A DNA stretch of 64,000 nucleotides from Actinomycetota bacterium. Lineage in GTDB: Bacteria > Actinomycetota > Aquicultoria > SURF-47. The stretch spans positions 540-64,539 of the forward strand of contig QZJE01000013.1 in the NCBI GenBank assembly GCA_003599235.1, written 5' to 3'. Numbering within the stretch: position 1 is the stretch's first letter; each line of letters opens with the position of its first letter. Below the pieces are notes generated by a model. That model saw only the letters and a list, made by a program, of their open reading frames with translations. It did no database searches and was not told the origin of the DNA. The translations under genes were made by a program, and so were the position numbers. Shown one piece after another: positions 1 through 64,000 of this stretch.

Positions 1-3000
1 TAAGAGTCCCTATAGCATTCGTTGGATGCATATCTGAATGGTCGGAGATTCCCCAATAAAAGCGATTTATATCATTGTTGTCTTGCTGCATTACCCAGTT
101 AGTGCCATAACGATGGTTGTTGTCGATAATATTCGCATAGGCAACTTGGCTATTGCCTGGATTGACCCACATTGAAATAGAGAATGTCTGATAGCCAAAC
201 CAATTTCCTAGTTCTATGCAATCATCGCTTCCATCAAAATTAGCCGACTTATTAAACTTAGCGTCCGTGGAGTTAGTTAGGCCGCCGACAATCGTTCCGT
301 TGTGGACTCCAGTTTCGTCTTTAACGGTATTACCGGTTTGGCTGTCTAGGGTCCAAAAGCCCTGCATGCCTTTAATATCGTATTCCTCGAATACCCTGTT
401 ACCATCGCTAGCACTAACAGCATTGGCATTACCATAATACATATAGATTGTTTTGGCTGATTTAGCTAGCAGTGACGGAACTTTCAACCAAACAGTGGCT
501 TTAGTCCCATCAGTTTTACTTTCTATCCAGTATGGAATCTCAGATATTTTATCTGTATCAGTAAAACGCAAGTCAGAGAAATCTGACTTCATTGCCTCTT
601 TATACTCAAGGACTACTTTAACTTGATAGTTATTTAGAGTTTTAGGATTAGTAGTATTGTCAATTCTTAAAGGTGCTCTTTTAGTCCAGCTGTCACTATA
701 CCAATCTCTAATAGTAGTTGGTTTGGATACCGATACTGTTGGTTCAACAGAGCTAAGCTTGCGTATAGTAATATGATCTGCAATTTTTTCCATCTGGTTT
801 TGGTAACGACTGGTGATTTGCTCTGCAGTTAGCGGCTGATTATAAATTTTAACCTCATCTAAACAACCTCTAAAATACTGATCTGTAGTTGAATTAACAC
901 CTAAGCGTCCGATTCTTACAGGACTTCCTTGCCCATGTAAACTACCTGTCTCTGAGCTTACATCAATGGGGCCGGCAATGAGCTTGCCATCAAGATAGCC
1001 ATAAGCTGTATTTTGCTCTCTGTTAACGACTAAAACAAAGTGATGCCAAGCCCCATCGCTTATTCCTTGACCTGGTGCTTGTATGTATTTGCCATCACCC
1101 ACTCCGTCGCTGACTTCTGCCCAGAAGCCGCCGTTTCTGTGTTGTAGGATAAACCCCTGAGCCCAGCCAGAGCCACCGGTAGCCATTATCGTTCCATGTT
1201 CATTGTCTACATCGCTTGCTTGCCTTTTAGACCAGGCCTCTACGGTGAAGCTGCCATATGATAAGTCCACATTTTGAGGACTTTGTGTTTCCAGATAATC
1301 ATCATAGCCGTCGAAATAAGCCGCCCGGCCAAACTTAGCGTCTGGCACAGTAGAGGCTGAGCCAAAAGAGTTGGCATTATTAATGCCTATTTGGTCAGCT
1401 ACCTCACCAGGAGTTCCATTCCACGAAGCTTCATCGAACTTATAAAAAGCACTAATATTTTGCATATCAAAGCCATCAAAAGTAGCCACACCATCGCTAG
1501 CACTCTTTGCTAGAGGATTGCAGTAGTACATATTTACGGTCTTAAGTAATGCGGCTTTTATCTCTGGAACCCTAACCCAAATGGTAGCCCTAGATGATTC
1601 AGTATAATTTTCTATCCAGTAGGCAAGCTTGGTTAAATTATCAGAATCAGTAAAACACAGGTCAGAGAAATCAGATTTCATGCCTGGTTGATAGTCAACT
1701 TCTAGCTTAACGGGATAGTCGTTTAGGGTATTTGAGTTCTCTGTATTATCAAGGGTAATTTCAGAGCGCTTTAGCCAATCTTCATTAAACCAATCGAGGT
1801 TAAGTGATACCTCGGGCTCGTTTTGTGCACTTTTGCAAACATTAAAGACATCGCCCATCTTTTGTGTTTGATTCTTAGAGACACTTGAAACCTCATCTGC
1901 ACTAAGCGCCCGGTTGTATATTTTGAGTTCATCCATGGCCCCCTTAAAATACCTGGCTGCACCACTGTCTAGCTCTCTGCCAATCATTAAATCAGTATTA
2001 TCAACAATCTGAGGAGTTGTTGGGGCACTAGCTTTTTCTATTCCATTTATATATGTTTTTGCAGTCTGTCCGTTATTGGTGAGAGTTATATGATTCCAAT
2101 TATCCCAGCTAATATTTCCTGCCGGTGTATTAATAAACTCGTTAACATTATTAGCTGTGTGGAAACAATGATGAATATAGCCTGTAAAGTTTAGCCAGGC
2201 ATTGAAGTTCCTTCCAGGCTTGCCAACTAATCCTTTAAAGTCCTCATTAGGCTGACCATAGGGCTTCAACCAGAAGTCAACAGAGTAATTACTGATACGC
2301 AAACTCTGTGAATCAGAAGCAGTGATGCTGTCATTGAGACCATCAAAATAAGCAGCGCGGCCGAACTTTGCATCCGAGGTTGTTGCTGTCCCAGAGCTGC
2401 TGGTTCCACTATTTTGCCCTGTTTGGTCAGCCACATTTCCAGAAGCTGCTCCTTCTATAAACTCGGTTGCCTTGGATCCTTGCTCTAGTTGAGCTGCATC
2501 GAAATCATAATTAACACCAGGTGTATGCATATATACCTGGGCTCTTAAAGCTCTGGTAAGGGAAGCAAAATTCCTAATCGGTAATGTTACGCTATAGCGT
2601 TGCCACTCTTTGGAGTTGGTTGAAAAATAATTTCCAGCAGCATAATTGCCACCTGTCATATCGAAAAGAGCTAGTGTGCCGCTAATATTTTGGCCACCAG
2701 GAGATTTAATATAAATCGAAAAAGTGTAGTTGTCGTTAGCGCTTGCTGATACGTTTACATCTTGAAACCATGAATCTCCATTGTTTGGCGTTATAATATT
2801 TGTTTCTAAATAATTATTGCCGTGCTGTGAGCTTGCTTGGTTTGAATAAACTGCATGATTCAAATTTCCATAATGGCCCCAATTGGTAAGACCACTCTCA
2901 AAACTAGCATTAGTTAGCAGATTTGACTTAAAAGCATCCTCGTCCATATTGTAGAAAGCTGCTAGACCGCCAACATTGTAAGCATCAAAAACCTTACTGC

Positions 3001-6000
3001 CGTCGCTGGCACTGCCGGCATTAGGATTACCATAGTACATATAGATTGTCTTATTAGAGTTAGCTTTTATCTCAGGTACCTTAATCCATACTATGGCCTC
3101 TTCTGAGCGCTTATAGCTTTCTATCCAATAGTTAAGCTCAGCTACCCCGTCTGAGTCAGTAAAACGCAAGTCCGAGAAGTTATTCTGCATTTTGCTGACA
3201 TAAGGTACTTTTACTTTAATTTGATAGTCGGTTAAGGTGCTTGAACTATCTTTATTGTCTACTTTTAAGCTAGCCCTATTGGGCCAAGCCTGGCCATACC
3301 ATTGCTTAGTGGTAGTAGGATTGCCAGAAATGACAGGAATTAAACCCAAGTCTGAACCAGAAAAACCGTTTCCATTGCTTTGACTATTTGCTTCGGGATT
3401 TCCGTAGTACATATATATGGTTTTTATCGAAGTGGCTTTAATTAACGCAACTTTTACCCATACAGTAGCTTGCTTGGAGTCTGTTTTATCTTCTATCCAA
3501 TAAGGTAGCTCAGTTTGTTTGTTGGAGTCAGTGAAACGCAAGTCGGAAAAGTCGGCCTTCATGCCGGTGTCGTAATCGATGCTTATCTTAACCTGGTAAT
3601 CAGTTAAGTCCTCGGGGTTATAAAGATTATTAATCATCAACGGAGCTCTTCTAAGCCAAGCTGAATCGTACCAGGTGTCTGGATTAGTGGGAGTGTTATT
3701 ATCGCCTTGTAGAACTAGCTGGCCGTTGGCGGGGTCGTGATAGGCGTTAGCGTTCTTGCTGTTCCATAGCACTGGGTTAAATACTGAGAAGTCGTCTGCA
3801 AATAGATCATAGAGGCCGCTAGACTCCTTAGCAACTGACTTAATGATATTGCCGTTCTTATCGTAGTAATAGCGGTAGGTTGATAGTTCATCTACCCCCT
3901 GAGCTCCGTTGTCCCTAGCATTGCTGATTGAAGTTAGCTTGGAAGCAGCATCGTAGTCATAGTTAGTAATTAAACTGCTTAATGCATTGAGGGGACTGGT
4001 TATTTGGTCGATATTATTGCTCTTGCCGCCTTTGTCGTAGGAGAAATCAGACAGAGTTTTGCCACTATTATTAGAAATATAATCAAGCTTACTACTTGAA
4101 TTATATTCGTACCTCGTTTCAACCGTTGAATCGTTAATATTCTTTATTTTGTCATCTGGATCATATTGGAAATTAATAACTTTGTTCGAAGCATCTTTAA
4201 CGCTACCAATCATGTCATCATTGTTATATCTATATTCATATGATGTTTGAGATTGACCACTTGCTGGATTCTTAGTTACAGTTTCTACTAAATTTCCCAT
4301 CCAGTCGTATGAATTTTCTACGTCAACACTAGACTGTATATTTCCTTCGGCGTTCAGCTTAGTTAGGTTGCCAGCACTATCATAGTTTAGGCTTTGATTT
4401 TTTTCATTTGGTTGAATAATGTTCTCAGTTAAACCCGAATTATTGTAGTTAGTTTCAACTGTTTTTACGTTTTGATCGGTTTCAGTAGTTACCTGATCTG
4501 AAGCGTTATAGGCGGCAGCTGTGGAGGTGTTGTCCGGAGCGATTACTTTAGTCTCGTTTTGATTATTATCATATTCATAGTTTGTTTTATTTAGACTTCC
4601 ATCTTTAACAGTAGACAAGTTGTCGTTTTGATTATAGTTATAGCTAACTACATTATTTTTACCGTCAGCCGTTGTTCTTTCGTTTCCCTCCTTATCATAA
4701 GTAGTTTTAGTAACATTGCCAGTTTGATCCCCCGTAGCTACTTCATTGCCGGCTTTATCGTACAGACTCACTGAAGTACCTTCAGGGCTTCCCTGCTTAG
4801 TAACGTTACCAAAGCTATCATAGGCATATGCGGTCCAGTTACCGTCAGAAGCAGTTTCTTTGATTAAGCGGTTTAGTTTATCGTATTCATAGGTAGTCTC
4901 ACCATTGCGAAAGTTGTTAATTTCTTTTGTTTTGTTTCCATTTTCATCATACTGATAAGAATACCTAGCCCCTTTTTTATTATTTTTCTCTAATAGCTGA
5001 CCTGCCACATTGTATGAGTAGGTATTATAGCCCTTGGTGGTCGAGCTTCCATCGGTATTGTTGTTAAAGGCCTGAACAAAAATAACATTACCTGCAGCAT
5101 CATAAGTATTTTCAGTAACTGAATAGTCTCCGTTATCATTTGCCGGCTCTTTTTTTCTAATAACTCTTCCAAGTTCATCATATTCGGTGAGACTAAAGTC
5201 CATCCCTGCTTTTTGTTCTTTAGTTTTTCTGCCAAGTGAATCGTACTCAAAGGCAGTACTTACGCCTACCGGGTCTATTGTTTCTATGATATTGCCAAGA
5301 GCATCGTAACGATTATTAGCAACTCCTCCTTCAGGAGTTGTTTGAGTTACTTGATTGCCATTGTCGTCATAGGCATAGCTAGTAGTATTGTTATCAGGGT
5401 CAGTCTCTGATAAAAGATTGCCTTTGTCGTCGTAAGTGTAGTTGGTAGTCTTACCTGTCGGCGTGGTTTCAGCCAATACCAAGTTCTGTTGATTATATGA
5501 GCGTTCAGTAACCCTATGTCTGGCACTATAGCGAGCTTGGTCAGCGAGATATATTTGCTCATCTTCATTTGCATCATGGTCATGATTGATTTCTTTTAGC
5601 ACATTACCATTTGCATCGTATTCATAACTAGTAAAAGTCTTATCCTTATTAATCTGTTTAACAAGATTGTAATCGTTATCATATTCAAAATAGCATTCGC
5701 TGCCATGCTTAAATGGCTGGCTAAGCTCGGCGGAGGGAATATTTTCTTTAGCAAAGGCCGGGCCCCAGATATCGTTCCATAGTTGCTTTTTCTCCCACTG
5801 GATTTCTTTCCTGGCTACCACTTCAGCCTCTAAGTCATCAGCATCTTCGTCAAAATCATCGTAGGATTCATCTAGCCAATCGAGGTCTTCTTCATCTAAT
5901 CCCAGCTCTTCTTCATAGAAATCTTTATAGACCGTATAGTAGACAAGATATTCATGAGCAATTTCTTGCTCAACTGAGGCTCCCGGAAAGAAAGGTTTTT

Positions 6001-8722
6001 GGGCTTCTGTAATTACTGTTGAGCCTTCAGGCTCTCCAGCTACTGTTTTTAGCCCTTCTGGGTTGAAATAATATAGATATTCATAGCCTTTTGGGTCAGC
6101 TACTTTGGTGTAGCTTACTTCTCTTTCGTTTGTAGTCCAGGGATTATCGTTAACATTCTCAGTAACATATTCAATATTAATACTGTTACCATTAGGAAGC
6201 TGGGTGGTAACTAGGCTGGTAACGGTCGAGACTCCCCCACTTAAATAGCTAACTTTCGTTTGGCCACCCAAGGGGTTAGTGATAGTTTTGAGACCGTCTA
6301 CATCATAGCTATAGCTGTATGCAACCTCTGTGCTATTTCTTGGTAAGGGGTAAGTAACTTTACTTAAGTTATCTCCGCTAAAAGTATCGTTATATTCATA
6401 TGAATAAGTGCGGCCGGTAAAGTCCACTACGCTTACAACTTTGTGCTCTAGGGCACTCTTGTAATTGAATTTAATAAACCGGCTAGGATTATTATCATCA
6501 ACAATTTTTTCAATATGCCCGTTATCATTATATGTAAAGCTGATTGAGTTACCGTTCTTATCTAGCTCTTTTGCTGCTCTGCCGAAGGAGTCGAACTCAA
6601 CAATGCTTAAGTCTTTGCGTTTTAGAACAAAAGTGTTATTTTCGTTTAATACCAGGTCGTCAGTAGTTCCTTTGGGCCTTTTAAAAGAACCGTTTGGTTC
6701 CTTAGTGTACTCAAAAATAGCTCCTGTTTCATCGGTTAAAATAGCAGTTGAGCTGCCATTGTAATCGACCCTTAGACAATCCGGATAAGAGCTTACACCC
6801 CGTCCAAAGATTCTGGTAGTTTTATCATGGCTATTGTAAGTTCTTGCGACCCTCATTGAGGGGCCTTGGGTTTTGATAGATACGTCACTAGCTTCCAGCA
6901 TCAGGTTGCCGTTTTTAAGATCTACATTTACTCCGCTGTATTCCTTGTAGGTGCGGTAGCTTTTACGTCCATAGTCATTGGCCTCGTATGTAATAACTAA
7001 CCTAGGAGCTTTAGAGCCATCTTCTGATTCTGATGAATGAAAGACCATCTTGCGGTAGGTGTAAACATCATCAAAATACACTTGGCCAGAAGGCAGAGCC
7101 GCAAAATGAAGCCCATTTATCATGCTGTTGCCAAGAGTTATTTGACTAGGTATGAAGCTTAGTTTCTGCCAGCTGCCACCAGGAGGCAATCCCCCAATAT
7201 TTACCTTGTTAGGAAAATAAATATCCTCTTCATGGCTGCCATAGGTGGCAATTGCTCCCCAATAACCGGTGTGCCACGCATCGCCATTTTGTAAACTTAT
7301 GCCCAAATGCTGAGGCGCTGATTGAACAAAACACCAAGCCTCTATTGGGCTGTCTGTTGGAATATAGTAATCATTGCTGGTATTTTTCCAGGAGTTGTAA
7401 ACACGTCCATTAACACTTGTTGATTTAGTGCCTGAATGCAGTGGGGATCCTACCCAAGACCAGCTAGGATTAGTTGGCAATGCATCGTCAATAAGATAAA
7501 CCTTACTGGTATTGTCTAACATAAAGCCGTAATTCTGTGTGGGGCTTGCCTGCCAACCTTTTACAATGTCAGTTACATTAAAAGCTTGGTTGTCAACAGT
7601 ATTATCTGAGGCATCTATTTTTGAATTAGCATCATATTTATTGCTTTTGCTATTCCAGGTTGCAGTTGAATCCCAATTCTCAGTCATTTTGTAAACCCTG
7701 CTTTTAGCTTGGCCTTTATAGTAGGGGGAGCCAGCATTGATATTTGTCTCTGAATTATTAGTGCCGTAATCAGGCATAATATTTTGCAACTTAGCTTCGG
7801 TAATATTGGCGTTACCGGGAATAGAGTTAAGAGGATATCTAATAAGTGTTTTATATTGCTCACTCTCTGACTTAGCTCCCACTCTTAAACGAGTGTCGCT
7901 TGCAAATGAAGAATCGGGTTGAGCAGATGAAACATAGGTATCGGCATCTGGGCGTTCTTGGGTAATAAAAGTTGGGTCAATTTTTACCGGATAAACTCGT
8001 TTAGGGTCTGCTAGCCATTTTCTATCGGCAACTACCCTTAATATGTAGGTAGAGCCGGCTCTTCTTCTCAATGCCATAGTCACGTTAGGAGAATAAGCTT
8101 CTGCTTGAGCTGAGTCTGTCATAAAAGGTTTTTCGATAACTATTGAAGTTTTCTTGTTCTTATCTGTCAAGTTAATAGAGCCGTCTTTTTGAGGAGATGG
8201 GATTAAGTTTCTTAAGTTAAGCTCGAAGGTAAAAACGTTGCTTCGCGGTTTCTTTTTTAGGATAATTTGCTCTTTTAGGCGCCCTTGCTCAGTTAAGTAC
8301 TCTAAATCAGTATCGGTTGTAATATTACTGTAAACTACCTTGTTTTTCGCTTTTTTGATTGGCTTAAAAGCGCGTTTTTTTTCACCTAAAAGCTTGTAAG
8401 TTAACCCAAGATTTTTATTGTCTTTTTTTGCTAGAGAAAACAAATTACTTTGATTATCGCTAAAGTCTACCGTCAGGTTGTTTTTATTTACTTCCTGGGT
8501 AATTTCAGTTGTATAAGTACCGTCTGGATTAAGATAGGTTTTGGAATTAGCTGTTCTTTTATCAGTAAGCTCTACCTTGGTTGGCTTTGGCTTAGCGTAA
8601 GTAATGTTCATTAAAGCGCCTTTAAGGCTTCCCAGGAATGAAAAGTTAACAGGAATAGTGCTAATTATTTGAAACAACAGGCAAAAACAGATGGTTAATG
8701 CTGTTAAGCGTCTAACCCTCAT
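1..8722 (-). CDS. Giant secreted surface protein, partial (start at 8722, C-terminus beyond window position 1); YD/RHS-type repeats, four DUF2341-like repeats, LamG/concanavalin-like regions
   Basis: Minus-strand frame checked at anchor points 8720, 4757, 3542, 3170, 1661 and 572, all in the same phase; the span was not scanned codon by codon, but the track lists no other long ORF across 8.7 kb. ATG at 8722..8720 overlaps the TGA of the upstream gene (ATGA). N-terminus MRVRRLTALTICFCLLFQIIS is signal-peptide-like. YD motifs (e.g. LYDKAGNE near 4757). Motif DFSDLRFTDS...YWIE...IYMYYGNP recurs four times (DNA near 575, 1665, 3170, 3545). Absent from the ORF track because no stop lies inside the window. 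Confidence 0.8.
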   Translation of the reverse strand, partial: MRVRRLTALTICFCLLFQIISTIPVNFSFLGSLKGALMNITYAKPKPTKVELTDKRTANSKTYLNPDGTYTTEITQEVNKNNLTVDFSDNQSNLFSLAKKDNKNLGLTYKLLGEKKRAFKPIKKAKNKVVYSNITTDTDLEYLTEQGRLKEQIILKKKPRSNVFTFELNLRNLIPSPQKDGSINLTDKNKKTSIVIEKPFMTDSAQAEAYSPNVTMALRRRAGSTYILRVVADRKWLADPKRVYPVKIDPTFITQERPDADTYVSSAQPDSSFASDTRLRVGAKSESEQYKTLIRYPLNSIPGNANITEAKLQNIMPDYGTNNSETNINAGSPYYKGQAKSRVYKMTENWDSTATWNSKSNKYDANSKIDASDNTVDNQAFNVTDIVKGWQASPTQNYGFMLDNTSKVYLIDDALPTNPSWSWVGSPLHSGTKSTSVNGRVYNSWKNTSNDYYIPTDSPIEAWCFVQSAPQHLGISLQNGDAWHTGYWGAIATYGSHEEDIYFPNKVNIGGLPPGGSWQKLSFIPSQITLGNSMINGLHFAALPSGQVYFDDVYTYRKMVFHSSESEDGSKAPRLVITYEANDYGRKSYRTYKEYSGVNVDLKNGNLMLEASDVSIKTQGPSMRVARTYNSHDKTTRIFGRGVSSYPDCLRVDYNGSSTAILTDETGAIFEYTKEPNGSFKRPKGTTDDLVLNENNTFVLKRKDLSIVEFDSFGRAAKELDKNGNSISFTYNDNGHIEKIVDDNNPSRFIKFNYKSALEHKVVSVVDFTGRTYSYEYNDTFSGDNLSKVTYPLPRNSTEVAYSYSYDVDGLKTITNPLGGQTKVSYLSGGVSTVTSLVTTQLPNGNSINIEYVTENVNDNPWTTNEREVSYTKVADPKGYEYLYYFNPEGLKTVAGEPEGSTVITEAQKPFFPGASVEQEIAHEYLVYYTVYKDFYEEELGLDEEDLDWLDESYDDFDEDADDLEAEVVARKEIQWEKKQLWNDIWGPAFAKENIPSAELSQPFKHGSECYFEYDNDYNLVKQINKDKTFTSYEYDANGNVLKEINHDHDANEDEQIYLADQARYSARHRVTERSYNQQNLVLAETTPTGKTTNYTYDDKGNLLSETDPDNNTTSYAYDDNGNQVTQTTPEGGVANNRYDALGNIIETIDPVGVSTAFEYDSLGRKTKEQKAGMDFSLTEYDELGRVIRKKEPANDNGDYSVTENTYDAAGNVIFVQAFNNNTDGSSTTKGYNTYSYNVAGQLLEKNNKKGARYSYQYDENGNKTKEINNFRNGETTYEYDKLNRLIKETASDGNWTAYAYDSFGNVTKQGSPEGTSVSLYDKAGNEVATGDQTGNVTKTTYDKEGNERTTADGKNNVVSYNYNQNDNLSTVKDGSLNKTNYEYDNNQNETKVIAPDNTSTAAAYNASDQVTTETDQNVKTVETNYNNSGLTENIIQPNEKNQSLNYDSAGNLTKLNAEGNIQSSVDVENSYDWMGNLVETVTKNPASGQSQTSYEYRYNNDDMIGSVKDASNKVINFQYDPDDKIKNINDSTVETRYEYNSSSKLDYISNNSGKTLSDFSYDKGGKSNNIDQITSPLNALSSLITNYDYDAASKLTSISNARDNGAQGVDELSTYRYYYDKNGNIIKSVAKESSGLYDLFADDFSVFNPVLWNSKNANAYHDPANGQLVLQGDNNTPTNPDTWYDSAWLRRAPLMINNLYNPEDLTDYQVKISIDYDTGMKADFSDLRFTDSNKQTELPYWIEDKTDSKQATVWVKVALIKATSIKTIYMYYGNPEANSQSNGNGFSGSDLGLIPVISGNPTTTKQWYGQAWPNRASLKVDNKDSSSTLTDYQIKVKVPYVSKMQNNFSDLRFTDSDGVAELNYWIESYKRSEEAIVWIKVPEIKANSNKTIYMYYGNPNAGSASDGSKVFDAYNVGGLAAFYNMDEDAFKSNLLTNASFESGLTNWGHYGNLNHAVYSNQASSQHGNNYLETNIITPNNGDSWFQDVNVSASANDNYTFSIYIKSPGGQNISGTLALFDMTGGNYAAGNYFSTNSKEWQRYSVTLPIRNFASLTRALRAQVYMHTPGVNYDFDAAQLEQGSKATEFIEGAASGNVADQTGQNSGTSSSGTATTSDAKFGRAAYFDGLNDSITASDSQSLRISNYSVDFWLKPYGQPNEDFKGLVGKPGRNFNAWLNFTGYIHHCFHTANNVNEFINTPAGNISWDNWNHITLTNNGQTAKTYINGIEKASAPTTPQIVDNTDLMIGRELDSGAARYFKGAMDELKIYNRALSADEVSSVSKNQTQKMGDVFNVCKSAQNEPEVSLNLDWFNEDWLKRSEITLDNTENSNTLNDYPVKLEVDYQPGMKSDFSDLCFTDSDNLTKLAYWIENYTESSRATIWVRVPEIKAALLKTVNMYYCNPLAKSASDGVATFDGFDMQNISAFYKFDEASWNGTPGEVADQIGINNANSFGSASTVPDAKFGRAAYFDGYDDYLETQSPQNVDLSYGSFTVEAWSKRQASDVDNEHGTIMATGGSGWAQGFILQHRNGGFWAEVSDGVGDGKYIQAPGQGISDGAWHHFVLVVNREQNTAYGYLDGKLIAGPIDVSSETGSLHGQGSPVRIGRLGVNSTTDQYFRGCLDEVKIYNQPLTAEQITSRYQNQMEKIADHITIRKLSSVEPTVSVSKPTTIRDWYSDSWTKRAPLRIDNTTNPKTLNNYQVKVVLEYKEAMKSDFSDLRFTDTDKISEIPYWIESKTDGTKATVWLKVPSLLAKSAKTIYMYYGNANAVSASDGNRVFEEYDIKGMQGFWTLDSQTGNTVKDETGVHNGTIVGGLTNSTDAKFNKSANFDGSDDCIELGNWFGYQTFSISMWVNPGNSQVAYANIIDNNHRYGTNWVMQQDNNDINRFYWGISDHSDMHPTNAIGTL

Positions 8723-11436
8723 TTTTTCACCTTTACTTTGATAGCTTTTGAGTTGCTAGCCTTAAATCTTTGTTCTCCGGCAAAGACTGCCTTGATTGTA
8801 GTTGTTTTTCTAAAACGGATTGCTTTGGCAAAAACTCCCTTGGAATTGGTTTTAGCTTTAGCAATTACCCTCCAGACCCACTCTTTAGCCCTAATTGTTC
8901 TGCCATTAACCTTCTTTTTTATAATACGTAAGGCTTTGGCTTTAAAGTTTATCCCTTTATTAGCCAGTGCTCTGCCATTGCTATTTTTTAGTTGGCCCTT
9001 AATAACGGTTTTTTGACCTGCCTTTATTACATATTTCTTGGCTGCTATTGATAACCTGGTGCCAAGAACTTTTATTGCCGGAGAAGGGTTGATTGGATTA
9101 ATGTTTGGGGCTGGAGCACTGGGAGTAGGGCTTAGAACTGGTAGGGCTATTACTACCAAGGCTTGTGTAGCCTCATCAGATGAAGCTCCTTCATCATCTA
9201 TCGCTATAAACTTAATTACATGTGGACCTATCGATAGATTATTAGCATTAAAGCTGATTGCTCTAGAAAGCTCTCCATCGACTGAAGAAGTCCAAATATA
9301 TTCATCAATATCGCCATCTTCATCATTAGCGCTGCCTATAAAACTAACACCTTGGCCCTGAATTGCAGGATTAGGAGTTACAGACTCAATTTTAGCAGTT
9401 GGTTTTTTATTGGTTTGAGCAATAACGGTTACTTCTGTTTCGGCTTCGCTTGACCATAGCCCGTCATCATCTTTAACTTTGAAATATATTGTATGCTGAC
9501 CTGGCGATAAATAATCAGTATCAAATGACTTTTCATCTGAGAGATCATCGTCTATGGAAGAACGCCAACTATACTCGGCGATGCTTCCATCTGAATCATC
9601 ACCATGGCCACTAAAATAAACTGCCTCTGCCTCATTAACAGTTTCCGGGCTTGCTAAATCAATAACAGCAGTGGGTGGCTGATTCGGGGGTTGTATCTCC
9701 AAATTGGCAGATACTTCATCAGACCAAGCACCTTTGTTGTCCTTGACCTTTAAATAAATAGTATGTAGGCCGATTAATAAATCTCCTACACTAAACATCC
9801 TTAAGCTAGGAAGTGTTTCGCCCATAGAAGAGCGCCAGCTATATTCAACGATAGATCCATCATCAATTCCTAATGCTTCAAAAAAAATTGGTGTGTCAAC
9901 GTGCGCAGTTGTTGGATTAAGATAGTTTATCAAAGCAACAGGCTTTTGATTAATATCTATTATAGCGGAAACTTCATCAGAGAAAGCACCGTCGTTATCC
10001 CTAACTTTAAAGTAAATTGTATGGAGTCCAGGAGGCAGGTTGTTAATAGCAAAATCTTTTTGATTTGATAAAGGTCCATTAATGGAAGAACGCCAGTAAT
10101 ATTCTGTTATACTCCCATCTGTATCTAGTCCGCTGCCACCAAATGAAATATTATCCCCCTGGTTAGCTGGGTTAGGACTAATGAGATTTATAGTAGCCGT
10201 TGGAGCTTGATTAATTACCTCTAGAGTGCTAGACGCTTCATCTGACCACTCACCCTCACTATCTCTTACCTTAAAATATATAGTGTGAGCACCGACCGAT
10301 AAAGTACTGGTATTAAAACTGGCTTGATTAGATAGTTGCCCATCTATCGAAGAACGCCAACTGTACTCTCTAATTATTCCGTCTATATCATTTCCCATAC
10401 CATCAAAAGCTACACCTTGCTTTTGAAATGCAGGATTTGGAGTTATCAAATTTATTATAGCGGTTGGTTTTTGGTTGTTAATAATAAAGAGTTTTGTATC
10501 ATCAGCTGTTACTACTTGAGTTGAAACGTTAATTAAATCTGCATTCTCAATTGTTTGAGATGCCTTGTAATATTTTGTTTTATATACTTGGGCATCATCA
10601 TAAAACCTTAGTTTGTAATTACCATTTCGAAGGCCATTAAGCTGATAATTACCCTGAGAATCGGTTGAAGTACTGAATAAATAAGTCGAATTGGCATCAA
10701 ATAAACCGACTTCAATATATTCAAGAGGCTGGTCAATGTTATTTGTAACTTTACCTATTATTTGAGAAGGCACCTCTAATTCAGCATTAATATTCTCTAA
10801 TTCTTGAGTAGAGTTTAAGTGAACAGAGCTAGCGCTAGTAAAATCTGATTTATCATTATAATATTCATAAGCGTAGCTATCTGCTAAAAATAAGACCTTG
10901 TAATCCCCGGAAGGTAAGGCGCTTATTTCATAGCTTCCATTGGACTCACTATATCCAGAGCTAATATAATGGCCATTTAAGTCAAAAGCAGATATCTCAA
11001 CATTTTCAACAGGCAAGCCGGCGTTGTCTGTGACAACTCCTTTTATCAAAGACGCTGGCTCTAAAATACTATTATTAATACTAAGGCTTGAACCGTTACT
11101 AAGCGAAATTGAATTAGCTTCTTCTAGACAATTGCTGTTTTGATAAAATTTTATTGCATAATAGCCAGTGTAATCGATGAATTTGATTTTATAATTACCG
11201 TCGGCTAAATCTGTAAAAGTATAGTTGCCGAAAAAGTCAGTGAATTGAGTATCGAGTGGCTCTCTATTGCTATCAAATATAGTCACTTCGATTTCTTCTA
11301 TTGCTTGGCCAGATGCATTGTTGACTTTCCCGGTAATTGAACCTGACCCTAAACCATAAGAAGGATTACTAAATAATATAAGAGATAAAGCTATTAATAT
11401 TATAACCAAGCCCAACTTCTTTAGATGCATGTACAA
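8719..11436 (-). CDS. Secreted repeat protein: signal peptide, three Cna-B / carboxypeptidase-regulatory-like domains, six ~88-aa PKD-like repeats, Lys/Arg-rich C-terminal module
   Basis: 905-aa ORF. Repeats of the form KPTA.INLI.PNPA.QG..V.F.G.G.D.DG.I.EY.WRSS..G.LS....F....L..G.HTIYFKV.D..G.WSDE occur six times. Track start is TTG at 11436; an in-frame ATG at 11430 is the more likely start. Confidence 0.8.
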   Translation of the reverse strand: MYMHLKKLGLVIILIALSLILFSNPSYGLGSGSITGKVNNASGQAIEEIEVTIFDSNREPLDTQFTDFFGNYTFTDLADGNYKIKFIDYTGYYAIKFYQNSNCLEEANSISLSNGSSLSINNSILEPASLIKGVVTDNAGLPVENVEISAFDLNGHYISSGYSESNGSYEISALPSGDYKVLFLADSYAYEYYNDKSDFTSASSVHLNSTQELENINAELEVPSQIIGKVTNNIDQPLEYIEVGLFDANSTYLFSTSTDSQGNYQLNGLRNGNYKLRFYDDAQVYKTKYYKASQTIENADLINVSTQVVTADDTKLFIINNQKPTAIINLITPNPAFQKQGVAFDGMGNDIDGIIREYSWRSSIDGQLSNQASFNTSTLSVGAHTIYFKVRDSEGEWSDEASSTLEVINQAPTATINLISPNPANQGDNISFGGSGLDTDGSITEYYWRSSINGPLSNQKDFAINNLPPGLHTIYFKVRDNDGAFSDEVSAIIDINQKPVALINYLNPTTAHVDTPIFFEALGIDDGSIVEYSWRSSMGETLPSLRMFSVGDLLIGLHTIYLKVKDNKGAWSDEVSANLEIQPPNQPPTAVIDLASPETVNEAEAVYFSGHGDDSDGSIAEYSWRSSIDDDLSDEKSFDTDYLSPGQHTIYFKVKDDDGLWSSEAETEVTVIAQTNKKPTAKIESVTPNPAIQGQGVSFIGSANDEDGDIDEYIWTSSVDGELSRAISFNANNLSIGPHVIKFIAIDDEGASSDEATQALVVIALPVLSPTPSAPAPNINPINPSPAIKVLGTRLSIAAKKYVIKAGQKTVIKGQLKNSNGRALANKGINFKAKALRIIKKKVNGRTIRAKEWVWRVIAKAKTNSKGVFAKAIRFRKTTTIKAVFAGEQRFKASNSKAIKVKVKK

Positions 11437-11586
11437 AATAACATCCTCTCAATTAGATTTACTTGGTAAGATGGCTAGTACTTCTAAGTGGTTTGACGAC
11501 TACTGATAGATAACTCAATATTATATCCTACTATCGCCATAATGCCAAGCGTATGGTTATGATACAACCGAATAATGAAGTTGACT

Positions 11587-11610
11587 ACCCTAAAAATTAG
11601 GGTATTTTTT
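11587..11610 (+). promoter_or_regulatory. Perfect palindrome ACCCTAAAAATTAGGGT followed by ATTTTTT; terminator-like on plus strand or operator
   Basis: 7-bp stem, 3-nt loop, T-run on the plus strand, yet both flanking genes are minus-strand. Embedded in the direct repeat TTGACTA..ATTAGGGT (11581-11603 and 11610-11626). Confidence 0.3.
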
Positions 11611-11667
11611 GACTAGAAATTAGGGTCTTAAGATTGCCGTGCCGGTGGGTCGCAATGACGATAATAG

Positions 11668-14097
11668 CTACTTTACTGCTCTTAGGTGTTTTTTCTCAAC
11701 ACTCTTTTTAGCAGTAGAAGAGCGGCCTTTTAGGTAGATTTTATTGGCGATTTTTACAAAGACTTTGGCGATAATTGGGTCAAATTGAGTACCGGCATTG
11801 TTTTTAATCTCTTTAAGGGCAACTGATAGCGGAAGTGCTTTGCGGTATGGCCTGTCGGAGGTCATGGCGTCGAAGGTGTCAGCCACAGCTAAAATGCGAG
11901 CTCCCAGAGGAATTACCTCACCGGCAATGCCGTTGGGATAGCCTTTGCCGTCGTATCTTTCATGGTGATGCAGCACGATTGGCATAATATCTTCTAAATC
12001 CGAATATTGCTCGATAAGCTTCTTGCCGATTTTTGGATGTTGCTCAATTAAGGCTCTTTCTTCGTCTGTTAAAAACCCCGGTTTGTTGAGGATTTTGTCG
12101 CTGATACCAATCTTGCCGATGTCATGCAGTTCACCGGCTACTTCTATCATCCGAACTTCTTCTTCTGATAAGCCCATTTCTTTAGCGATTTCTACCGAAT
12201 ACTTTGTTACTGCATCGGAGTGACCTTTGGTGTATGGGTCTCTGGCTTCAACAGCGCTGATATAGATGTTTATTACCTGCAAGTTACGCCGCTCTTCGTC
12301 CTCTCTTAGCTTAGTGTTCTCTATAATTTGGGCTACATTAGCAGCAACAGTTCTTACCAAATCTGTATCTTCATTGGTAAAACGCCTTTTGTTTTTCACT
12401 CTATTGATGCTTAAAACTCCCAAGAACTTGCCCCTGGCCTCTAGGGGTACGCAAATAGCGGAGTTAATATGGTCTCTTTTAAGAAACTTTCTTAAAGCCT
12501 CGTCTTCATTGTCAATTATCACCAGCTCTTTATCTTGAGCCACCCTGCCGGCAATGCCCTCACCCAGCTTTACTTTGTTGTAATAATACTTGTGAGGAAC
12601 TCCCCGGCAAGCGCTTATCTCCAGAGTTTCTGTTTTGTCATCATAGAGCATAATGGAGCCGCCCTCAGACTGAGTAGCTATAAAAGCGCTGTCGATAGTG
12701 CCATCCAGCACTTCACTTAAGTCTTCGTTAGAGATTATCTTCTCGGCTTGGTTATACAAAGCCGCCATTTTCTTAACTTCATTGGAACGCTCTAAGGCTA
12801 CAACCGCACGGGAAGAGAAGTCGTCGAGTAAGCGCAAATCCTGGCTGGTATACATATCGCCCGACTTCTTACTGCCCAAGGCCAGCATAGCCACCATGTC
12901 ATCTTTGGTTTTTATTGGGACAAGTACTTCTACGCCATTATCTCTTAGGTTGTTTTTAATATCGTTTTCTTCTTCTAGTTCGTCTGTTACCAGCATTTCA
13001 CTATGGTCGAAAAGATAGGTCGAAAACCCTTGCCAAAGCCTTTTGCCTGTCGGAAAACCAATAGCTTGCACCTGATTTACCTGAGAGCTAGTAGTTAGCA
13101 CAAAAGCTGCATTGTTTATTTTCATCTGGTCTGTTAGTGTGTCTAGCCAGTTCTTGATTAAGTTCTCTTCCCTAGCGTACGTTAAGCTGATATTGTCCAG
13201 CTCCCTTCTTAACTCTGCTGGTTTATACCGCCCCTTGGCAAATAGCCTGTCAGTGTGATCTTCGATAAACCGCCTGAGGGGGTTGAATGTGAACACGAGG
13301 ATAAAAAGAGCTACTATATTGAGTGCTAGCGGATTGATGATGGGTTTTAGCTTGTCCAGAAATAGATAAGTGACGGTAATATATATGCCTGCTATTACTG
13401 ATAGAGTTAGCGTATAAGCTACAGAGCGTAGAACCAATAGACGTATATCCATAAGCCGGTGTTTTACTATTGCATAAGATGCAAACCCAACAAAAAACAA
13501 AGATCCCGGGCTATCCAACATATAAAGTTTATAAATACCAAGAATCGGCAGAATAATGTCTACAAAAGTTACCCAAACAGCAAATAAGATAATTCCTAAA
13601 AAAACGAACTCGGCCTGTCTCTTTCTTGGACCAATATGTCTTTTGTTAATAAAAAATAAAGCAAAAAACCAGACTGTATTGATTAAAATATAAACAGCAA
13701 ATAAAGGAAAAAGTAAACCATATTCAACTTCTGAACCGGTTATACTGAAAGTTTTGACTTTTTCAACAACCATTGGAGTTATCCCAATAGCGCCCACCAC
13801 TAAACCGAAAGCATAAACTAGCAATGCAAGCTTTCGGTTATCATAATAGAAAATCAGCATCCAACTAAGATAACAAGAAATACAGATCGCGCCAGTTGCA
13901 TACATAAGTCTAATTAACAGGAGATTGTGCACATATAAAGCGGTGAGATTAACCCCTATCCAGGAAATTGTGGCAATTGTTAAAATAAAAAAATTGCGAT
14001 TAATCGCAGACTTCTTGTTTCTTATAAAAACAAGCAGACCTAGAAGAAAGTTAATTATAATACTAAAAGCAATTATTGACTTAAGAATACTCAGCAT
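11668..14097 (-). CDS. Membrane sensor phosphodiesterase: N-terminal 7TM region, GAF-like middle, C-terminal HD-GYP domain
   Basis: 809 aa. Multi-TM N-terminus with RLMDIRLL motif. C-terminus carries ELHDIGKIGISD and HHHERYDGKGYPNG (HD and GYP signatures). Confidence 0.8.
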   Translation of the reverse strand: MLSILKSIIAFSIIINFLLGLLVFIRNKKSAINRNFFILTIATISWIGVNLTALYVHNLLLIRLMYATGAICISCYLSWMLIFYYDNRKLALLVYAFGLVVGAIGITPMVVEKVKTFSITGSEVEYGLLFPLFAVYILINTVWFFALFFINKRHIGPRKRQAEFVFLGIILFAVWVTFVDIILPILGIYKLYMLDSPGSLFFVGFASYAIVKHRLMDIRLLVLRSVAYTLTLSVIAGIYITVTYLFLDKLKPIINPLALNIVALFILVFTFNPLRRFIEDHTDRLFAKGRYKPAELRRELDNISLTYAREENLIKNWLDTLTDQMKINNAAFVLTTSSQVNQVQAIGFPTGKRLWQGFSTYLFDHSEMLVTDELEEENDIKNNLRDNGVEVLVPIKTKDDMVAMLALGSKKSGDMYTSQDLRLLDDFSSRAVVALERSNEVKKMAALYNQAEKIISNEDLSEVLDGTIDSAFIATQSEGGSIMLYDDKTETLEISACRGVPHKYYYNKVKLGEGIAGRVAQDKELVIIDNEDEALRKFLKRDHINSAICVPLEARGKFLGVLSINRVKNKRRFTNEDTDLVRTVAANVAQIIENTKLREDEERRNLQVINIYISAVEARDPYTKGHSDAVTKYSVEIAKEMGLSEEEVRMIEVAGELHDIGKIGISDKILNKPGFLTDEERALIEQHPKIGKKLIEQYSDLEDIMPIVLHHHERYDGKGYPNGIAGEVIPLGARILAVADTFDAMTSDRPYRKALPLSVALKEIKNNAGTQFDPIIAKVFVKIANKIYLKGRSSTAKKSVEKKHLRAVK

Positions 14098-14178
14098 TTT
14101 TTTTGCCTACTTTTGTTGCTTAGAATATGTATCGGCAATTAAGCAAGAAACTTAAGTAGTTGGGACATTAAACACTGG

Positions 14179-15636
14179 TTACTTTAGTTTCCTTGCATAT
14201 TCATTAAAATTAAGAGCTAAATTAATTGCTGATGTTGAAGTCACATTTTTGTTCCATAAACATTTTATTATAAAAATGTTTTTAGCAACATTAAATCCTA
14301 GCGTCTTGATAGTAAAAATAAAGCGTCCTTTAGAAAAAACGGTTTGTTTTTCGTTTCTACCTCTAACAAAAACTTTATTTCTCCAAAGGTTAGTAAATCT
14401 GGAATGCATTGAATTGTATTTATATAGATGTTTCAAGAGCCTGTTTCTCTCAGATTGCAATATCGTTGGAGAAATCTGCTTTGTCTGAAAGCAAACTTTT
14501 TCTCCATCATACTCATGCCATAGATTAGAAGTTATTCTTCCTTGACTAGCTAAACGCTCATATAACAAAGTACCAGGCGCAGGAGTGATTAAGTTAATCA
14601 TTGAAAAAGCTAAATTTGTATCCTTTATGAAGTTACTTGTTGCTTCAATAGTTGCAATGTCGTCATTGTCATTCCCTAACATAAATGATCCAATTACAGC
14701 TATCCCATTCTTATGTATTAGGTTAACAATCTCCTTATACTGTTCTACCTTATTAACTTTGCTTTTGTTTAATTCAAAAATACTCTCTTGTTTAACTGAT
14801 TCAAATCCTATAAAAACAGCCCTACAACCAGATTCATACATTAATTTAAGAAGCTGGCTGTCATTTAAACGATTTATTGCTGCTTGGCACCACCAACTAT
14901 TAATCTTAAGAGGAATGAGGTTTTTGAAAAGGCTTTTAGCAAACTCGGGTTTAGCCAACAAATTATCGTCTGCGAAAAAAATCATTTTTTTTGGGTCAAT
15001 AGCCCTTAAATAACGAATTTCCTCAATCACTGTATGCACTGACTTGTTTCTATATTTATGTCCATTAAAAGACCAAACAGAGCAAAAATCACAACTATTT
15101 GGGCAACCTCTTCCTACTTGGACAGTAAAATAACAATATTCATGAGTTTTGAGCAGATCCCACCTAGGAATTGGTGAATTAGTTAATGATGGGGGGGTTT
15201 TCATTCGATAAATTTTTTGTAGTTTGTTTTGCTTAAAATCATTAATTAACCCAGGCCAAAGTTCATCAGCCTCACCAATAACAATGCTGTCAGCATGCTT
15301 TATTGCTTCATCGGGTAACATTGAGACATGTATACCGCCTAGAACAACCTTAACCCCTCGTTTCATAAATTCATCTGCTATCTCGTATGCTCTCGGGGCT
15401 AGGGAAGTAAGAAAAGAAATTGCTACTAAATCAACTTGCTCCTCGAAATCAATGCGCTCAACAACTTCATCATTAATAATAACTTCAACCTCTGAAGGAG
15501 TTAGTGCTGCTAAAGTTGGGAGAGATAGGATAGTACCTCCTGCTTTTCTCCCAGTTATCTCTCTGACAGTTTTAAAATCCCAAAAACTCTCGCCCCATTC
15601 AGGCTTTCTGGCTGGAGCTATCAGTTTAATTTTCAT
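14179..15636 (-). CDS. B12-binding-domain radical SAM protein
   Basis: 485 aa. N-terminal B12-binding-like region; radical SAM cysteine triad CPNSCDFCSV. 4-bp overlap with the upstream gene. Confidence 0.75.
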   Translation of the reverse strand: MKIKLIAPARKPEWGESFWDFKTVREITGRKAGGTILSLPTLAALTPSEVEVIINDEVVERIDFEEQVDLVAISFLTSLAPRAYEIADEFMKRGVKVVLGGIHVSMLPDEAIKHADSIVIGEADELWPGLINDFKQNKLQKIYRMKTPPSLTNSPIPRWDLLKTHEYCYFTVQVGRGCPNSCDFCSVWSFNGHKYRNKSVHTVIEEIRYLRAIDPKKMIFFADDNLLAKPEFAKSLFKNLIPLKINSWWCQAAINRLNDSQLLKLMYESGCRAVFIGFESVKQESIFELNKSKVNKVEQYKEIVNLIHKNGIAVIGSFMLGNDNDDIATIEATSNFIKDTNLAFSMINLITPAPGTLLYERLASQGRITSNLWHEYDGEKVCFQTKQISPTILQSERNRLLKHLYKYNSMHSRFTNLWRNKVFVRGRNEKQTVFSKGRFIFTIKTLGFNVAKNIFIIKCLWNKNVTSTSAINLALNFNEYARKLK

Positions 15637-16820
15637 TTTATTATTCCTGACAATGCCTCAATTAGCACATCAAGATGCTCTTGTTCATGAAGAGCTGTTG
15701 GCACAATTCTCATTCTTGCTGTATTTGGTGGAACAGCTGGGCTTCTAAAGCTCTCGATAAGTATTCCTTTATTAAATAGCTTTTCAGATGCTGATACAGC
15801 CTTCATATCATCGTATAGCATCAGCGGCAACACCGGGGATACACCGTTTCCTAAGATATCAAAATTCAATAATTTTATTTTGTCATAAATATAATTGTAA
15901 TTACTAAAAAGCTTTTGCCTTAATGAATTATCGTTAATGCTAAGCTCTATTGCCTTTATTAATCCACCAGCCACTGGTGCAGAAATTGGCGAAGAATAAA
16001 TGTAAGGCCTGAGCGTAATTCTTAAATAATCAATAAGTTCTTTTTTGCCAGCTAAAAATCCACCCATTCCACCAAGCGCTTTGCTAAAAGAACCCATGAT
16101 GATATCTACTTGCCCCTCAAGCCCAAAGTGCTGTACGGTGCCCCCTCCATTATCGCCAAGGATTCCAATAGAATGTGCATCATCTATTAAAACCATCGCT
16201 CCATATTTCTTAGCTAATTCAACTATTCCTGGCAAAGGAGCTAATTCTGCCTCGAGACTAAACACACCTTCTGTAACAATTAATTTAGGCTCTTCTTTAT
16301 CCACATTGGATAGTTTTTCTTCTAAATCTGTTAAATCATTATGCTTAAAAACCGCTAGCTTGGTATAACTTTGTCTGTATCCATCAGCAATTGAAGCATG
16401 GTTACTTTCGTCACTTATAAGGATTCCAGAACCTCTTTTATAGTCTGAAGTAAAAAACATAGGATCCAGCAAAGCGCTGATAATACCACTATTTGCTATG
16501 TATCCGGTAGGAATAGTTATAGCTGCCTCAGTTTGAACCAATTGGGATACTTTTAGTTCAAGCTCTTCGAGCAAAGCTAAGTTGCCTGATAGCAACCTTG
16601 ATGTTCCTGGCCCAATTCCGTGCTCTCTAGCAGCCTCGATAGAGGATTGAATAACTTCTGGATGAGTTGATAAGCCTAAATAATTGTTTGAGCAGAAATT
16701 TATGTAATCTTTATTGTCGATTGTTATTATTGGCTGAGTTGAACCTTTGGCGACTGTTTTTATTTTTGGATAAAGACCTGATCCTTTAATATGATTCAGG
16801 GTATCGTATATGTGCTTCAA
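15633..16820 (-). CDS. PLP-dependent alpha-oxoamine synthase family enzyme (BioF / Kbl / serine palmitoyltransferase / CqsA-like)
   Basis: 395 aa. Motifs LIDDAHSIGILGDNGGG and GSFSKALGGMGGF (PLP lysine). Confidence 0.8.
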   Translation of the reverse strand: MKHIYDTLNHIKGSGLYPKIKTVAKGSTQPIITIDNKDYINFCSNNYLGLSTHPEVIQSSIEAAREHGIGPGTSRLLSGNLALLEELELKVSQLVQTEAAITIPTGYIANSGIISALLDPMFFTSDYKRGSGILISDESNHASIADGYRQSYTKLAVFKHNDLTDLEEKLSNVDKEEPKLIVTEGVFSLEAELAPLPGIVELAKKYGAMVLIDDAHSIGILGDNGGGTVQHFGLEGQVDIIMGSFSKALGGMGGFLAGKKELIDYLRITLRPYIYSSPISAPVAGGLIKAIELSINDNSLRQKLFSNYNYIYDKIKLLNFDILGNGVSPVLPLMLYDDMKAVSASEKLFNKGILIESFRSPAVPPNTARMRIVPTALHEQEHLDVLIEALSGIIK

Positions 16821-16837
16821 TCCTTATTCCCTTGTAA

Positions 16838-18592
16838 TCAGCAATTAATGTCTGAATATAATTTATCTATTGCTTCTCTGTAAACGTTGCCGATTTTGTC
16901 TCTGTTTATACTACTGTCGTCGTTTAGAAAACGGTTGTCTTTTGTAAATTCATTCCTTAGTAGTTCGAACTTCTTAATTTGCTCATGTCTGGAAAAACCT
17001 TTTAGCTGCTTATTAATCTCAGCTTGGATAAACTTCCTAATCTCTTTATTCTTTACAATCTCTCTCTTTCTATTCAACCCGAATTTTCGGCTAATCTGCT
17101 TATAATCTGGAACAATTAAGGCAGCAATGTGTTTTTTATCATCCCCAACAACTGCTGCCTGCTTAATATATTTACTAAGTGTAACTTCTGCCTCTATAGT
17201 CCTGGGAGAGACATTCTTGCCGGTAGAAAGCACAATTACTTCTTTTTTCCTTCCAATAATCTTTAAGTAGCCTTCTTCGTCCATCTCGCCTAGATCGCCC
17301 GTCTTAAACCAGCCATCATCCAGTATCAATTGAGGCCCACAGCCATTTCCATAATAGCCCTTCATGATTCCCGGCCCCTTAATTAGCACCTCACCATCAT
17401 CAGCAATTCGAACGCTTGTATTAGGCAACGGGTGGCCAACTGTGCCAATCTTATAATCATCCGGCTTGTTCACTGACACTATAGGCGAATACTCCGTCAG
17501 CCCGTACCCCTCTAACACAGGAACGCCACTAGCATCAAAGAACATCCCCACCTTGGGGTTAAGAGCAGCCCCACCAGATATCATAAATCGCAGGTTGCCG
17601 CCAAGTGTATTACGTATCTTTCTATAAACCAACGCATCATATACCTTGTATTGAAGCTTCTTTCTGTTCTCTTTTTTACTGCCATACTCGATAGCTTTCT
17701 TAGTTACTTTGCTCAACAACTCTTTGGAGTTAATCTGCTGCACAATGCGTTGATACGACTTCTCATAAAGTCTCGGAACACCAATAATGACTGATGGCTT
17801 ATGTTGCTTAACAACAGGAGTAAATTTCGCAATATCAGTCAAATAAGCAATACTTGCCCCTTGCATTAATGGAATGTAGTATCCTGCCATCTGCTCAAAA
17901 GCATGTGATAGGGGTAAAATTGATAAAAACTTATCGTCTGGTCTGATGTATACATTACCTAAAGTGCCTTCGGCGTTCGAAATAATGTTCTTGTGGCTAA
18001 GCTCTACTCCGCGGTATTTGCCGTTTGGGCCGATGGTAAAGATAATGCTGGCGGTATCATACTGGTCAATATCAGCTATTAAATCCCTGTACAATTCACT
18101 GTGATTATCATGTGGCATAAGCTTAAGGGCTTCAATAAAATGGCATTTATCGTTTTTGAACTCAGATAAATCCTCTTTAAGCTCCACATTATAGTAAAGA
18201 AGCATGACCTTTTTCTCAATTTCCTTCTTAATACCAATAAGCTTAGCTAGCATGCGTTTTTCTGAAACTATAATAACCTTGGGGTCAATCTCTAAAATAA
18301 TCTCTTTTATCTGATCTGCGGTTAATGTGGTGTGTATGGGGGCAAAAATAGCTCCTAAGCTGATAGCTGAGAGGTCTGATACTACCCACTCTGGCCTGTT
18401 CTCGGATAAAATAACAACCCTGTCTCCCTTCTTGACTCCTAATTTTTCCAAGGAAAGAGTAAAGTTTTCTACTAAATTAAGAAGACGCCTGTAAGTTACT
18501 TCGCCGAATGTATGGCCGTCTTTGTATATTAAGCAGGGGTTTTCCGGATTATTAGTTGCACTCTTTATAAATGCCTGGGGGATAGTATTCAT
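16838..18592 (-). CDS. Long-chain acyl-CoA (or acyl-ACP) synthetase, AMP-forming
   Basis: 584 aa. Adenylate-forming enzyme motifs (GGAALNP..., YGLTEYSP, KTGDLGEMDEEGYLKIIGRKKE). Confidence 0.8.
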   Translation of the reverse strand: MNTIPQAFIKSATNNPENPCLIYKDGHTFGEVTYRRLLNLVENFTLSLEKLGVKKGDRVVILSENRPEWVVSDLSAISLGAIFAPIHTTLTADQIKEIILEIDPKVIIVSEKRMLAKLIGIKKEIEKKVMLLYYNVELKEDLSEFKNDKCHFIEALKLMPHDNHSELYRDLIADIDQYDTASIIFTIGPNGKYRGVELSHKNIISNAEGTLGNVYIRPDDKFLSILPLSHAFEQMAGYYIPLMQGASIAYLTDIAKFTPVVKQHKPSVIIGVPRLYEKSYQRIVQQINSKELLSKVTKKAIEYGSKKENRKKLQYKVYDALVYRKIRNTLGGNLRFMISGGAALNPKVGMFFDASGVPVLEGYGLTEYSPIVSVNKPDDYKIGTVGHPLPNTSVRIADDGEVLIKGPGIMKGYYGNGCGPQLILDDGWFKTGDLGEMDEEGYLKIIGRKKEVIVLSTGKNVSPRTIEAEVTLSKYIKQAAVVGDDKKHIAALIVPDYKQISRKFGLNRKREIVKNKEIRKFIQAEINKQLKGFSRHEQIKKFELLRNEFTKDNRFLNDDSSINRDKIGNVYREAIDKLYSDINC

Positions 18593-18746
18593 TATTGCCC
18601 ACCATCTAATGAACTTACAATTAAGTTATTTATTTTCCCATTTCGAGTAAACATAACATAACCTGGCGAGGCAATTATTTACCGCTAAATTGCAGTATAG
18701 AATATTAATTGTACCAAAAAAGTAAAAATATGGCAACAAAGCAGTA

Positions 18747-18774
18747 CTTGGTGCTTGGTTCTTGGTACTTGGTG
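18747..18774. repeat. Heptanucleotide tandem repeat CTTGGTN x4
   Basis: CTTGGTG CTTGGTT CTTGGTA CTTGGTG, perfect 7-nt period, ending 1 nt before the hicA stop codon. Confidence 0.85.
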
Positions 18775-18775
18775 C

Positions 18776-18997
18776 CTAGAGGAGCTTTTTAAGAGATTCT
18801 TTTTTTACATTTGCTCTTTTTAGAATAGCTTCTAATGTGCCCTTTTTTAAGTCTTTACTATGATAAGGAACAGGAATGGCTTTCTTAAGCTCTTCATTGA
18901 CCATAATTACATGACTACCAGTTTGGCGCTTAACATAGAAGCCAGATTTCTCTAGTACTTTAATTACCTGCTTCGGCCTTAAGGAAGGAGTTTTCAT
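18776..18997 (-). CDS. hicA: HicA-family toxin (mRNA interferase)
   Basis: 73 aa. Matches the HicA pattern K.LEK.GF...RQ.GSH......VP.H..KDL.KGTL..IL. Overlaps hicB by 4 bp. Confidence 0.8.
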   Translation of the reverse strand: MKTPSLRPKQVIKVLEKSGFYVKRQTGSHVIMVNEELKKAIPVPYHSKDLKKGTLEAILKRANVKKESLKKLL

Positions 18998-19212
18998 GCA
19001 GCAGTTATCTTTACATCAACTGTCTCTTCTTCTATCTTAGGTGGTTTCCAGCCCATTTCTTCCATAGTCTCAAGATACCCCTTGATAGCATCTTTGATAT
19101 TTTCTAAAGCCTCCTTTTTAGTGTCGCCCTCAGATACAACATCTGGAAGTTTTGGTACAAATACTGTATATCCACCTTCTTCTTGCCTTTCAAGTATCAC
19201 TTTGTATGTCAT
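18994..19212 (-). CDS. hicB: HicB-family antitoxin (UPF0150 fold)
   Basis: 72 aa. MTYKVILERQEEGGYTVFVPKLPDVVSEGDTKKEALENIKDAIKGYLE matches the HicB N-terminal consensus. RBS AGGAGGG upstream. Confidence 0.8.
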   Translation of the reverse strand: MTYKVILERQEEGGYTVFVPKLPDVVSEGDTKKEALENIKDAIKGYLETMEEMGWKPPKIEEETVDVKITAA

Positions 19213-19281
19213 TACTTTTCCCTCCTATAGTTATCATACCATAGCCTAGCTGGCATAACAAAGTAAAAAGGCTTGCTTCAC

Positions 19282-19295
19282 GGTCAACGGTCAAC
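19282..19295. repeat. Heptanucleotide tandem repeat GGTCAAC x2 (TTGACC family)
   Basis: GGTCAACGGTCAAC in the 335-bp intergenic region upstream of hicB. Confidence 0.6.
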
Positions 19296-19547
19296 TAATC
19301 CCATAGAAATTCAAGCTTTTCCAATAATTTGCCGATAGATAGTTTATATATTTTGCCGTAGGAGTGATTTAATTGTTTAAGAGAGAGCAAGTACGTACGT
19401 CCCGCCCTTTTTCTGAGACTAAACTAGAGGTTTGGCTTAAAAAAGTCGGCATGAAGATTCTAAAAGCCACTGGCTGGGATTACTACCTATTTCCGTAAAT
19501 TAGCCTTCATTATTTCAATATTTACTCTAGAACAAGCCTTAGAAGAA

Positions 19548-19772
19548 TTAATAAAACAAGTAAAGAACTACAGAAGTTATGGCGAAGATGATGGCTAAGA
19601 CTATGGTTATGCGGTTCAAGTTTCGCTCAATGATGGTGGTGCCGGAAAAACCGCTGGCCATAGCACCGCCGAAAGCGTTAGATAAGCCTGCCCCTTTGCC
19701 GGAATGAAGTAGGACGGCAAAAATCAAGCCGATGCAAACTATAACGTGAATAACAATGACTGCCTTTATCAT
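19548..19772 (-). CDS. secG: Preprotein translocase subunit SecG
   Basis: 74 aa, two TM segments, LLHSGKGAGLSNAFGG motif. Confidence 0.7.
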   Translation of the reverse strand: MIKAVIVIHVIVCIGLIFAVLLHSGKGAGLSNAFGGAMASGFSGTTIIERNLNRITIVLAIIFAITSVVLYLFY

Positions 19773-19784
19773 AACTTAGATACT

Positions 19785-21197
19785 TTACCCTACTTTTGCA
19801 GCACTTTCAATTCTTTTAATAGATTTTTGTTTTCCGAAAAGGACAAAAATATAGAAAAGTTCAGGGCCTTCTGTTTTGCCTGTTAAGGCGCACCTAACCG
19901 GCATAAAAACGTCCTTACCCTTAATCCCTTGTTCCTTCATCTCTTTGCTTAAGGATTTAAGTACTGCCCTGGCCTCATCGTTATTATCAACCCTACTGGC
20001 CCCCAAAACCTCAACTAATTTAGCTAACACAGCTTTAGAAGTATCTTTTTCCAACCACTGCTTAGCTTCCTTGGTTATCTTTAAGGGTTTAAAAAATAAC
20101 TCAGACTGCACTTTAGCATCGGCTAAAGTAATATAGTCGTCCCTGGTAGCCTCAACCATCTTAATTAACCATTCTCTGCTAACTTTCTTAACCTCATCCT
20201 TGGCAAGAAAGGGAATTGCCATCTGCGTTAACTCTTCTAAGGGATAACTTCTTATATGCTGACCGTTTATCCAGTTGAGTTTGCCTATATCGAAAATAGC
20301 AGGACTTTTTGATAATTTTTCTAAGCTAAAATACTGCATAAGTTCTTCCGGCTTAAATATTTCTTGTTCTCCAGCGGGAGTCCAGCTAAGCAATGCCAGG
20401 TAGTTAATAACAGCTTCATGCAGATAACCGGCTTCCCTATACTGAAAAACAGCGGTTGCTCCATGGCGCTTAGAGAGCTTACCACCATCACTGCCCATAA
20501 TAAGCGAGTGATGGGCAAACTTAGGAATATCGTATCCTAGAGCTTTAAATAAAAGGATGTGTTTAGGAGTATTAGGCAAATGATCATTTCCCCTGATAAC
20601 ATGGCTAATCTTCATTTCTGCGTCATCAACTACCACTGATAAATGAAAGGTGGGCATACCGTTGCCGCGCAAAATGATAAAGTCTTTTATATTTGCCGTA
20701 TCAAACTCAGTAGGGCCATAGACGATATCGTCAATGACTATTTTTTCTTTAGGAACCCTAAATCGTATGGCCGGATTTACTCCTTTAGCTGAAGCATCAA
20801 GTTGATCCCTGCCATCTAAACCCAAACAATTGCAAGTTTTTTTATTTACAGAATCGACTTTGGACTGCTCTCCACAATAACAATAATACGCCTTGCCGTC
20901 AGCAACTAGTTGTTTAGCTTTGCTTTTATAAAGTGATAACCTGCGGCTTTGACGGTAGGGGCCAAAGCCCCCTTTTCCCGGACCTTCGTCGTAGTTTAGG
21001 CCAAGCCAGCTAAGATCTTCTAAAATAGATTGCTCAAACTCCGGAGCCGACCTTAGAAAATCGGTATCTTCAATCCTAACTATAAAGTCGCCCCCATGAT
21101 GCTTAGCAAAAAGCCAATTGTACAAAGCAGTACGGGCTGAGCCTAAATGCAGGTTGCCAGTAGGAGAAGGAGCGAAGCGTACTCTTATATTACCCAT
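19785..21197 (-). CDS. gltX: Glutamyl-tRNA synthetase
   Basis: 470 aa. HIGH-type motif PSPTGNLHLGSARTA and KMSKS-type KLSKRHG. Confidence 0.9.
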   Translation of the reverse strand: MGNIRVRFAPSPTGNLHLGSARTALYNWLFAKHHGGDFIVRIEDTDFLRSAPEFEQSILEDLSWLGLNYDEGPGKGGFGPYRQSRRLSLYKSKAKQLVADGKAYYCYCGEQSKVDSVNKKTCNCLGLDGRDQLDASAKGVNPAIRFRVPKEKIVIDDIVYGPTEFDTANIKDFIILRGNGMPTFHLSVVVDDAEMKISHVIRGNDHLPNTPKHILLFKALGYDIPKFAHHSLIMGSDGGKLSKRHGATAVFQYREAGYLHEAVINYLALLSWTPAGEQEIFKPEELMQYFSLEKLSKSPAIFDIGKLNWINGQHIRSYPLEELTQMAIPFLAKDEVKKVSREWLIKMVEATRDDYITLADAKVQSELFFKPLKITKEAKQWLEKDTSKAVLAKLVEVLGASRVDNNDEARAVLKSLSKEMKEQGIKGKDVFMPVRCALTGKTEGPELFYIFVLFGKQKSIKRIESAAKVG

Positions 21198-21217
21198 TGA
21201 CCATTGACCTTTTACCC
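21197..21217. repeat. Heptanucleotide tandem repeat TTGACCA TTGACCT TTTACCC (TTGACC family)
   Basis: Fills the ispF-gltX intercistronic spacer and abuts the gltX ATG. Confidence 0.6.
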
Positions 21218-21682
21218 TTCATCTAATAGAACAGTAGCCATGGCAGCAATTCCTTCGCCTCTGCCGGTAAAGCCCATTTTCTCGGTAGTTTTTGCCTTAA
21301 TGCTAATTAGGCTTTCGTCTAAGCTTAAAACATTACCAATAGCTTTTTTCATATCCTGCCAATGATTCTCTAACCTGGGAAGTTCAAGAATTATTACAGA
21401 ATCGATGTTTACGATCTTATACCCAGCCCTAGATATCATCTGGGCTGTCTTTTCTAATAATTTCAAACTGGAAACATCCTTATACTCATCAGTTGATGGA
21501 AAAAAGTGACCGATATTGCCTAAAACAGAAGCTCCCAAAAGAGCATCGATGATAGCATGAACCAGTACATCGGCATCAGAGTGACCGGCTAGCCCTTTTT
21601 CGAAATCAATATTTACTCCGCCTAATACTAACGGCCGGCCTTTTACAAAAGGATGGGCATCATAGCCTATTCCGACTCTCAA
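21212..21682 (-). CDS. ispF: 2-C-methyl-D-erythritol 2,4-cyclodiphosphate synthase
   Basis: 156 aa. MRVGIGYDAHPF...HSDADVLVHA..DALLGA. Confidence 0.9.
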   Translation of the reverse strand: MRVGIGYDAHPFVKGRPLVLGGVNIDFEKGLAGHSDADVLVHAIIDALLGASVLGNIGHFFPSTDEYKDVSSLKLLEKTAQMISRAGYKIVNIDSVIILELPRLENHWQDMKKAIGNVLSLDESLISIKAKTTEKMGFTGRGEGIAAMATVLLDEG

Positions 21683-22364
21683 CTTTTCTCCTTTTTAAAA
21701 TCTCCTCAGCCACGTTTAGGTCTTCGGGGGTAGTTATCTTGATATTATCGTAGGAACCCATATACATCTTTACCCTGTACCCTTGCCGTTCCAGCAAAGA
21801 AGCGTCGTCGGTAGCATAGTAGCCTTGCTGCATTGCCTTTTCGTAAGATATTTTCAAAGGGCCAGCTTTGAAAACCTGAGGAGTTTGGGCAACCCAGAGG
21901 AAAGCACGTTCGGCTGTTTTTTTAATTAGCTGGTTTCCGGTAACCCTTTTGATGGTATCGATTACGGGAACACCGGCGATTATACCATCATCGGAACCGA
22001 TTGCGGCAATAAGTTCGTCAATTAGTTTTGGACCAATTAGCGCCCGGGCCGCATCATGAATTGCCACGATATCGGCAGCATCATTTAGCACCTTTACCGC
22101 CTGATAACACGAATCTTGCCTTTCTTTGCCGCCAGCCAAAACCTTAGCTACTTTGGTATATTCATTCTGTCTTACAAGCTCCTCAGCCTTTTGTACTTGT
22201 TCTGCTTTTACGACCAAAATTACAGCATCGACTAAATTAGCTTTTTCAAAAGCATCCAGGGAATATGAAAGTAAGGGTTTATCAGCCAAATTAATAAATT
22301 GCTTGGCACCAAATTGCTTCATCCGCTGGCCGGCGCCGGCGGCCAAAACTATAGCTATATTCAT
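21660..22364 (-). CDS. ispD: 2-C-methyl-D-erythritol 4-phosphate cytidylyltransferase
   Basis: 234 aa. N-terminal IVLAAGAGQRM motif. 23-nt overlap with ispF. Confidence 0.85.
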   Translation of the reverse strand: MNIAIVLAAGAGQRMKQFGAKQFINLADKPLLSYSLDAFEKANLVDAVILVVKAEQVQKAEELVRQNEYTKVAKVLAGGKERQDSCYQAVKVLNDAADIVAIHDAARALIGPKLIDELIAAIGSDDGIIAGVPVIDTIKRVTGNQLIKKTAERAFLWVAQTPQVFKAGPLKISYEKAMQQGYYATDDASLLERQGYRVKMYMGSYDNIKITTPEDLNVAEEILKRRKVESRNRL

Positions 22365-23410
22365 TTCGCTCCCTTCACAAGCTTGGCAAACATCATTTTA
22401 CCGGCTGAGGTTTGCAATATAGAAGTCACTGTTGCTTCTACCTCAGAGCCAATATGACTCTGAGCTGATTCTACAACCAGCATGGTTCCGTCTTCAAGAT
22501 AGCCTACCGCCTGGCCTTTTTCTTTACCTTTTTTAACTAATAAAATCTTTAAAGTTTCGCCGGGTAATACAACCGGCCTTAATTTTATCGCTAACTCATT
22601 GATGTTTAGTACCTTAATTTTCTCTAAAGCGGCTACTTTCGATAAATTATAATCATTAGTAGCTAGTGTTGCTCCTAAGTCTGATGATAACTGAATTAAT
22701 TTATCATCAGGCTCAATGAGCTCTGGATAGTCTTTTTCTAATAGTTCTGCCGGGCCAACTTTGGTCAATACCTGCAGTACATCCAGTCCCCTTCGGCCGC
22801 GAGCCCTCTTTAGTTCATCATCTGAGTCAGCAATGCCCTGCAGTTCATTAATAATAAACCGGGGAATTACAATGTTTGCAGAAATAAAACCCATTTTTAC
22901 CAGTTCAGCGATACGGCCATCAATGGCTACACTGCTATCGATGACTAAAGTATTATTTTTGCTTTTACTTGCAGACCCAGCGCTTATTCCGCTAAAAAAA
23001 TCCAGGCTTGCTTTCTTTCTGGCAAAAATATTTAAACCTAGATATCCGAAGATGAAATAAACAAGTACGATAGCATAAGGAACCGCAACCGGAGTAATAG
23101 GGCTAAGGGCTTCCTTTATTGGTTGGGACACTAAGGAAGAGACAACCAGTCCGAGTATTAAGCCGCCTGAGCCCATAACCAGCTCGGAAGGCGATACTTT
23201 TTGGGTTTTTTCCTCAATCCACTTAACGGTGCGGTCTAATTTGCGGCCTATCACTCCGCCAAGAACATAGCCTATCCCTGTGCCTATAACAATAAATAAA
23301 ATGAGTGCTAAATTTTTTGACACAAAGGATATCTGCCAAATCTTGCCCAGATAAGCACTTCCTACCGCTACCGCTAGCATAAAAATGAGGCGAATTGCTT
23401 CTGCTAGCAT
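22361..23410 (-). CDS. Membrane-anchored PIN-domain and TRAM-domain protein (YacL-like)
   Basis: 349 aa. N-terminal TM helices, central PIN-like region, C-terminal TRAM-like region. Synteny with disA and ispDF as in Firmicutes. Confidence 0.65.
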   Translation of the reverse strand: MLAEAIRLIFMLAVAVGSAYLGKIWQISFVSKNLALILFIVIGTGIGYVLGGVIGRKLDRTVKWIEEKTQKVSPSELVMGSGGLILGLVVSSLVSQPIKEALSPITPVAVPYAIVLVYFIFGYLGLNIFARKKASLDFFSGISAGSASKSKNNTLVIDSSVAIDGRIAELVKMGFISANIVIPRFIINELQGIADSDDELKRARGRRGLDVLQVLTKVGPAELLEKDYPELIEPDDKLIQLSSDLGATLATNDYNLSKVAALEKIKVLNINELAIKLRPVVLPGETLKILLVKKGKEKGQAVGYLEDGTMLVVESAQSHIGSEVEATVTSILQTSAGKMMFAKLVKGAK

Positions 23411-23438
23411 ATTTTGTTGTCACCGTTCCTAGATTAAA

Positions 23439-23906
23439 TTAATTAACGAACGTATCTACTTTTTTAACTACATCTTTTTCTGGCTTGTCCAATGAATGCA
23501 TTAATTCGCTAACTAATATCTGCTTAGCTTTGTTTAGCATTCTTTTTTCTCTGGTTGTAAGCCCATCGCGACCTGAGAGATCTCTTACAACTTCAGCAAC
23601 TTGAAAGGGTGAGCCGCTACCTATCTTTTCATTATTTATCTTAAAACGCTCATTCCAATCATCGGGCATGGTGCATTTTTTATCTTTTAGTATATTGAAC
23701 ACTTTTCTAGCCTGGGAAGAACTGATTACTGTCCTTAACCCCAGGTCTTGGGTGTTAGAGACAGGTACCGTTATTTTAAGCTCTCCCAATGAAAGCTTAA
23801 AGATATAGTACTTGTGCTTCTCGTTAAGTACTACTTTTTCCTGGAGGCCTTCGATTGTGCCCGCTCCGTGATGAGGGTATACAACCTTGTCGCCTACCTT
23901 AAACAT
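23439..23906 (-). CDS. CarD/CdnL-family RNA-polymerase-binding regulator
   Basis: 155 aa. MFKVGDKVVYPHHGAGTIEGL N-terminal Tudor-like motif. Confidence 0.8.
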   Translation of the reverse strand: MFKVGDKVVYPHHGAGTIEGLQEKVVLNEKHKYYIFKLSLGELKITVPVSNTQDLGLRTVISSSQARKVFNILKDKKCTMPDDWNERFKINNEKIGSGSPFQVAEVVRDLSGRDGLTTREKRMLNKAKQILVSELMHSLDKPEKDVVKKVDTFVN

Positions 23907-24000
23907 ACTTACACCTCAAATTAAAGGCTATATTTGTTTAGTTATTACCAAACAGCCTAGTACATTAATTATACCACTTAAGCAGCTTTTTTGTAAATCT

Positions 24001-24022
24001 AGGCACGGGGACCTGCCCCTAC
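24001..24022 (-). repeat. REP-like GC-rich element (GTAGGGGCAGGTCCCCGTGCCT on minus strand)
   Basis: Same GTAGGGGCAGG head as the REPs flanking the RAYT gene at 61.4-62.0 kb. Sits in the carD-divergent intergenic region. Confidence 0.6.
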
Positions 24023-24113
24023 ATAATTGCACCACCCCTCGTATATTCATCTTTATCTAATTCCTGTTTCCTGTTGCCTGTATCCTGATATATAATTGCA
24101 ACCAGGAGGTAAT

Positions 24114-24509
24114 ATGAAGAAGAAGGAAGCTCAAGAACTACAAGAAGCCGTATCTCATTTCTTGGTTAGAAACCGCAGTATTCTTGATGTAATGGCAAAA
24201 TTCGCCGAGTCTAATGCAAAGGTAAACAGCGCTATTGTTAAGTCGGTAACTCACTGCGGCTGCTTAGAAATCGATGCCTCAAAGCAACCGATTCCCGAAG
24301 GAACTAGTATCGCCGAGATGCTTTCTTATGTCCAAAGCCATATTAAAGGGAAGTTGTGTGATAACTGCCGTCAAATATTAGAAGAAGATATCGGCAACAG
24401 CCTTTTTTACTTAACCGGTATTTGTGCCTTATTAGACCTTGACTTAGAAGAGATCATGAAAAGTGAAAACTCTGCCATTTCTACTTTGGGAGTTTATTCA
24501 CTGACTTAG
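24114..24509 (+). CDS. Hypothetical small protein with two Cys pairs (HCGC...CDNC)
   Basis: Track start is TTG at 24096; AGGAGG at 24104-24109 followed by ATG at 24114 suggests the shorter form. Converges on disA with 4-bp overlap. Confidence 0.5.
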   Translation: MKKKEAQELQEAVSHFLVRNRSILDVMAKFAESNAKVNSAIVKSVTHCGCLEIDASKQPIPEGTSIAEMLSYVQSHIKGKLCDNCRQILEEDIGNSLFYLTGICALLDLDLEEIMKSENSAISTLGVYSLT

Positions 24510-25579
24510 ACGTATCTTTCCATCAAAGATGCTTCTCTGAAACGCCTAAGCGAATCATGTATTTCTTTGGCCCTGGATTTAGCAACCCCGGGCACTTCTT
24601 CTAAGTCCGTTGCCTTAGCTAATAAAACAGCTTGCAGGGAGCCGAATTTATTAACTATTTTATCAATAACAACTAAAGGCAAACGGGGCACTTTCTTCAA
24701 AACCCGGTATCCGCGGGGATGAATGTTTGTATCTAAAATGCTGATGTCGCCATCATAGCCCAGAGCCTTGGCAATATTTAGCAGATCAAGCATTTCCTCG
24801 GAAGTAAGCCTTTTTAATTGAAGTTTAATTTCTTCGATATCATGTTTAGGCTTAGCATAGTCCTTAATAATAGCTAAACTATGCTCTGGAATATTTGCCA
24901 GTAGCTCCTCAGACTGAACCTTGATTAATTTTCCTTCACTTCCTAATTCATAGACATAACGGTTAATCTGGTCTGCCACCCGCTCTACCATAAGCGAGCG
25001 CTGTAAAACGATAACAACATCTAATAAAGTTACTAAGTCCTCATATTCGAGAGCACCTAAATTAGCATCAACCTGTTCTAGGCGCGTTTTGTATTTTTCA
25101 AACGCTTGTAGGGCTTGATTGGCTTTTGCCAGAATACTTCTGGTATCTCTTAAAATATACTTAATGTTGTCCACATATAGCGTCACAGATTGCCGCTTTT
25201 GAGAAACAGAAATTACCAAAGCTTTGGTTTGTTTGGCTACCCTCTCTGCTGTTCTGTGCCTCATTCCGCTCTCACTTGTATATATTGAGGAATCAGGAAC
25301 CAGATGAACATTGGAACGCAGTATTTGGTTAAGCTCGCTGTCCATGATGATTGCGCCATCCATTTTCGTAAGTTCATATAAGCGTTGGGGGGTAAATTGA
25401 CAATACAGCTCAAAGCCTCCGTTACTCATTTTAAGCACGTTTTCGGTATCGCCAATGACAATTAAACCACCTGTTTTGGCACTAATAATATATTCGATTG
25501 CCTCGCGCAAATCAGTCCCCGGTGCGATTTTTTTAAGCGCATCAGCTAACATTTGCTGTTTTTGAGTTCTTGTTGTCAC
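24506..25579 (-). CDS. disA: DNA integrity scanning protein DisA (diadenylate cyclase)
   Basis: 357 aa. DGAIIMD and SGMRHRTAER motifs, C-terminal HhH region. GTG start with AGGAG upstream. Confidence 0.85.
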   Translation of the reverse strand: MTTRTQKQQMLADALKKIAPGTDLREAIEYIISAKTGGLIVIGDTENVLKMSNGGFELYCQFTPQRLYELTKMDGAIIMDSELNQILRSNVHLVPDSSIYTSESGMRHRTAERVAKQTKALVISVSQKRQSVTLYVDNIKYILRDTRSILAKANQALQAFEKYKTRLEQVDANLGALEYEDLVTLLDVVIVLQRSLMVERVADQINRYVYELGSEGKLIKVQSEELLANIPEHSLAIIKDYAKPKHDIEEIKLQLKRLTSEEMLDLLNIAKALGYDGDISILDTNIHPRGYRVLKKVPRLPLVVIDKIVNKFGSLQAVLLAKATDLEEVPGVAKSRAKEIHDSLRRFREASLMERYV

Positions 25580-25598
25580 CTTACTCCTAAAATCTAAA

Positions 25599-25620
25599 CC
25601 TTCAGCTCTTCAGTCTTCAG
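25599..25620. repeat. Short tandem repeat CTTCAG x3 (periods 8 and 7)
   Basis: CCTTCAG CTCTTCAG TCTTCAG, 20-40 nt upstream of the disA start. Confidence 0.5.
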
Positions 25621-25629
25621 TCTCTATCC

Positions 25630-26970
25630 TTACGTCAGGTACTCCATTGCTTGTTCTAACTTACTAACCCTGCATAACTTGATTTTCTCTGAGGTTTTTA
25701 CCTTCAGTTCTGGCATAATAATATTTTTAAAACCTAACTTGGAGGCTTCAATTACCCTTTGCTCAGTTGATGATACCTGGCGCAATTCCCCTGAGAGACC
25801 GATTTCTCCAAATGCTATTGTATCGGCAGAAAGCTTCTTATTCTTTAATGAAGAAGCAACAGCTAAGGCAATGCCGATATCAGCCCCAGCTTCACCAACC
25901 TTTAATCCGCCTGCTACATTAGCATAAACATCTTTGTTAGCCAGAGATAGCCCAACCCGTTTTTCTAGTACTGCAATTATAATAGCCAAGCGGTTATAAT
26001 CCAAGCCAGACACCTGTCTTCTGGGGTTAGAAAAATATGATGGAGTCACCAGAGCTTGCACTTCTACCAAGAGTGGCCTAGTTCCCTCGATGGTGGCTAC
26101 TACCACGGAACCGGGCTCACTTTGGCGCTGTGACAAAAATAACTGAGAAGGATTAGCTACCTCTACAAGCCCTGAATCCCGCATTTCAAAAACGCCCACT
26201 TCATTGGTTGAGCCAAAACGGTTTTTGTGCGCCCTGATTATCCGATAACTATGGCAGCTATCCCCTTCAAAATATAAAACGGTGTCGACTATATGCTCTA
26301 GCAGCCTGGGGCCGGCAATAGCACCCTCCTTTGTCACATGCCCTACTATAAAAACCGGTTTATTTAAATCCTTGGCGATTTTTAGCAGACGGGCTGTACA
26401 TTCCCTTATCTGGCTTACACTGCCGGGAGCAGAACTGACTTCGGGCAAAGACATCGTCTGAATCGAATCGATTATTATTATCTGAGGATTAACCGCTTTA
26501 ACCTGCTTGTCTATATATTCTAAGTTAGTTTCAGAAAGTACTAAGGTATTGTCGGATAGTGAGCCTACTCTTTGGGCTCGCATTTTAACTTGGTTGACTG
26601 ATTCCTCTCCGGATACTAAAAGAACCTTTTGGCCTTGATTAGAGACCTGTGATGCTAATTGCAAAAGAAGAGTGGATTTGCCGATTCCTGGTTGGCCGCC
26701 TAATAGTACAAGACTACCTGGGACAATGCCTCCGCCTAGTACCCGGTCGAGTTCGCTGATACCGGTTTTAGTCCGCTTGAAATTAACACTGTTTACTTCG
26801 GTAATTTTTTCAGGCTTAGAATAGTCTTTTTTATCATCGCTTGCACCTTTATAGAAGGTAAGTTCTTCAGCGAAGGTATTGTATTGCTCACAATCTGGAC
26901 AACGCCCCAACCACTGAGGCGAGATATAGCCGCATTGCCCGCATACAAAACCAGTAGCTACTTTACTCAT
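25630..26970 (-). CDS. radA: DNA repair protein RadA/Sms
   Basis: 446 aa. N-terminal zinc ribbon (CGQCGY...CPDC), Walker A GQPGIGKST, Lon-like C-terminus. Confidence 0.9.
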   Translation of the reverse strand: MSKVATGFVCGQCGYISPQWLGRCPDCEQYNTFAEELTFYKGASDDKKDYSKPEKITEVNSVNFKRTKTGISELDRVLGGGIVPGSLVLLGGQPGIGKSTLLLQLASQVSNQGQKVLLVSGEESVNQVKMRAQRVGSLSDNTLVLSETNLEYIDKQVKAVNPQIIIIDSIQTMSLPEVSSAPGSVSQIRECTARLLKIAKDLNKPVFIVGHVTKEGAIAGPRLLEHIVDTVLYFEGDSCHSYRIIRAHKNRFGSTNEVGVFEMRDSGLVEVANPSQLFLSQRQSEPGSVVVATIEGTRPLLVEVQALVTPSYFSNPRRQVSGLDYNRLAIIIAVLEKRVGLSLANKDVYANVAGGLKVGEAGADIGIALAVASSLKNKKLSADTIAFGEIGLSGELRQVSSTEQRVIEASKLGFKNIIMPELKVKTSEKIKLCRVSKLEQAMEYLT

Positions 26971-26998
26971 AAGTTAATAATAGCATAATGAGCAGGGG

Positions 26999-27023
26999 GT
27001 AGGTGGTAGGAAGTAGGGAGTAG
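26999..27023. repeat. Heptanucleotide tandem repeat GTAGGNN x4
   Basis: GTAG at 26999, 27006, 27013 and 27020, exactly 7 nt apart, ending at the clpC stop codon. GTAG is also the head tetranucleotide of the REP elements in this window. Confidence 0.7.
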
Positions 27024-29516
27024 TTACGACTTAGACTTACTTTTGGCTTTTTCTTTAGGGGCTTCAGTCTTTTTTTCGATAAAAACGATAGCCTTGTCTT
27101 TTACTTCACAGATTATCGTCTGGCCTGGCTTGTATTTGCCCTTTAAAAGCTCTTCAGATAAGGGATCTTCTACATAGCGCTGAATAGCCCGTCTCAATGG
27201 CCTAGCCCCGTAAGCTGGAGTATAGCCTTCTTTGGCTAAAAAGTTTTTAGCTTTAGGGCTTAACTCGACCTCAACTCCGCGCTCTTGTAATTGTCCCTGC
27301 ACCCTAGAAAACATCAATTCTACTATCCTTTTGATATTATCCTCGCTTAATTCTGAAAAGACGATAACGTCATCGATGCGGTTTAAAAACTCAGGGCGAA
27401 ATGTCTTCTTTAATTCTGCCGTAACTTTTTCCTTCATATCTTTATAAGAAACCGCCTTCGACTGTTTGCCAAAACCAAGTGATTGTCCTTTTTGAATATC
27501 CCTGGCCCCGACATTAGATGTCATGATGATGATGACATTTTTAAAATTAACCGTTCTACCCTGGGCATCTGTTAAGTGTCCATCTTCTAGAATCTGCAAA
27601 AGAATATTAAAAACATCCGGGTGGGCTTTTTCTATTTCATCGAATAAAATGACAGCGTATGGCCTTCTTCTAACTTGCTCGGTAAGCTGGCCGCCTTCTT
27701 CGTGGCCAACATAACCCGGAGGAGAGCCAATTAACCGGGAGACAGTATGCTTTTCCATATACTCACTCATATCAATTTGAATAAGCGAGCTTTCATCTCC
27801 AAACATATATTCTGCCAAGGCTTTGGCAAGCTCTGTTTTGCCAACCCCAGAGGGTCCTAAGAAAATAAAACTGCCAGATGGGCGCTTGGGATCATGCAAC
27901 CCTGCCCTTGATCGCCTAATGGCCCTAGAGACAGCAACAACAGCTTCATTCTGATCGATAATACGTTCATGTAAGCCGTCTTCCATTTTCAGCAACTTGC
28001 TAGTTTCTTCCTCAGTTAACTTAAACACCGGAATACCAGTCCAGGAGGAGACGATTTGAGCAATTTCTTCTTCAGTAACCTTGGTATCTTCTGCGTTTTT
28101 AGGAATCTTCCATTCTTTTTCCTTTTCCTTTTTATCTACCGTTAGTCTTTTTTCTTTATCCCTTAAAGCGGCTGCTTTTTCGAACTCTTGAGCCTCGATG
28201 GCTGCTTCTTTTTCGGTTCTTACATGTTTAATATTTTTTTCTAAAGCCTTAAAATCAGGTGGAGCCGTCATTAACTTAATACGCAACCTGGAAGCTGCTT
28301 CATCTACTAAATCAATGGCTTTATCAGGCAAAAAGCGGTCTGAGATATAGCGATCCGACATATTTGCCGCTGCAATTAAAGCCTCGTCAGTAATAGCTAT
28401 GCCGTGATGAGCCTCATAGCGATCACGCAAGCCCATTAATATATCTACCGTCTCAGCCACTGAAGGCTGGCCAACTTGAACCGGCTGAAAACGCCGCTCC
28501 AAAGCAGCATCTTTTTCGACATGTTTGCGGTATTCGTCTAAGGTAGTAGCCCCGATGGTTTGTAATTCTCCACGGGCTAAAGCCGGTTTTAGAATACTGG
28601 CGGCATCTATTGCTCCTTCAGCTGCTCCTGCCCCTACCAGATTATGCATCTCATCAATGAATAAGATGACATCCCCGCGGCTAGTTATCTCTTTGATAAC
28701 TTTTTTAAGCCGCTCCTCGAACTCCCCGCGGTATTTTGAGCCGGCAACTAAAGCTCCAAGGTCAAGAGTAAAAATACTTTTGTTTTTTAAGATTTCCGGC
28801 ACTTCGTTTCTGGCAATAGCTTGAGCTAGTCCTTCGACGATAGCGGTTTTTCCTACTCCTGGCTCACCGATTAATACCGGATTGTTCTTAGAGCGCCTGG
28901 ATAGTATCTGCATTACCCGCTCAATTTCTTTTTCCCTGCCGATTACAGGATCGAGCTTACTCTCGGTTGCCAGGCGGGTTAAGTTTCTTCCGTATTCATC
29001 AAGCATACCGCCTTTAGAAGCAAAAGTTTTTTTAGATGCCGGGCTGGTTGCAGAGCCACTTTCGGCAGCTGAGCCGGTATAGTATCCGCTTAACAGCTCG
29101 ATTACCTGGCTTCTTACTTTTTCTAAATCTGCTCCCAGATTAGTCAGCACCCGGGCAGCGATGCCTTCGCCTTCGCGAATAAGCCCTAATAAGATATGTT
29201 CGGTTCCAATATAGTTGTGCCCAAGCTGCAAAGATTCCCGTAATGACAGCTCGAGGACTTTTTTAGCTCTAGGAGTAAAAGGAATGTGGGCCGAAGGGGT
29301 AGAAGTACCTTTGCCGATGATATCTTCGACCTGGGTACGAACATCTTCTAAATTAATGCCTATATTTTTTATGGCCCGAGCGGCGATGCCTTCTTCTTCG
29401 CGAATAAGCCCCAGTAAAAGATGCTCGGTGCCGATATAGTTCTGGTTAAGCATCCTGGCTTCTTCTTGAGCATATACAACCACTCTTCTGGCTTTTTCGG
29501 TAAACCGCTCAAACAT
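27024..29516 (-). CDS. clpC: ATP-dependent Clp protease ATP-binding subunit ClpC
   Basis: 830 aa. Duplicated Clp_N repeats, two AAA+ modules ([16 protein letters not shown]), UVR-like linker. Confidence 0.9.
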
Positions 29517-29526
29517 TTAAACCCCC

Positions 29527-29556
29527 GTTGTTCGAACTTTGAACTTCGTTGTTCGT
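29527..29556. promoter_or_regulatory. Direct repeat CGTTGTTCG (n12) CGTTGTTCG with internal GTTCGAAC palindrome, 11-40 nt upstream of clpC
   Basis: Two identical 9-mers 21 bp apart in the 49-bp mcsB-clpC spacer. Confidence 0.35.
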
Positions 29557-29565
29557 TATCTAATT

Positions 29566-30555
29566 TTACAGCTTTAACTTCATCCTTACCAATTCTGCCC
29601 GGTTAACTTCTTCTTGACTTTCGTTTAAGGCTTTTCTGGCTCTTGTCTGCAAATGCCCAGACCTTATTGTTGTCGACAAATTATCGATTTTCTTTAAGGT
29701 TTTCCTTTGACCATACAATCCGAGATCTATTCCCATACGCAAGATAGATAGATAATCTATAGCCTCATCATATGAAAGTAGTTTGGCATAACGCAGCACA
29801 GCTATTGCCCGCTCTACCTTATCAGTAAGCCACAGTTTATCTTTTGATATCATCTTTTCCCGATTTTGTATCTCTTTAGCCTCCAGGTAATTTATCTCAT
29901 TTTTGATATTGTTAATTATCTGCTGCTCAGAAGAACCAGTGCTGACGTTAGTTTCGAAAAAGAAATAATGACCGCAAGCCAAGGTGCCAACGCCAAAAAC
30001 AGGGCGAGTAAATATTCTCTTTTCCACTAAAGCCCTAATTATCTCCGGCATTTGTTTAGACATAGTTAAAGCTGGTAGATGAAGCACTGAAGCTACTTTG
30101 AGTCCTGTTCCGGCTTTAGTGGGACAGGCTGTTAGAAAACCAATTTCTGTATCAAAAGCAAACTCTAACTTTTTACCAAGTTTGTCATCGAGTGTTGATG
30201 TCATTTTCCAAACACTGTCTAAATCCTTGCCTGGCCGGATAACCTGGATAACTAAATGGTCATCTTCATTGATTAAAAAAGATATGTCTTTTGTACAAGC
30301 CAGAGCGCTTCCCTCATAGTTGTTTGCATAAAAAGCCTCAGTGATAAGCCCCTTTTCTAAAAACACTCTTTTCTTAAGAGCTGTTAATTTATCCCACTTA
30401 AAAATCTTTAAATCCAACCCCAAATCATTTAAGGCATTATTAATATGTTTAAAGATAACCAGACTTTCCTTTTTATCTAACGAATTAGAAAAAGGATAAT
30501 TGGAAAGATTGCGATGCAGGCGGACACGGCTTTTTAAAACAATAGAAGGTTTCAA
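29566..30555 (-). CDS. mcsB: Protein arginine kinase McsB (ATP:guanido phosphotransferase family)
   Basis: 329 aa. Phosphagen-kinase-like CPTKAGTGLK motif. Positioned between mcsA and clpC. Confidence 0.75.
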   Translation of the reverse strand: MKPSIVLKSRVRLHRNLSNYPFSNSLDKKESLVIFKHINNALNDLGLDLKIFKWDKLTALKKRVFLEKGLITEAFYANNYEGSALACTKDISFLINEDDHLVIQVIRPGKDLDSVWKMTSTLDDKLGKKLEFAFDTEIGFLTACPTKAGTGLKVASVLHLPALTMSKQMPEIIRALVEKRIFTRPVFGVGTLACGHYFFFETNVSTGSSEQQIINNIKNEINYLEAKEIQNREKMISKDKLWLTDKVERAIAVLRYAKLLSYDEAIDYLSILRMGIDLGLYGQRKTLKKIDNLSTTIRSGHLQTRARKALNESQEEVNRAELVRMKLKL

Positions 30556-30563
30556 GGGTAATT

Positions 30564-31082
30564 TTAGGCTTTAGTTAGCTTTTCCTTTACAGTGTTAATT
30601 TTGTCTCTGATAAGAGCTGCTGCTTCGTAATTTTCTTGGGAAATAAGCGAGAAAAGCTCATTTTTAAGAGCTTTTAACTCAGTATTTAAGACATACGTTA
30701 CCGGCGCCCAGACAGGAATCTTGCCCTTATATTCCAGACTACCGTGCATTTCTTCCAGTAAAGGGCGAAGTTGCTGACCAAAAAACTGATAACAGTTTGG
30801 ACATCCCAGTAAGCCTGTTTGCATAAAATCAGCAAAAGAAAGCTGGCATTTAGGACACATTTTAAAATTGCTTAAGCGCTCGGGGTAGAACTCCTTATCG
30901 TTTAAGCAATTGAAATAGCTGTCTAAAGGCAGATTCTGGCTATTAATGGAGATTTTAAGGGAGAACGCTTTAAGACAATCTTCACACAAAGAGAACTTAG
31001 TTACCTCACTACCCTCGATTTTAGTAACCCAAGCGCTTGCTACCTTTTTATGACATTGCTCACACATTACCTGTTTATTCAT
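30564..31082 (-). CDS. mcsA: McsA-like protein (zinc-finger N-terminus plus UvrB/UvrC motif)
   Basis: 172 aa. Four CxxC pairs and C-terminal LKALKNELFSLISQENYEAAALIRDKI UVR motif. Confidence 0.7.
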   Translation of the reverse strand: MNKQVMCEQCHKKVASAWVTKIEGSEVTKFSLCEDCLKAFSLKISINSQNLPLDSYFNCLNDKEFYPERLSNFKMCPKCQLSFADFMQTGLLGCPNCYQFFGQQLRPLLEEMHGSLEYKGKIPVWAPVTYVLNTELKALKNELFSLISQENYEAAALIRDKINTVKEKLTKA

Positions 31083-31103
31083 TGCTACTATTATACTACA
31101 AAG

Positions 31104-32585
31104 TTATTTTTCGGGCCTAAGATGAGGAAATAAAATAACGTCCCTTATCGAATAAGAATCTGTTAGGAGCATTATCAGACGGTCGACGCCAATTCCTAAA
31201 CCACCGGCCGGTGGCATACCGTATTCTAGTGCCCGCAAAAAATCCTCGTCTAGCTGACGGTCGACTACTTCCTTGCTTTCTATCTTTAACTGCTGTTCAA
31301 AACGCTTTCTCTGCTCGATAGGATCAGTTAGCTCTGAGAAAGCATTAGCAATTTCCCTTTGAGCAATAATTAACTCAAAACGTTCTGTAACATTAGGATC
31401 ATTCCTATCTCTTCTGGCTAAAGGCGAGACTTCCACCGGAAACTCCGTTATAAAAGTAGGTTGGAATAAATGGTGTTCGACATTTTTTTCAAAAATAGCG
31501 TTGATTATCTTGCCTTTCCCCCACTCTTTATCTGCCGGGGCACCGGCTTGCTTAGCCGCTTTTCTTAAATCGTTAAGGCTATCTTCGTAAGTTAAGTCTA
31601 ACTTAGAGTATTTCTTGATAGCTTCAAGCATAGTTAAGCGCTCAAACTTCTTTCCAAAATCCAGCTCTTGCTCCTGATAAGTAACCTTAGTATCTCCGGT
31701 AGCTTCAAGAGCCATAGTTTTAATAAGTTCTTCTGTCAAAGCCATCATATCTTCGTAATCGCCGTAAGCCTGATAGGCTTCCAGCATAGTAAACTCCGGG
31801 TTATGGCGAACTGACAAACCTTCGTTACGAAAATTACGTCCTAACTCAAAAACCTTCTCATAGCCGCCTACCAATAAGCGCTTAAGATAAAGCTCAGGAG
31901 CGATGCGTAGATATAAATTAGTATCGAGTGCATTATGAAAAGTCTTAAAAGGCCTAGCAGTTGCCCCACCATATATTTGTTGCAAAACAGGGGTATCCAC
32001 TTCTATAAAATCCCGGTTAATAAAGAAATCACGCAATGACTTAATAGCTTTTTCGCGAATAGCAAAGACCTGTTTAACATCAGGATTCATAATGAGATCC
32101 GTGTAGCGTTGGCGATACCTTATCTCCACATCCTTTAAACCATGCCATTTCTCCGGCAGAGGACGCAAAGACTTGGTAAGTAAAGTAAAGCTTTTGGCTT
32201 TTATCGAAAGCTCACCGCGCCTAGTCTTAAAAACTTCTCCATTAACACCAACAATGTCGCCAATATCTAAGTGAGAAAAAAGGTTGTATTGTTCCTCCCC
32301 CAGCACATCTAGGGCAAGATACAGCTGGATAGAGATATTGTTTTCAGCTAAATCAGCAAAGGAAGCTTTGCCATGACGTCTTAAAGCCATTAGACGGCCG
32401 GCTACAGAAAAGTACTTGTTAGATGACTCTTCGGGTTCTAGTTTTTCGTATTGGTTAATTAAATCAGCAATTTGAGCAGTGCGCTTAAAATTGTAAGCAA
32501 AAACAGGTATCCCCTGATTGGTAAGGGTTTCAAGCTTTTTTCTGCGTTGCTGCATTAATTGATTTAGCGGTATATCAGCCATCAT
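31104..32585 (-). CDS. lysS: Lysyl-tRNA synthetase, class II
   Basis: 493 aa. Class II motifs ([15 protein letters not shown]). Confidence 0.9.
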
Positions 32586-32621
32586 TCTCCTAATAAATTA
32601 AGACAATGATAGCATAATATA

Positions 32622-35600
32622 CTATTTCACTATCAGCCAATTACTAGCCACTCTAGCCTGAGTATTACCAGCCCTGTCTGTAGCTAACACGTAATATCTG
32701 TACTTGCCTCTTTTAAGTCTTATCCTTATTCTCTTGACTTTCAGCTTATTGATTGCCGTTAAACCCAGTCTAATTGTTTTATAAGTTTTTAAGTAGACTC
32801 TCTTTTTGCCCCTTATTTTCTTAACTGCCTTTTTCTTTATTACTAAAGATACTTTAGCTTTACTCGATAGCGAGTCAGCTACTTTCCAATAGAGTTTAGC
32901 TATTTTTCCTCTTCTAACAACAGATTTTTTAGGAGCATAGGTCTTTGGTTTAGTGTTATCTACCGTAACCATCTGAGTTATTTGGTTTTCGTTTCCTAAG
33001 ATGTCTCTTACAACATATATTAGCTGATGAGGACCATCATTAATGCCTCTAGTGTCCCAGGTAACCGATTTTGCCCCGCTACCTACAGCTGAAGTTGCCG
33101 GATCATCAATGTAGACCGTAAAGGAGCCTATACCACTAGCATCAACAAATGACGGGGACAATACTACTTTGCCTTTTACTAACTGACCTTCTGATAAGGT
33201 ACTCATAGCTAGAGTTGGAGGAGTAGTATCATAGTTATAAACAAATGTTTGCCAAGGACTTACGTTTCCTACATTATCTGTCGCCCTTACTTTAAAGTAG
33301 AAAGTGCCGTCTGAAGGTACTGATACTTCAGGATAAGTGTTAGACTCTGCGCTATCGGTAGGAACATCTCCATTGATATTATTGCCGAAGTAAATATCAT
33401 AGCGGCTAAAACCGCTGCCTTTGTTGCCGTCTTTAGAAGCTTCCCAATAAAAGCTTGGAGCTTGATTATTTGTCCAGCTCCCACTAGCTATTCCGTGAGT
33501 CTCGATAATTGTGCCTGGAGTACTTGGAGCTGACGGATCACATTTATAGGTAAAAACCGTTTCAGCAGCAGTTTCATTGCCAGCCTTGTCTTTTACCTTA
33601 ACTCTTAGATAATATGTTCCCTCAGCTGTTATCTTGCCCGGCTCTAATAGATTAGAAGTTAAATAACCGGTGGTTGCTGTTTGAGTAGCTGAAGGTGTCC
33701 CATTTGGGTTAGTGCCGAAATAATAAGTATATCCTTCAATTCCGCTAGAGGTATCTTGCCAGTTCAGTTCAAACGAAGGGTTGCTTTCAGCAGTAAAAAC
33801 ATCACTTTCTACATTATTGTTTTCTATTACAGCAACATCTTGTTTTTCCGGTGCAGTTATGTCAGCACGATAGATAAATTCCCTCCAACCACTGGTCTTG
33901 CCAGCTAAGTCTTTAGATCTAACCTTTAAGTGATAGATGCCATCTTCGCTGATTGATGGAGGAGTAAAACTACGGTTGTTTATAGCCGTCGACTCAAAAG
34001 GAGGAGTGGGAATCTCATCGGTATCCCAAGATATTTCATACTCAGCTAAGCCGGATGTTCCACCAGCTGGCTCATCCCAGATAAAGCTGGGGTTGGTTCT
34101 CTTTGTCCAAGGATCATTGTTAGCTATTCCATGGATTTCAGTAATTGCTCCTGGCTCAGAAGGAAGAACTGAAGAAAACCTATAGATAAAAATCTCTGCC
34201 GGAGAGCTTACATTGCCGGCATTATCAATAGCTACTACTTTTAGAAAATAAGTGTTATCAGCCGTTATTATAGGCGGCTGAAAAGTGTTGCCGCTGATTG
34301 GAGTGCTTGGAACCTGAGAAGGATCTGTGCCCCAGTAAACTCTATAACCAGCAACAGAACTTGTTTCATCAATCCAGTTAAACCTAAAAGAAGGATTGAT
34401 AAGTGAGGTATAGCTGCCGCTTTCTGTGCCATGAGTTTCTTCAATAGCAGCCATCCCTTCCATAGGTTTAGGTGTTTCAACATCTGCATTATAACGATAT
34501 GTTTTTGGATCTGATATATTCCCGGCTGTATCTTTTACCCATACCTTAAGATAATATGAACCATCTTCATCTATGGTGGGGTTAAAAGTTTGCTCGATTT
34601 GATCAGGCTGATTAGGTATTAAAGCAGTTGGATTTGTTCCCCAATATATTCTATAAGTATCTAGTCCGCTAATATTGCAATCAGAGCTTAAGTAGAAATT
34701 AGGGCTTATGTTATTTGACCATGGACCATTATCGGGTACATCTGCCGTTATATTATTCATGATTGGCTTGGAGGCGTCATACTTAAAGACAAATACAGTT
34801 TCGGTAGCTGCTTGGTTACCGGCATTGTCTTTAGCTCTAACTCGCAGGTAGTAAGTACCTTCAGTTGTCAGGGCAGCCGGGTCAATGGTGGTTCCGGTTA
34901 CATAAGTTGCAGGAGTGCCAGATGAGCTAGGGCCGAAATAATAGGTGTAGCCGGCAAGGCCGCTCTCATCATCGTCACCGTTTAACTCAAAGCATGGATC
35001 AGCGTTGTTAGTCCACTCATTATCTACTACTGCGTGGGTCTCCATTGCAGTTCCGTTTGTTGGAGAGCTAACATCGGCTCTATATGTAAAAATATCTGAC
35101 CAAGCACTTACTCTTCCAACATTATCTATCGCCCTTATCCTTAAATAATAAACACCGCTTTCAGATAAGGTAGCCGGTGTAAACGTAGAGTTATTTACAT
35201 TATCATACGGAGGAGGACACAAAGAATCAGTTCCAAAATAAACGTCGTAGCTCTCGATTCCGCTACCACTATCAGTTGAGTTAGCCCATGAAAAACTAGG
35301 ATTGTTGATATTGGTTACAGGGTCATTGCTATTATAGCCATGAATCTCTGTAATAGAGATAGGCTTTGTGGGAGCATTTCCATCGTATTTATATATATAC
35401 TGTTCAACGGCACTTTCTTTGCCGGTATTATCTCTTGCTTTTACTTTTAAGTAATAAGTGCCCTCAGCTGTAAGCGGGCTAGGTGTAAAATTATTACTGG
35501 TTGTTTCAGCAGCTGGAGTCCCGGCACTGTCAGGACCAAAGTAATAGATATATTTCTGAATACCGCTTTCATTATCTTCCCAATTAAATCTAAAACTAGG

Positions 35601-36674
35601 ATTATTTTTACTTGTCCAGGTTTCGCTCTCAATACCGCTTGTCTCTTCAATGGCATCTTTTCCCGTTATGACATCAGGTGGCAGAGTATCTACAATATAG
35701 GTTCGATTAACTGTAGCCACATTATTAGCCCTGTCATAAGCAGTATATGTAACCGTATGAGCTCCGTTGCTGGCAGCATCAGTAGGCACAACCCAGGAAT
35801 GGTTAAAAGGATACCCTGTAATCTCGATATTATCATCATCAATAACAAAAGCAGTTCTATCATAATCCAAGCCTGAATCCTCTTCATGAGGCTGGATTGT
35901 AAAATTTACCGAGCCGCTAACCAAGCTGTTATCTGCGGGGCCGGTAAAGTCAACTGTGGGAGCAGTTGTATCGTTTGCAAAATTATCACTGCCTTTAAAA
36001 ATAGCATTGCCAAATGTGCTGGGACTATATAATGAAGAGCCACTTGGCCATACCCCAGCATAACTAGGAGTTTGTACAGTTTCACCTACAGACAAGCCAA
36101 ATGTTTTACTTGTAGTAGATGTAAGGCCTAATTTAGAAAAATATATCTTAAACTCGGCTTCCCAATAAGTTGAACCAACAATTCTCTTGGCGCTCCATTT
36201 GTTGGTTGTCTCACTCGAGTAAGTAACACTGGTATTGTAGCCATACCCATTTCCTTTAGCTTCAATATTTTCTCCATCAGATTTTCTGATAGTAAGCATG
36301 TAATCGCTACTGTCAGCTGAATTGCCATTATGGTTTAGATCTAAGCCAATCCTGGCAAAGTTGTTAGAAGAATTGCCGCCGTCAGGGATATAGAATCCAA
36401 CGTACAAATAACTTCCGTTTGTTTTAAAATAAGCACATCCCTGTTGGCCGGTAACAGTAGTAAAATATGCTCTTTTTTCCCCGCTAGCAGTATCTGTCCA
36501 TTCGTTTACACTAGGGTCTATATTTCCATCATAGGTAACAGTTGTTCCACTACTAATATTTGCTCTACTTAAAGCATCGTCGTGAGCAAAAGAAATTGAG
36601 GGAAACATGGCAGCGGGAATTAAATTTAAGACTAAAACCAAAGATATTAACGAAGCTATTGTCTTCCTTATCAT
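32622..36674 (-). CDS. Large secreted surface protein with about nine FN3/Ig-like repeats and a Lys/Arg-rich C-terminal module
   Basis: 1350 aa. Signal peptide. Repeated motif YYFG.....TP......T...P..L..EGTYYL.V.A.DNAGN. C-terminal ~110 aa alignable with the C-terminus of the 8719..11436 protein. Confidence 0.8.
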   Translation of the reverse strand: MIRKTIASLISLVLVLNLIPAAMFPSISFAHDDALSRANISSGTTVTYDGNIDPSVNEWTDTASGEKRAYFTTVTGQQGCAYFKTNGSYLYVGFYIPDGGNSSNNFARIGLDLNHNGNSADSSDYMLTIRKSDGENIEAKGNGYGYNTSVTYSSETTNKWSAKRIVGSTYWEAEFKIYFSKLGLTSTTSKTFGLSVGETVQTPSYAGVWPSGSSLYSPSTFGNAIFKGSDNFANDTTAPTVDFTGPADNSLVSGSVNFTIQPHEEDSGLDYDRTAFVIDDDNIEITGYPFNHSWVVPTDAASNGAHTVTYTAYDRANNVATVNRTYIVDTLPPDVITGKDAIEETSGIESETWTSKNNPSFRFNWEDNESGIQKYIYYFGPDSAGTPAAETTSNNFTPSPLTAEGTYYLKVKARDNTGKESAVEQYIYKYDGNAPTKPISITEIHGYNSNDPVTNINNPSFSWANSTDSGSGIESYDVYFGTDSLCPPPYDNVNNSTFTPATLSESGVYYLRIRAIDNVGRVSAWSDIFTYRADVSSPTNGTAMETHAVVDNEWTNNADPCFELNGDDDESGLAGYTYYFGPSSSGTPATYVTGTTIDPAALTTEGTYYLRVRAKDNAGNQAATETVFVFKYDASKPIMNNITADVPDNGPWSNNISPNFYLSSDCNISGLDTYRIYWGTNPTALIPNQPDQIEQTFNPTIDEDGSYYLKVWVKDTAGNISDPKTYRYNADVETPKPMEGMAAIEETHGTESGSYTSLINPSFRFNWIDETSSVAGYRVYWGTDPSQVPSTPISGNTFQPPIITADNTYFLKVVAIDNAGNVSSPAEIFIYRFSSVLPSEPGAITEIHGIANNDPWTKRTNPSFIWDEPAGGTSGLAEYEISWDTDEIPTPPFESTAINNRSFTPPSISEDGIYHLKVRSKDLAGKTSGWREFIYRADITAPEKQDVAVIENNNVESDVFTAESNPSFELNWQDTSSGIEGYTYYFGTNPNGTPSATQTATTGYLTSNLLEPGKITAEGTYYLRVKVKDKAGNETAAETVFTYKCDPSAPSTPGTIIETHGIASGSWTNNQAPSFYWEASKDGNKGSGFSRYDIYFGNNINGDVPTDSAESNTYPEVSVPSDGTFYFKVRATDNVGNVSPWQTFVYNYDTTPPTLAMSTLSEGQLVKGKVVLSPSFVDASGIGSFTVYIDDPATSAVGSGAKSVTWDTRGINDGPHQLIYVVRDILGNENQITQMVTVDNTKPKTYAPKKSVVRRGKIAKLYWKVADSLSSKAKVSLVIKKKAVKKIRGKKRVYLKTYKTIRLGLTAINKLKVKRIRIRLKRGKYRYYVLATDRAGNTQARVASNWLIVK

Positions 36675-36834
36675 ATATCCTCCGATAGATAATCTTGCCA
36701 GCTAATGGTAGTAGTGTAGAGTAGGGCTAAGAATAATAGTATTAGGTAATGATAACATCACTGTAAGTGGTTTGTCAATAGTTTAACAATCTTTTGAAAA
36801 GGGTTAAAAGGATAGAACGAATAGATACCGTAGA

Positions 36835-37323
36835 TTATTTTTTGTGGTTGCGGCTAATCTTTAAGATACGGTATTGCAGCTGGCCTTGGGGTGTTTCTAC
36901 GGTAACGGTTTCTCCGGCTTTTTTATCCATAATAGCTTGTCCAACTGGAGATTCATTCGATATCTTATGGTTTGTCGGGTCTGCTTCGGCAAAACCTACC
37001 ACTAAATAATCCATTTTTTCTTTAGTTTCTAAATCCTTTAATGTCACCAAAGAGCCTAAAGAAACTTTGCTGGTAGTAGCCCGGCGGTCATCAATAACTT
37101 TAACGTTAGATAGCATATCTCTTAGCTGAGAAATACGGCCTTCTACAAAAGCTTGCTCATTTTTGGCATCGTCGTATTCAGAGTTTTCGCTTAGGTCGCC
37201 AAACTCAATTGACTGCTTTATTCTATCAGCCACTTCTTTTCTCTTGGTAGTGGTTAGGTGATTAAGTTCTTCTTCTAGCTTTTTATACCCTTCCGGGGTT
37301 AACACTACTTCTTTTTGCGACAT
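36835..37323 (-). CDS. greA: Transcription elongation factor GreA
   Basis: 162 aa. Coiled-coil N-terminus, FKBP-like C-terminus. Confidence 0.9.
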   Translation of the reverse strand: MSQKEVVLTPEGYKKLEEELNHLTTTKRKEVADRIKQSIEFGDLSENSEYDDAKNEQAFVEGRISQLRDMLSNVKVIDDRRATTSKVSLGSLVTLKDLETKEKMDYLVVGFAEADPTNHKISNESPVGQAIMDKKAGETVTVETPQGQLQYRILKISRNHKK

Positions 37324-37538
37324 AAATTACCTTTCTGTACTGCACTCAAGCGTTCACTGTGCAATGCTAGCAATGAAGTAAACTCCTGTATTATAAGAAA
37401 ATTATTTACTCTTGTAAAGCAAAAAATACTCTATATTATGTAGTATTGATAGCACTATAAGTGATTGACTAATTAGCGATAATACGTTAGCATTTAAACT
37501 AACTGATTTCTATCATATTAGAAAGGAGGTGAACTGTA

Positions 37539-38120
37539 ATGAAAAAATTTATTACCCTTTTAGTTCTTTTTTGCTTAGCAGCTATGATGATAACCAATTT
37601 AGTTTATGCTGGCAGTCAATCACCTCAATGGGCTAAACCATGCCGTATACAAAAAAACACTTATTGGACAAAGCTTATTTTTTATACTGGTAAACTATCC
37701 ATGTGTTATATGCCGGTTCCAATGAGTAAAGCATTTAAAAATTCCTATTTTTTCTTAAGTGCTACTACTCATGCCACAACCGTAAAAAATGAAAACACCA
37801 GAGATTACACAAAACAGTACGACTGTTACTGGATTTATGCAAAAGCTACCGCCAGTATTAAAGGTTACTGGAAATACGGCAGTAGAGCTAAAAAGTATTT
37901 TAAGCACACTATGAAACCCAGAGCAGACAGTAACTACTCATCTAAAGTAAGCTACCGTAATTCGATAGCCCATTCTCTTGGTTACTGGCAAGCTCCAAAA
38001 GGCTATAAGTTCCAATCCTTTTATGCTTCTGCTAAAGGCTCGCATGCCTTAAAAATACGCAGAACTGGACTAAAGTACACAGTTTATACTAAGACTGCTA
38101 TGAGAAGATCCAGACCTTAG
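37539..38120 (+). CDS. Secreted Tyr/Lys-rich protein; possible lactococcin-972-like bacteriocin domain
   Basis: 193 aa. RBS AAAGGAGGTG. Signal peptide. Segment THATTVKNENT...YWIYAKATASIKG resembles, from memory, the Lcn972 core THSATVVNNNTG...VWAKATVG. Confidence 0.6.
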   Translation: MKKFITLLVLFCLAAMMITNLVYAGSQSPQWAKPCRIQKNTYWTKLIFYTGKLSMCYMPVPMSKAFKNSYFFLSATTHATTVKNENTRDYTKQYDCYWIYAKATASIKGYWKYGSRAKKYFKHTMKPRADSNYSSKVSYRNSIAHSLGYWQAPKGYKFQSFYASAKGSHALKIRRTGLKYTVYTKTAMRRSRP

Positions 38121-38128
38121 AGTATCAA

Positions 38129-38166
38129 AAACAGCTAGTCTTTAGATGTCTAGGGGCTAGCTGTTT
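38129..38166 (+). terminator. Stem-loop AAACAGCTAG ... CTAGCTGTTT followed by a T-rich tract
   Basis: 10-bp perfect inverted repeat 9 nt after the stop of the 37539..38120 gene. Loop is 18 nt, so the call is tentative. Confidence 0.35.
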
Positions 38167-38205
38167 GCTTATTATTAAGTGCCCGCTCTATGATAAGATA
38201 GCGTT

Positions 38206-39147
38206 GTGAATAAAAAAAAATTATCCCTTAGATTTATTATTATTTTTACCTTAATTATTTTTATTCTCATAGCTAGCTGCAAACAAAAAGATGTTAGCGA
38301 CCAGTCAAGCCAAGAAACAGAAGCCGTTGGAACTAGATTTTCAATTTCTAATCCACCCTTAAAAGAAGACGACCCAGGTACTAAACTTGTTTATACACTA
38401 AATCCCAATGCCGCCTTTAAGGCCACTTATGAATTAGAAAACTTAAGAAATAACCGAAATTATCTGCTACTTTGTTTTTTAGACTACAACCAAGAACCGT
38501 TAATCATCGATAACAAAAAAAACTCTCTTTTTAAAATCAATGTTAAGCCTGGACAAAAAAAGTACTGGCGGTTTAAAACAAATACGATAAAAAACGGCTT
38601 TCATGATTTTGCTACCCTGTTGATTTGGGACCCTGAGATTCATAGGCTCGACAAAGATTACAGAATAGAAAGTGACTTTAATCTAATAGCAACCAACCGA
38701 GCCAATATCATTGCTGATGGTTCAAACCCACCTGCATTTTCATTTATCACTGCCCCAAGCAAGCAATCCCAAAGCAAAGAGCCATATGATGGAATAAGAA
38801 TAAATAAGCAAGCTAATAACCTTGATTACTGGTTAATAGAAAAGGCTTTATCCGGTAAGAAAATCAATTACTATATTCATGTAGCCAGCAGTGAAAAACA
38901 ACCAGTAACTTACGCCTTAATTGCTTTACTTGATTATAAGCAAATACCGTTAAATAAATCCAAAGTGTTGTTTGCAAAAGTAAACCCTAATCAAGTAGTT
39001 ACTTTTCCGGCAAGCTTTACGGCTCCTATGCAAAAAGGAACTCATGAGCTAATGCTTATCAGGATTAAAAACCCTTATAAAAGGTTAACAAGCGATGATG
39101 ATACATTAATAGAACCAAGTATCCGAGTTCCTATCGTTGTTAAGTAG
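38206..39147 (+). CDS. Hypothetical lipoprotein with internal two-domain duplication
   Basis: 313 aa. Lipobox LIASC. Duplicated motif YLLLCFLDYNQEPL / YALIALLDYKQIPL. Confidence 0.6.
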   Translation: MNKKKLSLRFIIIFTLIIFILIASCKQKDVSDQSSQETEAVGTRFSISNPPLKEDDPGTKLVYTLNPNAAFKATYELENLRNNRNYLLLCFLDYNQEPLIIDNKKNSLFKINVKPGQKKYWRFKTNTIKNGFHDFATLLIWDPEIHRLDKDYRIESDFNLIATNRANIIADGSNPPAFSFITAPSKQSQSKEPYDGIRINKQANNLDYWLIEKALSGKKINYYIHVASSEKQPVTYALIALLDYKQIPLNKSKVLFAKVNPNQVVTFPASFTAPMQKGTHELMLIRIKNPYKRLTSDDDTLIEPSIRVPIVVK

Positions 39148-39215
39148 ACAGTATTTCAAAAATTATTTATAAATTATCAGATAATTACTTGTTACGTTCT
39201 TTTGAGTGTTGCCGG

Positions 39216-39503
39216 CTATGGTCTTCTTGTCGAGCCTCGAAGTCTTTTGTGAAATTTCCTGACTTCTTCTTCAGCTTCTTTTTTACTTAAGCCTTTGGCC
39301 ATAAACTCATCTTTTAGCTCCTGATGTATTTGCTCTTCTAAGGAAGGGCGACTTTGGCCAAATCTCTTATGGATACCAATATCATCAGGACGATAACTGC
39401 CACCCCGAACACGTTTTGTTTTTATGCAATGCAAGCATAGATCATCACTATCAATTATTGGCGTACCACAGTTTTTGCATTTCATAGGAATGTTTATACC
39501 CAA
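39216..39503 (-). CDS. Small zinc-ribbon protein with basic C-terminal tail
   Basis: 95 aa. CKNCG...CLHC. Confidence 0.45.
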   Translation of the reverse strand: MGINIPMKCKNCGTPIIDSDDLCLHCIKTKRVRGGSYRPDDIGIHKRFGQSRPSLEEQIHQELKDEFMAKGLSKKEAEEEVRKFHKRLRGSTRRP

Positions 39504-39797
39504 AGCCTCAAGCAGTAAGCTGTAAGCTTATGGCTCATAGCTTCAACCACTTACCCCTCTTAACCAGGCATTTAAATCGTTTATTTTTAAAAAAACATCA
39601 TATTTTCTAATTTTATGGGTAAAAACAATAACCGTAGCTATTGATAATTAACGGAGGTTGCAATTTCTCATATTGATTTTCCTGATGGGGTAATACCTTT
39701 TACTTATTGCATAATCGGCTTTGTTTTAGCCGGCATTGTACTAGCTGTTTGCACGCGTAACACTGAAAGCAAATTAGTTAGAAAAAAGGTTCCTTTA

Positions 39798-40517
39798 ATG
39801 GGAGTGCTTTTTGCCGCGATGTTGTGTGCAATGTCAATACCGCTTGGCATTATCCCATTTCATTTAAGCCTGGCTGTCTTAACCGGGATTTTAATAGGGC
39901 CTTGGCTAGGGTTTTCTGCTGTTTTTGTCATTGTTTTTTTTCTGGCTTTGCTTGGACATGGAGGCTTAACGGTAGTAGGAATTAACGCCTTAGTAGTAGG
40001 CTCAGAAGCCATCTTTGGTTACTATTTCTTCAAATTATTCAGTAGTTTAATTAAAAACAAGGTGGCAGGCAGTGCTATTAGCACTGTTTTATCTTTAGCA
40101 ATCTCAATCACTTTGCTTATTAGCATTATTTCAATTGCCCAAATCAACCCGGATAAAATAATCCCTGAAAAAAAAGCCCCGTTTTTGCAAAAAGAAGGCA
40201 AACTTGCAGTGATTGTTCAAACAACAAAATACCAGCCCCGGGTAGAAACGCTAAAGCCTTTTGAGCTGCAAAAAAGCGCCCCTATTGAACAGTCATCTAC
40301 AGTTACCCGTTTTGCAGGTATTGTCTTGCCTATTGCTTTGCTTTGCATAATTATCGAATCTGCCATAACTAGCTTGACCATCCTTACCATAAAAATAATT
40401 AAACCCGCACTGCTAGATGATGACGCTGTATTAAAAATAGCAGATAGGATAGAAGAACAAGTAGCTGAGATTAGCTACATAGTAGTAAACGGAAATGACA
40501 ATAAAGAAGCTGCCTAG
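39798..40517 (+). CDS. Polytopic membrane protein, CbiM / ECF-transporter-like; N-terminus probably extends upstream
   Basis: 239 aa from the ATG. Upstream the same frame is open from the stop at 39645 and encodes ISHIDFPDGVIPFTYCIIGFVLAGIVLAV (a TM helix). GGAGG at 39653-39657 lies 5 nt before an in-frame ATT at 39663. Confidence 0.55.
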   Translation: MGVLFAAMLCAMSIPLGIIPFHLSLAVLTGILIGPWLGFSAVFVIVFFLALLGHGGLTVVGINALVVGSEAIFGYYFFKLFSSLIKNKVAGSAISTVLSLAISITLLISIISIAQINPDKIIPEKKAPFLQKEGKLAVIVQTTKYQPRVETLKPFELQKSAPIEQSSTVTRFAGIVLPIALLCIIIESAITSLTILTIKIIKPALLDDDAVLKIADRIEEQVAEISYIVVNGNDNKEAA

Positions 40518-40569
40518 CCCAAGCTTGTGTCTTGAAATCGCTTTGCATTCTTAATAAAGTGTCAGCGAT

Positions 40570-41709
40570 ATGCAAAAAAGATATCAGTTAGCAAATATCG
40601 CTTTTATTTTAATATTACTCGTTCTTTTTGGTTGTAGCTCTAAGATAGCCACAAAAACAAAGCCTATCGAAGTAAAAAAAGCCAAAAAAACAATGCCAAA
40701 AAAACAAGTTACATTTGATAAGCCCTACTATAAGGGAATATCTTATCCGGCCTATAATGCAAAGGTTTATCTTAAAGCCGAATCAGACAGAGAAATTAGG
40801 CGCATCGCCTCAACCGGAGCCAATACTATTGCCTTGGTGCCATTATGGTATACCACCAACTTAACACAGAGCGATATCCATCCCGAGCCAGAAGATACCG
40901 CCACTGACGCCTCATTAATTCACGCTATAAAACTTTCTCATAGCTTGGGAATAAAAGTTAATCTCAAACCTTTTGTCGACCCAAAAACAGGTGGCACCTG
41001 GCGGGCAAAATACCATCCTAAAAACTGGCAAGAGTGGTTTAACAACTATAATGTTTTTATAAAACATTATGCCACCATAGCTCAGCAAAATGGTGTTGAG
41101 CTTTTAACTATTGGCACCGAATATACCAGCAGTGACGGCGTTAGAGAAGCTAATTGGCGAGAAGTTATCAAAAATGTCCGTAATATCTATAAAGGAAAAA
41201 TAACCTATGCCGCTGATTACCAAGACATTAAAAGCGACGGCCCACCATACAGAGGCGGCTACCGCAATATAAGGTTTTGGGATGCACTAGATTATATTGG
41301 CATTGATGGCTACTTTCCCTTGGCCAAAAAGCCCGGTGAAAGTAAACCCCAATTAGTAGCTCGTTGGCAAAAGTGGATTTTTGAACTCGAAAATTGGGGC
41401 TGGGTTAAGGAACAAAAGAAACAAATTATTTTTACCGAAATAGGATATGGAAGCTACCCTGGAACTACTGTTGACACCGGCCACTGGGATAGAAAAACAA
41501 CTACCGTCAGTTTATCTGAACAAGCCAATGCCTACGAAGCTGTCTTTGTTGCTTTTGAGAAAAAACCCTGGTTTGCCGGCATGTATTGGTGGGCCTGGGA
41601 TAACCCGTCTACTTTTGATTGGAAACCTCATATCAGAAAATTCTTCTTTACGCCCAAAGGTAAACCAGCTGAGCGAGTACTGCATCAGTGGTTTAAGAAA
41701 ACAAACTAA
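40570..41709 (+). CDS. Lipoprotein, putative TIM-barrel glycoside hydrolase
   Basis: 379 aa. Lipobox LFGCSS. Candidate catalytic Glu in TIGTEYTS and IIFTEIGYG. Trp-rich pattern typical of clan GH-A enzymes. Confidence 0.5.
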   Translation: MQKRYQLANIAFILILLVLFGCSSKIATKTKPIEVKKAKKTMPKKQVTFDKPYYKGISYPAYNAKVYLKAESDREIRRIASTGANTIALVPLWYTTNLTQSDIHPEPEDTATDASLIHAIKLSHSLGIKVNLKPFVDPKTGGTWRAKYHPKNWQEWFNNYNVFIKHYATIAQQNGVELLTIGTEYTSSDGVREANWREVIKNVRNIYKGKITYAADYQDIKSDGPPYRGGYRNIRFWDALDYIGIDGYFPLAKKPGESKPQLVARWQKWIFELENWGWVKEQKKQIIFTEIGYGSYPGTTVDTGHWDRKTTTVSLSEQANAYEAVFVAFEKKPWFAGMYWWAWDNPSTFDWKPHIRKFFFTPKGKPAERVLHQWFKKTN

Positions 41710-41772
41710 TGTTTTCTCTAGATAAGCCGATATTATAAAAGCAGGCATTAAGCTCTAGACCAAGGGAGAAAT

Positions 41773-43731
41773 ATGGAGTGGTACCCGGCTTCAACATTAA
41801 TAACAGTTATAATAAGTGCGGTTATTGCTTGCTTTACCATGTTTAGAAGCCGAAATCATAGGGCTACAAAAGTATTTTCTTTTCTATTATTAGGAACAAC
41901 CCTCTGGTGTTTAGGCGCTTTCTTGGTTAATATCTCAACACAGGCCAAACAAGCACTTTACTGGACAAGATTTATGCATCTGGCAATCGTCTTTGTGCCT
42001 TCCTTTTTCATCCATTTTGTTATAGCCATGCTTTCAGAAGAAAATAATTGGATTCTAAAGACTTGTTACGGTATCTCTATATTTTTTGCCTTTACCATCT
42101 TAAGCCCTTTGTTGATAACCAAAGTTACCCCTGCTGATTATATTGGCTGGTCATTTTCAACCGGAATACTATATTACCCTTTAGCAGCCTTTTATGTTTT
42201 AGGGTCAACTTACGGTTTTATCAAGCTATACAAATCTTATAACCAGACTTCTACCGGTTACAGAAAAAAACAGCTTCAGTACTTTATCTTTGCTAATCTT
42301 ATCGCCGTTACAGGAATAATAATCTTTTATTTTCTTTCGATTAGCAATCTACCTTTTAAAGTTCCGCCGATGGATAATTTATTTCTTTTAACTTTTATTT
42401 TAATTGTTACCTACGCCATGATATCTTACCGGTTAATTGATATTAGGCTAGCGATAATAAAATTCTTCTTTTTTAGCTTATTTGGTACTTCAGTACTTAT
42501 TTTATTTATTGGATTATTAACCCCAGTCAGCTATCTTGTGTATCAGAAAATAGAATATCCATTTATAGTTGTAGCAGCAGGCGCCTTTGTTCTAACCGTT
42601 GGCATAAGCAAGCCACTGAGAGAAGGACTAATGGGCTATGTTAACCAAATAGTTTACGGCGAAAATCACAAACATGCCAAAGTAATAAAAGATGCCGCTT
42701 CTGCAGTGGTAACAATGCTAGATATCAGAGAATTACTAGGATATGTTATGGAAACAATCGTAAAAGACATAGGCGTAAAAAAAGTGTCTCTGCTGATAAA
42801 AGAAGGTAGTGTCTATAAAGTTAAAGCATCACAAGGGTCGCAAGCTAGAAATTATCTACTAAAAGAAGACTCACCTCTTATTGTCAAGCTTAGCCAAAAT
42901 AAAGATAAAGCCTACATTAGATACGAATTAGAGCGAGAGAATAATCAAACTAATAAGGGGGTAATCCAGGAATTAGATAAAATTGGAGCCGAGCTTATTA
43001 TCCCTTTGGCTTACAAAGAAGAGTTAATTGGGGTGCTTAACTTAGGACTCAAATCATCTGGAAAAATATATTCCCCAACTGATATCGATACCTTAACAAC
43101 GTTAGGCACTAACTTAGGTATTGCCCTGGTAAATGCCAAGCTTTACGCCGAAGCAATATCAGATGCCTTAACCGGGCTGTATCATCACAAATATTTCAAA
43201 TCCCGGCTTGCTGATGAACTATTGCAAGCCAAAACTCTTAAGTATCCATTCTCCGTGATGATGCTTGACCTTGATCATTTTAAGAAGGTAAATGATACCT
43301 ATGGCCATCCTGTTGGAGACGAAGTATTAAAAGAAGTCGCTGACTTGATGAAAGAAAATACTAGATTATTTGATGTAGTAGCCCGCTATGGTGGCGAAGA
43401 GTTTGCCATCATTCTGCCCGGAGTTGGCAAAAACGGACGTAAAAACCATATTCAAACGGTTACCAAAATTGCCGAACGCCTAAGAAAGAAAATCGAAGAA
43501 CATCAATTTTCTTCTTCGAAAATTAAACTGACCATTAGTATCGGTTTAGCCATATATGATGGCAAGGGTAAAAACGTAACTGACAAAAATCTTCTAAAAA
43601 AAGCAGATGATGAGCTTTATATGGCTAAACGGCAAGGACGAAACAGAGTTTGTATCAGTTCCTTTAGTGATCTTCCTGGCAAGCTTGCAGTCGTGTCTAA
43701 CAACGCTGCTCCAAAAGCAAGCGCCAGTTAG
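41773..43731 (+). CDS. Membrane sensor diguanylate cyclase: N-terminal 7TM region, GAF-like middle, C-terminal GGDEF domain
   Basis: 652 aa. RLIDIRL motif in the TM region (paralogous to the 11668..14097 N-terminus). Active-site RYGGEEF. Confidence 0.85.
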   Translation: MEWYPASTLITVIISAVIACFTMFRSRNHRATKVFSFLLLGTTLWCLGAFLVNISTQAKQALYWTRFMHLAIVFVPSFFIHFVIAMLSEENNWILKTCYGISIFFAFTILSPLLITKVTPADYIGWSFSTGILYYPLAAFYVLGSTYGFIKLYKSYNQTSTGYRKKQLQYFIFANLIAVTGIIIFYFLSISNLPFKVPPMDNLFLLTFILIVTYAMISYRLIDIRLAIIKFFFFSLFGTSVLILFIGLLTPVSYLVYQKIEYPFIVVAAGAFVLTVGISKPLREGLMGYVNQIVYGENHKHAKVIKDAASAVVTMLDIRELLGYVMETIVKDIGVKKVSLLIKEGSVYKVKASQGSQARNYLLKEDSPLIVKLSQNKDKAYIRYELERENNQTNKGVIQELDKIGAELIIPLAYKEELIGVLNLGLKSSGKIYSPTDIDTLTTLGTNLGIALVNAKLYAEAISDALTGLYHHKYFKSRLADELLQAKTLKYPFSVMMLDLDHFKKVNDTYGHPVGDEVLKEVADLMKENTRLFDVVARYGGEEFAIILPGVGKNGRKNHIQTVTKIAERLRKKIEEHQFSSSKIKLTISIGLAIYDGKGKNVTDKNLLKKADDELYMAKRQGRNRVCISSFSDLPGKLAVVSNNAAPKASAS

Positions 43732-43810
43732 CCAGCCATAAGCTTTAAGACGCAAACCTTAAGCAAAAAATATTCCATCGTTTACTTAGAGCTAGCTTAC
43801 GGCATACTGC

Positions 43811-43993
43811 TTACGCAGTGGCGCTATATGCATCAAGAAGTGGGCGAAACATCGCTTGGTCTGCTCCACATTCCGGACAAATCCAGTCTTCGGGCAAATC
43901 ATAGAATGAGGTGCCAGATAAAACTTCAGCAGCAGGATCCCCTTTTCTGGGATCGTAGGTATATCCACAATCACTGCAAACATACAAACGCAT
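43811..43993 (-). CDS. Rubredoxin
   Basis: YVCSDCGYTYDP ... WICPECGA. Start chosen at the internal ATG (43993), which is preceded by AAAGGAG; the track's longer form from 44026 adds 11 unlikely residues. Confidence 0.8.
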   Translation of the reverse strand: MRLYVCSDCGYTYDPRKGDPAAEVLSGTSFYDLPEDWICPECGADQAMFRPLLDAYSATA

Positions 43994-44149
43994 TTTGACT
44001 CCTTTAGGCGGGCCCTTAAAGGGCATAAGGCTATTTTAGAAAACTTAAGTTTAAGTTAGCGCTTTTTTGATAAGAATTGCAATAGTTTTTTTATATATTT
44101 TTAGCTTTTTTAAGCCATACTCTTGCTCTCTTTGCATTTATCTACAGAC

Positions 44150-44758
44150 TTATTGCCATAACTTATTGCCGGAGGTAGGTAAGGGCAATGTTAGTAAAAC
44201 GATAGCTGTAAAAAAGAAAAGAGCGCTAAGAAAGAAGGACAATTTTATGGTCAGATTAGACGAGGAAGAAATCGCTGATGCCGGATGAAAGGCCCTGCCG
44301 ACTAAAATAATCATACTCCAATATAGACCCGCTATTATCGAATACATCACAGCAGATAATTTATCGACATCGATAAGATAGGTAAATGATAAAATAAGGC
44401 TCGAAAATAAAAGTATTAATACATTGTATTTAAATCGCGGCTCGGTGAACAAAACAGCATTCCAAATGATCTTCATAGTAACCGATGATAGCGCTAGATT
44501 AATAGCAAGTAGAATAACTGCAATTAGCTCACTTTTCTTAGCCCAGTTAAATATAAACAATTTGTTAGTAACTAAAAAAATAATCCCCAGAATCCCGCTT
44601 AAACTAAAGACTAAGATAGTTGACCAAATAAGTGCCCCATGAAAGTAGACTAGTTTTACCCATTGACCCAATGTCTGCTCGGCCGGAGCACAAATAATTA
44701 TTATTATCCCAATTGCAAAAAATAGAATTGCGCTAAATATCCTGGTAGATAGCTTCAT
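44150..44758 (-). CDS. Hypothetical polytopic membrane protein
   Basis: 202 aa, five or six hydrophobic segments. Confidence 0.5.
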   Translation of the reverse strand: MKLSTRIFSAILFFAIGIIIIICAPAEQTLGQWVKLVYFHGALIWSTILVFSLSGILGIIFLVTNKLFIFNWAKKSELIAVILLAINLALSSVTMKIIWNAVLFTEPRFKYNVLILLFSSLILSFTYLIDVDKLSAVMYSIIAGLYWSMIILVGRAFHPASAISSSSNLTIKLSFFLSALFFFTAIVLLTLPLPTSGNKLWQ

Positions 44759-44771
44759 AATTTAATTATAA

Positions 44772-45086
44772 CTACTTAGTAGCAAAATTAAAGAACAAGG
44801 TTAAAAAAATAATCATCATTGCAGCGTTGGTTACTATCCTGGAAGGTTGCCTAAAGGGAACGTTGATAATGGTCCAAGAGAATAAAAAGGATAACGGCAA
44901 GCCTAGAATAATATAGTCAAAGCCGGGGCCTGAATAATCATGCCAGGTAGTAGGCCCACTGGGAATAGCTGATATTAACTTAAACCCCTTATAGGACAAA
45001 CTAAAGCAAAAAAAGGCAGCCACTATTATCACTATTGCCGAAAAGATTCTATTGTATATCAAGCGTTTAATAAGGCCCAAGAACAT
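44772..45086 (-). CDS. Hypothetical small membrane protein
   Basis: 104 aa, three hydrophobic segments, 13 nt upstream of the previous membrane protein. Confidence 0.45.
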   Translation of the reverse strand: MFLGLIKRLIYNRIFSAIVIIVAAFFCFSLSYKGFKLISAIPSGPTTWHDYSGPGFDYIILGLPLSFLFSWTIINVPFRQPSRIVTNAAMMIIFLTLFFNFATK

Positions 45087-45165
45087 AGGATAATTATAAC
45101 ATCCGTTGACCGCTAACTAAGATGTTTATATAATAATTAAAAAGAAATTAGAAAGAAGGCTTGTT

Positions 45166-45489
45166 ATGCTTTCTGAGCGAGCCGGCTCACTGAAAATTAG
45201 AGAAGGGTCTTATGAAGGGCATCCACTTCTGATTCTGGATGGAGACTGCGGCCAAGATCAGGGGGAAGTTCTTCAAAGCAAAATTAGCAAACTAGTCAGT
45301 GGCGGCGATAAAACAATAGCAATTGACGTTCGCAATCTACACTTTAACGGCGTGTGCTGTTATAGCATAATAGCTAAAGCTCACCGGGAAATCTTAAAAC
45401 TTGGTGGCAACTTAATCCTTATTAAAGAAACCCAAAATGCAACATCTAAAGCTCATCGAGTAAGAAGAGCTCACGGAGACCATTACTAA
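45166..45489 (+). CDS. STAS-domain protein (anti-sigma-factor-antagonist-like), probably non-phosphorylatable
   Basis: 107 aa. LILDGD...IAIDVRNLHF...LGGNLILI pattern. Lacks the usual DSSG serine (has NGVCCY). Confidence 0.5.
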   Translation: MLSERAGSLKIREGSYEGHPLLILDGDCGQDQGEVLQSKISKLVSGGDKTIAIDVRNLHFNGVCCYSIIAKAHREILKLGGNLILIKETQNATSKAHRVRRAHGDHY

Positions 45490-47555
45490 GCCAATTCGAA
45501 ATCCATTTGGCGCTGCCCCACTACTACATTTATCAGCCTAACTTTTACTTTTTGGCCAATAAGGAAAACTTTGCCGGTACGTCTGCCTCTAAGTAGAAAA
45601 CGCTGCGGCTCATAATCATAATAATCATCTCGTAATAACCTTGCAGGGACGAGCCCTTCGGCTGAGTTAGGAATCTGAACAAAAAAACCGTAGGATTGGA
45701 CACCGGTAATTATGCCTTCGTATGTTTCTCCAATATAGTCTTTCATTAATTGACACATCATTACATCCACCGCCTCGCGCTGCGCTGACTCCACTTCTCT
45801 TTCTTTTACAGAAGCGTGTTCGCTGATTTGGGATAACTTGGCTAATGTTTCTTCATCTACCTTTATCTTTTGACTACCTATGACTTGCTTAACTAAACGG
45901 TGAACAACTAAATCAGGATATCTCCTTATCGGTGAAGTAAAGTGACAGTACCGAGCAGAAGCCAAACCAAAATGCGGGCTGAGGGTAGCTGCATAACGTG
46001 CTTTTTTCATTAAACGCAAAAGGACCATATTAATAAGAAGACGCTCCGGCCGGCTATGAGCAAACTTAATAATCTGTTGAAAGGTTTTTGGATTAGCTCC
46101 TTTTAGAGATTTAACCGGATAGTTTAATTGTTTTAGTAGCTCTTGCACTTGAGCAATAGCATCTTCGGCCGGATCTTCGTGGATGCGATATATTAAAGGT
46201 TGTTGCTGCCAATACATATAATCAGCCACTACTTCGTTAGTTAAAATCATTGTCTCTTCAATGAGCTTAGTAGCAGGAGTTTTCTCTCTAATTTTTACAT
46301 CTATTGGTTGCTTGTTATCATCTAGAATTACTTTGGGCTCGATTGTCTCAAAGTTGACAGCACCGCGTTTATTTCTTTTTTCTTCTAAGATATCGCTTAA
46401 TTCTCTTAAAAGCCTAAGCGTAGTTTCTTGCTGTTTATTGTCAAAACTATTCTTTTTAAAACATTCATCGACTTGTTCATAGGTAAGCCTGGCCTTGCTA
46501 TTGATGATGCCTTTAAAAACCTTAGAATCTATGACATCTCCTGCATTGTTAATTACCATCTCTACCGATAAAGTAAGCCGGTCGACTTTCGGATTTAAGC
46601 TACAAATGCCGTTAGATAACTCTTTTGGAATCATTGGATAAACCCTGTCTGGGAGATAGTTACTAAAAGCCCTCAGGTAGGCTTCTTCATCAATAGCTGA
46701 CTCTTCAGTAACATAATGAGAAACATCGGCAATATGGACATTTAGATGATAGTACCCGTGCCTTTGTTCGATACAGACAGCATCATCAAAATCCTTAGCG
46801 TCTAGCCCATCGATGGTTACTACGCAGTCCCTTCGATAATCTTTTCTTCTATCAATATCTTTTAACGATATTTCGCTTGGGATTTTTTTAAGCTCTTTTT
46901 TGACCTCCTCTGAAAATTCTTTTCTTAAATCATGCTCTCTTACTATTATTTCAATCTCTACTTCTGCTACGCCTTCTTGACCGATTATTTCCTTAACCTC
47001 AACTAGAGGTTTACCCTCTCCTGGAAAAACTTTGATTTTGCCTAAAACTATATCACCATCTTTTACCTGGTTAGAGATGCACTCAAAATCATAAGGAATC
47101 CGCCGGTCAGAAGGAACAAGTATGGTCTTACCAGGTATTTTCTCGATTCTACCTATCACCTTATCCGTTGCCCTCTGAATTACTTCTACAATTTTCCCTT
47201 CCCGGCTTAGTCCTTTTTTTCTGCGGCGCAAAACGACTGCTACCCTGTCTTTTGGCATAGCACCCAATGTATTATGGCGCTTAATATAAATGTCAAAATC
47301 GGGGGTCACAACAAATCCAAACCCTTTTTTATTTGCCTCAAATATTCCAGTTAGGTTGTCAAGTTTTTCAGGAACAGCAAAACAGCCGTTTTTGGTCTGG
47401 ATAATTTTTCCTTCTGAAGCTAATACATCCAAAGCTTTTTCTAATGACTCGATAGTAACAGTTGGATCTTTTAATTTTTTGAGAAGTTGCTTAAAAGAGG
47501 AAGGGTGATAACTTTTTTTTCTCATTAACTTTAGAACCTTATTGGCGATTCGCAT
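45486..47555 (-). CDS. rnr: Ribonuclease R (RNase II family 3'-5' exoribonuclease)
   Basis: 689 aa. RNB catalytic region and C-terminal S1 domain (YEGIITGVQSYGFFVQI). Confidence 0.85.
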   Translation of the reverse strand: MRIANKVLKLMRKKSYHPSSFKQLLKKLKDPTVTIESLEKALDVLASEGKIIQTKNGCFAVPEKLDNLTGIFEANKKGFGFVVTPDFDIYIKRHNTLGAMPKDRVAVVLRRRKKGLSREGKIVEVIQRATDKVIGRIEKIPGKTILVPSDRRIPYDFECISNQVKDGDIVLGKIKVFPGEGKPLVEVKEIIGQEGVAEVEIEIIVREHDLRKEFSEEVKKELKKIPSEISLKDIDRRKDYRRDCVVTIDGLDAKDFDDAVCIEQRHGYYHLNVHIADVSHYVTEESAIDEEAYLRAFSNYLPDRVYPMIPKELSNGICSLNPKVDRLTLSVEMVINNAGDVIDSKVFKGIINSKARLTYEQVDECFKKNSFDNKQQETTLRLLRELSDILEEKRNKRGAVNFETIEPKVILDDNKQPIDVKIREKTPATKLIEETMILTNEVVADYMYWQQQPLIYRIHEDPAEDAIAQVQELLKQLNYPVKSLKGANPKTFQQIIKFAHSRPERLLINMVLLRLMKKARYAATLSPHFGLASARYCHFTSPIRRYPDLVVHRLVKQVIGSQKIKVDEETLAKLSQISEHASVKEREVESAQREAVDVMMCQLMKDYIGETYEGIITGVQSYGFFVQIPNSAEGLVPARLLRDDYYDYEPQRFLLRGRRTGKVFLIGQKVKVRLINVVVGQRQMDFELA

Positions 47556-47590
47556 ATAATAGTGTCTCGTGGCTAGTGACTCACTCGTGA

Positions 47591-48742
47591 CTAGTTAAGT
47601 ATGCTCAAGGCTTTTTGCAACTGGTTATCAGTATCACCATTTTTGCGATACTTTACTACTATATCAGGAGTTATACCCTTTTTATCAATGGAGCGCCAAC
47701 TAGGAGTAAACCATTTCTGGCTAGGGATAATAAGCGCCCCTTTGTTGGAAAGAGTAATTACATTCTGGACGCAACCTTTACCAAAAGTCTGCTCTCCGAT
47801 AATAGTCGCTCTTTTATGATCTTGTAAGGCACCGGCCACAATCTCAGATGCAGAAGCACTTCCTTTATCAACTAAAACTACCAACTTGCCCTTATATATA
47901 GCTGTTTGGCCACTTGAATAACTTTTCTCTTCCCCCTGCTTTGATTTAGTGCGAACAACCACAACATTATTAACATACAGACCCACTAAATCAATAGCTT
48001 GGTCTAGTTCGCCACCTGGATTTCCCCTTAAGTCTAAAATTAATCCTTTTGGCTTTTTGCTAAGAACTAGTGACATTTTCTTCTTTACTTGCTCGCTTAA
48101 GTCCCTGGTAAACTGGTGTACTTTAACATATCCGATTTTGCCTATCATTTTTGACGATACATTAGGCAACTCAATCTTTCTTCTAGTTAATTCAAACGGT
48201 ATCTCTTTACCTTTGCGCTTAAGAAGCAACTTAACTTTAGTACCCTCAGGGCCTTTGATGTGTTCAGCTACCGTATTGATACCAATCTCTTTTACCGTTC
48301 TGTTGTCTACCTTTACGATATAATCGCCTTCTTTAATGCCGGAAGCCTCAGCCGGAGAACCCTCAAAGAGCGAAACAACATAGACTTGCTCCTTATCAAA
48401 CCCTAAAATCATTCCCACCCCGGAATAATTACCGGCCATATGTTGATTAAAACTTTTATAGTTTTTAGGACTTAGATACTCGGCGAAAGGATTGTTTAAT
48501 GATTTTGTTATTCCCTCCAGAGCACCTTGAATTAGTTTTTCCTTATTTGTTTTAGCGTAGTAATTATCCTTGATTTGCCCTAAAGCCTCGTTGATCAATT
48601 CAAGATCGGAAGAACCAGATACACTGTAATTTTTTAAAAGATAGTTGTTGTAGCCGAAATGATACCCGACCACGAAAGCACCCGAGATAAGCAAGCAAAA
48701 AATAATTGTTAAAACAAAGGTGATAAGAAACTTTTTCGACAT
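47591..48742 (-). CDS. Carboxy-terminal processing peptidase (S41 family) with PDZ domain
   Basis: 383 aa. N-terminal TM anchor, PDZ segment, S41 motifs (GALIIPSQKWFTPS, ATIIGEQTFGKG). Confidence 0.85.
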   Translation of the reverse strand: MSKKFLITFVLTIIFCLLISGAFVVGYHFGYNNYLLKNYSVSGSSDLELINEALGQIKDNYYAKTNKEKLIQGALEGITKSLNNPFAEYLSPKNYKSFNQHMAGNYSGVGMILGFDKEQVYVVSLFEGSPAEASGIKEGDYIVKVDNRTVKEIGINTVAEHIKGPEGTKVKLLLKRKGKEIPFELTRRKIELPNVSSKMIGKIGYVKVHQFTRDLSEQVKKKMSLVLSKKPKGLILDLRGNPGGELDQAIDLVGLYVNNVVVVRTKSKQGEEKSYSSGQTAIYKGKLVVLVDKGSASASEIVAGALQDHKRATIIGEQTFGKGCVQNVITLSNKGALIIPSQKWFTPSWRSIDKKGITPDIVVKYRKNGDTDNQLQKALSILN

Positions 48743-48753
48743 TAACTTTGCCC

Positions 48754-49656
48754 TTAAGTTGTTAGATACCTTCTTAAAGCAATCGTACTTCCAGCAGCGC
48801 CGATAGCGATACCGGCTAACATCAACCAGAATACCAAAAGGTTATAAAAAGAAGAATTAATATCTATCGGTAGCCAGGGTACACTTGATTGGAACTGGGC
48901 TAACACAAAAGCTTTGATAGCTAATAGCAATAACACCGCTAAGATTGCACCTATTAGGCCCTGCAAGATTCCTTCTAGCAAAAAAGGCCAGCGAATAAAC
49001 CAATTCGAAGCCCCGACCAAGCGCATTACCGCCACTTCTTTTCTTCTGGAATAAATCGCCAATCTAATTGTATTTGATATTAGAGCCAAGGAGGCAAAAC
49101 ATAAAAAGGTAATTAAAACCAAAAAAATCACCCTTATCCAACCGGTTACCTTAAATAATTTCTGGATAGTCTCCCTAGCATAGTTTATTTTTTCGACTAC
49201 TGTTTTTCTCTCCGGCAAGTTTTCCAGTTTGCCTGCCACTTTATTTGCATCACGCGGATTCTTGAGACTAAGCTCATAAGATGCCGGTAGGGGGTTTCCG
49301 CTTATTTGCTCAATTAATTCCGGCTGATTTTTATGGCGCTCCTTAAAATCAACTAAGGCCTGGTCTTTTGTAATATAGACAACGGTTTTGACTTCTTTAA
49401 GCTCTTTTATCTTGGCTTCAAAAGATTGTACTTGTTCTTTGGTAGCTGAATCTTTTAAGAAAATTTTTATTTCTACCTTGTTTTCCAAGTCGCTAGTGAT
49501 TTTACCAACTATATGACCCAGAAAAGTAATACTTCCTACCAACAAAACGGAAATAAAAACTACCATTACCGCTGCAAAACTCATCACCCAATTACGGCGA
49601 AAACTATCATAGGCCTCAGCTAGAAAATAATAAACCCTAATCCTCACCGTATACAC
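48754..49656 (-). CDS. ftsX: Cell-division ABC transporter permease FtsX
   Basis: 300 aa, four TM segments, adjacent to and overlapping ftsE. Confidence 0.8.
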
Positions 49657-50338
49657 CCCGCATTTGGTCTCTCATTACTTTTCCGTCAGCTAAAGCAACT
49701 ACCCTTTTTCTCATCGAATCAACCATTTCCCTGTCGTGAGTAGCGATAACCACTGTGGTACCGGTCTTATTAATCCTATTTAAGATAGACATGATACCCA
49801 TTGAAGTATTGGGATCGAGGTTACCGGTTGGCTCATCAGCTAACAACAAGGGCGGACGGTTAACAAAAGCCCGGGCAATAGATACCCTTTGTTGTTCTCC
49901 ACCTGATAGTTCATCGGGATAGCTCTCAAACTTGTCACCTAAACCCACTAACTTTAACACCTCAGGAACCTGGGTTGCAATAACATGTTTTGATTTATTT
50001 ATTACTTCGAGAGCATAAGCAACATTCTCATAAGCGGTTTTATTGGGAAGCAGTTTAAAATCTTGAAAGACAGTACCGATATTTCGCCTAAGATAGGGAA
50101 CTTTCCAATTTCTTAGATGAATAATATCTTGGCCGGCTATTGTTACCTGGCCTTTTGTGGGAACTAGCTCTCTTAATAGTAAGCGAATGAAGGTAGATTT
50201 ACCAGAACCGCTAGGCCCTACAATAAAGACAAACTCACCTTTATCAATACTTAGATTTACATCTATTAATGCCGGCTTCGGACTTTCCTTATAAGTAACT
50301 GATACGTCCTTTGCTTCAATCATCATGGCTACAAACAA
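49637..50338 (-). CDS. ftsE: Cell-division ABC transporter ATP-binding protein FtsE
   Basis: 233 aa. Walker [10 protein letters not shown], signature LSGGEQQR. Confidence 0.85.
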
Positions 50339-50373
50339 CCCCCTAAGGCTGAAATCTTAACAAAAAACAGTCG

Positions 50374-51294
50374 TTAAAGCAATTGTTTCACTTTAGCTTC
50401 AATGTCTTTGGCAGTAAGACCGTAGTGTTCAAGCAATTCATCCGGACTGCCAGATTGGCCAAAGCGGTCTCTAATGCCAACCATAGCTACCGGTAGAGGA
50501 ATATTCTCAGCCAGTAACTCACAAATAGCACTGCCCACTCCGCCGACAACAGTATGGCACTCTGCAGTTACAACGCGTTTGGTTTTGGCTACCGAATCCA
50601 AGATTGCCGCTTTATCTAAAGGTTTAACTGTTCTTAAATTAATAACCTCACAATCAATTCCCTCTTTAGCTAAATTATCTGCAGCTTCTAGGGCGGCTGC
50701 TACCATTATGCCTACAGCAAAGATGGTTGCGTCTTTTCCTTGCCTAAGCATCAACGCTTTGCCAAACTCAAACTTGTAATCATCGGCATTGATCTGGGGA
50801 AGAGCAGCGCGTCCTAATCTTATATAGATCGGGCCTTCGATGTAGGCTGCGGCTTTAACAGCCGTCTTGGCTTCTATATAGTCTGAGGGCACTATTATTT
50901 TCATATTAGGAATCGCCCTCATCAGGCTAATATCCTCAATAGCTTGATGAGAGCTACCATCGGCACCAACAGTTACTCCTGCATGCGAAGGACACAACTT
51001 CACATTTAAATTAGAGTAAGCAATAATGTTGCGGACTTGCTCGAAAGCACGGCCGGTAGCAAAAATAGCAAAGGAGCCAGTGTAGGCAATTTTCCCCGAA
51101 GCCGCCAGCCCAGCTGCTACTCCCATCATCAACTGCTCTGCAACGCCGCAATCGATAAAACGTTTGGGAAATTTTTCTGCAAATGTATAGCTCGTAGTAG
51201 ATTTGGCTAAGTCGGCATCAAGAACCACCACGTTGGGATTTTCTTGGCCCAGCTCAACTAACGCATCTCCGTAACCTTGCCTGGTAGCTTTCAT
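50374..51294 (-). CDS. Transketolase, C-terminal (pyrimidine-binding) subunit
   Basis: 306 aa, split-transketolase small subunit. Confidence 0.85.
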   Translation of the reverse strand: MKATRQGYGDALVELGQENPNVVVLDADLAKSTTSYTFAEKFPKRFIDCGVAEQLMMGVAAGLAASGKIAYTGSFAIFATGRAFEQVRNIIAYSNLNVKLCPSHAGVTVGADGSSHQAIEDISLMRAIPNMKIIVPSDYIEAKTAVKAAAYIEGPIYIRLGRAALPQINADDYKFEFGKALMLRQGKDATIFAVGIMVAAALEAADNLAKEGIDCEVINLRTVKPLDKAAILDSVAKTKRVVTAECHTVVGGVGSAICELLAENIPLPVAMVGIRDRFGQSGSPDELLEHYGLTAKDIEAKVKQLL

Positions 51295-51312
51295 TTATCT
51301 GTTATTCCTATA

Positions 51313-51372
51313 AAATTACAAATCGTAAATTCCAAATTACAAATAATATCGAAATTCAAAATTCCAAACATT
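51313..51372. repeat. AT-rich heptanucleotide tandem repeat AAATTNC, about 8 units
   Basis: AAATTAC AAATCGT AAATTCC AAATTAC AAATAAT (atcg) AAATTCA AAATTCC AAACATT in the 135-bp spacer between the two transketolase subunit genes. Confidence 0.7.
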
Positions 51373-51429
51373 TTAATTGGGATTTGATACTTGTAATTTA
51401 TTTGCTTTTTGGTGCTTGGTTTTTGAGAT

Positions 51430-52260
51430 TTATTCATCTAGTTCATCCTCACTTACACCAAGTTCCAATAAGGCCTGCCTGACTTGTTCTTTATTTGGAG
51501 CTACTCCATGCCAATCTACTTTGTTTTCCATAAATGAGACCCCTTTGCCTTTTACCGTATGGGCCACAATCATCGAAGGTTTTTCTTTAACCTTTTTGGC
51601 TTTATCTGCCGCCTCTATTATTTGGTTAAAATCATGGCCGTCGACCTCAAAGGTTTGCCAGCCAAAAGCTTCCCATTTTTGAGCTATTGGTTCCAGAGAA
51701 CTAATATCGCAGGTCTTGCCATCAATTTGCAATCCATTGTTATCCAGAAAAACGATTAGATTATCAAGCTTGTGATGAGCAGCAAAAATAGCAGACTCCC
51801 ATATTATTCCTTCTTGGCTTTCGCCATCCCCGATTATGGAATAGACATGATGATCTTCTCCATCCATCTTACCTGCCATCGCCATACCCACAGCAGTAGA
51901 GATACCTAGTCCAAGTGAGCCAGAACTCATATCAATTCCTACCGTGCGCCTTAAATCAGGATGGCCTTGTAAGCTGCTTCCCAGCTTACGCAAAGTCCAA
52001 AGTTTCTCTCTTGGAAAAAAAGAGGCCTCAGCTAAGACCGCATATAAAGCAGGACAAGCATGGCCCTTAGAAAGCACAAAGCGGTCTCTATTTTTCATTT
52101 TAGGGTTTTTAGGGTCAACATATAAAATCTTGAAATATAAAGCACAGAGAATATCAGCGCATGATAGCGAGCCACCGGGATGCCCCGAACCAGCTAGGCC
52201 TATCATTTTAATAATATCTTGTCTTATCTTAGTAGCTTTTTCTACAAGCTCGCTGTGCAT
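51430..52260 (-). CDS. Transketolase, N-terminal (thiamine-diphosphate-binding) subunit
   Basis: 276 aa. TPP-binding GDGESQEG motif. Confidence 0.85.
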   Translation of the reverse strand: MHSELVEKATKIRQDIIKMIGLAGSGHPGGSLSCADILCALYFKILYVDPKNPKMKNRDRFVLSKGHACPALYAVLAEASFFPREKLWTLRKLGSSLQGHPDLRRTVGIDMSSGSLGLGISTAVGMAMAGKMDGEDHHVYSIIGDGESQEGIIWESAIFAAHHKLDNLIVFLDNNGLQIDGKTCDISSLEPIAQKWEAFGWQTFEVDGHDFNQIIEAADKAKKVKEKPSMIVAHTVKGKGVSFMENKVDWHGVAPNKEQVRQALLELGVSEDELDE

Positions 52261-52351
52261 TAATGTTGGCAGTTCTTATTCCTTAAATAGTAGCAAAAAT
52301 CATTAACTTATATGGTTAATATACGGGTATAGGGGGATGTTTGTCAAAACT

Positions 52352-52377
52352 GTAGGGGCACACCCCTGTGTGTGCCC
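52352..52377 (+). repeat. REP-like palindromic element GTAGGGGCACAC-CCCTGT-GTGTGCCC
   Basis: GTAGGGG head plus 8-bp stem GGGCACAC/GTGTGCCC. A related GC-rich segment (GGGCAGGCACGCGACAGGCCCCC) follows at 52401-52425. Confidence 0.65.
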
Positions 52378-52428
52378 TCTGTTCTCAAAAACAAACGAAA
52401 GGGCAGGCACGCGACAGGCCCCCGAGGC

Positions 52429-53142
52429 TTAAGAACCTAAGAAACTAGTGAGTCTATCAAGGCTAATATTAATTATTTTTTCTTTATCTATGCCAACCTT
52501 ATCAATTAAGGCCAGGGCAGCTTCAAAGCTACCTACCCCGCTAGCTAGATGAGCATCGCTATTTACAACAATTTCATTGCCCACTTCCAAGACTGCCTCT
52601 GCCAGTTTTAAATCGAGATCATAAGCTCCATGCCGGCTAGTTGAGGGCAAATATGAGCTGTTATTAAACTCAATAGCTACCCCTAAATCTTTAGCTGCTT
52701 TAGCCAGTTCCATATAATCAATAGGGAAAAGAGGGTTGCCGGGGTGACCCACAATATTTACCGATTTATGGCTAATAGTTTTTATCATTACTTCAGTATT
52801 TTCTTTGGCACTTCTGCTTTCATAACCACAATGTGAATGAAATGTAGCCAGTACCACATCCAAAATATCGAGCAACTCATCTTCTAAATCCAGCTCTGCC
52901 TTTGAATTAATTATATTTGCTTCTGCCCCTTTAAGAATCCTTACCCCTTGTATTTCCTGAGGTAATATACGCAGGTTCCAAAAATGATAGGGGTGGGCTC
53001 CCCCGGGCAAAGCCGGCCCATGGTCAGTTATAGCCACCATTTTTAGCTTACGTATAAAAGCCGCTTTAGCTATCTCATTAACAGTTGAGAAAGCATGCCC
53101 CGAAGCTACTGTATGAACGTGTAAGTCAGCAATTATCTTCAT
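52429..53142 (-). CDS. PHP-domain metal-dependent phosphoesterase
   Basis: 237 aa. N-terminal DLHVHT motif. Confidence 0.75.
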   Translation of the reverse strand: MKIIADLHVHTVASGHAFSTVNEIAKAAFIRKLKMVAITDHGPALPGGAHPYHFWNLRILPQEIQGVRILKGAEANIINSKAELDLEDELLDILDVVLATFHSHCGYESRSAKENTEVMIKTISHKSVNIVGHPGNPLFPIDYMELAKAAKDLGVAIEFNNSSYLPSTSRHGAYDLDLKLAEAVLEVGNEIVVNSDAHLASGVGSFEAALALIDKVGIDKEKIINISLDRLTSFLGS

Positions 53143-53158
53143 CTGTCATCCTTAATTT

Positions 53159-53224
53159 GGTCAACGGTCAATGGTCAACGGAAGTAATATTTTACTTTGA
53201 CCTTTAACCTTTACCCTTTGCCCT
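53159..53224. repeat. Inverted pair of heptamer arrays: GGTCAAC GGTCAAT GGTCAAC (53159-53181) and TTGACCT TTAACCT TTACCCT TTGCCCT (53197-53224)
   Basis: Strict 7-nt period. The second array overlaps the last codons and stop of prfB; the first lies 17-40 nt upstream of the PHP gene start. Confidence 0.8.
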
Positions 53225-54311
53225 GCTCTGATGGTACCTCACAATAAAATCCTGTATTTCGCCATCTAAAACCGCATCCACTTTTCCAGTCTCAAGACCG
53301 GTTCGGTGATCTTTAATCATACGGTAAGGATGAAGCACATAGGAGCGAATTTGGCTGCCCCAAGCAATTTCCTTTTTCTCTCCCTTTATTCTGGCAATTT
53401 CTTCGGCTTTTTTTTCTAGCTCTAGCTCATAGAGCTTAGCTTTTAGTATTTTCATAGCCGTATTACGGTTCATAAGCTGGCTTCGCTCATTCTGACACGA
53501 AACCGTAGTTTTTGTGGGAGTATGAGTTATACGAACTGCAGAATCAGTCACATTAACATGCTGGCCTCCGGCCCCCGAAGAACGGTAAGTCTCTATTCTT
53601 AAATCCTTAGGGTCGATATTTACTTCAACTTCTTCATCAACAACCGGAGTTACGTCAACTGAAGCAAAAGAGGTATGGCGCCGCTTAGAAGCATCAAAAG
53701 GCGATATGCGTACCAGGCGATGAACCCCTTTTTCTGCTTTTAGCAAGCCATATGCATTTTTGCCAGATATTGTAAGAGTAGCACTTTTTATTCCTGCTGC
53801 TTCTCCGGGAGAAACCTCATTTAGGATAGCATTGAAACTTTCAATTTCAGCATATCTTAAATACATCCGAAGCAGCATATTAGCCCAATCCTGGGATTCG
53901 GTTCCTCCTGCCCCCGGATGAATCTCTACAATAGCATCGTGGCGATCGAGGTCGGAAGTAAACCAGGCTGATATTTCCAGGTGATTTAATTCGTTGGTGA
54001 TTTTACTTACTTGCTGCTCTACTTCTTGGGCAGTTTTTTCGTCTTCTTCGCTTATAGCCAGCTCATTTAGCACTTTTAGATCTTCAATTTTTAAAGACAG
54101 CCCGTTGTACATATCGATATCGTCTTTAATATCTTTGATTTTAGAGGTTATCTTGGTAGCTTTTTCTTGATCTTCCCAAAAACCAGACTCTGTGGTTTTT
54201 GCCTCTAGTTCTTTTAGGGATTCTTCTTTTGCATCAGGGTCAAAGATAGTCCTTTATCTGGACTAAGCGTTTATGTAATTCGTTAATTTTCTCAGAACAA
54301 TCAATTATCAT
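53204..54311 (-). CDS. prfB: Peptide chain release factor 2, expressed through a +1 programmed ribosomal frameshift
   Basis: ATG at 54311..54309, 23 codons (MIIDCSEKINELHKRLVQIKDYL), then CTT TGA C (rc of 54245..54239). The +1 frame continues DPDAKEESLKELEAK... with no stop into the track ORF 53204..54112, which contains SGAGGQHVN (GGQ motif). AAGGA lies 3 nt upstream of CTT. Confidence 0.85.
54239..54245 (-). other. prfB: prfB +1 frameshift site CTT TGA C
   Basis: Plus-strand GTCAAAG at 54239..54245. In-frame UGA after 23 codons with the canonical shifty CUU codon. Confidence 0.8.
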
Positions 54312-56884
54312 TGACCGCAACACTTCTTATACTTCTTGCCACTGCCACAAGGACAGGGTTCGTTACGTCCTACTTTATCACTTTTTGCCTGGTATGTTTG
54401 GGTGGTGGTTTCAGCAGCTTGGGCTGTCATATTCATAGAAGCCCCGGGAGCAGTAGTTAAATCCGTAAATACCGGAGTAGCTTGCTCTAATTGTGACACC
54501 GGAGCTTCAGCAATTTCTACATGGAAAATATACTCGGCAAAATCCTCCTTGATAGCTCCCATGAGCTGCTGGAACATATCATAAGCTTCTGCTTTAAACT
54601 CAACTAAGGGGTCGCGCTGCCCCATTGCCCGCAGACCGATTCCCTCTTGCAAGTCATGTATTACATCTAAGTAATCCTTCCAATGATGGTCTATGACCTG
54701 CAACATTATTACCTTAATCAACTCAGCTAAGCCATCTTCGCCTAGCTGAGCCTTTCTTTGCTCTAAACCCTGATTGGCAATGTCGTTAAATTTGTCTTTT
54801 AGGGTTAGAGGAGTTAATTCCTCATCCTTAAAATCTTTAGCTGATAACTCGTGGGGGATAAATTGTTTGATATGGCGAAGCAAGCCATCGATATCCCAGT
54901 CTTCTGCGTAGACTTCCTCATTTATATGACGATCAACAGTTGCTAAGATTATTTCTTCTAAAAAACTTATGGCTAACTCAATGAGCCCGGATCCGCCCGC
55001 TAGCACCTTATCGCGTTCCTCGTAGATAATTTCGCGCTGTTTATTGACAATGTCGTCGTATTCCAGAAGATGTTTTCTGGCAGAAAAGTTAATCGATTCT
55101 ACCTGCTTTTGAGCATTCTCAATAATTTTAGACAGCATTGCCGCTTCAATCGGCTGGTCATCAGGTAAATTAAACCTCTCCATTACCGCTTTAATACGGT
55201 CAGCAGCAAAAAGCCGCATTAAATCGTCTTCTGTAGACAAATAAAATAACGACGAACCAGGGTCCCCTTGACGTCCGGAGCGCCCTCTTAATTGATTGTC
55301 AATCCGTCTGGATTCATGACGCTCTGTGCCTATAATATGAAGCCCGCCTTGAGCTAAAACTTTTTGCTGCTCGGCTTTATCAGCAGGATTCCCGCCTAAA
55401 ACGATGTCGACACCTCGGCCGGCCATATTGGTAGCTACTGTTACCGCTCCTTTTTTGCCTGCTTGAGCAATAATATCGGCTTCTCTTTCATGATACTTGG
55501 CATTTAAAACCTCGTGTCTTATGCCCCGTTGCTTTAGCAGCCTTGAGAGCCGCTCACTTTTTTCAATAGATACTGTTCCTACCAAAACCGGCTGTCCCCG
55601 TCTTGAGCGCTCAGCAATATCATCAGCTACCGCCTTGAATTTGATTTCCTCCGTCTTATATATAACATCGGAGAAATCCTTTCTTACCATCGGTTTATTA
55701 GTAGGGATCTCCATACACTCCAATTTATAAATATGCATAAACTCGTCTGCTTCGGTGATGGCAGTACCTGTCATACCAGCTAGTTTTTTATACATCCTAA
55801 AATAATTCTGCAAAGTGATAGTAGCAATAGTTTGGTTTTCTTCACGAACAGCTACTTGTTCTTTTGCCTCTATAGCTTGATGCAATCCTTCGGAGTAGCG
55901 CCTTCCTTCCATCAGGCGGCCGGTAAACTCATCAACAATTATTACTTCTCCGTCTTTTACCACATAATCGACATCTTTTTTAAATAAAGCCTTAGCCTTT
56001 AGAGCTTGCTGCAGATGATTAACATAATTAGTATGCAAATGATCGTATAAGTTTTTAATATTTAAGGCGCTTTCCACTTTAGCAATGCCGGATTCGGTAA
56101 TAGAAACCGCCCTGTCTTTTTCATCTACTTCGTAGTCCTCATTTTCCTTTAAGCGGGGAACAATGCGGGCAAATTGGCGATAAGTCTTAGCAGCTTGTTC
56201 TGCCGGCCCTGAGATTATCAAAGGAGTTCTGGCTTCGTCTATTAAAATGGAGTCTACTTCGTCGACAATGGCAAAGTGATGCCCTGTTTGGACTTTTTCC
56301 TCCAAGCTGATAGCCATATTATCGCGCAAATAATCAAAGCCAAACTCCGAGTTGGTGCCATAGACAATGTCACACTGATAAGCTTTTCTTCGTTCATCAG
56401 GCATCATATCGGCCTGAATTAGCCCTACTGTTACTCCTAAAAAATTATAAACCGGTGCCATCCACGCTCTATCGCGCTTTGCCAAATAATCATTTACCGT
56501 TACTAAATGAGATGTTTTTCCGGTAATGGAGTTTAGAACAAGGGGCAAAGTGGCAACCAAAGTTTTTCCTTCTCCTGTCTTCATCTCAGAGATTTTGCCT
56601 TCAAATAAAACAATGCCTCCCATAATCTGGACGTCAAAATGACGCATTTTCATCGATCTTTTGGAAGCCTCTCGTACAACAGCAAAAACCTCGGGTAATA
56701 ATTCCTCTAAAGTTTGACCATCCTGATAGCGCTTTTTAAACTCGCCCATTTTAGCTTTAAGCTCATCGTCATTTAAAGCTGCAACCTGCGGTTCAAACTC
56801 AGTGACTAAGGCGGCTTTATTTTCTAGTTCTTTGATTTTTTTGCCTTCTCCGTAGCGAAGAACTTTTGAAAGAGTTTTAAACAT
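54308..56884 (-). CDS. secA: Preprotein translocase ATPase SecA
   Basis: 858 aa. DEAD-like motor motifs and C-terminal zinc-binding tail CPCGSGKKYKKCCG. Stop overlaps the prfB start (ATGA). Confidence 0.9.
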   Translation of the reverse strand: MFKTLSKVLRYGEGKKIKELENKAALVTEFEPQVAALNDDELKAKMGEFKKRYQDGQTLEELLPEVFAVVREASKRSMKMRHFDVQIMGGIVLFEGKISEMKTGEGKTLVATLPLVLNSITGKTSHLVTVNDYLAKRDRAWMAPVYNFLGVTVGLIQADMMPDERRKAYQCDIVYGTNSEFGFDYLRDNMAISLEEKVQTGHHFAIVDEVDSILIDEARTPLIISGPAEQAAKTYRQFARIVPRLKENEDYEVDEKDRAVSITESGIAKVESALNIKNLYDHLHTNYVNHLQQALKAKALFKKDVDYVVKDGEVIIVDEFTGRLMEGRRYSEGLHQAIEAKEQVAVREENQTIATITLQNYFRMYKKLAGMTGTAITEADEFMHIYKLECMEIPTNKPMVRKDFSDVIYKTEEIKFKAVADDIAERSRRGQPVLVGTVSIEKSERLSRLLKQRGIRHEVLNAKYHEREADIIAQAGKKGAVTVATNMAGRGVDIVLGGNPADKAEQQKVLAQGGLHIIGTERHESRRIDNQLRGRSGRQGDPGSSLFYLSTEDDLMRLFAADRIKAVMERFNLPDDQPIEAAMLSKIIENAQKQVESINFSARKHLLEYDDIVNKQREIIYEERDKVLAGGSGLIELAISFLEEIILATVDRHINEEVYAEDWDIDGLLRHIKQFIPHELSAKDFKDEELTPLTLKDKFNDIANQGLEQRKAQLGEDGLAELIKVIMLQVIDHHWKDYLDVIHDLQEGIGLRAMGQRDPLVEFKAEAYDMFQQLMGAIKEDFAEYIFHVEIAEAPVSQLEQATPVFTDLTTAPGASMNMTAQAAETTTQTYQAKSDKVGRNEPCPCGSGKKYKKCCGQ

Positions 56885-57059
56885 TGCATGTTATTTTAGC
56901 ACAATTTTAGGCAATAGATTTCTTTACTCCACTCGCATCCTATGGCTTCGACCTCATCACGCAAGGCGAAATTGGAACTTACAATTGGCTAATACAACCA
57001 ATTTGCCGCCGCTGCTTAATTTCGGTCTCTGCTCATGGGTGCTCAAGTCGCCAATAAAT

Positions 57060-57641
57060 CTATTGCCTAAATGACCCATTGACCGTTGACCGTCTTTTTC
57101 CTCTATATACCATGCAATTTTGCAGATAAAGAAAAGCACCGATGGTAATAAATACATCCCCGGCACTAATAAGGCTAGGCAGAGGATAGGGTTTGGGAAT
57201 TGGGATTATGTCAGCTAAAAAGGGAAGACGCGTTTTAGCAGTTAGAATAACGTGCTTGTAGTCAGTTAGAAAAGATTTTTTAAAGGCGCTTAGGTCTTCG
57301 CCAATAAAAGCTGCTGATTTAGCAGATACCGGCATGCCCCCGTTTAGGGCAATTACGACAAAATTTAAAGTAGCTCCGATAGCTATCAGCAACAAAAAAT
57401 TATTCTCTTTTCCGTTTATAAAACTAGCAAATATCAACAGAGCGTATGTTGCCAAAAGAAGTGCAAAATTACTAACGGCAGGCATTGGCAAGCTGGCCCC
57501 AAAAAAAACCAATCCAACCTGGATAAATAAAGCGATGATAATAAGATAGTCGAAGCGGATTCTTATGGTATCAAGCCTGGATAGCGAGCCTCCCCTAAGA
57601 TAGCCCACCACAATCGCTAGCACCACCCCTAGCTCAATCAT
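57060..57641 (-). CDS. Hypothetical polytopic membrane protein
   Basis: 193 aa, about five TM segments. The 3' end of the ORF contains a TTGACC heptamer array. Confidence 0.5.
   Translation of the reverse strand: MIELGVVLAIVVGYLRGGSLSRLDTIRIRFDYLIIIALFIQVGLVFFGASLPMPAVSNFALLLATYALLIFASFINGKENNFLLLIAIGATLNFVVIALNGGMPVSAKSAAFIGEDLSAFKKSFLTDYKHVILTAKTRLPFLADIIPIPKPYPLPSLISAGDVFITIGAFLYLQNCMVYRGKRRSTVNGSFRQ
57072..57092. repeat. Heptanucleotide tandem repeat TGACCCA TTGACCG TTGACCG (TTGACC family)
   Basis: Within the last codons of the 57060..57641 ORF, about 190 nt upstream of secA. Confidence 0.6.
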
Positions 57642-57645
57642 AATC

Positions 57646-58887
57646 CTAAACCAGTTTTCCTTGACGCTTAAGTACGTTGGTAAAAGCCCGCATTATCCGG
57701 GGATCATATATCAAGCCCTGGTCTTTCTGCAATGCTGAGACTGCCTGCTTGGTATCTAGACGTTCCTCTAATTCTTCAGCATGAGTCATCTCGTCAAAGC
57801 GGCTGACAATGGAAATAATGCGAGAACCAAAAGGAAGCGGCTTGCTTACCCCCAACCCCACAAAAGGCTCATGGTGATACTTTACCAATTCCGCTGAGTC
57901 TTTAAGGTAATCCACATTGCTAATAATTTCGGCTCCAACTTTAGCATGCAGAGGCAAGCCTTCCTCAGATGGCAAATCCTCGGTGTCAAATAAAGTTTCT
58001 TTAGCGCTGTCATCAAAACCCAGCTGGCCAATATCGTGCAAGGACGCAGCATATCCTAACCTTTCTAAGTCCTTTCCAAACATGCCTAGTTCGCGGCCAA
58101 CATCGATGCTTAAGTTGGTAACCCTTTGAGCATGACCCTTTTTGCTTGGATCCCCCGCCTCGATTACCGAAGATAAAGCTGAGATAGTATCCTTATAAGT
58201 CCGTCTGATATTTAGCAGCAATTTAAAAGAGTGCCCGGCAACGAGCAGGGGAAGAGCAAATAAAAGATAACTCCATACATGCAGCTTGGAATACATTATA
58301 GCCATCAATAAACTGATAATAGCAAAGGTAGAATACATCGGGAAAAGCAGCCTTATAGTTCCGATATAGACCGGCAGAAAAGACACTCCTTTCTCCATCG
58401 AGAAAAAAAACTGGTTGAGCCCAATATCAAGAAGGAAAAAGACAGAAGAGCTGGCAACCGTTAAAGGCAAAATATACCAAAAAGAAATAGGTGCGTTTAC
58501 CTGACCGCCTAAGAAAGTAAATACCAACCAGGCAGCCGACATCGATAAAACAAATCGGCTCACAGTAAGCATGGGTTTAATAAAGTTTAATTTTTTTTCG
58601 AAAAAAAGCCTTTGCGCTAAAGCACCTACAAAAACTCCCAGTACCGCAAAGGAGTATGGCAAGATAAAAATTGAAGCTAATACAACAGCCGGGGCAATGG
58701 TAAGGCGTCCGCCTTGGGGAAAATCAATACTTAAGAAGCCGCATAAGAAGATTGCTACGGCTAGAGCTAGTGATTGAAAAATCAAAGCGTCTGAGCTTAA
58801 GCCCAACAGAGAGAAAACTAAAACAAATAATCCTAAACCAACTACCAGCACCCGGCTGATAGCTAATTTAGATCTGATTGCTAACAA
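57646..58887 (-). CDS. Membrane protein with C-terminal HD-type (degenerate HD-GYP-like) domain
   Basis: 413 aa. About eight TM segments, then GHAQRV...SLHDIGQLG...YHHEPFVGLG. Confidence 0.55.
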   Translation of the reverse strand: MLAIRSKLAISRVLVVGLGLFVLVFSLLGLSSDALIFQSLALAVAIFLCGFLSIDFPQGGRLTIAPAVVLASIFILPYSFAVLGVFVGALAQRLFFEKKLNFIKPMLTVSRFVLSMSAAWLVFTFLGGQVNAPISFWYILPLTVASSSVFFLLDIGLNQFFFSMEKGVSFLPVYIGTIRLLFPMYSTFAIISLLMAIMYSKLHVWSYLLFALPLLVAGHSFKLLLNIRRTYKDTISALSSVIEAGDPSKKGHAQRVTNLSIDVGRELGMFGKDLERLGYAASLHDIGQLGFDDSAKETLFDTEDLPSEEGLPLHAKVGAEIISNVDYLKDSAELVKYHHEPFVGLGVSKPLPFGSRIISIVSRFDEMTHAEELEERLDTKQAVSALQKDQGLIYDPRIMRAFTNVLKRQGKLV

Positions 58888-58888
58888 A

Positions 58889-59542
58889 TTACACCCCTAA
58901 AGAAAACTCAAGCTTTCTATTTAGAGCAGCCAGAACCGCTTTGACCACTGCTTGATTTTCATTATTAAGGACGATACAGCTTCCGCTGAAGTTAAGCTCT
59001 TTTTCTATGGTTAGGAGATTAAGACATACGGTGACTATTTTACGGTCGCCGGTAGATACTAAGCGAACATCCTCCAGGCTAATCCCTCCCGGTAAAGACC
59101 CAAGTTTATCAACAGCGTTGATGGTGGCTTGCCCCACCAAACGCAGCTTTGAACTGCTGGAAGCTACCCCTTGGCATAATCCTTCGTATTCTTTGGTCCC
59201 TGACTCTAATATTACATTGACTGTGGAGTGAATACCGGAGGTCTCAACATTTACAGATTTCAGTTTAGGACGGGGAAGAGGCTCATTTGCCTGCTCATCA
59301 CTGGTAATCTGGGCTATGCTGATTTTTCTGTAATCAACCCCTAGACCGTGTTTTACCATAACAGCCGACTCAATATCTCTGGCTAGGCTTTTAAGATTTT
59401 TTGGCGAGCTTGAGACAACATGAACTTCTGAGATATCATCAGATTCAGTTACAATGCGAGCAGCTTCTACACCATCTATCTGGCAAATCGTCGTTTCTAT
59501 CTCGTTAACCGGATGTCCTTTTACAATAAGTTCCATAACCAC
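58889..59542 (-). CDS. Hypothetical cytoplasmic protein
   Basis: 217 aa, no recognised motifs. Confidence 0.45.
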   Translation of the reverse strand: MVMELIVKGHPVNEIETTICQIDGVEAARIVTESDDISEVHVVSSSPKNLKSLARDIESAVMVKHGLGVDYRKISIAQITSDEQANEPLPRPKLKSVNVETSGIHSTVNVILESGTKEYEGLCQGVASSSSKLRLVGQATINAVDKLGSLPGGISLEDVRLVSTGDRKIVTVCLNLLTIEKELNFSGSCIVLNNENQAVVKAVLAALNRKLEFSLGV

Positions 59543-59595
59543 TCTAAGAAGTACTTAGTTACTTAGATGGTAAAGGATAAAGGGGTAGTAGTCAA

Positions 59596-60108
59596 CTACG
59601 GTTCTATCCAGCCGATGTCTTTATCTTTACGGTAATAGACAACGTTAATCTGGTCGGTATCAGCATTTTTGAAGATATAGAAATTGTGGCCCAATAGCTC
59701 CATATTAGTCACCGCTTCATTGGGAGTCATTGGTTCCATCTCATGATCGGTCTTAATTATCTGCCTTTGTAAAGTCTGAGAGTATTTATCAACATGGTTA
59801 CCATGGTGATTATGATGAACTTTCCCTTTATACTTTTCAATTTGCTTTTCTAGCTTACCTAAAACAATGTCTAAGGAAGCATGGATATCAATTGAAGAAG
59901 CGCTGGCTTTCATTACCGGACCATTGCTTATTACCCTTACATCAACCACTTGGTTGTCAGAAATACTAGGATTTTTCTCAACTGAACATTCCACTTCTAC
60001 GATGTCGGCTTGAGCAAAATGACGATGAATTTTTTGGGTTTTCTCTTCAATAAAAGTTCTAAGCTCGTCTGAGATTTCAATGTTTTTACCTTTGATTACT
60101 GTTTGCAT
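59596..60108 (-). CDS. hpf: Ribosome hibernation promoting factor (long HPF / RaiA family)
   Basis: 170 aa. N-terminal MQTVIKGKNIEISDELRTFIEEK..., C-terminal dimerisation extension. Located upstream of secA as in Firmicutes. Confidence 0.85.
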   Translation of the reverse strand: MQTVIKGKNIEISDELRTFIEEKTQKIHRHFAQADIVEVECSVEKNPSISDNQVVDVRVISNGPVMKASASSIDIHASLDIVLGKLEKQIEKYKGKVHHNHHGNHVDKYSQTLQRQIIKTDHEMEPMTPNEAVTNMELLGHNFYIFKNADTDQINVVYYRKDKDIGWIEP

Positions 60109-60192
60109 AAGAATTGTCCTTTCATAAATATATATTCCCTTTAAGCAGATTCATAAAATAATATCGGTAGATATGCTTGTTAACTAAAACTT

Positions 60193-61218
60193 TTATTTTC
60201 CGTGACAATTTTGACAAACTCCGCGATTATCTAATCTAAGTAGGGCGGAAAAACCAGGCCCTGAGCTAGGACTGCTTTTTGTGGGTTCAACTTGGGCCAT
60301 CACCGTCATATCAACCGAGGTCCCGTGAGCATAATGGCATGTTAAACACTGTATTTGATTATCGGGATCGCTGTTAGGGGTGGTGCCCGTAGCTTTATCT
60401 AACGGCAAAACAGTATCGTTATTTAGAGGATTTTGAAGCTTCCCGGTTTCATCAGTCATGTCTACGCCAACTCCGTGATGAAAGTTCTCGCCTTGAGTTG
60501 GCTCATTGTAGGTGGTATGGCATGATGCACACCAGCCCGACATTCCTTGACCGGCAGTAGTGGGTGTTTTATAAGGCTGGACACCGGTGTTGCCGGCAGC
60601 ATAAGCCGTATAGTTAGGCTGATAAGTGATAAAGGGCGGTTTTCCCTCGCGTGGCATAGTAATACTTTCAGAGCTAAATCCAGCTTCATTTGAGCTTACA
60701 AAACCAGCAACGTTCACCCCGTTAACTGAGTCTCTAAGAAGGCGGTAGTTTGAACTACCATCAGGATTGTGACAGGTAGAGCAGTTTATAACCATAGTTG
60801 TAGAGCCGCCAAACGGAACTGTGCTGGTTGCGCCATCAATAAGATGAGTTGAGGTTACCGCTTTGCCGCCTACCTGGATAAATCCGCCACCGTTTAAACT
60901 ACCACCAGAAATACCATTAAGAGTGCCGCGATAGACACCGCTTTCCACATCGCAATCAGCGCCTTCGACACTTACACCATGGCAAGTTACTAAACAAGTT
61001 TCATACTCGGCAATAGCATTGGTTTGCATAGAATAAACTGACGGAGCAGTTTCTACTCCTAGCTGCTGCTGTATGGGAACGTGCTGACGGTGGCATCCGG
61101 TGCAGGTATCGGCATTTTTCTCGAATGATTTATGTATACCAAAACCAGCCTGGGCAACAGGCACACAGGCACAAAACACAATAACTGCTGCCAGAATGAT
61201 AATTAAGCGTTTTGTCAT
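60193..61218 (-). CDS. Secreted multihaem c-type cytochrome (five CxxCH plus one CxxxCH)
   Basis: 341 aa. Signal peptide. Haem motifs CTGCH, CLVTCH, CSTCH, CASCH, CLTCH, CQNCH. Confidence 0.85.
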   Translation of the reverse strand: MTKRLIIILAAVIVFCACVPVAQAGFGIHKSFEKNADTCTGCHRQHVPIQQQLGVETAPSVYSMQTNAIAEYETCLVTCHGVSVEGADCDVESGVYRGTLNGISGGSLNGGGFIQVGGKAVTSTHLIDGATSTVPFGGSTTMVINCSTCHNPDGSSNYRLLRDSVNGVNVAGFVSSNEAGFSSESITMPREGKPPFITYQPNYTAYAAGNTGVQPYKTPTTAGQGMSGWCASCHTTYNEPTQGENFHHGVGVDMTDETGKLQNPLNNDTVLPLDKATGTTPNSDPDNQIQCLTCHYAHGTSVDMTVMAQVEPTKSSPSSGPGFSALLRLDNRGVCQNCHGK

Positions 61219-61278
61219 TTTAACACCTACTACTAACTATTATCTCACAAAATACAGTGTCTAACAAGACCACTGTGA

Positions 61279-61326
61279 GTAGGGGCACACGCAGGATAAT
61301 GGGCAACCACGGGGGGTTGCCCCTAC
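61279..61326 (+). repeat. REP element: GTAGGGGCACAC...GGGCAACCACGGGGGGTTGCCCCTAC
   Basis: GTAGGGG head and CCCCTAC tail form an outer inverted repeat; inner palindrome GGGCAACC/GGTTGCCC. About 110 nt upstream of the RAYT gene. Confidence 0.75.
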
Positions 61327-61391
61327 GACAATTGGTCAAAAATACCCCAATAATTAGGGTTATGTTGTTATCAAAATGTATTTATATTGTC

Positions 61392-61421
61392 GTAGGGGGC
61401 GTATTGCAATACGCCCCCTAC
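61392..61421 (+). repeat. REP element: perfect 30-bp palindrome GTAGGGGGCGTATTGCAATACGCCCCCTAC
   Basis: Reverse complement is identical to the sequence. Ends 14 nt before the RAYT ATG and immediately precedes its RBS AAGGGAG. Confidence 0.8.
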
Positions 61422-61434
61422 CTAAGGGAGATAA

Positions 61435-61992
61435 ATGTTACATAACAGACAATCGATTAGATTAAAAAAATACGATTATTCATTACCAGGAGCGTATTTT
61501 GTGACCGTTTGTACGCATCGTAGACAATTTACATTGGGACAAATTGTTAATGTAGGGGCAGGCCCCCGTGGTTGCCCACAAATGATATTAAATAATATTG
61601 GGCAAATGGTTGATAAAACATGGAATGAAATCCCCAATTATTATCATGATATAAATATTGATGTCTTTCAAATAATGCCCAACCATATTCATGGCATATT
61701 AATAATTGATAAATTAAATGTCCAGACATTATTTAATGGGCAACCACGGGGGGTTGCCCCTACAACAAGGAATTTGTCGTTATCCGATATTGTCCACAGA
61801 TTCAAATCAAAGACAACCAATGATTATTTTAAACAAACAAAACAAAATATTTTGTTGCCAATCAAATTGTGGCAACGTAATTATTACGAGCACATAATAA
61901 GAAGCGAAAAGGAATTACAGGAGACCAGAAAATACATTGCCGATAACCCAATTAATTGGAATATGGATAGGAATAATCCGAAAAATATGTAG
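61435..61992 (+). CDS. REP-associated tyrosine transposase (RAYT; IS200/IS605-like HuH Y1 transposase)
   Basis: 185 aa. YDYSLPGAYFVTVCTHRR N-terminus, HuH motif MPNHIHGIL, catalytic-Tyr region WQRNYYEHIIR. Flanked on both sides by GTAG-headed palindromes. TAG stop lies inside the head of the downstream REP. Confidence 0.8.
   Translation: MLHNRQSIRLKKYDYSLPGAYFVTVCTHRRQFTLGQIVNVGAGPRGCPQMILNNIGQMVDKTWNEIPNYYHDINIDVFQIMPNHIHGILIIDKLNVQTLFNGQPRGVAPTTRNLSLSDIVHRFKSKTTNDYFKQTKQNILLPIKLWQRNYYEHIIRSEKELQETRKYIADNPINWNMDRNNPKNM
61552..61577 (+). repeat. REP-like segment inside the RAYT coding sequence (GTAGGGGCAGGCCCCCGTGGTTGCCC)
   Basis: Shares GTAGGGGCAGGCCCC with the downstream REP at 61989. Encodes VGAGPRGCP in frame. 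Confidence 0.6.
61738..61763 (+). repeat. REP-like segment inside the RAYT coding sequence (GGGCAACCACGGGGGGTTGCCCCTAC)
   Basis: Identical 26-mer to the extragenic copy at 61301-61326; identity extends to 29 nt with the AAT prefix. Encodes GQPRGVAPT in frame. Confidence 0.7.
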
Positions 61993-62055
61993 GGGCAGGC
62001 CCCTGTGCCTGCCCAATATCATAAACATAGGGCAACCGCAGGGGGTTGCCCCTAC
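61989..62055 (+). repeat. Composite REP element: GTAGGGGCAGGCCCCTGTGCCTGCCC - 15 nt - GGGCAACCGCAGGGGGTTGCCCCTAC
   Basis: Two GC-rich arms with GTAG head and CTAC tail. Supplies the RAYT stop codon and ends 1 nt before the stop of the convergent 62057..62338 ORF. Confidence 0.75.
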
Positions 62056-62056
62056 A

Positions 62057-62338
62057 TTACGATTGTTGATCCTCGGCGGTTTCGGAGAGCTCGGAGGTTG
62101 TTTCTACTCCTCCTTCTGTTTCCCAGAGTTGCAGCACTTCCTGGACAGCGGTGGTATCCACCAGCGGATCTTCGCTGACTTTAAACCATTCATCGCCAGA
62201 GTAATTATCAAGGTCAAAGTTACTCATATCGATATAGTTTTCGTCGTCAACTATCATGATAACCTCATTAACAGGATTAAAAAAAGTTCCTCGCATCTGA
62301 GCAATATCATCGGTTGTAAAACTTCTGTCCTTAGCCAT
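62057..62338 (-). CDS. Hypothetical small acidic protein
   Basis: 93 aa, strongly acidic, no recognised motifs. Confidence 0.4.
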   Translation of the reverse strand: MAKDRSFTTDDIAQMRGTFFNPVNEVIMIVDDENYIDMSNFDLDNYSGDEWFKVSEDPLVDTTAVQEVLQLWETEGGVETTSELSETAEDQQS

Positions 62339-62425
62339 AACTCTCCTTCGTCTTGTAGTCTATATTCCCATTTACAGATGTTTAAACTGGCAAGCGGGTG
62401 AAATAATTCAATTGACACAAATAAC

Positions 62426-62449
62426 GTAGGGGAGGGTTTTAACCCTCCC
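62426..62449 (+). repeat. REP-like palindrome GTAGGGGAGGGTTTTAACCCTCCC
   Basis: GTAGGGG head; 9-bp stem GGGAGGGTT/AACCCTCCC. About 20 nt upstream of the RBS of the 62469 gene. Confidence 0.6.
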
Positions 62450-62468
62450 GCGTTGCCGACAAGGAGGC

Positions 62469-62876
62469 ATGATGGATACCAGACAATTTCTTAATAGGGT
62501 TAAAGATGAGGCGTCCCTTCCAGATGACCGGCAGGCTAAAAACATAACCGAAGCCGTCCTTACAACTCTACACTCACGCATTAAGGAAGGTGAGGCTGAT
62601 GATGTGGAAGCTACATTGCCCACTGAGATAAAAGAGTTATGGGAGGGCGACATCGGTCAAAAAATCACCAAACATTTAGGAGCGGTGGACAAGCTTAACA
62701 AAGGTCAATTTATTGCCAGGGTGCAAGACAAAGCCAGGATAGCCACCACGGAGGAAGCTGAGCAAAAGACTAAAGCGGTAATTAAAGTACTTAAGGAAGC
62801 AATCCCTGATGGAGAAGTAAAAGACTTAAGCGCCCAGTTGCCCGAGGACTTGAGGGATTTTGTTAAAGCAGCATAA
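62469..62876 (+). CDS. DUF2267-like conserved hypothetical protein
   Basis: 135 aa. RBS AAGGAGG. Pattern FLNRVKDEASLPDDRQAKNITEAVLTTLHSRI...AQLPEDLRDF recalled as typical of DUF2267. Confidence 0.6.
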   Translation: MMDTRQFLNRVKDEASLPDDRQAKNITEAVLTTLHSRIKEGEADDVEATLPTEIKELWEGDIGQKITKHLGAVDKLNKGQFIARVQDKARIATTEEAEQKTKAVIKVLKEAIPDGEVKDLSAQLPEDLRDFVKAA

Positions 62877-62910
62877 AAAAAGAGACGCCCGAAGGCGCCT
62901 CTTTTTTTTA
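62877..62910. terminator. Bidirectional rho-independent terminator
   Basis: A-run, then stem AGAGACGCC/GGCGCCTCT with one mismatch and a CGAA loop, then a T-run. Sits between convergent genes ending at 62876 (+) and 62928 (-). Confidence 0.65.
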
Positions 62911-62927
62911 TATTAACTAGCCTTGTA

Positions 62928-64000
62928 CTACTTTTCGTGACAGTCTTGACAAACGCCACGGTTAGGCTTACGCAGTATGGCTGTTGGTCCGTTAGCACCT
63001 GCAGTTTTAACATACTCTGCAGTTGTAGCAGGAACAGCAGTACTGGTACCGTGAGCATAGTGGCATGTTAAACAAACCATCCACTGATCTTTTTCAAGCT
63101 CTGTACCAGAATTAGCAGCCAGTGGTAAGTCATCACCATCGACGCTTAACTGAGCAGTGGTTGAAGTACCAGTCCGCTTATCCGTATATATTGTCCTCCA
63201 TTCAGAAAGAGCAATATTAACCGGATGACGGAAACGCTCAGCAGTTTCCCAAGCTTTGTCTGTGCCTGTCCTGGTCTTGTAACTACCTTGGCCAATAGAA
63301 CCACCGCCAGTATAAGGATCATCAGTTGTACCAGATCCTGTCTTAGCGGTTACGTTCTTGTATTTAACGTGGCAACGTTTTCCAGCGTCACCGCCTTTCC
63401 AACAAGAAGCAGAAATACCGGCGTTTACATCTGAATCGGTATGACCAGGAGTCGTACCATCATCAGGAATCCACTTACCTTTACCATACCTGTATTCAGT
63501 ATAGTTTGGTAGGTAGTTTGCTGTACCATAGCTGGCCTCACCAGAACCGATTTGAGGACCGGAGTCGTCATTATCGGTCTTTAACAGACGGTAGTTAGGC
63601 GTGCCATGCGGGTCGTGACAATCACCGCAAGTAAGCTTCCTAAGCTCCCTCAGGTCTGGATCGCCAGTAGCAGGTGGAGCATCAACGCTAGCAGAACTAC
63701 CACCCCAAGCGACATCAGAAGTAGTTTCCCCATCGATATCATGCTTAGAAGTAACAGCTACTCCAGCAAAGTTGGCAAAACCGCCGCCGTTTAAGTTCCC
63801 GTTATGGGTACCTAAAGGTGGGTTTGTTCCACCAGTTTGGGCAGTTTTACGCTTTTCGTTACGGCCGGAAAGATATTTACCGTCAGTAACGTTAGTGTCA
63901 GCCAGAGTGTTAGTATTGCCGTGGCAAGCTAAACAAAGAGCTGAATCACTGTTAGCAGCGCTAACGCCTGTTACGCCACCGTCAATAGGAGTAATAACAA
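62928..64000 (-). CDS. Multihaem c-type cytochrome, partial (N-terminus beyond window end); paralogue of 60193..61218
   Basis: Stop at 62928-62930 (rc TAG). C-terminus ...WMVCLTCHYAHGT...NRGVCQDCHEK parallels ...CLTCHYAHGT...NRGVCQNCHGK in the other cytochrome. Further CxxCH motifs (CGDCH, CLACH) upstream. Not in the ORF track because the start lies outside the window. Confidence 0.8.
   Translation of the reverse strand, partial: VITPIDGGVTGVSAANSDSALCLACHGNTNTLADTNVTDGKYLSGRNEKRKTAQTGGTNPPLGTHNGNLNGGGFANFAGVAVTSKHDIDGETTSDVAWGGSSASVDAPPATGDPDLRELRKLTCGDCHDPHGTPNYRLLKTDNDDSGPQIGSGEASYGTANYLPNYTEYRYGKGKWIPDDGTTPGHTDSDVNAGISASCWKGGDAGKRCHVKYKNVTAKTGSGTTDDPYTGGGSIGQGSYKTRTGTDKAWETAERFRHPVNIALSEWRTIYTDKRTGTSTTAQLSVDGDDLPLAANSGTELEKDQWMVCLTCHYAHGTSTAVPATTAEYVKTAGANGPTAILRKPNRGVCQDCHEK

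Follow-up and report, generated by a model that had tools for sequence, protein, structure and literature searches.

The window, by which we mean the whole 64-kb stretch of DNA that was analysed, contains a gene for a RAYT (TnpA_REP) protein that lies within a cluster of REPs and carries two further REP copies, called islands 1 and 2 here, in frame within its coding sequence (Table 1). The predicted protein matches the Pfam family PF01797 (Y1_Tnp, IS200-like) at amino acids 112-170, and a database search returned 7970 homologues. It scored 51 bits against the NCBIfam model REP_Tyr_transpos, which is under the cut-off of 80, and 23.8 bits against transpos_IS200 (cut-off 55); the insertions described below are probably the cause of the low REP_Tyr_transpos score. 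A protein identical to the window RAYT is recorded for a MAG contig of 212 kb with the label Actinobacteria. We found no second RAYT copy in the 64-kb window by tblastn and no tnpB-sized ORF adjoining the gene in the ORF list.

Table 1. Coordinates of the RAYT gene, its motifs and the REPs in the window
Feature	Position	Strand	Remarks	Evidence
Dispersed intergenic REP of the same general type (GTAGGGGCACACCCCTGTGTGTGCCC)	52352..52377	+
Truncated REP head (GTAGGGGCACACGCAGG)	61279..61295	+	Faces the next REP
Upstream extragenic REP	61301..61326	-	Identical to island 2
'Double-foot' palindromic REP (GTAGGGGGCGTATTG/CAATACGCCCCCTAC)	61392..61421	.	End 13 nt before start codon
RAYT / TnpA_REP gene	61435..61992	+	185 aa + TAG stop	ORF list, Pfam, homologues, fold match
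Island 1, in-frame REP copy	61552..61577	+	GTAG head on coding strand; V40-P48 (VGAGPRGCP)
HUH motif codons H84-I85-H86 (NHIH)	61684..61692	+	Aligns to E. coli TnpA_REP HMH
Island 2, in-frame REP copy	61738..61763	-	GTAG head on non-coding strand; G102-T110 (GQPRGVAPT)
W146-R156 (WQRNYYEHIIR)	61870..61902	+	Counterpart of E. coli GTAG-guide contacts	Profile alignment to 4ER8
Y motif YIADNP	61933..61950	+	Predicted catalytic Y167 and N171	33-protein alignment and profile alignment to 4ER8
Downstream REP	61989..62014	+	GTAG head supplies the RAYT stop codon
Downstream REP, inverted partner of 61989-62014	62030..62055	-	2 mismatches to 26-mer GGGCAACCACGGGGGGTTGCCCCTAC
GTAG-footed REP of a different sequence class	62426..62449	+

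An AlphaFold model of the protein, built from 33 input sequences, had a mean pLDDT of 81 and a pTM of 0.77. Its best match among solved structures was 4ER8_A, the E. coli RAYT with a REP hairpin (E 1e-6, TM 0.54/0.60). We aligned the window RAYT with its 32 best database relatives of the 7970, which come from many phyla and share 50-62% identity. In this alignment H84 and H86 (preceded in the window by N83), the pair W146-Q147, and Y167 and N171 are invariant. Profile alignment to 4ER8 pairs Y167 and N171 with the E. coli catalytic residues Y115 and N119, and W146, Q147, E152, H153 and R156 with W94, Q95, E100, H101 and R104, the residues that contact the GTAG guide in E. coli (PMC6006769). 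Since the HUH strand, the counterparts of the GTAG contacts and Y167/N171 all align to 4ER8, the gene is intact. Judged by alignment, the catalytic residues are preserved, as are the residues corresponding to the E. coli GTAG contacts, and the window RAYT is the putative enzyme acting on its flanking REPs.

In each of the REPs at 61301-61326, 61989-62014 and 62030-62055, a GGGC...GCCC stem comes after a GTAG head. Between 61301 and 62449 a hairpin detector called seven REP feet, with the double-foot palindrome contributing one call on each strand; island 1 and the truncated head at 61279 escaped it. The remainder of the 64 kb has only two REP-like sites, both intergenic. The double-foot REP upstream of the start codon has perfect 15-nt arms (-14.9 kcal/mol, z -6.1). 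At the other end of the gene, the TAG stop codon (61990-61992) is the TAG within the GTAG head of the first downstream REP. This REP and its inverted partner make up a REPIN-like inverted dimer (61989-62055) with a 15-nt spacer, which is predicted to fold into one long hairpin (-26.2 kcal/mol, z -6.1). Island 2 and the extragenic copies have the hallmarks of canonical GTAG-footed REPs, namely a foot at a stable hairpin and repetition.

An earlier note on this DNA, made from the letters alone, had drawn attention to two GC-rich islands within an otherwise AT-rich RAYT ORF. The difference is indeed strong, with 77% GC in island 1 and 73% in island 2 against 29% in the remaining ORF and 40% in the whole window. 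According to the note, island 2 repeats 26 nt of the upstream REP exactly and encodes GQPRGVAPT, and we confirmed the coordinates, the reading frame (frame 0) and the sequence. The 26-mer GGGCAACCACGGGGGGTTGCCCCTAC is present without mismatch at 61301-61326 and at 61738-61763, while 100 shuffles gave an expectation of 0 matches; the last codon of the peptide ends at 61764. Allowing 1 mismatch, the two copies agree over 35 nt (61297-61331 versus 61734-61768), with 4 extra matching nucleotides on each side, and the shared stretch takes in flanks that do not belong to the REP. This suggests recent copying between island 2 and the upstream REP. Island 1 was said to share GTAGGGGCAGGCCCC (15 nt) with the downstream REP and to encode VGAGPRGCP, and this sequence is exact at 61552-61566 and 61989-62003, with the island read in frame 0. 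Island 1 is also a minus-strand match to GGGCAACCACGGGGGGTTGCCCCTAC with 2 mismatches; it is a degenerate hybrid, whose left arm is that of the downstream REP and whose right arm is that of island 2. The two islands form an inverted pair of 28 nt that are 93% complementary and 158 nt apart.

Island 2 is predicted to fold into a hairpin (-8.9 kcal/mol, z -2.6 to -3.2) whose 8-bp stem and 6-nt loop are just those of the free copy. Island 1 gave no significant fold of its own (z -0.6); we rejected it as an independent hairpin and, as it has kept the GTAG head, regard it as a degenerate copy. In an RNA fold of 61530-61790, island 1 pairs with island 2 (-95.6 kcal/mol, z -7.4). The islands contain GGG, the rarest Gly codon of the window, three times and CGG, which accounts for 9% of Arg codons, once. 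The comparison of GC content and codon usage that the earlier note had put forward sets the islands apart from the rest of the gene, strongly in GC content; codon usage alone is only mildly informative, and the comparison of four-fold sites described below is the stronger test. The note had offered two possibilities, that the gene carries copies of its own (putative) substrate and that REPs have entered the gene without breaking its frame, and by sequence the two hold side by side: the islands are identical or near-identical to the flanking REPs, both are in frame 0, and the ORF at 61435-61992 is intact. The inverted pairing of the islands, the loss of the hairpin in island 1, the TAG stop contributed by a REP and the REP cluster around the gene are points beyond that note.

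Alignment with homologues and structure prediction were the means by which the earlier note had proposed to decide whether the two peptide segments are insertions and whether they form surface loops. The island 1 peptide is a clean indel of 8-9 residues that is present in 13 of the 33 aligned proteins, including that of the window. The island 2 peptide is near-invariant and present in all 33 aligned proteins, with G102, G106, P109 and T110 invariant, but this universality among the 32 best relatives is misleading because proteins that share a REP-coded peptide score higher in the search. A wider set of 79 homologous loci, one genome per species, makes 80 loci together with the window. About 13 of these carry the REP class of the window, and the others have unrelated REP classes or none. 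In other loci the loop after the HUH motif contains different GTAG-headed palindromes, which encode peptides such as VGADPCVCP, VGAGFKPAPT, VGATHASPLR, VGAKNFSPLP, GEHKVRPYG and CRGGSRTAPT. We detected no REP within the gene in L011, L053 and L080, and none in the post-HUH loop of L016; all four proteins retain all catalytic motifs. Homologues differ in the region after the HUH strand, whose length is anywhere between about 0 and more than 60 residues, and the E. coli TnpA_REP has 13 residues between this strand and the next aligned helix, compared with 44 positions in the profile of the window clade.

In the AlphaFold model, island 1 occupies a turn between the strands at 35-39 and 48-52, and island 2 is in an unstructured segment (aa 101-115) with a pLDDT of about 47. 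The model thus places island 1 in the loop of the beta1-alphaA hairpin and island 2 in the variable loop between beta3 (the HUH strand) and alphaC, and the expectation of surface loops was borne out, at low confidence for island 2. As for insertion, island 1 behaves as a present/absent indel, and the island 2 region is a variable insertion compared with the E. coli TnpA_REP that is missing from several more distant homologues (L011, L053 and L080). Because the REPs in the loop of relatives are varied or absent and the E. coli segment is short, both islands occupy predicted loops that tolerate insertions. [quoted passage not shown]

We then surveyed the 80 loci for hairpins that had GT[AG]G at the foot, a loop of 3-12 nt and a stem of 7 bp or more in which no more than 1 mismatch was allowed. 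Intragenic hairpins of this type (at least one per gene) were present in 68 of the 80 loci; they occupied the post-HUH loop in 63 loci, or about 79%, and lay before the HUH motif in 7. REP density per kb was 3.0 in the genes, 0.68 in the flanks and 0.12 in codon-shuffled genes, and the REPs in the flanks crowd within 250 bp of the RAYT gene. A stop codon borne by GTAG ends 13 genes in the survey. In 39 of the 80 loci the post-HUH loop contains a forward REP and, after it, a reverse one, which amounts to an inverted dimer or a double-foot REP; no other layout is as common. Position, copy number and orientation of the REPs within the loop vary widely. The islands of the window gene are REP copies, and the same loop bears lineage-specific REPs in most relatives. 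Counted from HxH, the head of the forward REP sits at offsets of +4 to +32 codons, the weak mode being +5, and this spread led us to reject an ancestral element fixed at one codon after the HUH motif. The scattered point of insertion is better explained by repeated insertions into a permissive loop than by one fixed functional site. Twelve of the 80 loci had an intragenic REP but no REP that we could detect in the surrounding 3 kb or so. L081, the closest homologue, carries the two islands, and the 5 kb upstream of it contain neither a GTAGGG nor a CCCTAC head.

We next compared conservation of the DNA with conservation of the peptide. Across lineages the GCCCCTAC head is read in three frames, yielding APT, xPY (e.g. 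RPY) or xPL (e.g. SPL), and where GTAGGGG falls within an ORF it is always in one of the two frames free of TAG. Eleven loci from different phyla encode GQPxGxAPT. The earlier note had held that homologues encoding the same peptides with unrelated nucleotide sequence would speak against its reading. The GQPxGxAPT homologues share the nucleotides as well: at four-fold sites of identical residues, 60 of 71 (85%) match the window in island 2 compared with 60 of 216 (28%) elsewhere in the gene (Fisher p = 2e-17, an optimistic value, since the loci are related and the statistics for four-fold sites and stem covariation overstate their independence). In the stem of island 2, 94% of the stem cells are paired and compensatory changes affect 4 of the 8 pairs; neither the paired fraction nor the covariation score was reached in any of 500 shuffles, and the count of compensatory pairs was reached in 2 of them. 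With this four-fold identity and the compensatory stem changes in other phyla, the objection raised in the note does not apply. Loop 14-mers recur in the 3-kb flanks of their own locus in 27 of the 80 loci, compared with 170 of 6320 cross-locus pairs. Overall, these comparisons indicate that island 2 is conserved as DNA and not as a peptide.

Repeats of the window's 26-mer class are genuinely dispersed: of 134 matches in a metagenome scan, 118 were in loci without a RAYT, and 57 had an inverted partner within 70 nt. As many as 102 of the 134 matches fall inside a stop-free frame of at least 100 codons; when we inspected the 22 longest of these frames, the REP was mostly near one end of the frame and the DNA was GC-rich, and for this reason we did not count matches in stop-free frames as intragenic.

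The arrangement in the window resembles one that has been described. Quentin, Siguier, Chandler and Fichant (2018, BMC Genomics 19:475, PMC6006769) classified the Y1 HUH proteins, and their TnpA_REP subclass 2.4 corresponds to RAYT Group 4 of Bertels et al. 2017 (PMC5581495; PMC6006769). In this classification, subclass 2.4 has the motifs NH[IFV]H, WQ and YIxNNP (with Y---NP as the signature of class 2; Table 1 of PMC6006769), a median length of 194 aa, a variable beta3-alphaC insertion and a mean pairwise identity of 40%; Calothrix AFY32102 is among its reference sequences. Its flanking REPs are 'long', with three G-C pairs at the foot, or 'double-foot', and REPs in frame within the tnpA_REP gene are given there as a unique feature of the subclass, with insertions 'generally' between HuH and Y. 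The 16-mers flanking Group 4 genes are of low abundance, about 14 per replicon (PMC5581495). The window RAYT shares the NHIH, WQ and Y---NP motifs, a similar length (185 aa) and the variable beta3-alphaC insertion, as well as long GTAG-footed flanking REPs, a double-foot REP and in-frame REPs within the gene. The few REPs in the window are in keeping with a low REP copy number, and the family is likewise scattered over many phyla. Cyanobacterial and Bacteroidota homologues of the window RAYT (L011, L014, L016, L043, L045 and L019) are 37-44% identical to it. The window gene differs in its Y motif, YIADNP, which has D in place of the fourth-position N, whereas most aligned homologues have YIxNNP; in island 1, whose place is the beta1-alphaA hairpin, ahead of the HUH motif; and in its host, an uncultured MAG labelled Actinobacteria, a group that is not highlighted in the part of PMC6006769 used here. 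Hence, on the sequence criteria checked, the window RAYT fits subclass 2.4 in all except one position of the Y motif.

REPs within genes of this RAYT subfamily were therefore already published in 2018, and the window gene is a further example. What we add is modest and consists of the evidence from synonymous sites and covariation, the frame filter, the stop codon borne by GTAG and the insertion loop before the HUH motif. DNA-level conservation statistics and a frame filter are absent from the part of PMC6006769 on which we draw, and a search of PMC8266576 for subclass 2.4, Group 4 and terms for in-gene insertion gave no occurrence.

Other systems share some of these features. The E. coli RAYT / TnpA_REP (YafM, 4ER8), which belongs to subclass 2.2 and Group 2, has the same HUH/Y1 fold and GTAG-footed flanking REPs, and its catalytic Y and N and its GTAG-contacting W, Q, E, H and R are conserved in the window; it differs in its motifs (DHLH, WE and YIHYNP), and a REP inside the gene is absent in E. 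coli. The TnpA proteins of IS200/IS605 (subclass 1.1) have DH[VI]H and Y---Q motifs, occur in many near-identical copies and often come with tnpB, in contrast to the NHIH and Y---NP motifs and the single copy in 64 kb of the window RAYT. Di Nocera et al. 2013 (PMC3733652) found GTAG REPs in frame in many unrelated genes and read them as tolerated in loops or termini. The hosts of these GTAG/CGTC REPs are unrelated genes (DNA repair, polymerases and others), whereas the host in the window is a RAYT, the putative enzyme that acts on REPs; the supplementary tables of PMC3733652 have no entry for 'transposase' among the REP-decorated ORFs. REPINs (Bertels and Rainey 2011, PMC3116915) are comparable to the inverted dimer at 61989-62055 in the window and to the forward-reverse REPs in the loop of 39 of 80 loci. 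Islands 1 and 2 are not a REPIN unit, as they are 158 nt apart and have essential coding sequence between them. Short palindromic repeats in frame inside functional genes, like the islands of the window, also have a parallel in the Rickettsia palindromic elements (RPE), which Ogata and colleagues are said to have reported in 2000 as inserted in frame within protein genes.

We consider it probable, at roughly 80%, that the window gene is a subclass 2.4 RAYT residing in its cognate REP cluster and that the islands are passengers tolerated in loops and still part of the REP population. REP or REPIN copies would be laid down preferentially beside and within the RAYT gene by single-strand transposition of the IS200/IS605 type, and the only survivors would be copies that arrived in a tolerant loop and in an open frame. 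The window REP is open in 5 of its 6 frames, and the sixth sets the TAG of GTAG in frame, as at the RAYT stop codon. The in-gene copies may then stay REP-like by exchange with, or replacement from, the REP population of the genome, with the encoded peptide being unimportant. This last step requires the additional assumption of an ongoing turnover or conversion, because a passive passenger should decay and yet the in-gene copy is kept like a free REP. Local partners for such an exchange are not evident in the 12 of 80 loci without flanking REPs or in L081, whose upstream region has no REP heads, and this counts against the islands being mere passengers.

A rival reading, which we regard as unlikely, is that the in-gene REPs are kept for a role in cis. 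They could serve as a site at which the RAYT, a host RNase or the ribosome throttles expression, or as a protected 'seed' copy by which enzyme and substrate are guaranteed joint inheritance or transfer. The site could be a 27-bp stem formed between islands 1 and 2 around the segment coding for the HUH motif, or it could be the hairpin of island 2 alone. Such a role would fit the identity of synonymous sites (85% in island 2 and 28% elsewhere), the maintenance of the hairpin through compensatory substitutions that change amino acids, the REP in the same loop in about 79% of relatives, the 12 loci (and likewise L081) with in-gene REPs and no detected flanking REPs, the strength of the predicted stem between the islands (-95.6 kcal/mol, z -7.4) and the non-REP flanks within the 35-nt identity of in-gene and upstream copies. 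There is also a precedent in the control of IS200 transposase expression by a hairpin, cited in PMC3733652. However, L011, L053 and L080 do without an in-gene REP and L016 without a loop REP while their catalytic motifs are intact, and the wide variation in position, copy number and orientation of the loop REPs also counts against a cis role. Only 13 of 33 close relatives possess island 1, which in addition no longer forms a hairpin by itself, so that the long-range stem between the islands is not a conserved feature, and a strong predicted stem is expected from any inverted repeat. The conservation is accounted for by turnover from the REP population, with no need of a role in cis. The notion that the in-gene REPs are working nucleic-acid elements, either an autoregulatory site or a seed that re-founds the REP family after transfer of the RAYT, seems to us, if anything, a shade less likely still. 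If true, it would account for the constancy of synonymous sites and hairpin across phyla and for the loci without nearby REPs, and a function in cis behind the retention at the DNA level would bear on the persistence and self-regulation of RAYT-REP systems.

Far less probable is the reverse direction of descent, in which the REP family would derive from a stretch of the RAYT gene whose fragments were copied into intergenic DNA. The presence of GQPRGVAPT in all 33 of the closest proteins and the match of the upstream copy to the in-gene copy over 4 nucleotides further on each side would agree with such an origin, but the universality of the peptide reflects search bias, with only about 13 of 80 loci carrying the window REP class. 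Moreover, the REP is met in every frame and in either orientation, the 26-mer class is dispersed, mostly far from a RAYT and often as inverted dimers, and RAYTs of the E. coli type have REPs but lack such a segment. Finally, it is hardly credible that the islands are functional protein motifs that look like REPs by coincidence, or assembly artefacts: the invariance of G102, G106, P109 and T110 in the 33-protein alignment would suit a motif, but this reading is refuted by the different frames in which other lineages read the same DNA head, by the conservation of four-fold sites and by the covariation of the stem, and the island 2 region is modelled with low confidence, while the exact 26-nt identity to the extragenic copy, with 0 expected by chance, speaks against coincidence and the same arrangement in independent assemblies against an artefact.

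Taking the islands as REP copies tolerated in loops, the window RAYT is a well-documented case of a domesticated transposase gene that bears, in frame, repeats of its own REP family. Annotators of MAG proteins should read VGAGPxACP, GQPRGVAPT and similar peptides as translations of REPs and not as protein motifs. Such REP-coded peptides inflate the similarity scores among otherwise distant RAYTs.

Island 2, the in-frame REP copy located after the HUH motif in the RAYT gene, resembles the extragenic REP upstream of the gene over more than the 26-nt REP. When comparing positions 61297-61331 with 61734-61768, we observed a match of 35 nt with one mismatch, including additional shared flanks (TAAT on the left and ACAA on the right). 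A match that outruns the REP suggests that one of these two copies, extragenic and in-gene, was recently copied from or converted by the other. A predicted stem of ∼27 bp joins island 1 to island 2 in RNA or single-stranded DNA (MFE -95.6 kcal/mol, z -7.4) and would enclose the segment encoding the HUH motif. Only those homologues that have the insertion before the HUH motif share this arrangement.

Several homologues contain in-frame tandem repeats of partial REP segments within RAYT loops (loci L005, L029, L048 and L049; proteins P0008 and P0019). The lengths of the repeat units are multiples of 3 nt, and the expanded loops gain up to ∼60 residues, with examples such as four copies of GPCAVPK, runs of SKPAL/ERAGL and three copies of TNGQPRDS. 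Both in-gene REPs are present in the closest homologue, L081 (60% identity). No GTAGGG or CCCTAC head was found in its available flanks (5 kb upstream and 355 bp downstream), and L081 is an instance of in-gene REPs without free REPs nearby.

RAYT takes its TAG stop codon from the GTAG head of the downstream REP, so the gene ends by means of the only frame in which the REP is closed. A stop codon carried by GTAG occurs in 13 of the 80 surveyed loci, and in homologue L083 it likewise lies inside the GTAG head of a REP. At the other end of the gene, a perfect 30-nt 'double-foot' palindrome finishes 13 nt before the RAYT ATG and is followed immediately by a Shine-Dalgarno-like AGGGAG. This hairpin could influence transcription read-through or translation initiation of RAYT.

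Features in and around the RAYT locus and REPs of other sequence classes (window positions)
Feature	Position	Location
GTAG-footed REP, other class	62426-62449	adjoins RAYT
GTAG-footed REP, other class	52352-52377	distant intergenic spacer
GTAG-footed REP, other class	24001-24022	distant intergenic spacer
Double-foot palindrome and spacer	61392-61434	ahead of RAYT ATG
AGGGAG	61425-61430	3' of palindrome
Predicted island 1/island 2 fold	61530-61790	within RAYT
GTAG with RAYT stop	61989-61992	downstream REP
Multihaem cytochrome gene (-)	60193-61218	just upstream of REP cluster
50-aa ORF (-)	62928-63080	1.7 kb beyond cytochrome gene

Among the other-class REPs of the window, GTAGGGGAGGGTT..AACCCTCCC and GTAGGGGCACAC..GTGTGCCC are intact and one copy is degenerate. 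Hence, more than one REP class accompanies the single RAYT of the window. The 26-mer class also lies deep within long stop-free frames unrelated to RAYT in metagenome contigs L193, L110 and L173; in one case the frame has 971 codons and the REP sits at codon 222, giving GQPRGVAPT. Such copies may be REPs carried in frame by other genes, a situation that Di Nocera et al. 2013 (PMC3733652) described.

The cytochrome gene encodes a 341-aa multihaem c-type protein (Paired_CXXCH, MtrC/MtrF-like). The 50-aa ORF contains CLTCHYAHGTS...C(Q)xCH, a motif also found at the cytochrome C-terminus. This ORF could represent the terminal part of either a paralogue or a disrupted gene.
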